Program-made: the position numbers and the translations under genes
The notes under the pieces: generated by a model
What the model was told of the DNA's origin: nothing
What the model saw: only the letters and a program-made list of their open reading frames with translations
The model's database searches: none
NCBI GenBank assembly: GCA_950097015.1
Contig: CATNEN010000029.1
Location: 5,642,001-5,706,000 of the forward strand
Direction of reading: 5' to 3'
From: Macrostomum hystrix
Taxonomy: Eukaryota; Animalia; Platyhelminthes
DNA: 64,000 nucleotides
Part shown: positions 1 through 64,000 of the stretch, one piece after another
How the letters are laid out: each line of letters opens with the position of its first letter
Position numbering within the stretch: position 1 is the first letter of the stretch

Positions 1-948
1 CTCTCTCCAATGTCTCCCTACCAATCTCTCTCCAATGTCTTCTTATCAATCTCTCTCCAATGTCTCCCTACCAATCTCTCTCCAATGTCTCCCTATCAAT
101 CTCTCTCCAATGTCTCCCTATCAATCTCTCTCCAATGTCTCCCTATCAATCTCTCTCCAATGTCTCCCTATCAATTTCTCTCCAATGTCTCCCTATCAAT
201 TTCTCTCCAATGTCTCCCTATCAATCTCTCTCCAATGTCTCCCTATCAATTTCTCTCCAATGTCTCTCTATCAATTTCTCTCCAATGTCTCCTTATCAAT
301 TTCTCTCCAATGTCTCCCTATCAATTTCTCTCCAATGTCTCCCTATCAATCTCTCTCCAATGTCTCCTAATCAATCTCTCTCCAATGTCCCCCTATCAAT
401 ATCTCTCCAATGTCTCCCTATCAATCCCTCTCCAATGTCCCCCTATCAATATCTCTCCAATGTCTCCCTATCAATTTCTCTCCAATGTCTCCCTATCAAT
501 CTCTCTCCAATGTCTCCTTATCAATCCCTCTCCAATGTCTCCCTATCAATTTCTCTCCAATGTCTCCCTATCAATCTCTCTCCAATGTCTCCCTATCAAT
601 TTCTCTCCAATGTCTCCCTATCAATCTCTCTCCAATGTCTCCCTATCAATCTCTCTCCAATGTCTCCTAATCAATCTCTCTCCAATGTCTCCTTATCAAT
701 CTCTCTCCAATGTCTCCTAATCAATCTCTCTCCAATGTCTCCTAATCAATCTCTCTCCAATGTCTCCCTATCAATTTCTCTCCAATGTCTCCCTATCAAT
801 TTCTCTCCAATGTCTCTCTATCAATTTCTCTCCAATGTCTCCTTATCAATCTCTCTCCAATGTCTTATTATCAATCTCTCTCCAATGTCTCCTTATCAAT
901 CTCTCCAATGTCTCCCTATCAATCTCTCTCCAATGTCTCCCTATCAAT
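1..948. repeat. 25-bp tandem array (CTCTCTCCAATGTCTCCCTATCAAT), truncated by the window start
   Basis: Unit is directly visible, ~38 copies with point variants. The ORFs at 10-1038 are its periodic translation. Confidence 0.97.
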
Positions 949-1703
949 CAATCCCCACATGAAATATTGAGTAGGCAAATACTTTCAGGTCATCAGTGTA
1001 CTCCAATCATTGGAGCATGTCCAACAAAGGAGACATGATTCTCCAAAGTTCTTCGCAACTTCATGAGTCGCTCGGCGCCCGCCAGCGATGAAGATCTACA
1101 AGTGTGGCGGCGGGGCTATGGCCAGAGCAGATTACAGATCTGTCAGCGCCAATCAGTGCTGCATGGGCCGAAAAACTCACGGCCCAATGCGCAGTTGCAC
1201 TTGATTAGGCTGGACATTGGGAGGGAGAGATTGCCGGCCACTTTCACATTCTCCCCCCCTCTCTCTCCCTCTCTCGGCCATCGACGCGACAAAAATTGAA
1301 TCGCGGGGCGACGGCCAGATCTTCTCTTGACGACTCGCGCCCCCCAGTTCCGCATTCTTTGCTGCTTCTCTTCAGGGGCGGGGGGGCCAGGAGGGGGTGG
1401 GGCGCCTTTCCCCGGCTAAGCCTCCCTAGAAGCGGTTTATCCCGCAGAGCAAATCCACTTACGCCTCCTCGAACGCCAGCTCCCCTCTACCCGCCCTCGA
1501 GCGGGCCGACCTCGCCTTCCCCACCCCGCCAGGTCCCGGCCGGCTCAGCCGACTGCATGGCTTCATGGCAGCCAGCAATTGGCCAGCTGGGATAAGCTGC
1601 AGTTTTTTATCTGGCTGGATTTAGGCTCGGCATTGGCAGAGAGGGCGGCAACTCCAGCTGGCAACTAAAAAGAAAAAATACAACACTGGCTGGCAACCTT
1701 TGT

Positions 1704-2696
1704 GTGGAAAGTATGTCGCGGGCAGCATTGATTATTGTTGCTATAGCAACAGTGGCCAGCTCGCAGCAACTGCAAATGCCGTCAGCAAAGCTACGCGGTC
1801 TGCGGGTGATCTTGGGTGCCATGCCGTGGTCAGAGGCGGCACAGCTATGCGCCAAAGAGGGTCTGACATTGGCGCCCGCCGCAGCCGTGGCTGGAGGCGC
1901 CGCCATCGCTGGCAGCCGGCTGGCCGAGGAGCGGGTCGATCGGCGGCTCTGGATCGACGGCACTCGCGATCGGCGTCGGTGCAGCTGCCGTTGGGAGCTG
2001 GGCGGCGAAGGCACCGGGGAAGTGTCCGAGGACTGGCAGTTGGCCAGGAACGAGTGCCTGACTATTCAGCCGCCCGCACTGATCGGGTTCGCCGACTGCC
2101 AGCAGTATCAGGGCGGCGCCCTCTGCTCCCTACCGTTGCCACAGCTGCCGACTCCGACGGCTAAGCCGACAATGCCGACCTCCACAACAGCCGTGTCAGC
2201 TGCGTCTGCTGCCGCTGCAGCAGCAGCAGCCGCAGCGGCAGCAGCAGCGGCGGCAGCGGCTGGGCAGCACCGAGAAGCCTGGCTGCCGGCAGCCGCGGCG
2301 TCTCTTGCCGTTTGCCTGCTGGTCATTGTCGCCCTGCTGGTCATCATCGCCGCCCAGCGTGCTTCGACTTTATCGTCCGGAGCCTCGTCAGCAGTGGCAT
2401 CCCTTGCCATGTCGAGGGGCGGCGTCTGTGGAGGCGGCGCGGCCGCGCATAGAGTCATGAGTGGTTGCCATGGTAACACGGGCCCTACGCCGCGCCAGGT
2501 GTTCGCCAATCGGCGCACTGCGGCAACTGCGCCGCTAAACCTAGGAGGGCGGTCGGCGAATGCGCCAACGGCAGCGGTGGAGGAGGGGCCATGTGAGATC
2601 ACCTCCCTGTATGAGGCGGCAGTCTGCGGCGGCGTTGTCGGCGGCTGCTGCAGTAGCAGCAACACAATGGGGACTCTGTCGAGCCACAAACTGTGA
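1704..2696 (+). CDS. Intronless single-pass membrane protein with a divergent C-type lectin-like domain (330 aa)
   Basis: Hydrophobic signal peptide (AALIIVAIATVASS). CTLD-like pattern MPWSEAAQLCAKEGLTLA...LWIDG...C...FADC...ALC, then a Thr/Pro stalk, poly-Ala, a TM segment (SLAVCLLVIVALLVIIAA) and a cytoplasmic tail. Confidence 0.7.
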   Translation: MESMSRAALIIVAIATVASSQQLQMPSAKLRGLRVILGAMPWSEAAQLCAKEGLTLAPAAAVAGGAAIAGSRLAEERVDRRLWIDGTRDRRRCSCRWELGGEGTGEVSEDWQLARNECLTIQPPALIGFADCQQYQGGALCSLPLPQLPTPTAKPTMPTSTTAVSAASAAAAAAAAAAAAAAAAAAGQHREAWLPAAAASLAVCLLVIVALLVIIAAQRASTLSSGASSAVASLAMSRGGVCGGGAAAHRVMSGCHGNTGPTPRQVFANRRTAATAPLNLGGRSANAPTAAVEEGPCEITSLYEAAVCGGVVGGCCSSSNTMGTLSSHKL

Positions 2697-2905
2697 AGCC
2701 TCTCGGCGTCTAAACCAATCAATTACCTGCTAGTGTTACCTGCTCTTTATCCGATTACGAGAACATATTTAACAGGTTCAGATATCTACCCCCAGTTTCT
2801 GGTTCTCCGGATCCAGATCCCACAAAGCATTAGCCTTTAAAATCCTGATCCCACAAACCCTCGATTAATCAGTTGCGCCCACCGACCCCAAACCCGAAAT
2901 CCCAA

Positions 2906-3961
2906 GGATCCAGATCCCACAAATCATTAGTCCTCAGGATCCAGATCCCACAATTCATTAGTCCTCAGGATCCAGATCCCACAATTCATTAGTCCTCAGG
3001 ATCCAGATCCCACAAATCATTAGTCCTCAGGATCCAGATCCCACAAATCATTAGTCCTCAGGATCCAGATCCCACAAATCATTAGTCCTCAGGATCCAGA
3101 TCCCACAAATCATTAGTCCTCAGGATCCAGATCCCACAAATCATTAGTCCTCAGGATCCAGATCCCACAAATCATTAGTCCTCAGGATCCAGATCCCACA
3201 AATCATTAGTCCTCAGGATCCAGATCCCACAAATCATTAGTCCTCAGGATCCAGATCCCACAAATCATTAGTCCTCAGGATCCAGATCCCACAAATCATT
3301 AGTCCTCAGGATCCAGATCCCACAAATCATTAGTCCTCAGGATCCAGATCCCACAAATCATTAGTCTTCAGGATCCAGATCCCACAATTCATTAGTCCTC
3401 AGGATCCAGATCCCACAAATCATTAGTCCTCAGGATCCAGATCCCACAAATCATTAGTCCTCAGGATCCAGATCCCACAAATCATTAGTCCTCAGGATCC
3501 AGATCCCACAAATCATTAGTCCTCAGGATCCAGATCCCACAAATCATTAGTCCTCAGGATCCAGATCCCACAAATCATTAGTCCTCAGGATCCAGATCCC
3601 ACAAATCATTAGTCCTCAGGATCCAGATCCCACAATTCATTAGTCCTCAGGATCCAGATCCCACAAATCATTAGTCCTCAGGATCCAGATCCCACAAATC
3701 ATTAGTCCTCAGGATCCAGATCCCACAAATCATTAGTCCTCAGGATCCAGATCCCACAAATCATTAGTCCTCAGGATCCAGATCCCACAAATCATTAGTC
3801 CTCAGGATCCAGATCCAACAATTCATTAGTCCTCAGGATCCAGATCCAACAAATCATTAGTCCTCAGGATCCAGATCCCACAAATCATTAGTCCTCAGGA
3901 TCCAGATCCCACAAATCATTAGTCCTCAGGATCCAGATCCCACAAATCATTAGTCCTCGGA
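2906..3961. repeat. 31-bp tandem array (GGATCCAGATCCCACAAATCATTAGTCCTCA), ~34 copies
   Basis: Highly homogeneous unit; degenerate precursor-like copies at ~2808-2900. Confidence 0.97.
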
Positions 3962-5420
3962 ATCTAGATCTAAATAAAATTTCATCTGTGATTCGCTGTA
4001 CACCTAGACATTAGATGTCATTGCCATAGAACTACGGGCCATTGTATCACTAAAGAACAGAGTCTAACTAGTATGTATTTATAATATGGTAAGTATATTT
4101 ATCGATCAAAACGCTCAATAACCTGATCTGATCTGTAATATGTACATTTTTGCTTTCATTTGCCACCACAGCGAGAAACCAAATTCTATATAATTTGGAA
4201 ATTGTAAATGCAGTCCATTATCTGTCAAAGTTTATAAAAATAAAATAATTTTTCTGGTTGCACCTGAATCTGAATGCAACTCACACATCTCACTTGAGTT
4301 GATCTGTTTTCTGGTTAATCTTTTTGTTACGCAATCGCCACGATGGCTTTAAGTGGCCGTCCGTCAATCATCTGTGTTTAGATCATTTCGCTGTCAGAAA
4401 CCGTTTGCTCTTGAAAGCCAAACAGAATCCCTACCTCAGGTTGAGTATAGGTCCAATTTGCTAGTGTATAAGTTGTGTAAGGCCAGAATTTTATTCTCGA
4501 CCAGATCTATATATGCTCTAACGAGCACTGGACCTGCAGTGAGAAGATGTCCCTACCGAATTACCGCTCTATAGGGGGCCAGCATGGCCAACTTTAGTAA
4601 TGGGCGAGTCTATCAGCCATTCTTGGAAATCGGCACAGTGCCATGGCAAGTGTGGGGAGCAAATCCAAGCCCGTCGCTTCACACCCACATTCACACTCGC
4701 AGCCGACCACGCAGAGACTAAAAGCCTATTTACGCTAGTGGCAGTGGATGCTGCGCTGACCAATTTGTCCTCATCAATTCCGCCTGCTTTGCCGCGGAGG
4801 CGACAAAGAATGCGGCTGAACACAACGGGCAGCGGCCCTCCAGCAGCAGGGCGTGTTAGCCGCCGAATTCTCTATAATTTGGGTAAGACTTCTTTCGTGC
4901 CAAAACTCCCTTTTATTCGCCAGCTTATCCCGCATATAGAAGGGCTACTGTTTGCATTGCGAACACTCAGCCAACACTCGAATGGGAAATTTGTGGGAAA
5001 ATATTTCAACCAACTCCCTTTAAATGCACAGCGGTCGATGTGAATTGTGTTTCAGACATGTCTGACTATGGACAGGCCTTTGAGGTCGTATCGGATTTCG
5101 AGCCTAAAAAATATGCGAATTCACTTCAAATACACAGCTTCGACTCTAAACATTGATCAAACTGGACTGAAGCTGCATGTTTATAACCAATGAAGCTGGT
5201 TATTTTTCATATTCAAGTCAAGACACGCTACCATATTACAAATGGCTCGCAAATCAATTGATCAATTGATACTCACATATCAATCATGCTACATATTTCT
5301 AAAAAGAAATTGAGTCTTTAGTATATATGAACTAGCAAGTTAAGCCCCCCCCGGAGTGGGCATTTTCGCGCAAATTTATTTTGCAAAAATCCGTGTCTCT
5401 TCCTCTTAATAAATACGAGT

Positions 5421-5724
5421 AATAATTGCAGGAGAGCTGTAGACCCACAGCCAGCGAGGAGGCAATTCTGCCCATTTCGCTGACTCCTGAGCACACACGC
5501 ACACAGATACTGTACGCAGGCACACACACACAGATGTGTACATCTACCCAGACATTCTCAGTGTCTGGGCAGTCACACTTTCGCTGCGCCTTGGAGGTTG
5601 ACCCTCAAAGGGTGTAAATTGTACTAAAAGCTTCAAGCCTTCTCTCCGCGGCTGCGCCCCAAATGAATGTGGCCTCGCCGTGGAATCGAGCTCAGGGACC
5701 TTGGTGCGTTAACCACTCTGTCAC
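5421..5724 (-). mobile_element. tRNA-derived SINE family A, copy 1
   Basis: Reverse strand reads box A-like GACAGAGTGG, box B-like GAGCTCGATTCC, the shared body and a (ATT)n tail. Homologous to 20733-21105. Confidence 0.85.
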
Positions 5725-7548
5725 TGATCCCCTGCCTCTTGCTCTTATTTCACAATGGGTTTCCCAATGTACAGCATTTAGTTTTATTTGAAGACAAAAA
5801 GAGCAACAATAAAATCAGCAGCGCGCATAGATATAGCACAGGATGCACAACAGGATCAACAAGGCTTTGCACTATAACATGTTTGCGCTGGGCAAATGTA
5901 TTATAATTAGTGATTAATCGTTTATTATAATGCTAAGTTCTTATTCATATTTAGATTTGATTACAATATTTAAAAAGTGCGCATATTCACACAGGTGCTG
6001 CTCATACATCGGCCAGTTGCGAGTAAATAAAGCATGAGATATACTTACACTAGTATGCAGATATTATCATACCGCTGCCACTGATTCAGGAGTTCGTATA
6101 ATGGGATGCGGTGTGGGAATATATAATGTGCAGATGTATTGCGGTGCAAACTCCAGGTCTATAAGAGTTATGTATTTGTGAATTATGAATATATAGATAC
6201 CATTTTAAACTACCTATGTACAGACAGACGCAATCAATAAATAGCACAAAGAATTCACTGAAGGAGTGAGATAAAGAAACTGCATGTTACTGAAGTAGCA
6301 AAAGCACTAATTTGTTGTCTATTTAATTATTATATCGCATACCTCTTACCTCAGAACCATACAGCGATGTTTAAACCCGATTTCTCCCATAAAATAGTCA
6401 CTAAAAAAGCCAACCTTAATATAATCTAACGTTAGAAAAAACGATTTTTAAGACAATAAAAGGCTGAAATCAAAGGTCAAATAAAAAAGTTAACAAAGAA
6501 AAAACCCGACTGGCTTTTTAAATAAAAAAGCTTGTACGAAACTTTTTGATCGCGCCTGCCCATTTCTAGTCTTCTAGTACCTAAAGCCGCGGGAAAAAAG
6601 CAAATAGTAAAAAATCTCAGTAAATAACAATCAACAACAGCAACAGCAACAGCGTTCAGTTCATGTCCCGGTACAGTCAGATGAGAGCTGCCAGCGAGAC
6701 GTTTTTGAATACGATCCATTTTTATAACAAACTGAATTATGGAGAAAAGCAAAACGATACACTGGCTTTAAAATAACAGAAGGCAGATATTAATAACTAT
6801 CGAACGCTTCAGATAAATGACAATTTCGTAAATGAAACAGTGAAAGCGAAGAACTCAAAGCAGGAAATGTGCAACTCGTTAATGAACAGGTAGTTCTACA
6901 AACAGGTTTAGCATAAATGACATATTCTTACCTAACTAAAACAGTACACTAGAGCCCAGAATTGATGGGCGAACAAGCAAACAATAATTAAGCAGACAGG
7001 TTCAACAAAAACAGGTTCAACAGCTATTAACAAATGGGGTCATAAACGGTGAACTCGGCTAAGGTAAAGTCAGCTAAGGTACCAGGATGTTACAAATAGG
7101 CAATTCGGTATTTCCTAACTACAAGTTAGATTTCGCCCGTTGCCCTAGCAAAAAAGCGCAAATCTGTTATTAAAGACACAAACGAACTAGCAACACTATT
7201 TTAATGTGACTATATTTGGCTAATCAGCTGCCAGTCCAACAGTGACACGGAGTGACAGATGTTGTTAATAAAATTTAATAAAATGTTTTTTTTCAACAAA
7301 AAACTAAAACGTTAAGGGAGGAGGAGAACATTGACGCTGGAGGAAAACAAAGATAAAGGCGTGACGTCGGAAAAATCGCTGCCTTAAATAGTATAAAAGA
7401 AACATAACTCAAAGCGCCACTCGAGTGGCAGCTTTTATTCAGCTCTACTGCTTCAGGCTGTAGGGGGAGACGAGTCGGGCTTACAGGGGACGGACTCTGA
7501 GGAAGTCTGGGAGCAGAGCGGACAGGCAGGCCGGCTGTGTCTGCGGGG

Positions 7549-8703
7549 CTAGGAGGCGGGCTCGCTGCCGGCGCCGCTTCCATCAGTGTCGCCGCCGCCG
7601 CCCGCTTTGCCGCCGTTGCTAATGGCAACCGTCGGTGTCGCTTCAACGTCTACTGCGGCTGCAGACGCCTCTTTATTGTCGGAGGACGGGCCCGGGTCGA
7701 CGTCCGCCTCCGCCTCCGCTTTTGCCTCTTCCTCCTCCTTCAGTGCATTTGTGTCTGCGCCAACGTCGTCAATTACAGTGTCCGCAGCTGTTGATGAGTC
7801 TTTGTCATCGCCGTCAGTCTTCGCGTCCGGTTCAGGAGCGGCGGTGTCCTTTTCGACGACTTCCGCTTCAGACGTATCTGGAGCGGCTTCTTTGGAGTGT
7901 TCGGCGTTCGCCTCTACAGACTCCGACACCTTCGCGTCGTCCTTCACAGCTGGCGTTTTCTCTTCTTCATTGTCTGCCGACTTCTCCGCCGAATCCGAAT
8001 CGGCTGTAGAAGCTTCGGAAGCGGAGGCGGCGGCGGCAGCAGCGGTAGCTGATTCGGTCGAAGTCGACTCGCGGTCCGATTTGCCCACCTCTTTCTTACC
8101 CACTGTAGCCTCCGCAGCTGATTTATCTTTGCCTTTATCCGAAGCCTTTATATCTTTGTCCGGCTTTGCGTCTTTATTATTCGGCTTGGAGTCGGTTGAG
8201 TTTGACAGCGCCGGCGTCGGCGCCGAATCCAACGCGGCCATTTTAGCGGCTGCCGGTGGCGCCTTAGCCGCGGCGGCGGGCGTCGCCCTCGAGCCAGAAG
8301 CAACCGGAGCAGATTTAGCAGCGGCCTTGCTGCCTGCAGCTGTCGAAGAAGAAGCCGACGCGGCTGCCGGATCCACCAGCTTGGCTAGTCCGCCGCATTT
8401 CGTCTCCTCGAAGCTGACCTCGCCGCTCTCCAGCCGCATAATGAACTGATGCACATCGCGCACCTGGCCCAGGGGATTCTCCGGCTGACAGGGCATGGAT
8501 GCCAGGAAGCAGTGCGCGTCTCGGAAGGGTGCCACAATGTGCACAAGCTGGTTGTCACTGGACGGCCTGTATAAGTACTTTCTGCCATCCAGGGTCTGCT
8601 CCTCGAAGTGGTAGATGTTGAAATTGCCAAGATTGATGGCGTGAAACTTTTTGGCGAACAATTCCACCAGGCTCAGCTTGGTCTGCTTGGCCGGCGTTGC
8701 CAT
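7549..8703 (-). CDS. Unknown 384-aa protein: ~95-aa globular N-terminal domain plus a long acidic Ala/Lys/Glu/Asp-rich disordered tail
   Basis: Clean ATG-to-TAG ORF. The N-terminus is homologous to the ORF at 10082-10387 (shared NIYHFEE, GRKYL.RP, SMPC). Confidence 0.8.
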   Translation of the reverse strand: MATPAKQTKLSLVELFAKKFHAINLGNFNIYHFEEQTLDGRKYLYRPSSDNQLVHIVAPFRDAHCFLASMPCQPENPLGQVRDVHQFIMRLESGEVSFEETKCGGLAKLVDPAAASASSSTAAGSKAAAKSAPVASGSRATPAAAAKAPPAAAKMAALDSAPTPALSNSTDSKPNNKDAKPDKDIKASDKGKDKSAAEATVGKKEVGKSDRESTSTESATAAAAAASASEASTADSDSAEKSADNEEEKTPAVKDDAKVSESVEANAEHSKEAAPDTSEAEVVEKDTAAPEPDAKTDGDDKDSSTAADTVIDDVGADTNALKEEEEAKAEAEADVDPGPSSDNKEASAAAVDVEATPTVAISNGGKAGGGGDTDGSGAGSEPAS

Positions 8704-10081
8704 AGCAATTGAACAAGCGAAACGTATTAGAGAGAGGTGTCAGGACGGCGACTCTCTCGCTCAACGATTTCTTCCCGATGAAGCTAAAGATGGAGGCTGG
8801 AAAAGAAGATTGTTTTAGACTAGATTAACAAAAACTGTTATAAAATGGTTACTTCCTGAGCCCTTAAATTAGTTAACACCTCCGGTTCCTAAGTGAGTTA
8901 CAAGTTGAAAACGAAGCCTTAGTTCTACTCTGTTAGACGGTAGAGGCAAAACAGTGAAAAACCAAATATGATGCTGCATAATAAAACACTCACAAATCGA
9001 TTGCAGCAATTGTTTATTTTCATGCAATAAGTGAAGCAATATTCGACAATAGCAAACGACAGCCGCACACGGTTATTAATACAGCTAAAATAACAAGCAG
9101 AATAGTTCGAATGTTACAATCGGACAAGGGAAACAAGAGGCAATTCAAAAGCGGTACAAGCACCTGCTTTTTAAAGCAAGTGCTCACTTAGCAAACGTGA
9201 AAGTTAGTAAATATAAACAATATAGCAGACAGAATTGAACAGAAACAACGATTGCCGCATTCTCTCAAATGAAAGCATTACGTATTGAAAGCGTTTTTTA
9301 TTAAAAACAACAACAAAGAGTTAAAATGATATTATGTAAAAGCTAACAAAGCAAGCAGGAAGTTTAGCGCACTCCGCCTTGTAAAACCGGGTCAATAAAA
9401 ACCGAGATTAACTACTGGGAGCAGTAGCACGGATTGTTTATTAATCGAAAAAAACTCACAATCTTATAATAATATTGAAAGCCGGGTTTGGCTAGGATAA
9501 ACTAGAACAGGTTGACAGGGAAGCGAAACAAAGTATGAAATGGACAAAATTGTGACTAAACATGCCGGACCAATAAGACATTTAGAAACAAAAAAATCAA
9601 AGCCTTTTTTCGGACGGTCGCAAGCATTTTGGTTGCGTGTCTCAAAATTCGAGTGACAGAAGCTAAAATATTCAATTTAAATTACTATTAAAACATAGAA
9701 CTAAATACTTGGCGAAAACTTTCTGTAGACACAGATGCATTAGTATGACAGTACAGTAAAATATCAAACCAGAGAAGTAAAACGAGCAAAGTAGAAGAAC
9801 AATATCCAAAATATGAAATGTCGGCATGTTTTTTTTTAATTTCGAGAATACTTTTTAAAGATTGAAATGAATCTTAACTATATACTATACAGCGTATATT
9901 TTCTGACTAAGGAGGCTAGCAAGATAAAAGCGACAATAAAAACCTCTAAAAGGACAAAAGTTTGTAAAATGAGCAGATTTAGCTAACTGTAATCGTATCG
10001 TTACCCGACAGCCTGCTACCATTTCATTGCTATGTGAGACTAAGTACATGAGTACAGAAACACACAGAGACTAGCAGAGTG

Positions 10082-10387
10082 TCAGGCGGGCACAGACTCC
10101 GACTGTACAACATACTGATGGATGTGGTGCACCAGTGCGGCCGGATCGCCGCCAGGACAGGGCATAGACACCAGCAGGCACATGCGCTCGCGATATTTCA
10201 GCACCACAGTCACCATGTCGTTGCGCACAGATGGCCGGAATAGATATTTCCGGCCCGCGATGCTAAGCTCTTCGAAGTGATAAATATTGTAATTGTCCGG
10301 ATTAAAGCAGTGCAGCTTGCGACTGAAAATGTCTCCAATCTCAGCCAGTTGAGCACTCGGTTGCCGGTTCTCAACGTCTGAGGACAT
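10082..10387 (-). CDS. Unknown 101-aa protein consisting only of the domain shared with 7549-8703
   Basis: ATG at 10387 (MSSDVENRQ...), with a 3' splice-site-like GTCCCACAG just upstream. Paralogy supports coding status. Confidence 0.75.
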   Translation of the reverse strand: MSSDVENRQPSAQLAEIGDIFSRKLHCFNPDNYNIYHFEELSIAGRKYLFRPSVRNDMVTVVLKYRERMCLLVSMPCPGGDPAALVHHIHQYVVQSESVPA

Positions 10388-11234
10388 TGTGTCCGTGTCT
10401 GTATGTGTGGGCGGCTGTGGGACAGACACATTCAGTATGATAAAGTAAACAGCAACAAACTAACAGCAGCAAGCATGCACACAGACACAAGTACAATTTA
10501 AAGTACTCTTTCATTCGTCTCTATGTATCATGTACACTTACAATAATATTCAAATACCAATATATTACCTTACTGGCAAAAATGTGTACAATGGAAGTTA
10601 CAACAACAAACAAAACAAAAAATACAAACATAATATTAATGGTTAAAACTTAAAACAAGAAAGACCACACTAATTTCGAATCTATATCAGTTCAAAAGAG
10701 CATAAATTAACAAAAAATCCCTTCTAAAACCCTGCTTATTTTCTAGAAAACAATGTAAAATTAAAACACTTGGATACAAAAAGCACAACACATTGAAGCT
10801 AAATTAAAAGCAAAGCCAAAGTATAAACACTTGGCCCAAAATGAAAGGAAATGTTTTCACAGTATAAACTTTATCAACTAAGGTATATAAGAAATACTCG
10901 TAAATTCTTAAAAAAATAGAACACTCAAATGGAAATTTATATTAACCATATAAGTTAGGGCTGTACTATAACTTTATTTCCAAAAATTTATTTTATATAG
11001 ACCATAGAATTTAAGAGGAACTGACAAGTAGAAAAAGGATCTGAACTTACACAAAATATCCAACATATGACAATTTTACTGTAGCTAAGCTATAGTATTT
11101 TTTTACTAGCTAAGCTCTAGCTTTGATATTTGTGTACTTAATACCATGCAACACTAAAATATAAAGTGTGACTAGTATTCACTAAAGTAACAAAACATAT
11201 AATCATAAGAATTGTAATAAAGAATAATAATTAT

Positions 11235-11525
11235 AATAATTGATTACACCTGCCCCAATAGGGTTAGATGTGCAGCCGACAGCACAGCTGAAGCTATTGC
11301 ACAGCACATCTGAAGGCTGTGTACAGCTGTTCAGTCCATAGACTAGGGTGATGCCACACCCACCTTCAATTATCCCAGCAAATGCTGGTACCAATTTAAC
11401 AGCTGGGTAAACTGAAACACTGCAGAGTTAAGTGTCTCGCTAAAGGACACAAATTGTTTCAGTGGATTTGAGAATCAAACCCCAACCTTCAAGCTTTGAG
11501 TCCAATGCCCTAAGCACTAGGCTAA
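11235..11525 (-). mobile_element. CORE-type (MIR-like) SINE, family B copy 1
   Basis: The + strand ...TTTAACAGCTGGGTAAACTGAAACACTGCAGAGTTAAGTGTCTCGCTAAAGGACAC... resembles the reverse complement of the MIR CORE as I recall it. Homologous to 55028-55300. Confidence 0.7.
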
Positions 11526-13599
11526 AACCTCTTGTTGAATAAGAATTTTATACTTCTTTAAAAACTGTAAACAGCATTAGCAAGAGACTTGCAATGAAAA
11601 ATTTTTTACATGAAAATTAAAAGACAATAATGTTTTCACAAAATCAAAAAATCTTTAAAGATTTGTATTTGATAAAAAATCTGCCTGGCACAATTATTGT
11701 GGAGAAATATGAATATCCTACAAAAATCATATAAAAATATTTGCTAGACCACCATTATCTAGTATAATATCATGTATCATATGTCATTTATGTTCAATTC
11801 TATGAGATACAAAATTATAAATTGTATTATAAACCTGGTTCTATAACATATTTACTCTAACATGAGATCTAGGGCTTATCTCTTATTAAAACAATAACCA
11901 ACCAGGCTCATTAAAATTTCAATATTCAAATAACTACAAAAAATTACACAAAAAGTGTTCTAACTAAAAATGGAAATCATATAAAAAATAATATAACCTT
12001 ATAACTAAAAATAGCTAAAATAGCTAAAAATTGGCCCTAGATTTTATGTGCACAAAAGCAATATATTTTATTTATAGGCCTAAAACTAATGCAATTTGCG
12101 AAAAGCAATTTAAAAAGCATGCATGAGAAATAAGCAATATAGATAGATAGATAGATAGAGTTACTTATAAGTAATATATAGTAAAAGATAGTCATGCCTT
12201 GCTTAAAGTCATAGTGTGCTATGTCCATAATTCTAGAACTAAACCCAAGGGCCATGGCACTATTGTAGACATGTCCATAAGCAAGCCACAAGTGCATATA
12301 AGGGATACAGTAGCTGTTTATAAAACTGAGTGACGACAGTTATTGCTTACAATGTGCAGGGATCTTAAGATTGTCAAATTGTACTAGGACTAGGTCAAGC
12401 TATTGAAATAATGTTCGTGTGTTCATTTAAACTGTTAATTTCAAAGAATTTTTATGACAATGTTTAGAAATTCCAGCTTGTCCTGATTTGCAGTTTAGGA
12501 TATCCATGTCCATATCCAATTGGAGACATTGTAAATGTATTTTTATACCGAGATAACAGAAACACTAGCTAATATATCTTACAAATACTATATATATATT
12601 ATATATGATATATCTTTCTTAGACATTATGTTATGGCCGTCGTTCACCTAAGTTCCAGCATTATGGCCAAGTGTACGGGCACTGTAGGCCGTGCCCATAA
12701 GTAATACGAACAAATGAATTAGCGTCAGAACAGCATTTTACGTTGGCACTTGAAATAAAGCACATGTGTAAATGTTCATAACATTTTAAGATACATATCA
12801 GAATGTTTCTACTGGCAACGACCAGGAAAACTCGCACAATTTTAGACTACATAAAAAGAGTTAGCCCTCCTGCCAGATAAAAATGTGCTAATCGACGAAG
12901 TATTCATCTGTTTGACATTTTTTGAGGAACTGTAAGTTTTTACTCGATTACATAGGGAGTTCATAAAGTATGATACCCCTGTTCATATCGAAGAAAGAAC
13001 TAAAATAGTGAATTTAAATATCATGTTTACATTACCAGGTAAAACTAAATTTACAATAGACAGGCTAATCAGTTTTTAAAGTCACAAGTTGATTACAATA
13101 AATAAATAAAAAAGTATATTTTTTACACTATGCACAGTAAATTTCAAAGTATATAAGTTTGCAATTTTTCTTAAACTTCTTCACCGATAGAATTCCTAGT
13201 GCAACATTCACATTTTATTGGTTATTATATTATTAGTTAACTTAATAACTTTATATATGTCAATGTAATATTAGTTTGCAAAACAAAAGCAGCTTGCCTG
13301 CGCATATCCATTTCCAAAGTTTTCTCATTTTTGATTCACCTTCAATCCTTTATACGCTGCGCGATCCTCGATTAAGATACCGTTGTTGTTAATATCAATA
13401 GATCAAAAGATATTCCAGGTATTATTAACGTTAAACAAGCAATTAATTTGTCATTTTGGATATTATATGGCTTATATGACAGTACAGCTTATGTAGATAT
13501 GCCACCATATCCATATGCTTTTTGAATAGGCCTAGGCTTTGCTGAACAAGATGGGTTCTGGTCTCTAAGTCGGCCGCCATATTGTGAAAGCCAACAGTC

Positions 13600-13830
13600 G
13601 AGTTGACTTTTTTATATGCAATTGAATTTCTGCACAACGGGTAGCACATTGGACTGATTGTCAATGGCACCAAAGCCTGAACTGGCCACAGAACAGGAAT
13701 AATTACAGACATGACAATAAGCCTTTGTATCATCTTTGTCATCCAGTTGTGGACAGCCAGTTGACAACCATTTACTATCAAATGTTCCCTTGGCCTTCCA
13801 TTCAGGCCAAATAGTTGTGGATCATTATTT
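13600..13830 (-). mobile_element. Degenerate hAT-like transposase N-terminal zinc-finger remnant
   Basis: A frame not in the ORF track reads WKAKGTFDSKWL...DDTKAYCHVCNYSCSVASSGFGAI, resembling BED/TTF-type fingers of hAT transposases. It is interrupted by stops. Confidence 0.4.
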
Positions 13831-14599
13831 TGAGACTGAAAATATTATGTTATAATGATTGCTAATGCTAAGTTGCTATTACAAGATTGTGGTTAAAAAT
13901 ATTAAATGTAGATTTAGATAGGTCTAGAAGGAATGATAAACAATAAGTAGAAGTCCAAATAGACACCTGATAAGTCAGTGTACTATGTATAATACAATAT
14001 TGATTCATAACATATAGTTTATATTTATAATACAACACAATATCAACAAAATAGGAAAAAAAATCTAACAAAGAACAAATTCAAATTCATCAACAAAAAC
14101 TACAGGCCTTTTAAAATCAGAAAAATGCCATTGAGCAATTTTAGAAAAACACAATTTTTTAAAATAAGCAGTGAGTGTAAACACTGGTCCAAAGATTTAA
14201 GATAGCAATTATTTACCTTTAATCTATCTTTTTTACAGATACACACTATATCTACACACAACATTTCATTTATGATATAATTGCATGCTGTCAGAAATGC
14301 TTCCTCCAGAACTCTTTCTTGTCATTTCCTTTGACTCTCCTCTTTTCTCTCTTGCTTACCAATTAGTTAATCAGTACATTTCACTGCACTTTAATTGTTT
14401 CGCCTTCTATTGCCCTCTTAGCCCATAGACTACGCATCCTGCCCGCCCCTTTGTTAACTCAATCATTATCTATGTTTTAAGTCCTTGCTTGGTACGGTTC
14501 CCCTTTAGTTGCTTCTAGTGCACACTAAGCCCACTAGTTCTTCAGTCTAAATGCTTTTCACTTTCTTAACGTTAAATACAAGCAAGGAATTTTGTCCCA

Positions 14600-15011
14600 A
14601 GCGACACATGCCTTTGGATATAAATAATATAGATTATCAAACACTACTACAAGTCGGCTTGTTTGAAACCCGGGTGCGTAATTGTTCCTTGATCTCCTCC
14701 AGAGTTAGAGCACTGTTGTTGTCTAGCAGTTCGGAACAGTACTGTGCCATCTCGATGTCAAATTTTGCATTTCTTCTTCCACCCATCAGTCTTTTCTCCC
14801 TCCTTCCGGAACACACAATTGAGTATGCCGTAGTTCTATTGATATTCAGCAGCCCCGCCAGATGGACGAAGTCTTCGCCGTTTGCGTGTGCATCCAACAG
14901 ACGGGCTCTATCCTCATTCGAAATCGTATTATAGCATACACGGTCCTCTGCATCGTCTTCCTCTTCCACACTGTCGTGCTCCTCTTCGTCCATATGATCA
15001 GCCATTGGCAC
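14600..15011 (-). mobile_element. Tc1/IS630-like transposase fragment (N-terminal paired-like HTH)
   Basis: ISNEDRARLL...LAGLLNINRTTAYSIV...GGRR...LTLEEIKEQL is typical of the DNA-binding region. The frame breaks after CSSV and no catalytic domain is visible. Confidence 0.65.
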
Positions 15012-15396
15012 AGAGCAACAGTTAAACTTAGGCTTTCAAAGGTTCTGCTTTTGTTGCATTAGCTTTTAAGTTGTCTAATTTGAAAATCGTTTTTTCGAGC
15101 TTGTTACCCCTTTTTGCCATAGACAAAACACACCCTGCCATGGCGTGTTGAACTTGAATGATGGCTGGCGAACTTGAACTGATAGTTGTCTAAGTTGAAT
15201 GCCGCGTCGACTGCGATTACCATAGAGTGGCTAACTTGAATGAGACTTGGCTAAGCTGATTGGCAAAACGTTGAATTTGACTGGAGAAAGGTGTATCATA
15301 CATTATAATTTACTCTTTTTTTGTTAATTTGTTAATCTTATCAGTCATCTCTCGTCTCATATTCATTTTCAGGGCCGTCTGCTGATATTCTGCTAA

Positions 15397-18211
15397 ATGG
15401 AAAGCACAGGTAAATAGTATAGAAAAATAGTAGTTTGATACTGGGTTGATATTGGTGAAAAAATAGTAGAAGATTTGTCTTTATCCCAGCCGGCGCAGGC
15501 ACCACTGTACTGCGCGTGCTCTCCTGGAACACCGAAGGCCTCAATCAAGAGCAGCTGTCTGCCCGCACAGAGGCCGTAGCTGCGTGCATCCTGGCTCACG
15601 ATGTTGACGTTGCCCTGCTGCAGGAGGTGGTGCCGGCCAGCTTTGACCAGCTACTGCAACGCTTAGCCAACTATCGCCTGCTGCCTGGCGGCCACACCGA
15701 TCACTATTTTGTTGCCACGCTGATTAAAGACTCGCTGCAATGCCTTGATTGCCGAGTATTGCCTTTAGATAATTCTCGCATGGGTCGCTGCCTGCTAGCC
15801 TGCAGTGTTCAACTAGGTGACCGGCAGGCCCGCCTGTTCAACTGCCACCTGGAGTCTGGCGCTTCTCAGGCTGTTCAACGGCGCGCCCAGTTGGTCACCT
15901 GTCTGCGCGCCATCGCTTCGTCTACTGCCGGACCGCGCTGCCTACTTGGTGAGCGAGAGAAACTTTTCTTTAGGATTAACGACAGGACTAAACAAAAGCC
16001 GATTCACTGTTCAACAATAACATCAAATTAGAGGTCTCGCTGTTTATATAATTTCTTAAATAAATACTTCAAATCTTAAACTGTCTCTTACAGAATCGCC
16101 CCCAAATCTTACAGGATCGCCCGAACTCTAACAAGATCGCCCCAACTCAATCAGGATCGCCCCAAATCGTCCAAATATTAGGAAATCGCTCCAACATCCT
16201 AGGGAATCGCTCCAACATCCTAGGGAATCGCTCCAACATCCTAGGGAATCGCTCCAACATCCTAGAGAATCGCTCCAACATCCTAGGGAATCGCTCCAAC
16301 ATCCTAGGGAATCGCTTTAACATCCTAGAGAATCGCTTTAACATCCTAGGGAATCGCTCCAACATCCTAGGGAATCGCTCCAACATCCTAGGGAATCGCT
16401 TTAACATCCTAGAGAATCGCTTTAACATCCTAGGGAATCGCTCCAACATCCTAGGGAATCGCTCCAACATCCTAGGGAATCGCTCCAACATCCTAGAGAA
16501 TCGCTCCAACATCCTAGGGAATCGCTCCAACATCCTAGGGAATCGCTTTAACATCCTAGAGAATCGCTTTAACATCCTAGGGAATCGCTCCAACATCCTA
16601 GGGAATCGCTCCAACATCCTAGGGAATCGCTTTAACATCCTAGAGAATCGCTTTAACATCCTAGGGAATCGCTCCAACATCCTAGAGAATCGCTTTAACA
16701 TCCTAGGGAATCGCTCCAACATCCTAGAGAATCGCTTTAACATCCTAGGGAATCGCTCCAACATCCTAGGGAATCGCTCCAACATCCTAGAGAATCGCTC
16801 CAACATCCTAGGGAATCGCTTTAACATCCTAGGGAATCGCTCCAACATCCTAGGGAATCGCTCCAACATCCTAGGGAATCGCTCCAACATCCTAGGGAAT
16901 CGCTCCAACATCCTAGGGAATCACTCCAACATCCTAGGGAATCACTCCAACATCCTAGAGAATCGCTCCAACATCCTAGGGAATCGCTCCAACATCCTAG
17001 GGAATCGCTTTAACATCCTAGGGAATCGCTCCAACATCCTAGGGAATCGCTCCAACATCCTAGGGAATCGCTCCAACATCCTAGGGAATCGCTCCAACAT
17101 CCTAGGGAATCGCTCCAACATCCTAGGGAATCGCTCCAACATCCTAGGGAATCGCTCCAACATCCTAGGGAATCGCTCCAACATCCTAGAGAATCGCTCC
17201 AACATCCTAGGGAATCGCTCCAACATCCTAGGGAATCGCTCCAACATCCTAGAGAATCGCTCCAACATCCTAGGGAATCGCTTTAACATCCTAGGGAATC
17301 GCTCCAACATCCTAGGGAATCGCTCCAACATCCTAGGGAATCGCTCCAACATCCTAGGGAATCGCTTTAACATCCTAGGGAATCGCTTTAACATCCTAGG
17401 GAATCGCTTTAACATCCTAGGGAATCGCTTTAACATCCTAGGGAATCGCTCCAACATCCTAGGGAATCGCTTTAACATCCTAGGGAATCGCTCCAACATC
17501 CTAGGGAATCGCTCCAACATCCTAGGGAATCGCTCCAACATCCTAGGGAATCGCTTTAACATCCTAGGGAATCGCTCCAACATCCTAGGGAATCGCTCCA
17601 ACATCCTAGGGAATCGCTCCAACATCCTAGGGAATCACTCCAACATCCTAGGGAATCACTCCAACATCCTAGGGAATCGCTCCAACATCCTAGGGAATCG
17701 CTCCAACATCCTAGGGAATCGCTCCAACATCCTAGGGAATCGCTCCAACATCCTAGGGAATCGCTCCAACATCCTAGGGAATCGCTCCAACATCCTAGGG
17801 AATCGCTCCAACATCCTAGGGAATCGCTTTAACATTCTAGGGAATAGCATAAACAATGCATTCCTAATTGGCTTATTCGCATCACTAGGCGGTGATTTGA
17901 ACATCCTGTGTAGCGACGAGTTGAAAACAGTCGGCGGCCTTCCAGACGGTGTATTGGACGCATGGGAAGCTAGCGGCAGGCCGAAAGGTGAAAAGTACAC
18001 CTGGGATGCTTCCAAGAATGTTAACGCCAGCCGGAGATGCGGACGCCGTTGCATCGGCCGACTATTGCGGTCCAGCTACAGGCCAGATCGCCTGCTAGTC
18101 CGCGGCATGGCCGTTGATCGATTTCAACTGTGCGGACGCGACCGACCCCCGGGTCTTCAGCTGCACACCTCCGATCACTACGGACTGCTGGCAACGCTGT
18201 CACTAGACTGA
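15397..18211 (+). CDS. TDP2: Tyrosyl-DNA phosphodiesterase 2; exons 15397-15409, 15490-15948, 17889-18211
   Basis: EEP-nuclease motifs SWN, LQEV, HLES, GDLN (formed across the splice CLLG|GDLN), TWD, DR and SDH. GT-AG junctions are in compatible phase. Confidence 0.88.
16185..17840. repeat. 21-bp tandem array (CTCCAACATCCTAGGGAATCG), ~79 copies, in TDP2 intron 2
   Basis: Unit is directly visible. The MLERFPR-repeat ORFs are its translation. Confidence 0.97.
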
Positions 18212-20085
18212 TGCGGGGAATCATTACGAATACGGAGAACTGTCCTATCAATAGCTGACAAGAACTGATTGCTTAGATACCAATAGCTAATTTCACTATA
18301 GATTGCTTTTGCTCGATGCTTTTTGTTTTACCGCTGCCATTTAACTGACAACAATATGGCCTCTGAGTCTAGTTTTGGATTTCAAAGAATAACAGAGCTA
18401 ACATTGATCATTCCTACAGAGCTTTGTTAATGGGTTTTAACAATAGCCATGCAGCTTCAGTGGCTCCGAAAATGGTTAAGCTTTGGCTATTGTTTGCCAT
18501 CCTAATTGTTATAGGTTCCCCATAGGCTGGCGGGCTTCATCAGAATTCTATTTGTTTTTCTATTGTTCATCGTCGGCTCAGCTAGTTTTTTAGTCTATCA
18601 TCAAGATTTCCTACCCAGGAGCAAGTTAGAGTGATTTTCTTAAAGTAACAAGAGCTTGTCATTTCTGTTTGCCTGCCTTCGTTAAGAAAACAAAGTTGCT
18701 AATTGTTTTCTTGGATATAAAAATATCGGATTTCTTATGCCAGATGCTCTGTCAGTTGTGTATATATAGTATAGTTTTACCTTTCATTGTATTTAATAAC
18801 TCATTTATAAAGCCTCTCCCTGTTTGAGCTTATTCTCAGTTTTTTTAGAAACTGGTGGTGCATAAATCAAGAATTTAGTTTTCATTGTACATAACGGGTG
18901 ATTACAGGAGCTACAGTTACAGGAGCATATTTAGTAAATTGCTCCTAGATGTAGCTTATTTTTCCCCTTTGTGTGTGCAAACCGTTTGCTGTGGATTATT
19001 TTTTGCATAGTTCTATAGTTGTTTGAAAAAAGCTTTGTTTTAAACAAATAGGAATATATAAATCTGTTCTATTTTAAATACTGGTGCAAATCCTAATAAA
19101 AGCTTGTACAAAGCATATTTATATGAAAAGCTAATACACTAATTAAATTCGTTATTCGTGATTTTATTTTAACAGAATATGAATAATTATGGAATGAATG
19201 AATAAATTACATAAAAAGTATCTATAACAATAATCCTAAAAAATGTTTAACACAATAAACTGATCGGCTGATAAAAATCAATAATGATTTTGTACATTTG
19301 TATAGCATATATAAAACACAATGGGCTATCAAAATGACAAAGCTAACACAATATTGAGTAACTATTTTAGCGGTGACATACAGAGTAAACTGATCAATTG
19401 GGGAAAGATGTTGCACAATCCCTTCTATTGTTCTGTACTCTGACTGCACCCGAACGGAGCAACGCAAGCAAACGAAACTCAAGAACACGGGCCAAACTTT
19501 TTGTTGCGCATCTTCTGAAACAATAATCAAGTCGACAGCTCTTCCCACCGTCAAGATATTCAACGATTCTGGCCGAAGGTCGGATTTTTCCTATAAGCGC
19601 TAGTGTATTTCATACACCCCTATACACGAATTAGCACTGCGCCTCAGTGCGGCCTTGCCAGGCCATCAACATTGATCAGCATGTCACCCGAATGTACCTG
19701 CATCATCTCCGTCTTCGGTGGTCACCTACCTTTATCTAGACGGACTGCTAGACCTTCAAGGGCTACAATAGGTAGAACAAAGCAACTATGGACACCCTGA
19801 CGCGAGTTCCTCCAATTTCACTGATCAAGTCTAAATACGAGTACTAGGCGCAGCTCAACCTCAGGACACCCTCGCCTAGTCTGTCAACCAACTCTGTTAG
19901 CATTCAGGCGCTGCCAAAAATTCTCATGGGTGGGGCAATGTGTATAAAAAAACTGGCGGCAAAACGTCAATTATTAATTATTAGAGTGCTAATATGGAAT
20001 CGGATCTGCCCAATCCAAGGCCTTCAATAACATACACGAATGCCTGGGCACTGCTCCTCTTACTCAATTTCAATAGAAAAGTAGG

Positions 20086-22184
20086 TCACATGCACACCAT
20101 TTCATTGTCAAGGTGTTTCCGAGTCAGATTGGGCACCTCGGCATTGTCCGCAGCGTAGCCTAGTGGCAGCAGCAGGTGCACCTTCTCGTTGGGGGGCCGG
20201 CCGAGCAGGCGGCGCAGGGCCGGGCCGGCGTTCATCGGGGTGCTGGTGAGGGTGCACAATCCTACATTCTGCACAGCGGCTAGGAATAAGCCAGCCGAGA
20301 TGCTCACGGAGATCTCCGAGTAGTAGTGCTGACGCTTCTCTTCCTGGCCGCGTCGCCAGCCGTGCGCCTTTTAGGTTAGAAAGAGAGTGTGTACAGTGCC
20401 TGTGACTGCTAACATGGTAATCCATTTTTGCTTCCCTTAGGTTACAATTCGAATTTCAAACCTCTCTTACTGTCAGGCTCAGAAGTATAAGTTCAATTAA
20501 AAAACAGTATAGTGTTGTATTTTTGGTTTTGCCAACAAAATATAAATTATGAAGCGCGTGGTTTTAAGCCGACAAGCATTTCCCATCTCAAATGGCCCTT
20601 CTCTTCTCAGATAACCGATAGATTCGAACTCCCGACCACATATTCGAGGTTAGTCGAAATCGGGACCCGTTGAAATTTCATTTCTCTCTACAGGGCCACT
20701 CAATATCTAGTGCAAGATTTAGCAACCTTATCGGGGGTCGGTGGCAGACCGGTCTAACACTTTTGACTCTCGCACCAAGGTCCCTGAGCTCGATTCCGCA
20801 GCGACACCACATTTATTTGGGGCGCAGCAGCGGAGAGAAGGCTTAGGGGGCTTGTCGTGCAATTTGCGCCCTTGAGGGCCAACCTCCAAGGCACAGTGAG
20901 AGTGTACACTGCCTGATAATGAGAAAGTCAGGGCAGATGTACACACCTGTGTGATCGTATGTCTGCGTACAGTATCTGTGTGCGTGTGTGCTCAGGAGTT
21001 TGCGAAATTTGCAGAATTGCCTCCTCGCTGGCTGCAGGGTCTAGTGTCACCAAATGATGTGTCATTGCCCACAGCCCTCCTGCAATTATTATTAATATTA
21101 TTAGCAACCTAATCTACATTTATGAAGAGAATCGCAAGGTCTAATGCCTACAGCAGCTCACCTGACGCATTAGCACAACAATGACAGGAGCCTCAGTCAG
21201 GTAGGGCTTCTCCCAGGTGGTGCGCAGCTTGGCCAAATCGGCTTTCCAAGCCGGCCCCATCCGCCTGGCGTAGTTAATCTCCTCCTCCTCTTCCACAATG
21301 TCCCGAATGCGCCGCTTAATGGCCGGATTAGTGACACACACGTAGGTCCACGGCTCAGTGTGGGCCCCGCTTGGGGATGTGCCAGCTGAGCGGACGAGAA
21401 GCTTCAATAGTTCGGCGTCCACCGGGCGGTCGCTAAACTGGCGACAGGAGCGGCGCTGGTTCAGAATGTCGAAGAATGCCTGCGCTCGATTTAGCATCTC
21501 GGACTCTGGATAGGTGATATTCGAGTAAGGCAGCATGCCTCGGTCCGCCTCGTCGTCTTCGCCCAGATCATCCAGCTGGCCTTCATCGATATCTGCCTCA
21601 TTCTCTTTCTCGTGAACCTCGTCATCACCGGAGTCATCTTCGCTGTCTCGATTGATGACTCGATCGGTGACAGCTTTGCCGAGCGACTCGACGGCGGAAC
21701 GTCCGACCGGCCGCCTCCTGAGCTCAGTCTGAGGCGCCTCCTCCAAAGTGGGAGACCGTTTCTTCCGCTGCAGCTGCTGCTGTTGCTGTCCGCTGTTTTT
21801 GGTTTCCTGTTGTTCCTCCTCAGACTTATCTTCGTCAGTTTCGTCTCCATGGCCGTTCAACATTTGTTCGAATAGTTTGCGCTCCAACTCTTCAATTCGC
21901 TTCCTCTCCGCTGAAGCTGCGTCACCCAGATCCTTCTGAGCCGATGCCGACTGTTTGCCCTTCTGCTTTTTAGGTGCGGGGCCAAATGGTAGTTCGCCGG
22001 GCATTGGGATCGAGGATGGGCCACTGCGGTAGCTTGGCATGAAGCGCTCGTCCATAGGCACATTTGGCATTGTCTTGCGCTGCTGGAACACCTGCATCAC
22101 TATGAAGCCAATTAGGGCACCCAGCACAGCCTGTATGGTGGTGGAGTCCTTGAATATACTCCACAGTGTGTACACATCTGGCAT
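20086..22184 (-). CDS. IYD: Iodotyrosine deiodinase (nitroreductase superfamily); exons 22184-21162 and 20367-20086
   Basis: N-terminal TM anchor and acidic linker, then RRSCRQFS, SPSGAHTEPWT, EEEEINY..RM, W.KPYL, HYY.EISVSI.AG, TSTPMNAGP. Phase-0 intron CAG|GTGAGC...AAAAG|GCG. Confidence 0.93.
20733..21105 (+). mobile_element. tRNA-derived SINE family A, near full-length copy 2, in the IYD intron
   Basis: GGTGGCAGACCGG (box A-like), GAGCTCGATTCC (box B-like), ~370 bp, ending GCAATTATTATTAATATTATT. Confidence 0.88.
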
Positions 22185-25100
22185 GGCTGGTTTAGTGGCT
22201 AGAAAAAAAAACAATTGTTAGACAGTTAGTTTTTTGAAACAATTGACAAATAAATCACAAAAATGTAAAATAAAATCCTGTGTAGCATATTGTAATGGTG
22301 AATTTGAGAAAATATTGTTCTGCTTCACAACAAGCTAGTTCTAGAGTAGATTTTATTTTAGAGTACTCACCATTCTAATTGATAAAATAAATTTTGACTG
22401 AAGCAGAATTTTTACAAGGCCCTAAAAATGTATTCTATGTCATATAGTAAGTAATACGAGTACAATTTTGTATAAGCCATATAAAAAATATGGAGCCTAC
22501 AAATGACATTAAGGATATATTAACTAGTCAGATTTTAATAGTTTCTTTTCTATATATTCTATTATTCAATGTTTTCATTTAAAAAAAGGTAAATGTGGTC
22601 ATCTTCTATTTTTAACCACAACAATTTTGACAGATCCTATCATTCCTGCTTCAAAAGTTTTACTATTGGCTAAATATCTGCTGTATTATATTTTTTAAGA
22701 AAGAAACCATTTGAAAGTAACTAGCTATACTATTATAGAACAAAATAGGCCTAGTGTCTAAGTCTTAAGACCATGACCATCAAGATCAGTTCAGTGGGAT
22801 TTAAACAATAAAATATCATAAGTATAGTAATGACTTTATATAATTGCTGAATAATAATAGTAAATTGTATAAGTTTGTGAATACAACATAACACATGATG
22901 CTAATAAAAGTTTATGCTATTTTGCTAAAGTACAATATTACATTGCTCTAATACATAGTAGCATTGTAGCACCAGTACTAATTATCTTCTTGTAAATTTT
23001 TCTAAGTTCCTTAATTAGGACAGTAAGAGCAAGGGTTAAAGCTCTGCAATCAGCACCTGAGTGCAGCTGAATCCAATGATATAATAAATGACCCAAATGG
23101 GTTTTTCTAAAGGTTGCTGAGTCTGAGTGATGAATTGACAACTTATGGGTATATTTTTATGTTGGAAAAGTCAATTTAATATGTGGTTCAAACACTGAGC
23201 GCTCGGCCTACATCCTTATTCATGATGTTATGTCTTATGTCTGTCAGACTAATAGACTATTTTTGTCATAATAATTATAAATTTACACTATACAAACATT
23301 ACACTAATAATTATCGCACTTGTTCATAACATAATCCATCGAATATCAACGCCTAAAAACTGAGAGACACACAGACCGCTTCCCTAATTAGGCTTACGAT
23401 ATAGTTGTTTTAAATATGACTACATATTTATCATATAGGGACATATAGACATCAACATAGACATAGTGCAGGTTTTAAGTTCCAAAAATTGTTGCTCTTT
23501 TCTGTCCTTTCTATGAAAATTCTAATTTCAAATCATAGTTAATATTAACAAAGCTGAAAAATATATGTACACGATAATACTTTGATAAAAAGGAAATATC
23601 GAATCCATATGTTGCACTTAATCAATTCATTTGTCAGCACTCTGATTTCAAATACATAGTGCTCAATACTTTAACCTGCGCGAGTCGTGCATGCTCTAGA
23701 TATTTTATTATAGCGACTCACATTGAACATCGATTAAACTTACGGTGCATACACTGCTAATATTTTATTTCTAAGCGATTTAAAAAACAGGAATTTATTA
23801 GATTACTACCACCAAGAACCACTACGAATAGAAGATTTTCTTCTAGTGGTCCTTGACTACGACATGTACAGTACGCGCCGTCACGACAGTGACTCACAAA
23901 ATGATGGGAGTATAATCTATGTAAACTACTCAAAGGCGAGGTTTCCAGCCACATAGGGGAACCGCGATCCAGATCCTGGCCATCAGACGCGTCATCGAAG
24001 ACGCTTGTGTCCATATGCACCAACTGCCACGATCCGGTCAAAATCAATAGTGGACTGCCGCAAGGCCTTCGACTTGGTGGCGACGTGCGTCATCCGCACA
24101 TTCTTGAGCCACTCTCCCCTCCAATTTATCAGTGAACGTGCCAGCTATGGTGCTCTTAAATGTTCAACATTTAAGCTGTGTTATCACTCACGTAAATCGG
24201 AACCATTTCAGAACTTCTCTAAGACTTCCCGAGAGAATCTCGGGCTTCTCTAAGGCGACACCTCTCAGCTCCATTCCTGTTTGTGCTATCCTCGATTGAA
24301 TAGGTGGACGGCTTCCTTCTGCTCAGAAAAACGCGCAGCCGCCACCCTGAGAAGCGTCTGTCACTGCCGAGCTACGCGGAAAACCTGACACGTGTGCTCC
24401 AACAGTGGAGGGAGCGCTGAAGATATAACTGTGCGTGCAAGCTCCCGACTGTCAAATTGCACCTGGCTGCTGATTTTCTAATGGTCGAACAGTCGTTGAC
24501 ACGTACCTCGCTGCTCGACTTTCAAGCAATCGTAAATCGCTGTTCGAAAATAAAGGTCTTGCAGTCCATCTGCCTTAGTCCTCCGCAGCGCCACTCTGGA
24601 CAGAACCACCTCCGGGCTCGACTGTTTCTGGCTATTGTCGAAAGGGTCCTACAATGCAGATATCTAGACAGTGAAATCGGTCCTTAGGAGCGCTGCAGCC
24701 TTTTTTAGAGGATGAGCATCAGTAACTGAATAGTGATATAACCTCGAGTACAGTCAGCCAAAATACAGACAGCAATTAAGGCAGATTGCCTTTATATCTC
24801 ATATAAAGATATATATCTCACACTGCAGGTTCTTCCATAACAATTACCGCGCGGATTCCATTATTTCCTAATTATAAGGGACTCAACATGTGCAGCGATG
24901 ATGTTGGATTGAGACAAAATCAACAGTGAAGTTTTCTGAACTGCAGTGGTGAAATTTGATTAAAAATCAATTGGAAGCACAGCTGAGCAACTTCGCTTCG
25001 CAGTTCGATACCCACTGGGCTGTTCGCGACGGGCTGTGTCTAGGGGTTTTCGCCACGAGCGCGAATTAATCTCAGCGCCTTCTGGCCCAAAAGTTCCTAT

Positions 25101-25919
25101 TCCGATGCCGATTCCCCCAGCAGAGCGGCAGAGTGCCCTGCAGCCATGCGCTGTAGGATCGTGGAAGGGGGCGTCGGCACGCAGCTCGTAGACAGCTCGG
25201 GGATGGCCCAGCAAAACCCGCAACAGCGCCATAGGGCGTCGTGGTGGTGCATCCGCGGCGCAATGTTGAGGAGACTGCTAGATCGCTTTGACAGTGAGGA
25301 GGCGACAGCTTCTGCACATCCTGCAGGTCACAGTTATCCGGACTGACTTGAGTGCAGCCGGGAATGAGCACATCGCGAATAGCATTAGTAAAGGTTGGAT
25401 CAGAGGACGGCCTCACATTAGCGCTTATTGAGATGGAGACCGATTTGCCACTCGCGAGCTGCCGATTTTATTGATCACCTGGCTTCGGAGCGCCCTTCTG
25501 CTTCCGGAAAGCCAGCTGTGCATGCAAGCCAAAAATTGAAACTTTGGATAGTCAAACTTAAAATAAATACTCGAAATCACCAATCAGGATATAAAATAAG
25601 TAAATAAGAATTACGATTTTCAATCTTAAGTCAGAGTATCACAAACGATTGCGTGTTGTAGCTACTTCTTAAGCGTAGTCCTAATTGCACAGTTCTCATG
25701 GAAACTTATCATTCCAAACCTTAAAAACGACCTTCCTGCGAGCGAACTTATAAGTAAGATTCATAAACGTTAGCCCTGCTTGTTAAATAAAGCTTAGCAT
25801 GAAAAAATATGCATAAATATACATGTTGCTTTGGACTTGCGCAGATCACGACTTCAGCTACACTTCTTTAAGTGTAGGAAACCGGCCATTCTAGAAAAGT
25901 TCAGTTCGTTCTCTTCTGC

Positions 25920-27031
25920 CTATGAATTCGACATCAGGTGCAAGAAGTCCTCGTGGAGCCAGATCAGATCTCCGTCCTGCCAACTAGCCGCTCGGGTCGC
26001 GTCGAGTCTAGTGAGGTTCTCCGATCTCCAGGCGCTGTAATTTCGGCTAAAAAAGAAGTCGAGCACAGTCGTACGATCACTCCCGATCATGTGCCGTCCC
26101 AGAAACTCCATCTGCACAAAGGCCACCTTGAAATCGCTGAACAAGCGCCCCGATGTCCTCAGGAAGTCGGCCTCTCCGCCCTCGATGTCCAGCTTGATGA
26201 CCACATTCTTGTTGCCGATGAGTCCGCACAGCCGCTCGCTGCGCACGGGCATCACGGGGATCGTGTCCGTCACGGCTCTACCGAACTTGGTCGCTCCTCC
26301 GACGTTGCAGTCGGCAGGGAAGTTCAGGTAGCTCAGCTGGTCTCCAGATCCGATGAAGTTCCACACGAGTGACGCGTCGAGCGCCGCCGCGTCCAGACTG
26401 AGCCGCAGTCGCAGCAGGTTGCGAATGTTGGCGTCAAGCGACACGACGGGAAATCCGAGTCTAGCGGCCAACAGGCTGTAGACGCCGATGTTGCAGCCCG
26501 CGTCCAAGGAAGGTCGCGTTCGGCACTTTCAGTGCAAGCTTCATGACCGAGTGCACAATCTCCGGCTCCCAAGTGTGATTGATGACAATCGCACCAGATA
26601 TTGCGTCCAATTCTGGATAGACGAACATGTGCACGAATCTGTGATTGAAGTCCAGAAGCCTGGCAACTGTACTACCCCGTCTGACAATGTCCAAAAGCTG
26701 TATGTTAAATGGTTTCTGCAGGCTGCAAAGGGGATACTCGTTGTCTGTCACTGAATACGCAACGGCATTCTTGCAAAGGATGTGTTTAAAAGCGGTGTGA
26801 AGAAAGTCAAACTGGCGTAGCTCCCGGAAGCTGTTGCATTTCACCTGCTTGTCGGCCTCGCTCTCGATCAACAGCGCATCGCAGAGAGCTCCATCCAAAC
26901 GGCAGCTGGCACGAGTGTCCAACTGATCGCTGTCCATCTTGGAAGTTTCTCTTCGTGAGCTGCGTTACCAAGTAGATAGTGGCGCACGCGACTAGTGCAG
27001 CAGACAGGAGTCTCCGCTTGAACAGGGCCAT
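25920..27031 (-). pseudogene. FkbM-type SAM methyltransferase paralogue with two frameshifts (pseudogene or consensus error)
   Basis: Three overlapping ORFs (27031-26807, 26937-26461, 26507-25920) stitch into a homologue of 31466-32704. There is an extra T at ~26516 in the FLDAGCNIG codons and a second shift between ~26960 and ~26850. Confidence 0.8.
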
Positions 27032-27720
27032 GCTGAGCAGTTAGCAAAATTTAATGCCTCGCTGGTCAGGCTATACGAGCTCGTATATGATTAGCTTGAA
27101 ATACGTTTTAAGCCTCTCAGTTAGTTAATAAAGATTTCTGCCGGAAGCAGGTGCATCAGAATCGTGACTGCTAGCTCGCCAGTCGTAAAATAATTTTGTT
27201 TGCTCTGGACTCACTCGCTCAGATTTCCATTAGCCTTTCCATTAGGAAATTGTCTTTCAGTATTGTAGACGCTCATATGGGGTATCCGCTTATACGCTCG
27301 TATGAAGCACTGCAATCCAGAGGTCCTAAATTGCTTGCACACACGCAGTACAGTTTCAGGACTAATTATGACTTTTGAATGACGCCATTTTGCCACTAAT
27401 TAACGACCTCTTAAAGTAGGTGTAATATTAAAAACTTATACAGGCAATTTATTTGCAGTAAAACTTTGTTTAAATATTCGCCGATTCATAATTTTCAATC
27501 AGCATCTATTTTTGACCAAGATCGGCGCAATAAACAGCGAAGAACGGGTAAAAGTACAAAAATAATATAATAAGCGAGCGAACAAAGAGCCAGACAAAAT
27601 GAAGTGAAGCAATTGTCTCAAAGCTTAAATATCGGATTCAATACTTGGTTTTGAGTGCTTAAAATGTCTTGGCACGAGTTCCATAGACCATAGGTGAGTT
27701 CCATAGGTGTGAGCCTTATA

Positions 27721-28206
27721 GTGCCCGCTATTTCAAGCAGATATCCACTGGCGGGCGAAGTCTGTCAGTTTACGCCCAGTAGACACCAGTCGCTTTTACC
27801 TGCAGGCAATGCGGAATCCAACTGAGACATGTTGGTACAACAAGCGTCCACGTGGAAAGAATACCGTTTCAACCATAATATATAATATAAAAATAATTAT
27901 TGCAGGAGGGCTGCTGGCAATGACACATAATTTGATGACACTAGACCCGCAGCCAGCGAGGAGGCAATTCTGCCCATTTCGCTGACTCCTGAGCACACAC
28001 GCACACAGATACCGTACGCAGGCATACGCTCACACTGGTGTGTACATCTGCCCTGACTTTCTCATCGTCAGGCAGTGTACACTCTCACTGTGCCTTAGAG
28101 GTTGGCCCTTGAGGGCGTAAATTGCACGACAAGCCCCTATACCTTCTCTCCGCGGCTGCGCCCCATAAAGCCCGCCAGTGGACTATCTGCTTGAAATAGT
28201 GGGCGC
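27721..28206. mobile_element. MITE-like element with ~36-bp TIRs and TA flanks, containing a 5'-truncated SINE A
   Basis: TA|GTGCCCGCTATTTCAAGCAGATATCCACTGGCGGGC at 27719-27756 versus GCCCGCCAGTGGACTATCTGCTTGAAATAGTGGGCGC|TA at 28170-28208. Confidence 0.7.
27880..28168 (-). mobile_element. SINE family A copy 3 (tRNA head missing)
   Basis: Body and tail match copies 1 and 2; the copy stops at CCCCATAAA adjacent to the TIR. Confidence 0.85.
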
Positions 28207-31200
28207 TACGCGCTACGCGCCTCAACGTTTTACCTCGTTTCAGCCCTGTGCAGCCTATCAATATTGGTATAATTCACACTCTCTCGGTTAATGCACACTG
28301 CACGTTTAAGAACTATCGTGCTTGGCAGTGCTAAAATAAATAAATAGTGCTAAAGTAACCAGAAAGCTCCATATACAACTAAATTACGACGTAGAACAAG
28401 GTTTAGCGGAAGATAACAAATTCACTGAACGAAACCTGCATTGAAAGTCAAGAGAGGATTTTGGTCCAGTACGCTGTCAGCAGCGCCTGCACATGTTCGA
28501 ATGCTATCTTCGAGGAATGGTTCACCGTTCACTTCCGTTCACTGCGGCCAGTAATTTCTTACCGTCTTCGAATGCTCGCAACGCTCTTGGTTTTTTTATT
28601 TAGGCAGAGCGTAATGCTTCTGTCGCCTCCGTCGATAACTTCGATTATCAATCTATGCTTTTCGTCGCTATTCTTTGCATATTGCACAGGCGGTGCTCCG
28701 GCATATTCGGCAGCGATTTCGTCGATGTCTTAAAATCGTGCTGGCTTGGTCACAATTTTGTTTGACATGATGGAAAAACTGAGAGTGGAACGGCATTGAC
28801 AGCGCTGTTTATCGGCTTTAGTGCTTACGAGAACTCGTAAATGAGTTCTCCAAAGGATTAAATTGCCTGCCGGTTTGAAACACATTTTACCATAGACAAC
28901 AAGCAGTGAAGCTCAAAATGCGTGTTTTTGCTATCATCATGGAGAAAATTGCTTGCTCGTAGTCTCTACCTTTATTACTATATTACTGTAACACTCGAGG
29001 ACTCGATTGCAGAAGTAAGGAAGACCAATGTAGTGTCAGCTTGTTTGCCCGTGTTATTATTCAGTACGTGTTTTTGCTAAGAGTTCACCCACGCCAAGCC
29101 GGGCCGGACCAGCTTGGGGGAACGGACGCCCACCACCCCGCGAGCGCTACCCCTGGGCTACGGTCCCGGCCAATCAGCGAGCGACCCGGCCTCACTACCT
29201 GTCTACCCTCGGCAAGAAGCGACCCCGGGGCTCAGAACGGCGGTCGCAAGTCTACTGCGATTTGTCGCCTTGGCTCAAGCTACAGCCAGGCATCCACCTC
29301 GCCGATCGACCTAATTTGGGGTTAAAATGACTCTACATGTATATAACGAAGCGTGTTTTTGTAGTCCAAATTATCTTTTTCTCCGCAATTCGCCTCACAC
29401 TGTGAGAAGCACGTGCAAATTATCGTTCTCCGCAATTCGCCTCACACTGTGAGAAGCACGTGCAACTAGTCCACTTGTTTTGTCCCTCCCCGCCCGACCA
29501 CACTCCGCTTGTTCAGTTAGGTAGCTTTCGGCGCTACGCGTCTTGAGAGTGCGCCGCTGACAAGGGTGGTCTAGATAGGCGCTTGTTGTCGAAGTCAGTA
29601 CGTGCTCTCTTCGGAGACTCCGCCGTCAGGCAGAAGGAGTGCCAACCGATAGGATCTGTCGGGGCAGCGCTGAAAGCAGAAACAACCGGAGCCTCTCGGG
29701 AAGAGTAGGGCGCGGATGTAGTCCAGTTAAGTAAAATTGTTATATCCAAATTGTCAGACCAGACTTGCTTCTCACTGTGAGCACGCTATAATTTATTTCC
29801 GTGCGAACATCTATTCTGTCAGTATATAACTTTTAAGTCAAGTAAACGATATTCAAAGTAATTCCTATTCGTATCTGAAATCTTAGTCACAGCCGATTAA
29901 CTCACTCCTAATCAAATTATTCGAGTCTTCGCGTTCATACTGTGTTATTCTTTTTCATTGGGAGTTTCGCCGGGCCGGAGGACGACACACGGGTCTCATC
30001 GCTTATCTATTCCACTTCGCTCGCTACCAGTCTCTAACGCTATTTAATTCCAGATTTCCCTGCTGCATATTGAAACGATTGGTAGGACACCGACCCCGGT
30101 GAATAGTGAATAGTCGCTAGCTTTAAATACCTCACGCTCCAGCTAGGACATTCATTTTATTACACCAAGGCTGGACTTAATAGTGTAGCGGCGATGGACT
30201 CTCTTGATATTACTAAGATAACGGCCCCAACTCGAATATGGACTATTGTATTTATTTGACTGCCTAGCAAAATAGTATTAACAGTCTCTGATGATGCTGG
30301 CGATTCAGCAGCTCCACTTTTAGCACTATTACTACGCTGAGTCCAAAACCACTGGTAACGGGACAGCCCGTGGCGCATGAAAACACATCAGCTTTTAAAT
30401 ACGGCGCGCAGATACATTAAATATAGCTAGTATACGACAAACGCACTTTCAATGCTGCATAAATAATGAATAATATATGTACTGTTATAGATTTAATATA
30501 GATGAATAGGAGACATTACACATTAATAAACTTCACTAGGAATACAAAAATGCAACTCCCATAGAAACTAAAAATTCATAGATAAACAACGACAAAATAC
30601 GACTATAAAATAAATGACATCGTCACAAGTTACTATATATAGATTATATACTAAAATATATTATATATTACTATTGACTGTATATTATTATTGCTATATA
30701 ATTACTATTGTAATATAGAATCTGTAGACCAATCTACTAGCTTGCAAAATGCTACACTTATTTATTTTATTTTTAGCTCGTATAGTTCATTATCACCCTC
30801 TGTGGATTCATTAAAGCGTTAAAAAATTTAATTCAATAGAGGCATAGGATCAGCTGCAAATGCTTGTATCATACGGCTTGTATATTTAGCACAGAAGCCG
30901 CAGCTGTTGCAGATTGGCCCATTGAATGCTGACAGTGTGTAGTCGAACCCAGCTTAATCGGGTTTGAGTAGGGCTTGAATTTACAATAAGCCATGCAGTT
31001 CCGGGGTAGGAAGCTTTCTTTCAGACCCAAAATGTTCACTCCCCCCATTGCTACGAGCGAATAAGCTGAGCGCAGTCAAGCGAAGATATTAAAATGTGTA
31101 AGTGCGAACCCAAATAACCAACCCTTCATGGTAGCTATACTATATAGTTCCGCGCTATAAGCACCGTTGTTGAATGTAGGGGCCAGCTCTGTACGAATTG

Positions 31201-31465
31201 TGCTGATACTGCAGGCCTCGCAGCTCGCTTGTTTAACCAGCAGCCAATAAGGGGGGTCGAGGGACGAAGCCCGCGCTATCAAGACGAGACCAAATCGGCG
31301 TACTCTGAAGCGACGCCTGTATACAATTATTTGTCTTGGCTGAATTTCAGCACTCGATAAAGAGTGATATCGGTGCTGGGCGCTTTGTGACGCTTATAAA
31401 GACGCTTATTGTGGAAGATTAGACGAATACGTTCAAGATTCGGACAGCTGTCAGCAAAAACTCAA

Positions 31466-32704
31466 ATGATTCGACCGAAACAGAGGATTCTGTTGTTGGT
31501 CTCTTGCGCTGCAGCATGCATCATCGTGTATTTTCTGAGCACCAGAACGAAGGAGCAAGCCAATCTTACGCAGAGCAGAGACCTCGCTAATGGTAGACCG
31601 GATCTACACAGGCAAGCCAACAGTGTGGACTCGCAGGCCTCTAATCTCGTTGAAATTAAGGAAAGCTCCGATAAGGGCCACGAGAAAGCTACAGAAAACG
31701 ATGCAGCACAACCCGGTCCTATAGAGAAGCAAGCCGTCACGCCGGTCGCTGAACTGCGAACAAAAGTTCTGGAGCAGATCAAGACAGGCTGCAAAATTTA
31801 CAGCGAGCTGCGCAATGTGGACTTCCAGCAACCTGCTCTCGAATACGCAATGTGCAGCAACGCCAAGGCCTACGAAAAGAAGGCCGACGGTTTCCCTATG
31901 TGCAAGCTGAAGAATCCGTTTCATGAGAGGGTCCTAAGCATTGTGCGCTCTGGAAGCGCAACCACGGACCTACTGGACATGAACAATGCTAAGATGCAAA
32001 TGTTTGTTTATCCTGAAAAGGACTACATTTCTGAACGCATAAAAGCGCAGCATCAGTGGGAGCCTGAGTTAGTCCATACCACACTCAAGCTTGCACTCAA
32101 AGTGCCGAACGCGACCTTCCTGGACGCGGGCTGCAACATCGGCGTCTACAGCCTGTTGGCCGCTAGACTCGGATTTCCCGTCGTGTCGCTTGACGCCAAC
32201 ATTCGCAACCTGCTGCGACTGCGGCTCAGTCTGGACGCGGCGGCGCTCGACGCGTCACTCGTGTGGAACTTCATCGGATCTGGAGACCAGCTGAGCTACC
32301 TGAACTTCCCTGCCGACTGCAACGTCGGAGGAGCGACCAAGTTCGGTAGAGCCGTGACGGACACGATCCCCGTGATGCCCGTGCGCAGCGAGCGGCTGTG
32401 CGGACTCATCGGCACCAAGAATGTGGTCATCAAGCTGGACATCGAGGGCGGAGAGGCCGACTTCCTGAGGACATCGGGGCGCTTGTTCAGCGATTTCAAG
32501 GTGGCCTTTGTGCAGATGGAGTTTCTGGGACGGCACATGGTAGGGAGTGATCGTACGACTATCATCGAGTTTTTCTCCAGCAGAAAGTACACCGCATCGA
32601 GGACACCGACACTGACTGCGTTGGATGCGAAAACTGCTGCAACCTGGCCTGACGGTGATATCTTGTGGATTCACGAGGACTTTCAGCAGCTTGTCCGACG
32701 CTGA
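31466..32704 (+). CDS. Intronless type-II membrane FkbM/Methyltransf_21-family SAM-dependent methyltransferase (412 aa)
   Basis: Short basic N-terminus and TM (ILLLVSCAAACIIVYFL), then a stem. WEPE, motif I FLDAGCNIGVYSL, KLDIEGGE and VQMEF match FkbM-family signatures. Confidence 0.85.
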   Translation: MIRPKQRILLLVSCAAACIIVYFLSTRTKEQANLTQSRDLANGRPDLHRQANSVDSQASNLVEIKESSDKGHEKATENDAAQPGPIEKQAVTPVAELRTKVLEQIKTGCKIYSELRNVDFQQPALEYAMCSNAKAYEKKADGFPMCKLKNPFHERVLSIVRSGSATTDLLDMNNAKMQMFVYPEKDYISERIKAQHQWEPELVHTTLKLALKVPNATFLDAGCNIGVYSLLAARLGFPVVSLDANIRNLLRLRLSLDAAALDASLVWNFIGSGDQLSYLNFPADCNVGGATKFGRAVTDTIPVMPVRSERLCGLIGTKNVVIKLDIEGGEADFLRTSGRLFSDFKVAFVQMEFLGRHMVGSDRTTIIEFFSSRKYTASRTPTLTALDAKTAATWPDGDILWIHEDFQQLVRR

Positions 32705-34072
32705 AAAACTAATAAACGACTTGCAGCTGGTCTTATAGAACAATTTTACTGATTTTAGTAAGTTTAGGTACGAGCTATACAACGCTGATTGCTGGCACTA
32801 AAGGGTCTTTGGTTTTTGGTCCAAATAACGAAATATGGGCCTAAATTGTGTATCTTGTATGCAAAACAATTCAGTCGTGATTTACTTTATGTGGCACTTG
32901 TCAAGTATAACAAAGCAAGTCGTTGTCACTCTTTTAAAACCACTTTCTTAAGTATTTTTACATTCCTGTGTGTCATAATGTTTTTTTGACTACTTACTCA
33001 TTCTGGTGACGCAATCACAGCGAATAGTCGATTGAGTATGTTAATAAATCGCTTCTGAATATATTATAGCCAAAGTTTGTTTGTTTTAACCTTTTCTTTA
33101 TTTAAAGCGAATATTTAAATTCTGAAATGCAATTGTCTCCCCACATGCCAATTTGCTAAGTCTGTCATTTATTCTCTCTACGACTACACAGTTCCTAATT
33201 TTGCCCTAATAGAATCTATAGTTAAGAAATTTATTGATTTATTGATGAATCCCAACCTCCATGCAAGTTCTCTCAGTAGTCTTCTTAGTTTAAAACGATT
33301 TCTTTGAGATCTCTTGTTTTTTCAAGTGCACTTAAATGTATTTTTCGATGCATTGTCGTTTGAATTCCATATAATATACTAACCTGACATAATTGCGTTA
33401 CAAAGAAACAAAAATAGTGACTTTAAGTGCCAAAAAAATTATGCCTACATTATTTCGTTTCAATATGCTCCATTATCTAATATTTTTTCTCATGAAGTCT
33501 TGCTGAGGTAAACTTACCATGTGCGATCTCTGCTCACAGCTAGGCTAGCCAAGGTCACAGATAAAGTTGAGGGCCCTATTTCAATAAGGCCTTATAGTTG
33601 TACGAGCCTTAATGACGTCATTCAACTGTTGGGGCGCACAGCGCAGGTGCCGCAGCTAGATTTTGGAGGGGTGTGGCGCTGTGTTTTTGGATTCAATTTG
33701 AGCCGTAATAAGATCGTCATGAAGGCCAGGTGCATGCATTCCGTAATCAGTGAAAGACGAGAATGAGCGGGGGGCGGTGGAGAGAGCGCTGAGATTGTGA
33801 AGCAGTCGTTTTCCTTATCAGCGGCTCGATTGCTTCAAAACATGACACCCAACGACTGCGCAAGAGATTGCTGAAAAATTTGAGAAATTCCCTTGACGAG
33901 AAAGCGCCAGATGAGATTGACGTCGCTCTCATTCATCTGAGAGCTTCTTAGAGCTAGTTTTGAAACACGCATGTAGAGAAGCTTTGCAACCTGCCAGTTG
34001 TAGAATTGCCATCTGCTTTGATGGTTATAAAAGTGCTTGTACCACACCAAGTCCCAACAGAGCAACCAGACC

Positions 34073-35639
34073 ATGCTGTACAAACCCGCGAAGACGTCAG
34101 CGTCCAAGGTCTCAAAGTCACGTTATCATAAGAGCCCGCATCAGCAGAAGCAACAGGAGCTGCCACCGCAGCAGCAGCAGCAGCAGCAGCAACAGACTGA
34201 GCATTATCATCACCACCGATGGCTCAGGCTCGGCCAACTGTTGAGCAGTATCGGACACCTGAGAATGTTCGGCTCGCAGCATAGCTTGGCTAGCAACGGA
34301 TCGACAAGCGGCGAGTCAAAGGCAACTGACAGTGAGGATCAGTCAAGGGGCTACGGAGACCACAGCCACAGTCGCCGCAATCATCGCGGGAAGCATCGAT
34401 CAAAAGCGACAGTCAGCTGCCAGAATCTGGCCGGGCTGAAGGGGACACCAATTGATCACGATGACTGGTCTATCAGTCCAAAGCTGGGACGCAACGCTGC
34501 AGTTTCAGGTATGCACAAAGAACATGATCTCCATTGTGAACTTCTTGAAGCTCTAGCATTATAGTTCTACATAGATCTAGCAGCCTTATTATTCTTATCT
34601 CCCAGGCTCAACGGAGCTCCGTCGCGGAGCGAACCGGGTAGCAAAATGGGCCACCGGCTTGGCCCACCTGCTGGCCGACGACGATGGCGTCTGGGTTTTC
34701 GCCAAGTTCCTGCGTAGCGAGTTCAGCGAGGAGAATGTCGCCTTCTGGCTGGCAGTTGAAGAGTTCAAGCGGCTGCAGGCGGAGACGCCAGGAGAGGTAA
34801 TAAGAACGATGCATTGTGAAACCTGTCTGACAGAGTTTAGTTTCATGTGCGTCTGTGTGCGCGTGTGCTCGTGATAATCAGCCTAAAAATACTAAGCCAG
34901 TGTGCTGAGGCCAATCCGTGATTTAATCCGAATCAGCTTAGAACTGAGCAGCGAAGCAGAATTTTTTTACTTTCTATGTCAGTGCGGAGTTCAATGCTGA
35001 AGGGATACAGCGTATAAACAGATTAGACAAATTTAATTATGATTCGCGTCAAAAGGATTTCCATCTTGCCGTTGCTCCATCACGCAGCTACTCGCAGCCG
35101 CCCGACGCATCGAGCGGGCCTACATTGGTTGCGACGCGCCAGCTAGCGTCAACTTAGACGGCGTCACCGAACGAGAGCTGCGGCTTCGGCTAAGCCACAG
35201 CCAGCCCGACGTCGGGATGTTCAATGCTGCGCAGAGCCAGATCTTTAACCTGATGCGAATGGATAGCTACGCGCGCTTTCTCAAGTCGGCATTCTACAAG
35301 GACTGCCTTCTTTGCGAGCTGGAGTCCCGACCTCTGCCAACGCCTTCAGCTGGTGGAGCGATGAAGTTTCGCAGCAACGACTCGCTGATCACTCCGCTGC
35401 CTGCCGCATCGCAGCCAATGCAGCTTCGTCAGCAGTATGCCAGCAGAAGTCAAGCGCAACAGCTCGACCTTGCAGCATCAGAAGCGAGCTCATTCATTAG
35501 TCCAAAAAGATCCAAGAAGGAGGCTCAGGCCTGGCAACTGTCAGCAGTCGACCGCAGAGACAATGGGACCTACCGGAGCCGGCAACCCAGTTTGGTTGTT
35601 GCAGCGCTGGACCTAGACTGTGGATTCAGCGTGTGCTGA
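34073..35639 (+). CDS. RGS-domain protein; exons 34073-34508, 34606-34796, 35088-35639 (start codon uncertain)
   Basis: W...L.HLL....G...[52 protein letters not shown]. Junction phases are consistent. Confidence 0.88.
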
Positions 35640-37330
35640 CTACAGAAGGCAATGCAGCGCGCATATCATCAATTAAACTATAATTAAGAACATAACTATT
35701 TTCGGATAAGGAAATACCATCGCAATAATTAATTTTAGTGAACATTTTGACTAAGATCAGGTGCTGTTTGTAAATAAATAGAGCTCGTACATTCGCCAAT
35801 AATATTTACAATAATCAAAAACGTTGAACTTTTAAAAGTCTCATTATTTCAGTTTGACAACAATGCGATTGCGAAAATTTAGAGGTATGAGCGCGACCAG
35901 CCCCACGAGTTAAACGAGTTGGTACAGGAATCCCTTCACGCTGTCCGGTCAGCTGACCCATAGGTACACGTCCCGCGAGTGTTCATGCAAGGCTGACCCT
36001 AGGGCAGACGAATCACCCTGGTCATGATCACTAATGCTCCCCTGATTCTTTAAAGTCGGGGTATGGGAAGATGTCACATAAAAAGTCATGGACCTTATGC
36101 TAAGTTTTCTTCGCAAAGCTATAAAAGTCTGGGCCGAAAGCAATGGTCTGAGAGTCTCTGAGGAAAATCCGCCTGAGCATAAAACATCGGTCTGCAGCTC
36201 GATGGTACGGACATCGCTCTAGCGACCCGGAGCCTTGGCGTCGTGACTATTGGTTCAACTGGTCTTTTCACAAAAGCCTAAAAAGAAACGTGTCACGATC
36301 CTATAGCGCAGCTCCGGCATGCTCTAGGCACCTCCTGGGGCCTCGTCAAAGCGTCTATATTGTGGATCTATACCTTACGTGGTTAGACCCGCCATATAAG
36401 CTTAATCTGGCTCAGCGCTACCCTGGAATGACACGAGGACTTGCTCAACACGATCCAAGGCAGAGCGTGTGGACTCGCTCTACATTTAATATTGATTCAG
36501 ACTCATCTGTGGCTCTTATGCTCGAATAATTACTCACAGTGACAAATGTGCTTCAACTTTCCCCATGATGCGATGCAAATACCGCATGCACATTCTCGCG
36601 GATAACAACCTTCAAAGCCTAAAGTACGTGAGACAATGCTATTGTGTCAACGCTGTTAACTATTGACATGCGTAAAGTCATAAAGGAAGCCTGGAACCTC
36701 GATGAGCTTCTGCACTGAAACACTGATGGCTCGTAGCAGTCAAACCGGCTTCGGCGTCTGTAATCTTGATCAATAAGGGCTTCCGATCGCCTGCCGTCCT
36801 ATCATGCCCAGTACACTGAATAGAACACTATAGTGTTTATAAAAACGAGGTCCTTGCCATCAGTTCCAGATGAGCTTGCGAATGAATGGATAAAGCGTAT
36901 CACGAACATCTTTGCCAACATGTTCACACTAATTTATTGACAAAAACGACCTTTCTGATAACTCCGGCGAGAAATACTTGGAAGAATAAAACAATATGAA
37001 ATGAAGGTACAGACACACGCAAACTAATAAACTAAATTTTCAATCCATGTAAAAATAAACAAGAAGTACTACAAAGAAGCATGTTTTAGGCGTCTTCAAC
37101 GGCATGTGACTATACGTGTTACAATTTTTACAAAAGCGACTTTTCTTTGAAAGAAAATTGCAATTTAAGAAGCCGTTTGTTCAAGCTAACTTTAATTATT
37201 TACTTACATCTCAATAATAGTTGATTTCACTGTTTGCATAACTTTTAAGCCTAAACTTGCCTGAAACAGTAAAAAAGTATAGTACGGTTAAGAAAAAGGC
37301 ACAAACCTACTCTATTTTAACAGATAGCAA

Positions 37331-40300
37331 ATGGGTGCTGGAGGTAGCACACCTGTGCCAGGAGGCGGGACTGAAGGCTATCATGTTTTACGGGTACGAA
37401 GCCAAACTTTTGAATTACTATCATGATTAATATCTAATAAGCACTGAAGCAACAAGTTATAAGCGCTTTTTGTGTCCTATTGTGATGTGGTTATTAAATT
37501 ACTACAGCAGTGATTTACATTCTCTGACCTGTGATATTTAATACTTCCCTGACTTAATTGGAAAAGTAATAAAATTTGGGATTCGATTATGTAGAGTGCA
37601 AAATGCTTAATAGGCCTACAATTAAAGTATCTGCAAAGAAGGGATTCTAGGCAATGATTTTTTTATTAAATTGGTAACTAGTTTCATTATTTTGCCTAAC
37701 TAAGCTAAATAGCTTTGTTTTGAGTTTTGCTAGAAAGTTTAGTGTATAAATATTGATCAACAGTAAAATCAATTTTAGTACAAAAAATCATAGCTTGATA
37801 TCAAACTGCAAAGAAAATTGCCTCTAAGTTGCAATTTCAGACAAGCTAAGCCTAGCTAAACCTATGTAGCTAGCCAATCCTTTATGCTATTTCAGTATAT
37901 GCTGATATACTGATTGTCATATAGGATTAGTCAGTGAAACCTGTAATTAACTAGTTGATGGAATGCCACCTTTAGTTCTCTATTTATCATTTGTAGGCAT
38001 AATAAATAGCTTATAAAAAGCTATATGTCAAAGAAAAAGATAACTAACTAACTAAACGTAGTCCTACCAGCCACAAGTGGCTTAGATAAAGATTTATACT
38101 ATAACAATATATGTTTATTTACTTTGACTGTTGTTGTTGTTGTTTATTTCATAGAAATAAAAGCATTACAAAATAGCTAATTTAGAATGGAAATTATAGC
38201 AAAATCAAAAATATGTTTAACATTTTCTGTATTAAACATAGTACCCTATATGTGATTAAACTAAAATGTTCCATATTATTAAAAACTCATCTAATTCATA
38301 AAAAATCTTCTTTTGTACTTCCATTAGCAAATGCAACAATTAGTTTGAAATAATTGTTTGTTCTAAAAAGTAAAATTATATATAAACAGAATGTTTTTTA
38401 CCTATATAAAACAACAAAGCAATATCATTTGTTAGAAAAACCTGTGTCAATCAGTTAGTGTAAATGTTTTGGAAAATATAGATTGTGTAATTGAAACTTC
38501 ACAAAGTATTAAATCCTTTCACACAATTTACATATATGCTTAACTTTTGCAACAACACAAGGTGCAAGAAAATTCACCTGGGCACAAAGCTGGACTTGAA
38601 GCATTCTTTGACTTTATTGTCGCCATTGGTAACACAAGACTAGTAAGTTTTCAATTTTCATTAAATGAGTTACTGAATGCAACAAGCTGTTTAATTCGTG
38701 CAGCTTGTAACAAAACTATAAAAAATGGGTCAATTCTACCAAATCAGAATGAAGACAATGAGAACCTGCGTGAGCTGCTGGTTCAGCACAAGGACAAGCC
38801 AGTGCGCACTCTGGTCTATAGCAGCAAGACCCAGACGTGCCGCGAAGTGACTCTGCAGCCCTGCGAAGGTTGGGGCGGTCAGGGCCTCCTGGGGGTCAGC
38901 ATTCGCTTCTGCTCGTTCGAAGGGGCTAATGAAAATGTCTGGCACATCACGGATGTCCAGCCCAATAGTCCAGCCAGCCTTGCTGGACTACAGTCTGACA
39001 CTGATTACATCATCGGAGCAGACACACTGCTGCAGGTGAGGCGCCGACAGTCAGATCCTTCTGACATTCAGATCCTTCTGACATTCAGATCCTTCTGACA
39101 TTCAGATCCTTCTGACATTCAGATCCTTCTGACATTCAGATCCTTCTGACATTCAGATCCTTCTGACATTCAGATCCTTCTGACATTCAGATCCTTCTGA
39201 CATTCAGATCCTTCTGACATCCAGATCCTTCTGACATTCAGATCCTTCTGACATTCAGATCCTTCTGACATTCAGATCCTTCTGACATTCAGATCCTTCT
39301 GACATTCAGATCCTTCTGACATTCAGATCCTTCTGACATTCAGATCCTTCTGACATTCAGATCCTTCTGATTGTTTGCTCTAAACGAAATTCACTCGCTT
39401 CGCAGGATTCGGAGGACCTGTTCACTCTGATCGAAGCCCACGACGGCAAGCCACTGAAGCTGTACGTGTACAGCACGGTGTCAGACTCGTGCCGCGAGGT
39501 GACGATCACGCCAAACTCGATCTGGGGCGGTGAAGGCCTACTCGGCTGCGGCATTGGCTACGGCTATCTTCACCGTATCCCCACAAGGGATCCCGACTAT
39601 CAGCCGCAGTTGCCTAGCGACATAATGCGCGCTCCGGCCAGCGTGGGCGACGGCTTCACCGACGTAAGAACCACAGCTAGCCCTGATCCCCTGACAGCTA
39701 GCCCTGATCCCTGACAGCTAGCCCTGATCCCCTGACAGCTAGCCCTGATCCCTGACAGCTAGCCCTGATCCCCTGACAGCTAGCCCTGATCCCCTGACAG
39801 CTAGCCCTGATCCCTGACAGCTAGCCCTGATCCCTGACAGCTAGCCCTGATCCCCTGACAGCTAGCCCTGATCCCTGACAGCTAGCCCTGATCCCCTGAC
39901 AGCTAGCCCTGATCCTTGACAGCTAGCCCTGATTCCCTGACAGCTAGTCCAGATCCCTGAGAACCAACCCTGATCCCCTTTCAGCTAGGCCTGTTCCCAG
40001 GGGGTGAGTGGCAGAGCGCATCTCGCACCAAGGTCCCTTAGCTCGATTCCGCGGCGAGGCCACATTAATTTGGGGCGCAGCCGCGGAGAGAAGGCTGTGG
40101 GGCTTGTCGTGCAATTTTCGCCTTTGAGGGCCAACCTCTAAGGTACAGTGAAAGTGTACACCGCCCTTTGATGAGAAAGTCAGAGCAGATGTACACACCT
40201 GTGTGAGCGTGTGCCTGCGTACAGTATCTGTGTGCGTGTTCTCAGGAGTAAATAAAATTTATGTAAAATACCCAAGGTGCCTGAGTGAATTTCAGCTCTC

Positions 40301-40953
40301 TGAATCATATCCCTTTCTATCTGTAAAATACCCAAGGTGCCTGAGTGAATTTCAGCTCTCTGAATCATATCCCTTTCTATCTGTAAAATACCCAAGGTGC
40401 CTGAGTGAATTTCAGCTCTCTTAATCATATCCTTTCTATCTGTAAAATACCCAAGGTGCCTGAGTGAATTTCAGCTCTCTGAATCATATCCCTTTCTATC
40501 TGTAAAATACCCAAGGTGGCTCTGAGCTCCGCCGCGTCAACTCCATCGGCTTCCTCTAATCCGCTTACCTCGCCGCTGCCTCCGCCGCCGCCGCCTCTGC
40601 CACCAGTATCGGCGGCTTCTTCACCTCTTCCACCGCCGCCGCCTCTGCCACCAGTATCAGCGGCTTCTTCACCTCTTCCGCCGCCGGCGCCGCTGCCAAT
40701 GCCTCCGACGTCACAGCCGCTTGCACCGCCGCCTCCGTATCAGCAACCCCAGCAGCAGCAGGAAGAGCTAGTTCACCTGCCGCCAATGAGCACTGAGGTC
40801 ACCCTGCCGGGCATGCCGCCTGTGTCAGTCAGTGTTCCGCCGTTGGATCTGCCGCCGCCTCCGCCGCCGCCTCCTTCGCAACCGGCCGCAATCGGGCCCG
40901 AGGCAGGCGAAGCCGCCGTCATGGAAACTGCCGAAACTGTGGTTGCGCCCTAA
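37331..40953 (+). CDS. GORASP: GRASP55/65 Golgi reassembly-stacking protein; exons 37331-37393, 38562-38642, 38748-39035, 39406-39663, 40516-40953
   Basis: MG myristoylation site, [18 protein letters not shown], two PDZ-like halves with [14 protein letters not shown] and [20 protein letters not shown], and a Pro-rich tail. All junctions are phase 0. Confidence 0.95.
39051..39370. repeat. 17-bp tandem array (TCAGATCCTTCTGACAT), ~19 copies, GRASP intron 3
   Basis: Unit is directly visible and contains a TCAGA/TCTGA inverted repeat. Confidence 0.95.
39673..39950. repeat. 20/21-bp tandem array (ACAGCTAGCCCTGATCCC(C)TG), GRASP intron 4
   Basis: About 14 copies of two length variants, beginning 9 bp after the donor. 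Confidence 0.93.
40000..40246 (+). mobile_element. SINE family A copy 4 (3'-truncated)
   Basis: Head with TAGCTCGATTCC and a matching body; ends abruptly at CTCAGGAGT. Confidence 0.85.
40260..40515. repeat. 60-bp tandem array (~4.3 copies) that includes the GRASP exon-5 acceptor
   Basis: Unit GTAAAATACCCAAGGTGCCTGAGTGAATTTCAGCTCTCTGAATCATATCCCTTTCTATCT. The last partial unit supplies CCCAAG|GTG. Confidence 0.92.
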
Positions 40954-42211
40954 ATAACTTTTTGTTTAGTTTTCACTTTGTTAAATTTCTATTAGAACTG
41001 ACAGTTTCTGTTGATGTTGCTTTTCTTTGCCTTCCCCGTAATTCACTGTCCACAGGTCCAGACTGAATGAGCTCAACAGGGGCTAAACAAGAGATGACAG
41101 CCAGTGTGTCTTTTTGGTTGATGGATTCAAATTTCATTTCTATTATAGTTCGTATAAACGATTTGCTGTTCGTGTGTTCAGCATATACTTTATTTATGTG
41201 GCTATGTAAGATTATCATCGTCTGTCATGCCATGCTATGCCAATTGTTATGTGCCTGTTAGCCGCAATGTCACGCTTGCTAGCTTATTCTGTTTAAATTT
41301 AATCATATTGTTACTTTGTGTTGGAGGCTGGTGGTTAAGGCGCTCTGTGTGATCCTTCTTTAAATGACAAGTTATTTGAATCGGTTTTTTATCATCTAGT
41401 TTTTGTGTTTCTTTACAACTCTAAAATATTATTAGTAACTACGAGTAGTAATATTAGTATTTATGATGATTATTATCATGAGAACAGAGGCACACGAGCG
41501 GGTGTGTATAAATTTCACGGAAAGTGGTTGCGTTAGACGCTTTGCAACTCGCTGTTTTAAAACCACAAGGGGTAATCAATATTTTTTCAGAATTTAAAGC
41601 TTTAAAATAAACAAATATAGTATAATTTTCTGGCTATATACAGTTACATTTTCAACTACTCTCCATGCCTTTTCGATAGTCAGCAGATACCGCAGGTCAT
41701 AAAATACACAGCACCCTATAGTAACTAGTGCATGCTACTTTTTTTAAAGTCGGTTTATTAGCAACTACTACTCACTAGTAGAACAAGGCAGTTTTTTGCC
41801 GTCATTTTTTGCTCTTTTTTCCTGCTTTTGTGTTCTAATAAGAGTTTAAAAAAATGGTTCGGATGAAATTAGTACCATCGTAATTGGCTGAGTTTATTTA
41901 TTGATTTTTCGGCAACAGGTATCGTTTCTTATGAAGAAAATGTTCTTAATTTGAATGACGAAGCCTGCTGTAGTGTCAAATCTAGGTTTTGTGTTCCTAG
42001 TACCTATCTGTGCTGCAGATCCACATATATATATTCCTAAAAGTATACACAGTCTGGACTTCATTTCGTGTTTCTAGTTTGTTCACTTATCGCGCTTGAC
42101 CTTGGCAACAAGCTAATTGAGGAAATTTTGAATTTTTGCTTGACTCACAACCTGTTGTTTGTTGCTTTTTTATCAAATCTTGATTTTTGTCAATAAAAGA
42201 TCTAGGACCGA

Positions 42212-42290
42212 TAATAATGATAATAATTGCAGGACAGCTGCGGGCAATGGCGCATAATTTGGTGACACTGGACCCGCAGCCAGCGAGGAG
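42212..42290 (-). mobile_element. SINE family A 3'-end fragment (copy 5)
   Basis: AATAATTGCAGGACAGCTGCGGGCAATG...GACCCGCAGCCAGCGAGGAG matches the SINE tail. Confidence 0.75.
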
Positions 42291-42304
42291 ACTAGTGATT
42301 ACAG

Positions 42305-43263
42305 ATGGCTCAATTTGAGCGTCCTGAAGTTCCTTGTATAGAAGGCGACGAAATCTCCATTGATGAGGCCACAAAAGATCCGCAGGTTCGTGCTGCTTTA
42401 GAACTAATCGCTGTGCGGCTGGAGGAATCTGTGAATCTCGCATCAGGTGTCTTAACATCCACCGAGTCTCTGTTTGAGCAGCATCGCAATCAGAACTTTT
42501 AAAATGCCTACAAGGTGACTCGCGATTGGAGAGGCCGCTGTCTCATCATCAGCAACGCAAAGTTTGACAGGAATTCGGAACAAATCGGAGCAGAAATTGA
42601 TTGTACAAACTTAGCGGAACTGTTTCGCGACCTCGGATATGTCGTAGATGTGCGGAGAAACCTCACAGCGGACGAGATTCTTTCGGACTGCAGCATGTTC
42701 CTACTTGACTCTGGCATGGCGAAATTTGACTCCTGCGTGCGTGCTGTGCATCCTGTCCCATGGCCAAAAGGACTGCATCATTGGAAGCGACACTAAGCCG
42801 GTTACAGAGAAGAAAATCTTTGATCTGTTTGAAGATCCTAAATGCAAGCTGGCTGGTAAGCCCAAGCTGGTCATCATCCAAGCCTGCCGAAAAAAGCCTG
42901 CTGCGTCGATTCTGTCTTGGCAACAACATGCCTGACACCGACCCAGAAGGTGCTGCGGAAGTGGATGTCAAGCAGATCATCCAGCTACTGCGAGAGGTCA
43001 ACAGACGGGAGGAGTCTGAGATTCGGGAAGCTGCTCAAGATAACTGCAGCGACCTAATAATTGCCTACTCAACGGAGGCTGGGCAGCTGAGCTGGTTGAA
43101 CAGGGACAACGGTAGCTGGTTCATCCAAGCTCTGGTGAAAGTCAACACCGAGCACGTTGCCGACATGCTGGTGATAGTGAGGCGAATTGTTGTCGACGCC
43201 TTCGACAGAATTCAAAAACCGCACACCGTTAGCAGTCTCAACAAGTAGTTATACTTCTTTTGA
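42305..43263 (+). pseudogene. Intronless caspase pseudogene
   Basis: RGRCLIISN, ILSHG, KPKLVIIQACR, DLIIAYST, GSWFIQAL. In-frame stops at 42500 and 43246; frameshifts at ~42740 (4-bp duplication) and ~42893 (A-run). Confidence 0.85.
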
Positions 43264-44010
43264 GCCGATATATGGATCCATGGAGCCGATAAACTTCACT
43301 GAAACTGAAAGTGTACAAAACCTTCATATTTTAGCCCTTCCGTCCCTTACATATACTTGCGTATCAGGTACTAAAGCATTAATTTTATAGAATTTATACT
43401 TAACTATTATACTCAAGCTTAAAAGTTCTGTAATTCTTCAACCATAGCTGCGCAATTTCTAAACAATTCTGAAACAAATTCGCGATCTGTCCATAACGTA
43501 GATGCATTCAATGATTCTGACAGAGGGCACAATTTTCCCCTAAGCGCTAATGAATTCAGTAAACACCTGTAAAGCCTAATCGCACTGCACTTCAGTACAG
43601 CTTTACCAAATGTGCCTGCATCATCTACGACTTCGGTAGTAACCGACCTTTATCTAGACGGAGCTGCTGGACCTTCAACAAGTGACACCAGCCGACTATA
43701 GACACCCATACGAAATTTCTCATATGAAAATAAACTGGCCCGTATTCTTGAGTTTCGTGTGCTCGCGTTGCTCCGCTCAGGTGCAGCACAAACAATAGTC
43801 AGGGGTTAGAAATGGTTTTGGGTTAGAAATTTCCCTTCTCATTTTTTGTTTTAACTTTAAAATGTATTTCTCATACAAATACACAAAAAGGAAAAAATGC
43901 GTTTCCATTTGATAACTTAAGTCGCTTTACTTCTTCCGCCAAGTGCTAACTCGACTTTCTACATAAAAAACTGTTGATTCAAATTAATAAACTAAGAACT
44001 CAGTGCTTAA

Positions 44011-46514
44011 CCCTATGACTGCGGATGGCCCTATATCTATGGCCCGCGGCTCAAATAGCTACTGAGCCGGATAAGATTCATTTATCTAGAATCTGGCCCG
44101 GCCAAATAAATGGCTCCGCCAATAGGAAAGCAAGATTCATTTATCTGGAATCTGGCCCGGCCAAATAAATGGCTCCGCCAATAGGAAAGCAAGATTCATT
44201 TATCTGGCCCGGCCAAATAAATGGCTCCGCCAATAGGAAAGCAAGATTCATTTATCTGGCCCGGCCAAATAAATGGCTCCGCCAATAGGAAAGCAAGATT
44301 CATTTATCTGGCCCGGCCAAATAAATGGCTCCGCCAATAGGAAAGCAAGATTCATTTATCTGGAATCTGGCCCGGCCAAATAAATGGCTCCGCCAATAGG
44401 AAAGCAAGATTCATTTATCTGGAATCTGGCCCGGCCAAATAAATGGCTCCGCCAATAGGAAAGCAAGATTCACTTATCTGGCCCGGCCAGTTTTTTACCA
44501 TAGACTACAGACTTTGGCCGCGGTCAGCCAAGCCAGGGTTTAATAGAGTATTACCCCATGGATTCATTTAATTTGGGCCTCAAGAGTGACCTCGGGCTGC
44601 ATTATTTCTATGGCCTCGGCTTCGCCTCGGCCAATAAACGCAGCCTCGGTCACTCTATCGGCCAAATAAATAAATCCATAGGGTAATGCCATATACGTAG
44701 TGAAGAACAGTAAACTATTATAGAAAAATCAGTAATAACAGTTGGTAAACAGTGTTACCAAACACAGTCATCAATGCACTCTATGCTTAATTTGTTTAGT
44801 TTTAGGGTTCTGAATAAGCAATTCGAGAGCAGCAGTAAGCAATAGAGATGAAGGCGCATATTGACGTGCACAACCTACGATTATAAGGTATGGTTTGACA
44901 CAATATCTTTCATTTTTATAACCAATAACTGAAATGGCGACACGAGATGGTAGAGCAATGAAATGAACAGTTACAGTTACTCTTTCAAGATTGATTTAAA
45001 AAACTGTATTCGAGTTATTTTTCTTGTTAATGACTACGATTTCCAATTACTTGTATTTAGAGCTAACGCTGCCAAAAAGTAAGCTCTGTTATAAAAGTTA
45101 TAAAAATTGACGGCCAGGATGTTGCCGTTCCGCATAAACGCACAGCCGGGAGCAGGAAAGCCAATTATTTTAGTGCATCCGGGACACCGCGGTTTGCACG
45201 CACGGTGCACGTAAGCAGGGTCATACGCTGCAACAAGTAGGCTGCAAGGCGACCTGATCCGACCCAGCTGTCGCAGAACACATGGTATCCAACGTCGAGA
45301 ACATACCTACATGACTCAACCAACACCCTTTCACTCAGTGAGAGTCCATCGCAATCTAGATCTTGTCTAAACTTTTCGTTCTCCGCCCTTATCGAATGCA
45401 CAAGAAAGTTGCTAACGTTATAGCCTGTTCTCGCCTCGCACAGGCAGTAAATCTTTATTCCATACCGCGCCTTCTTGGCAGGCGCCCTCTAAAGAGTGCA
45501 AGCTCCTCGTATACACTGAGCTCCTTTCCAGGCATGTAAACACGCCGAAAAATTTCAGAAACGACGGTGATGAAGCGCCTCACCTTTGCCAGGGGGTCCG
45601 ACGCATCAAAGTTGTTGCAATCGTAGAAACGAAGCAAACTGCTGATTTGTTGATACCTGTCTCTGGGCAAGCAAACAGGTTGTTGAAAGAGTGGTGTAGC
45701 ATAAAACTCATTTTTTGACCAGTAGTGGGTCACCTCCGGCTTCTTGATGATTCCCATGTATAGTGACATAGCGATAAACTTTGTCATGTCGTTAGCGGTG
45801 ACGTCTTTCCGTCGAGACGTCGAGAATTCTGACGTCGAGAATCGCGACGGCAAGGAATTCAGATCATCTTGCAGTTCCTGGAATTTTCGCAATGCACGCG
45901 CATTCGTCCATTCGCACAGGCTTTGCAGCAACTCAGCAGTGACGAACATTCGGCTAAAGGCCACTGGATCGTCGTCCGCATTGTCGGGTAGCACCAAGCC
46001 GAGGGGCAGGACCTGGCGTGCCCGAAAACGCGGGATTTGGGTCCGGCTTCTGGTCATGGCCTGGCTCGCAGTGAACCCACCCATCAGTTTCAGCAGCTTC
46101 TGGTAGAAGCTGCGCTTCGTCTTGAACTAACTCAGTTTCGTGGTGATCGTCATCAACATCTGTAAACATATCACTCTCTTACCAAGAAGTCTCACTGCCT
46201 GTGTCAGGATCGAATTGTGCAGCCGCGGCAGCCGACTATTGAAAAGTTCAAGAATTTTTTGTCAATAACCATAATTTTCTCTCGGCTATGAAAAAAACTG
46301 TATAAAGCGTCAATCAACAAGTATGAACAAGTGTACAAATGTACATGCAAGCGGAAATAATTTTGAAAAAATATTATACCATAGAATATTTGGTTTGAGC
46401 TGCTACCGCAAACTACGGGTCTGGCTGTTAAAGTGAAAAGTTGTCTATGGCCTGCAGTGCAGGCCATCCCGCGAACTACGTTTAAACCGTGCAGTCGACT
46501 ACGCAGTCTAAGGG
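44011..46514 (-). mobile_element. Defective piggyBac DNA transposon with TTAA target duplication
   Basis: TTAA|CCCTATGACTGCG (44007-44023) and CGCAGTCTAAGGG|TTAA (46502-46518). DDE_Tnp_1_7-like fragments lie at 46084-45455 and 45401-45165. The first catalytic D is read as Y (SVYEE) and the C-terminal region is missing. Confidence 0.85.
44095..44489. repeat. 59/52-bp tandem array of stem-loop units inside the piggyBac
   Basis: Each unit runs GGCCAAATAAAT...ATTTATCTGGCC (an inverted pair); ~7.5 copies. Confidence 0.9.
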
Positions 46515-46930
46515 TTAAATACATGAAGGGCTAGATTTACATAAATTAAATATCTGCAAGAACTGCGGCTGTAAACACAACATCTGAGAACAAATCGCCT
46601 ATGGCTGTTTTATCAAACCAATGCAGCACTGTTCCAGCTGCATGTTTTTGGATGGTTACTATCAACTTAAAACTGACCAGACAGATATGTCTCTAATACG
46701 AGTACGAGTATATATTTTACTTCTTTCCGCCAACATTTTCAAGTTTTTAGTGCAAGTTTCGCATTATTTTCCCGCTCATCTAAAGCGCCGCAATTCTATG
46801 GGCTAAATTGTATTCGCTCCTTAAATAAGAAGGTAAATCACTTTACACAATACTAGCCTGACGAATATACGAGCGTATATTTAAATAGCAAGTGAAAACT
46901 AATTTAACGCACTTGCCGGCGCAGAGCAGA

Positions 46931-49343
46931 ATGTGGAAGCGCAAGACTGCCGACTCGAGAGCACAGGGCTATCGGGAGGTAACGGAGGCTCCCAAGCTCA
47001 CAGCCAGCAAAGCCAGCGTCACCATGCGTAAAGTACGAATTCGCAGACGCATTAACCCTTCAGCCGCATCGCCGACCGCATTCGCCAACTCTTCCATCGT
47101 ATCGATTTCTCCGACGCAGAGAAAACAAGAGGGCGTGGCTGAAGATGCACCGCCACTCAGAGGTCGGACAGTCGCACAGCTGGAGCCAATTGCCGAGGAG
47201 ACTACCGCTGCAAAGTCAAGCAGCTACTACATTACTGACAGTGGGAATACCGCCAGCACTTGCTACTCATCGGCTAAGCTGCACGAGATAAACACCGAAG
47301 AAGTGTTCACGTCGTCAGAGCGCAGCGCAAAAGCCACCGCCGGCTCAAGGGGATCCAGCAGCTCAACAGGGGAATGGAACGAGCCAAACGCCAAACTAGA
47401 AACGTTTCGCATCACGCCCATGACTGCCAGTCTGTTCAGCAACGCCCAGCCATCTAGTAGCGGTCAAGACATCCAGCAGTGGGTCCCCGCAAGGGATTGC
47501 AGTGGTTGCGACCGCGGCGTGGGTAACTTCCTCCACGACGATCCAGTGATTCGCAGCTTTTTAAGCGACTCTGAAAATGACAGCTCAACTATCTGCAAGT
47601 CTATCAGCTTCGCTCTGCCGACACGTGACACGGACGAGACAATCAAAGAAACTTCCAGCCCCGTCGTAGTTAGAGAGTCTGCAAAAAACCCACTAGTGCT
47701 ACGTGACATAAAGTTTCGGAAAGCGCAGGATCGCGACCAGCGGACCCTTGCCTCAAACAAAGCCGTTTTCGCCAGCCTTAGCGACATGGCAGCCTCAGCA
47801 GGCGTCGCTGAAACAAGTTGCACAGTTGAAACGAGCTCATCGCGCCAGCCAAATGCATCATCAACGTCAATAGATGCGTCATTCTCATACAGGTGCGTCA
47901 TGTGAGCAGCAGCCGTTTAGTAGCGCGACAAGCGTGAGGCTTAATCTGCACAGTCGCGTTTCCCCCCTATCTTTACTCACACAGTTGCAACCAAATCGAT
48001 TTGACATCACTGGCCGGATCGAATCATTCTACCGCAAGTCAGCAGGTTCAGAGAGTAGGACAAGTTAAGTCGCAATGGCGGGAGAAGGAGCTCAACTATG
48101 CGTCTAAAGAATCAATAACCAAAGACGCGCAGCTCATTCTGGAAGTGATACAGGCCAACAACAAGCAGCAGCAACAACAGTTGAATGGCATCGTAGAGCC
48201 AGCCTCGGAGGGTAACAAAACGGCGCATGTCTCAATAAATTTGATGGAGTCAGAAACCCGGGAGCAGAACAAGCCTCAGCATGAATCATTGCCTGACAAA
48301 ATAGTGGAGGAAAAAGAAGCACCTGACATTGTGCCAGCTGGAGTTCACACCTCACCGGTTAGCTTTTTCTCTAAATTATTTAACTCTTTCTCTCTCTAGC
48401 TTATTGTCAGCTTATGTTGTACAGTTTTTAAGCAGCAGTACAGAAATAAAACATCTCCTCTGATCGATTTTCACAGCCAGCACCTAAACAAGAGGCGCCC
48501 CAGCAGCAGGACAGTGGCGGCACCACAGTGGCCACAGACTTGCCGAATAAAACTGACCAAGCACCGAACAGCGGCTGCAATCCGCTACTCAGTTGGCGGG
48601 CAAACTATCTGGAGCGCTCGCGCTCCGATATCGCCACAGACGATGTGCAAAATGCGATATTGCGAAGTCGACTACGACTGCGTCAGCTGCTACGCCTCGG
48701 CTCATCAAATGGTGGAGGCTGCGGCAGCAACCGCTGCGATTCCTTCTTTTCTCCAGTTTCATGTCCAAACAGTTCTCAAAGCGGCCGCTGCGGAGGCGGT
48801 CCCTGTTGTTGCAGCTGTTATCAGCCGCAGCCATGCTGCTCCACAGGCTGCTGTCACTGCCGCCAACACAAGCAGCCAGCCAGTTGCTGCTGTTGCAACA
48901 GTCGCCACATCACGTGTACCACTTGCTCTAGCTGCCCTAGTCATGGATGCTGCGAATCTGGCGCTAGGCGCTGCAACTCATCGTGCTCCACCAGCTGCTG
49001 TCGCTTCTGTTGCGGCGGCTCGGCGCCCACGTCTGGGCGCGGATGCTGCAGTTCAGAGGCTGCCTGCTGCCGTCGTTATGCCAACCCTCCGAATTCACTT
49101 AGCGGAGCAGAAGCATGGCCCCTCCAGCGACAACAACAGCAACAGTACCAGCAGCAGCATCAAATGCTGCCAGTCAACAAAAACTTCAATTCAAGGTTTA
49201 GGCCAAGCTGGGCGACCAACATAACCGGTCCTCAGTCATCTAGCAACATGACCGCTGCTCGCCCGGCAGCCGCTGTAACTTGGCTTCCAGAGCCAGGCAC
49301 GGCAACTAAATTCGGAGCCTCGGAGAAACTGTTGACATACTAG
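46931..49343 (+). CDS. Unknown ~733-aa protein, Ser/Thr-rich with a Cys-rich C-terminal block; exons 46931-47892, 47985-48357, 48477-49343
   Basis: Three long ORFs join in frame through canonical junctions (AG|GTGCGT..ACAG|T; CCG|GTTAGC..ACAG|CCA). No recognisable family motif. Confidence 0.65.
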
Positions 49344-49884
49344 AGACCTCAATATCAACATTATAATCTATTTATGCCTGGACAGAGGATAGTAGAAAGA
49401 GTTCCTACTTAGCTAGCCAAGCTCTTCACACAATGGAGTATGCGTATACACTACTATTAGTAACCAGGAGTGCGAAAAAGTTTTATTTCACTAGGAAAAT
49501 TGACTAATTGGCTGAAAAATGAAGAAAAAAAAGACTATATTTAGGAATTAAAGAGTCTACCTGTGCACACGATATATAACGATCTAGTAATGTCTAGTCT
49601 TCATTTACTTATAAGTATAAGTTCTGCCGTAACAGAAAAATGTACTACTTTATTTAAATCAGCTACAAGACATGATCTACATAAAGGCAGAGAGACAAAT
49701 GCATAAACGCATGACAACCAGTGGAAAACACGCAAATCACGTAAATCGACACAAAACTAGCTGAGACAATAATTACAAAACTGCTTAGTAATAATAATAA
49801 TAATATTGTACTGTTACTATTAATAATATTATTATTATATTACTATACTGATTTGTAAATTTTAACTGTAAGGGTACTAGCGGA

Positions 49885-50212
49885 CACTAGGTAGAAGGGA
49901 TCTGGTGATTGGAGATGAAGGGATTGGGAAGTAGGGATCTGGTGATTGGAGATGAAGGGATTGGGAAGTAGGGATCTGGTGATTGGAGATGAAGGGATTG
50001 GGAAGTAGGGATCTGATGATTGGAGATGAAGGGATTGGGAAGTGGGGATCTAATGATTGGAGATGAAGGGATTGGGAAGTAGGGATCTGATGATTGGAGA
50101 TGAAGGGATTGGGAATTGGGGATCTGATGATTGGAAATGAAGGGATTGGGAAGTAGGGATCCGATGGTTGGAGATGAAGGGATTGGAGAATAAGGATCTG
50201 ATGATTAGAGAC
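49885..50212. repeat. 37-bp tandem array (GGAGATGAAGGGATTGGGAAGTAGGGATCTGATGATT), ~9 copies
   Basis: Unit is directly visible; it is the reverse complement of the array at 52628-53585. Confidence 0.93.
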
Positions 50213-50342
50213 CAATTGGAACAATTAAATGTATTATAGCTTATCGTATTCCCCTGCAATAAAAGCTTGTCCTTATTATATAAAATCCTTTGGTAAAAAA
50301 CCAAATTGTGCAAACAATGTTTGCGCGGTTACACATTTCATC

Positions 50343-53300
50343 TCACAGTCGCGACAGGCCGACCAGCCGGCGAACCTCAGCCATTGTGCAGGCTGCCTCA
50401 GTGGCTGCAGCCTCTCGACCGGCCCGCAGGTGTCGCCCCACCTCCGCCAGTCCGTCTGGTGTAGTCGTGAGCTCCTGATAGCGTCGGCGAATCGGCCGCA
50501 GGCGCTCCAGCACAGCGTCGGCCACCAGGCGCTTCAATGCGAGCTTGCTGTCCACCGGGCCGTGCCTGGCCAGCGCCTCGCCAGGTGAGCAGCCGGTCAG
50601 CGCAGCCAGCAGGTGGATGAGGTTGGCAAGGCCCGGACGCTGCTCCGGATCGTAGGTTACACCTTTGGCGGAGTCGGTGACAGCGGACCGCAGCTTCGAC
50701 CAAATGGCGTCATCCGAGTCCGCCAGGCCAATGCGCGATGCTGCGTCCGGATCCGACTTGCTCATCTTCCTACATTCGAAAGAGGAATAGGGGATTCCCG
50801 ATTTAAATAGGGGATTCCCGATTTGAATAGGGGATTCCCGATTTAAATAGGGGATTTCCGATTTGAATAGGGGATTCCCGATTTAAATAGGGGATTCCCG
50901 ATTGGAATAGGGGATTCCCGATTTAAATAGGGATTCCTGATTTGAATAGGGGATTCCCGATTTGAATAGGGGATTCCCAATTGAATCGGGGATTCCCGAT
51001 GGAATAGGGGATTCCCGATGGAATAGGTGATTCCTAATTTGAATTGGAGATTCCCGATTGAATAGGGGATTCCCGATGGAATAGGTGATTCTCAATTGAA
51101 TAGGGATTCCAGATGAAAGAGGAAATTTCTGATTGGAATAGGGAATCCTCTAGATGCAATTGAGAATTCCTGTTAGGAAAATGTAGTCTTGTTTGTAGCT
51201 TTGAAAATATAGAGAGAGATAATATTTTATGTAGTTATTATACTGCGCCTCAATAATATTTGCAGGCACTGACGCTTTATTTGAGCACTCGCAGGGATGC
51301 TATTCCGTCCATTTCGTTGACCCTGAGAACATCCGCCCTGACTCGAAATCATTTCGCCTCATGGGCGTAAACTGCACTATTAGCCACCAAGCCTGTCTCT
51401 CTGCGGCTGCGCCCCAAATGAATGTTGCCTCGCCGCGGATTCGAGCTCGGGTACTTGCTTAAAGTGCAAGAGTCAGACGCGTCACCCCTTTGCCACTCGA
51501 CCCTCTCGCTCTGGAAATGCAACTCTTACTTAGTGGGGTCCCGCAGGCTGCGCACTCGGCTAGCGTAGGCGCCCAAGCCAGTAGCTTCGGCGGGCAGCAG
51601 CGGCTCCGGCCTTGGAAACAGGCGGCAACCGTAGCGTGAGTTGAACCGGTCGGCCAGCTCCCTGCTCAGCTCGACGTGCATCCGCTGGTCGTCGCCAACC
51701 GGCACGTGGCTGGCACGGTAGAGAAGGATGTCAGCAGCCTGCGGGTTTGTTTGACTTTATTTAATCTTCAAATGTTTACATTTCTACTTTTAGTAGTGTA
51801 AAGAGAAGTATTTATATAAAAATATTTTTTTCACTGAAAATCAACTAAAATATCTTCTGTTTCGCTTCTAGATTTTAAAAGATATGAAAGTTTATAAAAC
51901 TTTCCTTGAAGATCAGATCAATTAACACGCAGACATCCGAGCTTACAAAGGCAGACGATAAATGCTTCAAAAAGTTCATAATTCATAATTCAGAGAGGAC
52001 TGATGATATGTCGCAGTAATAAAATAATAATAATAATAACAATAATGATGTATCTAATTGCAACAGGGCTGCGGGCAATTACACATCGTTTGGTGACAGT
52101 AGACCCGCAGCCAGTGAGGAGACATTTCTGCCCGTTCCGCTGACTCCTGAGCGAACAAGCACATACACACACATACACACTCATACATACACACACACAT
52201 ACACACACACACAGATACCGTACGCAGGAATTCGCTTACATCAGGCAGTGTACACTCTCACAAGTCTCCAAGCCTTCTCACTGCGGCTGCGCCTTAAATG
52301 AATGTGGAATCACCACGGAATCGAGCTCAGGGAACTTAGTGCGAGAGGCGAAAGCAGTTAGACCGCTCTGCCACCGACCCCGGATGATAACTGATAGTAA
52401 CAGAGTGTAACATTGAATTCCATAGCACTCACCTGCAGCAGCGGATAGGTGAAATATGGCGGCATTGTTGTACGGTTTCTCACGCCAATTCGGCAGATGC
52501 TGCAGCTTGGCTAGCGGGCAGAGCGCGGCGAGCAGCCACTGCAGATCCGTGTGGCCTGGCACCTGAGGAGCCAGTTAAACAAATTGGATACTTATCCTCA
52601 TTCTCCTGTGCACGCAGATCCATAATCTTGATCTCCAACCATCAGATCCCTACTTCCCAATCCCTTCATCTCCAACCATCAGATCCCTACTTCCCAATCC
52701 CTTCATCTCCAACCATCAGATCCCTACTTCCCAATCCCTTCATCTCCAATCATCAGATCCCCAATTCCCAATCCCTTCACCTTCAATCATCAGATCCCTA
52801 CTTCCCAATCCCTTCATCTTCAACCATCAGACCTCTACTTCCCAATCCCTTCATCTTCAACCATCAGATCTCTACTTCCCAATCCCTTCATCTCCAACCA
52901 TCAGATCCCTACTTCCCAATCCCTTCATCTTCAACCATCAGATCCCTACTTCCCAATCCCTTCATCTCCAACCATCAGATCTCTACTTCCCAATCCCTTC
53001 ATCTCCAATCATCAGATCCCTACTTCCCAATCCCTTCATCTCCAATCATCAGATCTCTACTTCCCAATCCCTTCATCTCCAATCATCAGATCTCTACTTC
53101 CCAATCCCTTCATCTCCAACCATCAGATCCCTACTTCCCAATCCCTTCATCTCCAACCATCAGATCCCTACTTCCCAATCCCTTCATCTTCAACCATCAG
53201 ATCCCTACTTCCCAATCCCTTCATCTCCAACCATCAGATCTCTACTTCCCAATCCCTTCATCTCCAATCATCAGATCCCTACTTCCCAATCCCTTCATCT

Positions 53301-54057
53301 TCAACCATCAGATCCCTACTTCCCAATCCCTTCATCTTCAACCATCAGATCCCTACTTCCCAATCCCTTCATCTTCAACCATCAGATCCCTACTTCCCAA
53401 TCCCTTCATCTTCAACCATCCGATCCCTACTTCCCAATCCCTTCATCTTCAACCATCAGATCCCTACTTCCCAATCCCTTCATCTTCAACCATCAGATCC
53501 CTACTTCCCAATCCCTTCATCTTCAACCATCAGATCCCTACTTCTCAATCCCTTCATCTTCAACCATCAGATCCCTACTTCCCAGACGTGGTGTTTCTAC
53601 TGTTAAGCTAGAGCGCATCTTCTAGGACGCGTCTGTTTCAGCCTACCTCTGACTGGCAGAACAGCCGGACAGTCGGCGAGTCCAACAGGCCGCACGCCAA
53701 GAGACTGGCCGCTGTCTCCATGGTGAGGCGCCGCAGCTCGGCCGGCTCCGGGCAGGCGGTCAGGGCGTGCAGGTCGACAACGCAGAACAGGCTGGGCGAA
53801 GACCAACTGTCGGCAGGCTGCGGGCTGCTGGCACTGGTCAGTGCGACCCAGTGCGACACTGCGCCCAGGTAGTTGCCCAGGTGGGGCACTCCGGTCGGCT
53901 GAATGCCGGACAACAGGCGACGCCGAGGTTCAACTGTCGCCGTGTCCGCCTTCTTCTTGACTTCGGTGGAGGACGACGATGAAGAGCTCAGGGCTTTCCG
54001 GAGCGCGGACAGCTCAAAAAATGGCCGAAGCATACGACAATACAATGCTCCTCGCAT
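50343..54057 (-). CDS. WARS2: Mitochondrial tryptophanyl-tRNA synthetase; exons 54057(or 54033)-53647, 52562-52433, 51738-51530, 50769-50343; +1 frameshift in exon 2
   Basis: [16 protein letters not shown] (HIGH-type motif), [34 protein letters not shown] (KMSKS), PGLANL, and a presequence-like N-terminus. Confidence 0.9.
50786..51150. repeat. 20-bp tandem array (AATAGGGGATTCCCGATTTA), degenerating rightwards, WARS2 intron 3
   Basis: Unit is directly visible. Confidence 0.9.
51310..51460 (-). mobile_element. SINE family A degenerate 5' fragment (copy 6)
   Basis: GCGGCTGCGCCCCAAATGAATGTTGCCTCGCCGCGGATTCGAGCTC matches the SINE head region. Confidence 0.7.
52020..52385 (-). mobile_element. SINE family A copy 7, WARS2 intron 2
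   Basis: Tail (AAT)n, body with an expanded (CA)n, and head GGAATCGAGCTC. Confidence 0.85.
52628..53585. repeat. 37-bp tandem array (AACCATCAGATCCCTACTTCCCAATCCCTTCATCTCC), ~26 copies, WARS2 intron 1
   Basis: Unit is directly visible. The ORF at 52628-53611 is its translation. Confidence 0.96.
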
Positions 54058-54284
54058 GGTGAATTTGATAGCTGAGAATAAACGCGAATACTCATATACA
54101 ATTGTGTGTAAAAGTAATCACATCAATAATAAATTATCAACGAAAGAAACTGCAATACAAGGAGGTTGGAAAAACTCCGGACTTCAAAGCTGATCCTAAA
54201 ATATCAGGCCTCTGTCGATTTTTCTCCTGTATTTCATATTTTCACTGCCATATGCCTTCCGTTCCTCATCTTTACCCCGTCTGG

Positions 54285-54580
54285 TCTCCCTCTCTCTTGT
54301 CTCATCTCTCTTCCTTGTCTAAGTCTAATCCCTCTCCTGTCTCATCTCTCCCCTGTCTCATCTCTCTCCTTTATCTCATCTCTCTCCTTTATCTCATCTC
54401 TCTCCTGTCTCATCTCTCTTCTGTCTCATCTCTCTCATGTCTCCTCTCTTCCTTGTCTTATCTCTCTCCTATCTAATCTCTCTCCTTTCTAATCTCTCTC
54501 TCCTTTGTCTTATCTCTCTCCTGTGCCTACTGTCCAGTCTCATCTCTACCCTCTCTCTCGCGTGTCTCATCCCTCCCCAG
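54285..54580. repeat. Degenerate CT-rich low-complexity repeat (CTCATCTCTCTCCT-like)
   Basis: Pyrimidine-rich repetitive tract upstream of WARS2. Confidence 0.8.
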
Positions 54581-55027
54581 CTAATCTTCCCGGGTGCTCC
54601 TTAGCATCGCTGGCCATCGTTATTTTGACTCTGCACTGTTAGCTAATATAGAGAATATTATTTTGGATAATTGATTAAATATAGCATTAAGGCACCTTCA
54701 CCATAAAACAGCAGATAAACAACAAAATATTACGAAGCTTCAACGTTTTTATGAGAAAATAATTATATTTAATTACAAAAGTATTGTGGCACAAAGTTTA
54801 AACTGTATAAACATAATTCTCAGTCATAAACTTTTACCTAACCGTCAGGAAAAGTGTGTGCGTCTTTTTCAACTTAAAATAACAAACATACTGTAAGGGA
54901 CTAATTTAAGAAATCCCTTCTTAGACTTTCTCAGCTTTCTTATTAATAAGAATTATGCTGGCGTGTTTCTATTCGAGACATTTTATATAAATCTTATGTA
55001 CAAGAATGTACACGTACATAAAGGGGG

Positions 55028-55300
55028 TTGTAGCTAGTGGTTTAAAGGTCGAGGGTTCGATTCCCGACTCTACTAGAAAAGTTTGCGTCCTTTAGCAAGA
55101 CACTTAACTCTGCATTGCTTCAGTTCACCGAGCTGTTCAATGGGTACAGCATCAGCTGGAGTAATTGAGGGTTGGTGTGGCGTCCACCCAGTCCATGGAC
55201 TGAACAAACGTACGCAGCCTTCAGATGCGCCGCGCAATAGCTGCGGCTGTGCTGTCGACTGCAGATCTGGCACGATTGGATACGGTGTAATTAAGTATCT
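55028..55300 (+). mobile_element. CORE-type (MIR-like) SINE, family B copy 2
   Basis: GTAGCTAGTGG (box A), GGTTCGATTCCC (box B), then GTCCTTTAGCAAGACACTTAACTCTGCATTGCTTCAGTTCACC (CORE-like). The 3' body is shared with 11235-11525. Confidence 0.78.
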
Positions 55301-55355
55301 ATTATAAATGAACTATTACTACTGTACATACAGTTTAGGATGTCAAAGGACATCA

Positions 55356-56983
55356 TCAGTTTCGATCTCTCTCCATCACGGCGGCTTTGAATCCGACCTC
55401 CTCGCAGCGGCGCTGAAATTGGACGCCCTCCGGTGTGTGCCGCGACATGCCGTCTAGCAGCGTCGCCAGCCGCTGGGTGTTCACTAAGCCGGCCGCCTCG
55501 TAGATACTGTTGATGACTAGCTTCTGGAAGAACAGCTGATTGACTGGCACGCCGGCCAGACGGTCTGTCAAGCGCCGCTCAGCTTCGTCGATTTTATCGT
55601 CTGGCACCGATTCGCCGACTAGGCCGATTTCGGCGGCTCTGCGGCCGCTGATGACGTCACCAGTGAGCAGCAGCCGCTTGGCCTGCTCCAAGCCCAACCG
55701 GTGCGCCCACATCGCCGTGGTTGGACAGCCCCACAGCCTGGCTGGCGGGTAGCCAATTCTGGCTCTGTCAGTTGCTATGGTAACGTCGCATAGTAGGGCC
55801 ATGTCGGAGCCGCCGCCAATGCAGGCGCCTTCGATTCTTGACAGAGAATGAGACGATGAAGAGAAGCTGTCTTTAAACTGGTTCTGCGTAGAAATTCCCT
55901 CCAAAAATGAGGAAAAATGTATAGTTCTAGAGCTTTCTATATAAATACATATAGAACCACTCTTAAACGGGGTTGAGTGGTAGAGTGGTCTAACGCATTT
56001 GCCTCGCGCACCGAAGTTCCTGAGCTCGATTCCGCGGCGTGGCCACATTTATTTGAGAAGACTTGGGGCTTGTCGTGCATTTTCACCGATGGGGCCGACC
56101 TCTAATGTACGGTGAGAGTGACGATGAGAAAGTCAGGGCAGATGTACATAGATAATATGTACCTGTGTGAGCGTATGCCTGTGTACAGTGTCTGTGTGCG
56201 TGTGTGCTTAGGAGTTAGCGAACTGGTCAAAATTTCCCCTCGCTGGCTGCGGGTCTAGTGCCACCAAATGATGTTCCATTGCCCGCAGCCCTCCTGCAAT
56301 TATTATTATTACCATAAGATGGCTGACACTCTACAGACACAGAGGCTAAAAATTACGCCTAGCCCAGTTGTGGGTGAACTGAAACAATGGGCAATTAAAA
56401 GTGAAGGAATTGCTCAAAGACAAGAATTGTTTCCCATGAGCTGACAGATTCGAACTCTAGACCTATAGACGACTAGAAGTAGACTAAAAACCCAATAAAC
56501 ATTTCATTGCTCCTAGGAAACAATGTTCACTACAGCAAATTATCTCACTATCAACAGTTTCGCATCTGATTATCACCTGGCCAGCACAGGTTTGAGGCTG
56601 CGCCACAGTGACATGTAGTGCTGGGTAGCGCGCCACATGAACTGATAATCCTCGTAGGGATCCCAGGGCATTTTCTGGCTGCCTGGCTGACTGCCGCGCG
56701 GCGCCTCGGCGTAGAGCTTCAAATCGTAGCCGGAGCAGAAGTTACCGCCGGCGCCCTGGAGCACAAGGACTTTAACGGCCGCATTGGCATTGGCCTCAGT
56801 CACTAAGGTCTCCAGCAAGCCTGGCATTGAAGCTTCAATAGCATTCATAGCCGACGGACGATTCAGGGTAATGCGAGCTACATGGCCTTCAATGGAAAGT
56901 GTCACGGGCTTCTGCTGGGAGCACAAACTGCGCCGGAAAGTGAAGGACAAATTCCGCAATGGGCCAAACGCAGCCAGTAACAT
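55356..56983 (-). CDS. Crotonase/enoyl-CoA hydratase family protein with a mitochondrial-like presequence; exons 56983-56577, 55836-55356
   Basis: ARITLNRP..MNAI, LQGAGGNFCSGYDL, PWDP, SLWRSLKP..A.IEGACIGGGSD.AL.CD, IGYPPARLWGCPTT.MW..RLG. Phase-2 intron. Confidence 0.9.
55968..56312 (+). mobile_element. SINE family A copy 8, crotonase intron
   Basis: GGTAGAGTGG, GAGCTCGATTCC, body with internal deletions, and tail GCAATTATTATTATT. Confidence 0.85.
56350..56500 (-). mobile_element. Degenerate CORE-SINE remnant
   Basis: Reverse strand GAGTTCGAATC (box B-like), then GTCTTTGAGCAA...TTTCAGTTCACCC, resembling the family B core. Confidence 0.4.
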
Positions 56984-57270
56984 TCCCCCTGGCTTGGCTG
57001 GATGGAGAATTTAGAAGGAAAAAGCTATGTAGCATCAATGAATAAATACCATTAGGCATCAACTTATACATACATTTTCTAAATATCTTTATGAACTATA
57101 ATTTTAACCTAAATTGAATCTAACATGACATTTAATCAGTAAATCTATTTTGTTTATTGGCCCAACTAGCAACCACTCGTATGCTTAAACTGAAATGAAA
57201 AAACTTGGTAACAATATTGTACCAATCTCACATACATACTCGTAGTTTTAATGCATATTTATTTCAATTA

Positions 57271-58059
57271 CGAGGGGTGTTCCAAAAGTCCTGTCCCTTT
57301 TGAGCATAGCTCAGGATGTACAGGTCTGATTGCAAAGCGGTTTTCGATGGCTGATAGAGCTTTTTTCTGTGCTTCTTTTGACACCAAACTTATTAAAAAA
57401 GGCCTACTTTTCACAAAACGCTAGGCGTTTTACTATGGAGATCTAGTGAAAGGTTTACAGAAACAACGAACTCAAGAGTCGAGGCACCCAGCGGGCAGAA
57501 AGCTTCACCAGACCCAGTTCTTCCGTTAGCACTCGGTAGACAGTTGATGTGGGAGCATAAGACGATCAGAAATCAGGTGTACTGTCACCCGTGCTGCCTT
57601 GCATCCTCATCCAGAAGTGCCCAGATGCGAGGGGCAAGGTCTTCGATGAATGGAGCAGTAGGGCGGCCGGGGCGAGGTTGATCACTCAGTTGCTCTCGAC
57701 CTGCTTGAAAGCGCTCAATCCAATTGCAAATGGTGCGAAGAGTCACTGCTTGATCCTGGTATGCGGTGACCAAGGCTTGATGAATTTGAATAGCCGACTG
57801 ACAATTTTTCCACAGTGAAAAGATCGCAGCTCGCTGTGCTTCGACACTGTGGGCATCCATGGAGGTGATCCAAACTCCAGATGTCAAAAGAGACTGCTTT
57901 CAGAAACTGCTCTCAGAAACTGCTTTACCGTTTAGCATAAACTTGGTGTCAAAAGAAGCACAGAAAAAAGTTCTATAAGCCATCGAAAACCGCTTTGCAA
58001 TCAGACCTCTACATCCTGAGCTATGCTCAAAAAGGAAAGGACTTTTGGAACACCCCTTG
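57271..58059 (-). mobile_element. Internally deleted mariner transposon (789 bp, ~120-bp TIRs, TA duplication)
   Basis: TA|CGAGGGGTGTTCCAAAAG... versus ...CTTTTGGAACACCCCTTG|TA. Internal HTH region (TICNWIERFQAG...PRPGRP) and SARWVPRLL motif; no catalytic domain. Confidence 0.9.
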
Positions 58060-60601
58060 TAGTTTGGTAAAAAGTTAATTTTTGCTCTACTTTTCTTTTA
58101 TAAAATAGTAAAAAATAAGTATGCTGTATACAATTTTAATAAGTTTTATTTCCTCTAGTACTACTATGAAGTACCATTTAAGCACTAACGTTAGAACTAG
58201 TTGAAAGAAAAAAAATGAGAAAAAATATGTATACAGGTAAAGAGCAAAATAACACAAAGCACTATTAGCTAGTATACCACAGTTTATAAAACTAGATATT
58301 ATATATTTTGGGATATTGAATTCATTTGTTTTCATTAAATCAAGTAACTTATTTTATTTTGGAGCTATAAAAGTACTAAAAGACTAATTCTAACCAATAA
58401 CAAGGCATAAATCCCAAAGCATGTATGTATCAATATTCAGTAGAATAGGCAGAACGATCACTTAGAATAATCTGACCTGATCAACTGATCAAGGGTATAG
58501 GTGATCAGGTCAGATGGAGTCAGGAGTCAATTATAATAAATTCATATGCTAATCTTTAAAACAATATCATTACTAGCTGTTATAGTAAAAGTTAGTTAGT
58601 AAGTTAGTCAAATTTGTATCAAATTAGCTCATAGCTAGTTCGTTTCTAATAGAATAACATAACAATTACTAATATTATATAGCTAGTTTGGTACATCCAC
58701 ATTCATCACTGCACATATTTAGCTATAGCTTCACTGTTAAGAGTGAGTGTGGCATAGCTACACAAGGCTAGCTTTTGAAATTTTGGCATAGTTAGAGATA
58801 GAGTAGCAATTTATGAACTAAATGCTTTAGGTTTTTTGAAAAAGTATAATATTTCAATACTTTTAATTACATACACTCTGTATAATATAAATGTATTTAT
58901 GTATTTTGTATTTATGCAGTGTAAATGTATGTATGTATGTATGTATAATATAAAATTATTATTAGTGGCAAACCAATAACAGAACACAAATATAAATTAA
59001 ATAGGTAATAGAGTAAGTGTAATAGTCTGACAGTTCGTGCAGCAAAAGCAAAGTTCCATTAATGCAAAAATATATAATGCATTTAAAAAAGCTGTGGATG
59101 ATTTAAGACGCATGCACGCTATACTCTGAACGTTTCTAGGAAAGAGAGCAATTCAAATTTGATCACGTTTAAATATACGATATTGAACTAATTTCTAGAT
59201 AGCATGAACGCTCTGGTGGTTACGATTCTGAGGGGTTTTCATGTAAAGTAAAGTATCCGATGCTTTAAGTCAGTTTTGCTTTATAATGCTTTATTAAATT
59301 GCTATTTTTAGGGAGGACAACGACAACTCAATAAAATATACTGATTGTAAGCTTTGAAATAACATCCTGGACAGGGCTCACTTGCGGATTCAGACAGGGT
59401 TATGAGACAGGGATGTGGTGGAATGAGACTCGTGAGAGATGAGATGCAGGAGAGATGAGAAAGGAGAGGCGGTGTTACAATCGACCTAGATATGATGAGC
59501 GAATATTCAGAAGCTTTTGTAGCTTTTATATAATTACTTCATGCTGGTGGCCCTGACTTTTCTGACCTCTGTTTCAAAGGTTCTCAGCATGGAGCCTACA
59601 TGCTATTAGAAAAGCTTGCCAGTATTACACGCATACGCCTGACGCCGGAAGCAACGCGGCGGCCTCGAGCCGGACGTCGCCGATCGACCTGGTGAGATGA
59701 CGTTTCGATCAATAACCGCTCGTGGCGACGCGAGTGAATAAACGCTTGTACCTCGAAAACTACTAGTTTAATAAACCACATAGAGTTTAAGAAATAAATG
59801 CTACCGCGTAAAAACACAATAAAATTTACGGCCGATGAAAAAGTTCCTATATAAACAGGGGAATAATAACTTCGCAGGGCTTGTAGCTAGAAGCTAAGTA
59901 AAACTTAACAGATGCATTTGATTGCCACTGGTATTAGTACCACAATTAAGGGTCCCTAGAATAGTAAATTCCACCGATTATAAAACTACTGTGTGGTTAA
60001 TTCAAGAACTAGGCGAATTAATGATCAGAACATAATGTATTAAGTAATGAATAAGTGTGCATGGTAGCCGCTGTGAAATATCTCAATTTGTTAAGGAGCT
60101 CAGAACATCATTTAGCATCATTTCTTATCGACAGATCAGTTAATTTTTTTTATTTAATCAGTTTTAAATGGTGTAAAAACTTTGTTTGAAACAGTCAGAA
60201 AAGGACTCCGCCCACGTCACCGCCCACGTCTACAGCTTTGGTGGCAATCACGCTAAGTTGGGATTGGTCAGCAGAAGTTATAGTTATAGCCCGGTAAAAT
60301 TCTTAGTGTCTCATATCAAAAACACAAATATATGTTACTGAACTATAATACGAGCTTATTACAAGCGAAGAGATCATAATCTCGATGAGTCTCGCTATTT
60401 TCAATTAATTAGACCGAAAAACTTTGCGAAAAAAACAGAAGTACAAAATATGTTCTTCTAATTTAATTTTACTTTCTAAAAAGCATAATAAGAAGGTTTC
60501 GTCAGTTGCTAAATAATAAAACAGAAATTGTCATCTTTCAAGTGAGTTCTGTCCACGCAGTCGGTTATCAATGGTTGATTGCTGTGCACCCAACATGCAA
60601 T

Positions 60602-61132
60602 CTACTTCTGCACCGTCTGAACCCTGATCTTGCTGAGCACCAGGCCCATGGTCTCGCACGCCGGGCCGCAGCAGGTGTCGAGGATCAGCAGGTTGAACCT
60701 CTTGACCAGGTTAAAATCGATGGTCTGGAACTTCAGCATTGGTGTCATGCACCAGACATGGCAGTAGGTCAGGAAGGCGAATTGGCAGCCCCAGTAGAGG
60801 CCGAGACACAGGCCGGTCAGCACAGTCAGGGTCTTGTAGAGGCAGTTGAAGCCGCAGTTGTAGCACTTGTAGGAGTTGGTCCACAAGCAGTCAATGCTGT
60901 GAGCATGTGGCGGCTCGGCCAGAACTTCATCGAAGTTGCTCTGCGGAGACCGCGACCAATCGGTTTTTATAGATTATATTTCTGCTAGGAGCGATAGGGA
61001 TTTATAAACTGCTAACCAACCAATACTAAAGCTCACCTTGATGTGACCGTTGATGGTGTTGGGATCGCGGTTGACAAGATCCACCGTCACCTCCGCCTCG
61101 GCTGATCCACCGGACTTCTTGGCTGCGGCCAT
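60602..61132 (-). CDS. CAV: Caveolin (144 aa); exons 61132-61037, 60940-60602
   Basis: DLVNRDPNTINGHIK, signature-like FDEVLAEP..AHSID.LW..SY, a hydrophobic hairpin, HVWC..P and Cys-rich C-terminus. Confidence 0.9.
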
Positions 61133-62049
61133 GTCTGAGCTCTTATGCTATCTCAATTAGTAAGGAGAATTTGTTCGCGTCTCTGCTGGGATGGCGCACG
61201 AATTCAAAGGAGGAGCGATTTTATAGAGCTTCGCTGCGTCGTGCCTCGTTACCATGGCGTCGCTATGTGCGGTTGCATCGCGCTTAACCGAATGGTTCGA
61301 CCTCAACTCTATGCCAACAAAAGAGAAGCTTGATCGCAGCGGTTGGTTAGACAAACAAAAGGGGCCTTAGAGAGAGCGAAATCAGGCCTTTTTTCTCATG
61401 TTCCTAGACCACTTGTCCCGTGTTTGCTTACAGAGGGGTAAAGCACACATTGCGGGTTCTTTACTACATACCATTTTGAGATGTCGAGCATATTTAAGTT
61501 AGAGAATTCGCTTTCCCTAAGCCACGGCTCCCTCTAGATCCCCTGTCTCCATGCGAGGTTGTGCAAAGCAATGAGGTCTCGAAACATCATTATCTTATGT
61601 GCGTGATGACACGCAACGAACATTTTTAGCTGCATGGCTTGAAAAGTTTGGGCTGAATTATTTCTGGTTGTATAGCAACCTACTTGACTAAAATATAATG
61701 CTCGTATGGGTTTCTGTATGTTGAATTTCCGACTTGCATGCATATAAATTGTACTTAGGCCTGTATCCACCGGAATCAGGCGAATTTCACTTTTTTAATT
61801 ACATGGCACACCGACAAGAACTAAAGTTTAAGTTAATTTTATTTCAGACAGCCAAGGGCTATATTAACAATTTCTTTATTAGGATCTGTTCAATTCCAGA
61901 GTGATTGAACAACTATCATTAAGTGCCGTCACATAGTCTTTTATTTATTTGCAGCACACGTCAATCAGCGAACACATTATCGGGTCGATATAAAGCGTTC
62001 GATCGTAGCTTGTCTTAGCTCCTATCTCGGCAGTGTAAATTTTAGCCCT

Positions 62050-62403
62050 TCTAATAATAATAATAAGAATAATTGCTGAAGGGCAGTGGCACATCATTTG
62101 GTGACACTAGACCCGCAGCCAGCGAGGAGGCAATTCTGCAAATTTCGCTGACTCCTGAGCACACTCGCACACAGAACTGTACACAGGCATTCGCTCACAC
62201 AGGTGTGTACGTCTGCCCTGACTTTCTCATCGTACCTTGCATGGTCCTCTTGAGGATGGCCCCCAAGGGCGTAAATTGCACGACAAGCCCCCAAACCTTT
62301 TCTCCGCGGCTGCGCCCCAAATAAATGTGACCTCGCCGCGGAATCGAGCTAAGGGACATTGGTCCGAGAGGCGAACGCGTTAACCGCACTACCACCAACC
62401 CCC
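62050..62403 (-). mobile_element. SINE family A copy 9
   Basis: (AAT)n tail, full body, and head GGAATCGAGCT...GGTAGTGCGG. Confidence 0.87.
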
Positions 62404-62904
62404 TTTAGTCCTTCTAAGTTTCTACTTACGGATCCGCAAGCTTTATAGAACGGGCCATCAACTTTATCAACAGCACCGCAGGCATCTGAATTGATGCACC
62501 AGTTTTTTGCATCGACAGAAAAGAATACATAATTTTTGTAATTTGATAAAAAGCATCTTTGTGTACTCTTAGAATATCAAGATTTATTCAACATCATAGT
62601 TAGAAAGTACAAAACGTTACAGATTTATACGAGCCGTACTTTTGTAAAGCATGAGCACACTCAGAGAGATTTCGCTGTCAAAGACTATCAATAAAAATGT
62701 ACCTTTTACGAGTATAACCCGTTCGAATCCTGTTTCGTGTTTGAAACTAAAAACTTTTTTTTTCAATTCAGTGCGTGCAGCGCCAAATAGGTGGGCATTA
62801 AATTATGAATGCTACATTCACATGTCAGCAAGTATAATGCAAAAAAGCCATTTCTATAATAAGGGCTTAGGTTAAAATTGTCACACTTTTACAGAAAGTT
62901 CGAG

Positions 62905-64000
62905 TCAGTTGGCGCTCAGCTCGGACGGTCTGAACACGACGCTGCCGCTGTTAAAGTACTCATCAATAGTCTCGTCCAGGTCCAGCATCATGCGGATGAC
63001 GCACGGCAGTAGACAGATAAAGCCGGACATCACGAGGCGCTCTGAGCCAGTCACCTTTGCGATGTAGGACTCGTGCTTCAGCTGGAACGGCTGGTCCTCG
63101 CGCAAGGCTTCTTTGATGCTGTGGATAATTTGGAACATCTCCTTCTTGCGCTTCAGCTGCTCCTCGTTCTCGCCGCCAACCCTAATCTGGGCCAGCGGGA
63201 AGGAGATGCTAGTCTCGATGATGCGAACAGATTTGCCGATGCCTCGCAGAGTTTCGAAGTACTGCTCGATCAGCTTGCCGTCTGGCGAGTTGGTCTTCTC
63301 GCGCTCGTACAAGTCGATGACCTCCTTTGGGCACTTGATCGCCACCATGCTGTTATTGCGCAACAGCTTCAAGAAGTTGATGAGGCTGGTTAGGCTGGCC
63401 TCGTACTTGGCCTCGACCTCGCGCAGCTTCGGCCCGCAGCCTGTCTCCGGGTGCTGCATGAAGGTCAACTGGAACTGCTTCACAAGGCGCAGCATTCGGT
63501 AGCTCTTTTCTGGAAACGGGATTCGGTGCGAGATTCTACGTGAGATCAATCAGTGACGTAACTATAGACGAAGCCTTTTGTTAGATTTTGTTAGACCTGT
63601 CGATTAAGAGTCCGAAACTCTAACCATTGGGCTACTACCTCCCTCTTAGTAGGAATCGCACGATGCTGTTGTCAGATAAAAATGTTGCCTGAGTTTTTGA
63701 GAGAATGGAATTACATGGAAAAGTTGGTTCACAATGACACATGCAAGCGAAAATGGCCAGATAATAATACCCATACGAAGTTCAAAATAGCTTTACTACT
63801 GTGAGTAGGGAGGTATAGGGATACAATTAATACAATATTAATTGAAATTTCTGCTCACCGTTTGTAGCCATATCGTACGGCTGCGGCATGACACCTTCGA
63901 GCCATTCCGCCTCAACTTTTCTTAGCTCTGGCGGTGACAGATGAATTTTGAGCTTCAAAGAAGTGACCTCCAGCTTCTTCATGGCTACCTGAGTGACGAA
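62905..64000 (-). CDS. Last two visible exons (64000-63859, 63509-62905) of an unidentified, mainly helical protein continuing beyond the window
   Basis: Open frames with strong GC3 codon bias. The phase-1 junction AACG|GTGAGC...TTTCCAG|AA joins DMATN-E-KSYRMLRL. Confidence 0.65.
63595..63643 (-). other. 5' half of a tRNA-Lys(CTT)-like sequence (probable SINE head fragment), intronic
   Basis: GGTAGTAGCCCAATGGTTAGAG..GGACTCTTAATC..AGGTC; no T-arm or acceptor 3' strand. Confidence 0.4.

Follow-up and report, generated by a model that had tools for sequence, protein, structure and literature searches.

The bacterial O-methyltransferases of the FkbM family (PF05050, TIGR01444) are soluble enzymes with a class I SAM-binding fold, and include FkbM itself, which methylates a macrolide hydroxyl in FK506 biosynthesis, NoeI, which adds a 2-O-methyl group to the fucose of Nod factors, and Vibrio cholerae RfbT, which methylates the O-antigen. 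A second set of systems comparable to the locus described here are the type II glycan-modifying enzymes of the Golgi (glycosyltransferases, carbohydrate sulfotransferases), in which a short tail, a signal anchor and a flexible stem precede a lumenal catalytic domain, and which need a transporter for their activated donor, a nucleotide sugar or PAPS. The lumenal methyltransferases of plants belong to families other than FkbM. Precedent for the import of SAM into the Golgi for methylation of glycans or polysaccharides is provided by C. elegans SAMT-1 and plant GoSAMT (bioRxiv 10.1101/2021.07.06.451061; PMC7614267), and the nematode methyltransferases of the SAMT-1 pathway are yet to be identified, with DUF268 representing another nematode candidate family (PMC7614267). 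FkbM-domain genes are on record in C. elegans as well, F49C12.2 and F49C12.12 among them (PMC13176968). Planarian N-glycans are dominated by O-methylated sugars, which are also common in molluscs and nematodes, and both planarians and oysters are rich in various 3-O- and 4-O-methylated sugars (PMC3155867, PMC10301044). The animal glycan methyltransferases were stated to "remain to be identified" as late as 2023 (PMC7614267), and our literature searches found no paper, that year or later, identifying animal glycan O-methyltransferases; nor did they find glycomic data on Macrostomum.

The window, i.e. the whole 64,000-nucleotide stretch of Macrostomum hystrix DNA that was analysed, contains two neighboring paralogues in inverted relative orientation, hereafter copies A and B. 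They have in common with the bacterial FkbM enzymes the class I SAM fold and the motifs DxGxNxG and KxDxEGxE, and differ from them in a cysteine-bearing N-terminal subdomain and in a hydrophobic N-terminal segment, which was found in just one of 12 bacterial relatives checked. Their likeness to the Golgi type II enzymes is one of architecture only, extending over tail, anchor, stem, predicted lumenal domain and the need for an imported activated donor, whereas the catalytic fold is unrelated and the donor would be SAM. Copy B, the better preserved of the two in the assembly, has the following features:

31212 to 32389, plus strand: minimum extent seen as transcribed in RNA-like contigs
31466 to 32704, plus strand: coding sequence of copy B (412 aa and a stop codon), single exon, transcribed
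31487 to 31543, plus strand: predicted signal anchor (transmembrane helix), residues 8-26, following MIRPKQR
31592 to 31738, plus strand: predicted disordered stem, residues 43-91
32117 to 32149, plus strand: SAM-binding motif I, FLDAGCNIGVY, residues 218-228
32432 to 32455, plus strand: FkbM-type motif, KLDIEGGE, residues 323-330

In the open-frame listing the first ATG of copy B lies at 31466 and its stop codon ends at 32704. Contigs from three runs cover the gene (X5 at 31212-32389, X4 at 31306-32389 and X2 at 31314-32128); these were taken as RNA runs on the basis of contig totals of 42-63 Mb against a 220-Mb genome and of a common GT..AG joint that is missing from the whole-genome-like run X1. 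Over 31212-32389 the RNA-like contigs follow the genomic sequence colinearly with zero gaps, so that copy B is unspliced there and its description as intronless holds. Cover in the same runs is almost zero over 30200-31200, 5' of this span, and as the contigs end inside a tract shared with copy A (see below) the 3' end of the transcript is unseen.

The N-terminal region of copy B is predicted to comprise a short basic tail followed by a signal anchor with a 19-residue Kyte-Doolittle mean of 2.46, and the AF2 model places a helix at residues 4-42. The ensuing stem (pLDDT <50) corresponds to unalignable columns among the paralogues, differing in both length and sequence from one to the next, and leads into a conserved domain spanning ~300 aa. 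Two N-glycosylation sequons are present in the predicted lumenal part. Four near-invariant cysteines (C109, C130, C146 and C285 in copy B numbering) sit in the folded N-terminal subdomain and the catalytic domain, outside the disordered stem to which the initial annotation had assigned them. By hydropathy, all 22 full-length paralogues show a basic tail and one N-terminal hydrophobic 19-mer, and the same signal anchor recurs in 113 of the 129 full-length matches among the best ~150 of an exhaustive profile search; in these wider relatives the helix is preceded by a mean of ~2.9 K/R and 0.27 D/E residues. Hydropathy signals of the type II topology put forward for the pair are thus present in copy B, its paralogues and most of the wider family. 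Taken together, hydropathy, motifs and predicted fold give good support to the view that A and B are lumenal, type-II-anchored SAM methyltransferases of the FkbM family, the topology being deduced from hydropathy and the AF2 model.

The family assignment itself is weak when copy B is considered alone, which scores 21.1 bits against PF05050 (cut-off 22.7) and 36.0 bits against TIGR01444 (cut-off 37.7), the latter model aligning nearly end to end with residues 217-343. The C-terminal piece of copy A exceeds the PF05050 cut-off with 24.0 bits, and 25 of 28 family members match this model at E 0.01 or better (top 3.7e-9), while mollusc relatives exceed the TIGR01444 cut-off with 51.6 and 66.6 bits. 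A further model, PF05575 (RfbT), is matched by 2 of the 28 members and by several of the nearest ESM Atlas clusters. The FkbM assignment is firm for the family as a whole, though borderline for copy B itself. Both motifs are conserved across it: D220, G222, N224 and G226 are invariant in the 28-sequence alignment A2 (Macrostomum, Plakobranchus and P0008), K323 and D325 are invariant across 90 family members, and five of these residues (D220, G222, G226, K323, D325) never vary in either A2 or a second alignment, A3. N224 is almost invariant in A3, as are E327 and E330 in the two alignments. The AF2 model of copy B (pLDDT 85.6) retrieves class I methyltransferases from the PDB at Z 10-12 in the VIA structure search, including the FkbM entry 2py6 (Z 10.2, 17% identity), and in the ESM Atlas the nearest clusters, whether ranked by features or by shape, all belong to PF05050, the closest ten giving TM 0.71-0.76 by target. 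A family-profile sequence search of solved structures returned only weak matches to motif I (best E 0.0026).

The pair is not exceptional: with A and B included, the M. hystrix genome holds 30 or more paralogous loci, the majority of which are single open frames. In a quick tree there are three Macrostomum subclades, each with members of both species, and the expansion is therefore old. Word-indexed protein searches, whether with a single protein or with alignments A2 and A3, turned up little other than M. lignano sequences and a pair of mollusc proteins, and it was the exhaustive profile search that brought the wider family to light. Outside Macrostomum the named relatives are, save one dinoflagellate protein, all uncharacterized mollusc proteins, a phyletic pattern that is incomplete to the extent that taxon names were available for about one third of the 30 matches looked up. 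Proteins labelled "Methyltransferase FkbM domain-containing" occur in Haliotis, Crassostrea/Magallana, Mytilus, Pinctada, Dreissena, Ylistrum, Physella, Bulinus and Plakobranchus. Like A and B, the mollusc proteins combine a basic tail, a signal anchor, a stem and the FkbM domain; they score 130-290 bits against the Macrostomum profile, some also matching the N-terminal subdomain, show ~22-29% identity to copy B, and group apart from the Macrostomum clade in the tree. Among these genes, that of Physella is split by four introns into five coding exons, and one from Haliotis consists of a single exon.

These relatives bear on the horizontal origin that the initial annotation had entertained. A recent acquisition of A and B from bacteria would account for their lack of introns, and would be in keeping with the mostly bacterial distribution of the FkbM family and the single-exon structure of the Macrostomum genes. 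However, the best bacterial matches are confined to the core, where identity is 23-32% and E reaches 2e-11 at best, and begin at query residue 139 or later, leaving the N-terminal subdomain uncovered. The nearest kin are instead the mollusc proteins with the same signal anchor, one of them encoded by a gene with four introns, and the Macrostomum expansion itself is old. The proposed phylogenetic check against PF05050 relatives points the same way, in that 12 sampled bacterial sequences lie behind a starred branch of the quick tree (SH-aLRT 95); these were picked by pattern match, and the tree does not by itself establish a single eukaryotic clade. Given that the bacterial relatives are far more distant, with identity limited to the core, a recent transfer is unsupported and we regard it as very improbable. 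An ancient transfer into eukaryotes may nevertheless have occurred.

Based on the architecture and affinities of the family we propose that a short cytosolic tail and a single signal-anchor helix would hold the stem and methyltransferase domain of A and B on the lumenal side of the secretory pathway, with the Golgi as the likeliest compartment. SAM would be delivered to this compartment by an MFS_5 (SAMT-1/GoSAMT-type) transporter, and the enzyme would pass the methyl group on to a hydroxyl of a terminal sugar in N-glycans, O-glycans or glycolipids. Placed as A and B are in a Macrostomum expansion of mostly single-exon genes, with mollusc genes of the same architecture as nearest kin, the many paralogues might differ in sugar and position specificity. 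The genome has two MFS_5 loci, so the required import of SAM is possible in principle; this does not discriminate, because such transporters are found in many eukaryotes, including human (bioRxiv 10.1101/2021.07.06.451061).

The nature of the acceptor is the point on which the main alternative turns. Glycan O-methylation by A and B is plausible: a glycan substrate fits the presence of sugar-methylating members in the bacterial FkbM family, and the best bacterial match sits in a locus with a glycosyltransferase, its gene adjoining one of the GT4 type. Yet the FkbM family is not confined to sugars, given that its founding member acts on a macrolide hydroxyl, and the proteins could be lumenal or secreted FkbM-type methyltransferases acting instead on small metabolites that are secreted, on lipids, or on side chains in secreted proteins (for example of mucus or adhesive). 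The structural matches are generic, both Foldseek and VIA recovering from the PDB class I methyltransferases that do not indicate the acceptor, and a large, fast-diverging, lineage-specific expansion is typical also of enzymes acting on varied small molecules. Set against this are the type II glycosyltransferase-like architecture common to the family and the matches of two members and several nearest Atlas clusters to the RfbT model. Moreover, the phyletic pattern is centred on flatworms and molluscs, and the nearest kin belong to phyla with known, heavily methylated glycans (PMC3155867, PMC10301044), which again fits a glycan substrate. We rate non-glycan acceptors as less likely, at something under one chance in three, and prefer the reading of A and B as lumenal, likely Golgi, glycan O-methyltransferases. 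To this explanation as a whole, in which location, activity and substrate are all inferred, we give a probability of about 0.5.

A slightly more tentative extension is that the signal-anchored FkbM family of flatworms and molluscs represents the long-sought animal glycan O-methyltransferases. If so, the 30 or more paralogues would encode specificities for 3-O-methyl-mannose and for 3-/4-O-methyl-fucose, -galactose and -GalNAc, which would underlie the species-specific glycomes of invertebrates, and the modified glycans would be targets of methyl-glycan-binding lectins. O-methylated sugars are relevant to innate immune recognition and lectin toxicity, and the A/B family offers a concrete and cheaply testable set of candidates, being single-exon genes of ~1.1-1.3 kb that have clear counterparts in molluscs and whose predicted lumenal domain offers a defined soluble part for expression. 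Both RNAi and transgenesis exist in the flatworm genus Macrostomum.

The history of the pair was examined by alignment of the two copies. The M. lignano orthologue of copy B is Mlig015726 (62-66% identity, 69% outside the conversion-affected region), and this orthology together with saturated synonymous sites between A and B indicates, from sequence comparison, that they are old paralogues. Within them lies a nearly identical tract:

26088 to 26543, minus strand: gene-conversion tract, copy A side, from alignment to copy B
32085 to 32539, plus strand: gene-conversion tract, copy B side, from alignment to copy A

Over its ~455 nt the tract shows 2 substitutions and a 1-nt indel, as against ~60% identity in the flanks, and pS between A and B is 0.79 in the flanks versus a dS of 0.058 over a 168-codon block including the tract. 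In this 168-residue block the proteins A and B are 95% identical, while copy B and the orthologous M. lignano protein share 86%; in the 5' flank the relationship is reversed (45% versus 69%). These patterns show recent gene conversion between A and B over the catalytic core, making the locus a clean example of such an event between old inverted paralogues.

Copy B is a single open frame, whereas copy A as assembled is interrupted by two +1 frame breaks:

25920 to 27031, minus strand: copy A, with ATG at 27031 (MALFKRR..., signal anchor)
within 26944 to 26964, minus strand: frame break 1 (+1), from the signal-anchor frame to the main frame, with an AAA run present
26506 to 26507, minus strand: frame break 2, TT versus T in copy B, directly before motif I

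These breaks, along with an RNA-like depth of 4-8 for copy A versus 24-36 for copy B, would be expected if copy A were a decaying pseudogene with real frameshifts and copy B alone were functional. The assembled contigs, which constitute the read evidence here, argue otherwise. RNA-like contigs cover copy A at 26507-27074 (X2), 26509-26992 (X4) and 26675-26943 (X5); those of X2 and X4 show one gap relative to the window within 26509-26992 and that of X5 is gap-free, so that the gap falls in the sole stretch able to hold break 1, whose position is known to the interval 26944-26964. At break 2 the X1 and X2 contigs cease aligning exactly at 26507, at the extra T, with 7 loose letters, as a 31-mer unitig would give were the reads to carry one T, with G 26530 as the last base specific to copy A. 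Further single excess bases in the window relative to the reads occur at 27661, 29084, 29114, 30057, 30067, 30318, 30627 and 30821. Outside the breaks the reading frame of copy A stays open and its conserved residues are kept despite the saturation of synonymous sites relative to B (pS 0.79, pN 0.34). Because the short-read contigs depart from the window at each break or close to it, and many other excess bases are present, copy A is probably intact and weakly transcribed, encoding ~369 aa if both excess bases are assembly errors, and its being a pseudogene is unlikely. Small introns were also considered as the source of the breaks and rejected, given that the X2 and X4 contigs are colinear across break 1 save for the one gap, and that break 2 amounts to one extra base relative to copy B within the converted tract.

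Two paralogous FkbM-type methyltransferase genes, placed at this locus by the initial annotation, were recovered together with the arms of an inverted repeat (25936-26571 and 32057-32691, about 5.5 kb between them). The genome comprises 220 Mb in 42 contigs, and the two genes, copies A and B, are inverted paralogues separated by about 4.4 kb (27031 to 31466). The window's proteins are closest to those of Macrostomum lignano, whose orthologue of copy B, Mlig015726, is 62-66% identical to it, which points to a macrostomid flatworm distinct from M. lignano. The features of the pair are:

31466 (first ATG) to 32704 (stop end), + strand: copy B, single open frame of 412 aa
27031 (ATG) to 25920 (stop end), - strand: copy A, two frame changes as assembled
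Inside 26944-26964, - strand: copy A frame break 1, from translations and window sequence
26506/26507, - strand: copy A frame break 2, TT in A versus T in B

The copy B protein begins with MIRPKQR followed by a hydrophobic segment of 19 residues (mean Kyte-Doolittle value 2.46). In its AlphaFold2 model (mean pLDDT 85.6, pTM 0.76) residues 4-42 form a long N-terminal helix, residues 43-91 a disordered stretch, and the remainder, starting near residue 95, a compact domain. When 21 paralogues were aligned with M. lignano sequences and two others, D220, G222, N224 and G226, which constitute SAM-binding motif I (FLDAGCNIGVY), proved invariant, as did D299, K323 (in KLDIEGGE) and W401; C109, C130, C146 and C285 are near-invariant. 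The basic tail, predicted transmembrane segment and stem of the type-II topology proposed earlier are all present, but the near-invariant cysteines lie within the folded part rather than in the stem. Two N-glycosylation sequons occur in the predicted lumenal part.

Taken alone, copy B sits just below the curated cut-offs of the FkbM family models PF05050 (21.1 bits, cut-off 22.7) and TIGR01444 (36.0 bits, cut-off 37.7; aligned positions 1-134 of 143), though the wider evidence is consistent with the FkbM-type SAM-binding domain initially proposed. PF05050 is matched by 25 of 28 relatives (best 3.7e-9) and the RfbT model by two, and mollusc relatives clear the TIGR01444 cut-off with 51.6 and 66.6 bits. 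In the ESM Atlas, PF05050 is the sole assignment of 80 of the 100 clusters nearest in language-model features and is present in all but one of the other sets shown; the ten nearest by shape are all PF05050 (TM 0.71-0.76 by target, 241-278 aligned residues, rmsd ~3 Å). Solved structures matching the model are class I SAM methyltransferases in general (Z 10-12), with 2py6 (Z 10.2) as the sole FkbM entry; these matches to a predicted structure confirm the class I methyltransferase fold and are silent on the acceptor.

Transcription was assessed by comparing 26400-32399 with short-read contigs (31-mer unitigs) of four runs from the same organism. X1 looks like whole-genome data: its contigs total 197 Mb and cover the region throughout. 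X2, X4 and X5 are taken as RNA runs from the behaviour of their contigs rather than from their records, since each has only 42-63 Mb of contigs, 30200-31200 is almost bare in them, and they have in common a 763-nt joint (27795 to 28559, GT..AG, - strand) that is missing from X1. In each of these RNA-like runs copy B is covered by a single colinear contig at depth 24-36 with zero gaps, starting at 31212, 31306 or 31314 and ending at 32389 (X4 and X5) or 32128 (X2); hence B is transcribed and unspliced, in agreement with the intronless structure first assigned to it. For copy A the depth is 4-8, across 26507-27074, 26509-26992 and 26675-26943.

The same contigs bear on the frame breaks of copy A. 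At break 2, those of X1 and X2 cease aligning exactly at 26507 with 7 loose letters, as expected of a 31-mer unitig if a single T is present and the last A-specific base is G 26530; were the TT real, the contig would be expected to continue for about 30 nt and align. At break 1, the contigs of X2 and X4 both show a single gap relative to the window inside 26509-26992, yet the X5 contig has none across 26675-26943, so the gap most likely falls in 26944-26992, the sole stretch allowing a frame change; the alternative site, 26509-26674, is formally possible and would disrupt a well-conserved open frame. Both breaks are thus probably assembly insertions, and copy A is probably intact, encoding about 369 aa; that it is a real pseudogene, as the assembled frame changes taken at face value would have it, is improbable. 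The window has at least eight further single excess bases relative to the reads (27661, 29084, 29114, 30057, 30067, 30318, 30627 and 30821), some of them left out in contigs of each of the four runs. One-base insertions appear to be scattered through the assembly and can produce false frameshifts in other genes as well.

Away from a central tract, 79% of the synonymous and 34% of the non-synonymous sites are different between A and B, which indicates old paralogues kept under constraint. In the 5' unique region the B protein is 69% identical to its M. lignano orthologue and only 45% to A, whereas over a 168-residue block including the tract the corresponding values are 86% for the orthologue and 95% for A. 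The tract itself, about 455 nt (26088-26543 versus 32085-32539) with two substitutions, covers motif I through KLDIEGGE and is the product of recent gene conversion between the inverted paralogues.

Copies A and B are members of a large family rather than an isolated pair: searching the genome in six frames returned 41 matching stretches representing at least 30 loci, mostly single open frames of 370-440 aa, many of them clustered in tandem on C38, C1, C7 and C39. All 22 full-length paralogues have one exon each and the same plan, namely a basic tail of a few residues and one hydrophobic 19-mer (mean 1.7-2.7), then a stem that varies between them and a conserved domain. A 518-aa paralogue (L005:1486-3039, contig C39, - strand) has as its stem a long alanine/proline repeat of about 20 AAAAP-type units between signal anchor and catalytic domain.

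An exhaustive profile search gave 13,033 matches at E <=0.001 and 230 at <=1e-30. Among the best ~150, 113 of 129 full-length proteins have the N-terminal hydrophobic segment, starting at median residue 10 and preceded by a mean of 2.9 K/R and 0.27 D/E, in contrast to only one of 12 bacterial relatives. The named matches outside Macrostomum, all uncharacterised proteins, are from molluscs (Haliotis, Crassostrea/Magallana, Mytilus, Pinctada, Dreissena, Ylistrum, Physella, Bulinus and Plakobranchus) save for one dinoflagellate, Effrenium; one Haliotis gene is single-exon and a Physella gene has five coding exons. Matches in bacterial genomes are weak and confined to the core (23-32% identity, E 2e-11 or worse), none reaching the N-terminal subdomain. 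A quick maximum-likelihood tree groups 28 of 29 Macrostomum rows with one metagenomic row in a single starred clade (SH-aLRT 97), leaving M. lignano P0107 outside it on a long branch, and sets the 12 sampled bacterial sequences behind a starred branch (95). Within the Macrostomum clade there are three starred subclades, each with both Macrostomum species, which implies that the expansion is old within Macrostomum. The signal-anchored FkbM family is, judging from these sequences, an established animal family. The horizontal origin suggested initially is not supported as a recent transfer from bacteria, against which stand both the tree grouping and the weak bacterial matches; an ancient transfer is possible given the present tree sampling. 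The proteins form a signal-anchored, predicted lumenal branch, in animals, of the FkbM family, which is otherwise mostly bacterial and soluble.

That these predicted lumenal FkbM enzymes methylate glycans is an inference to which we assign a probability of about one half. The architecture, common to Golgi glycan-modifying enzymes, would favour it. Sugar O-methyltransferases within the FkbM family include NoeI and RfbT, and the model of the bacterial RfbT is matched by some family members and is among the nearest Atlas clusters. Next to the best bacterial match, a 272-aa PF05050 protein of Mesorhizobium captivum, lie a GT4 glycosyltransferase and a further methyltransferase, neighbours that would likewise favour a glycan role, as well as an LPG_synthase_TM-like membrane protein (all within L034:3890-7568). 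FkbM itself, however, has a macrolide as substrate, which speaks for a lumenal enzyme with a non-glycan substrate, a reading we consider rather unlikely. A glycan role would also be favoured by the animal relatives identified so far, which are from flatworms and molluscs: the major planarian N-glycan is trimethylated Man5GlcNAc2 (PMC3155867), and oysters have several distinct methyl sugars (PMC10301044), which would call for several enzymes. Against it, nematodes have other candidate families (PMC7614267). Our literature search found no paper characterising an animal FkbM member or identifying any animal glycan O-methyltransferase, and the database labels of these proteins as FkbM-domain proteins are automatic. 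Two loci in the genome (handles L031-L033) score strongly, at 334 and 332 bits, for MFS_5:

Contig C29, 8249154-8250661: MFS_5 (PF05631) locus
Contig C38, 8156694-8157857: MFS_5 (PF05631) locus

This family includes C. elegans SAMT-1 and plant GoSAMT, proposed Golgi SAM transporters (bioRxiv 10.1101/2021.07.06.451061); its presence would favour a glycan role but, the family being widespread, is not diagnostic here.

Between A and B lies a spliced, apparently polyadenylated transcript (27457-28812, - strand) with exons at ~28812-28559 and 27795-27457 and a 763-nt GT..AG intron; in X2 a T run precedes 27457 and depth reaches ~4000, and no long open frame was seen in the transcript. Very high-copy repeats with many variant joints occupy 27800-28200 and 29000-30200, with summed X1 contig depths of about one million and of ten to twenty-five thousand, respectively, and a perfect 40-nt direct repeat occurs at 29379-29418 and 29426-29465. 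Long minisatellite-like tandem arrays at 10-962, 16147-17625 and 52628-53611 give repetitive open frames when translated (MSPYQSLSNVSLSISLQCLPINL..., MLERFPR..., and a unit of ~32 residues rich in proline and serine).
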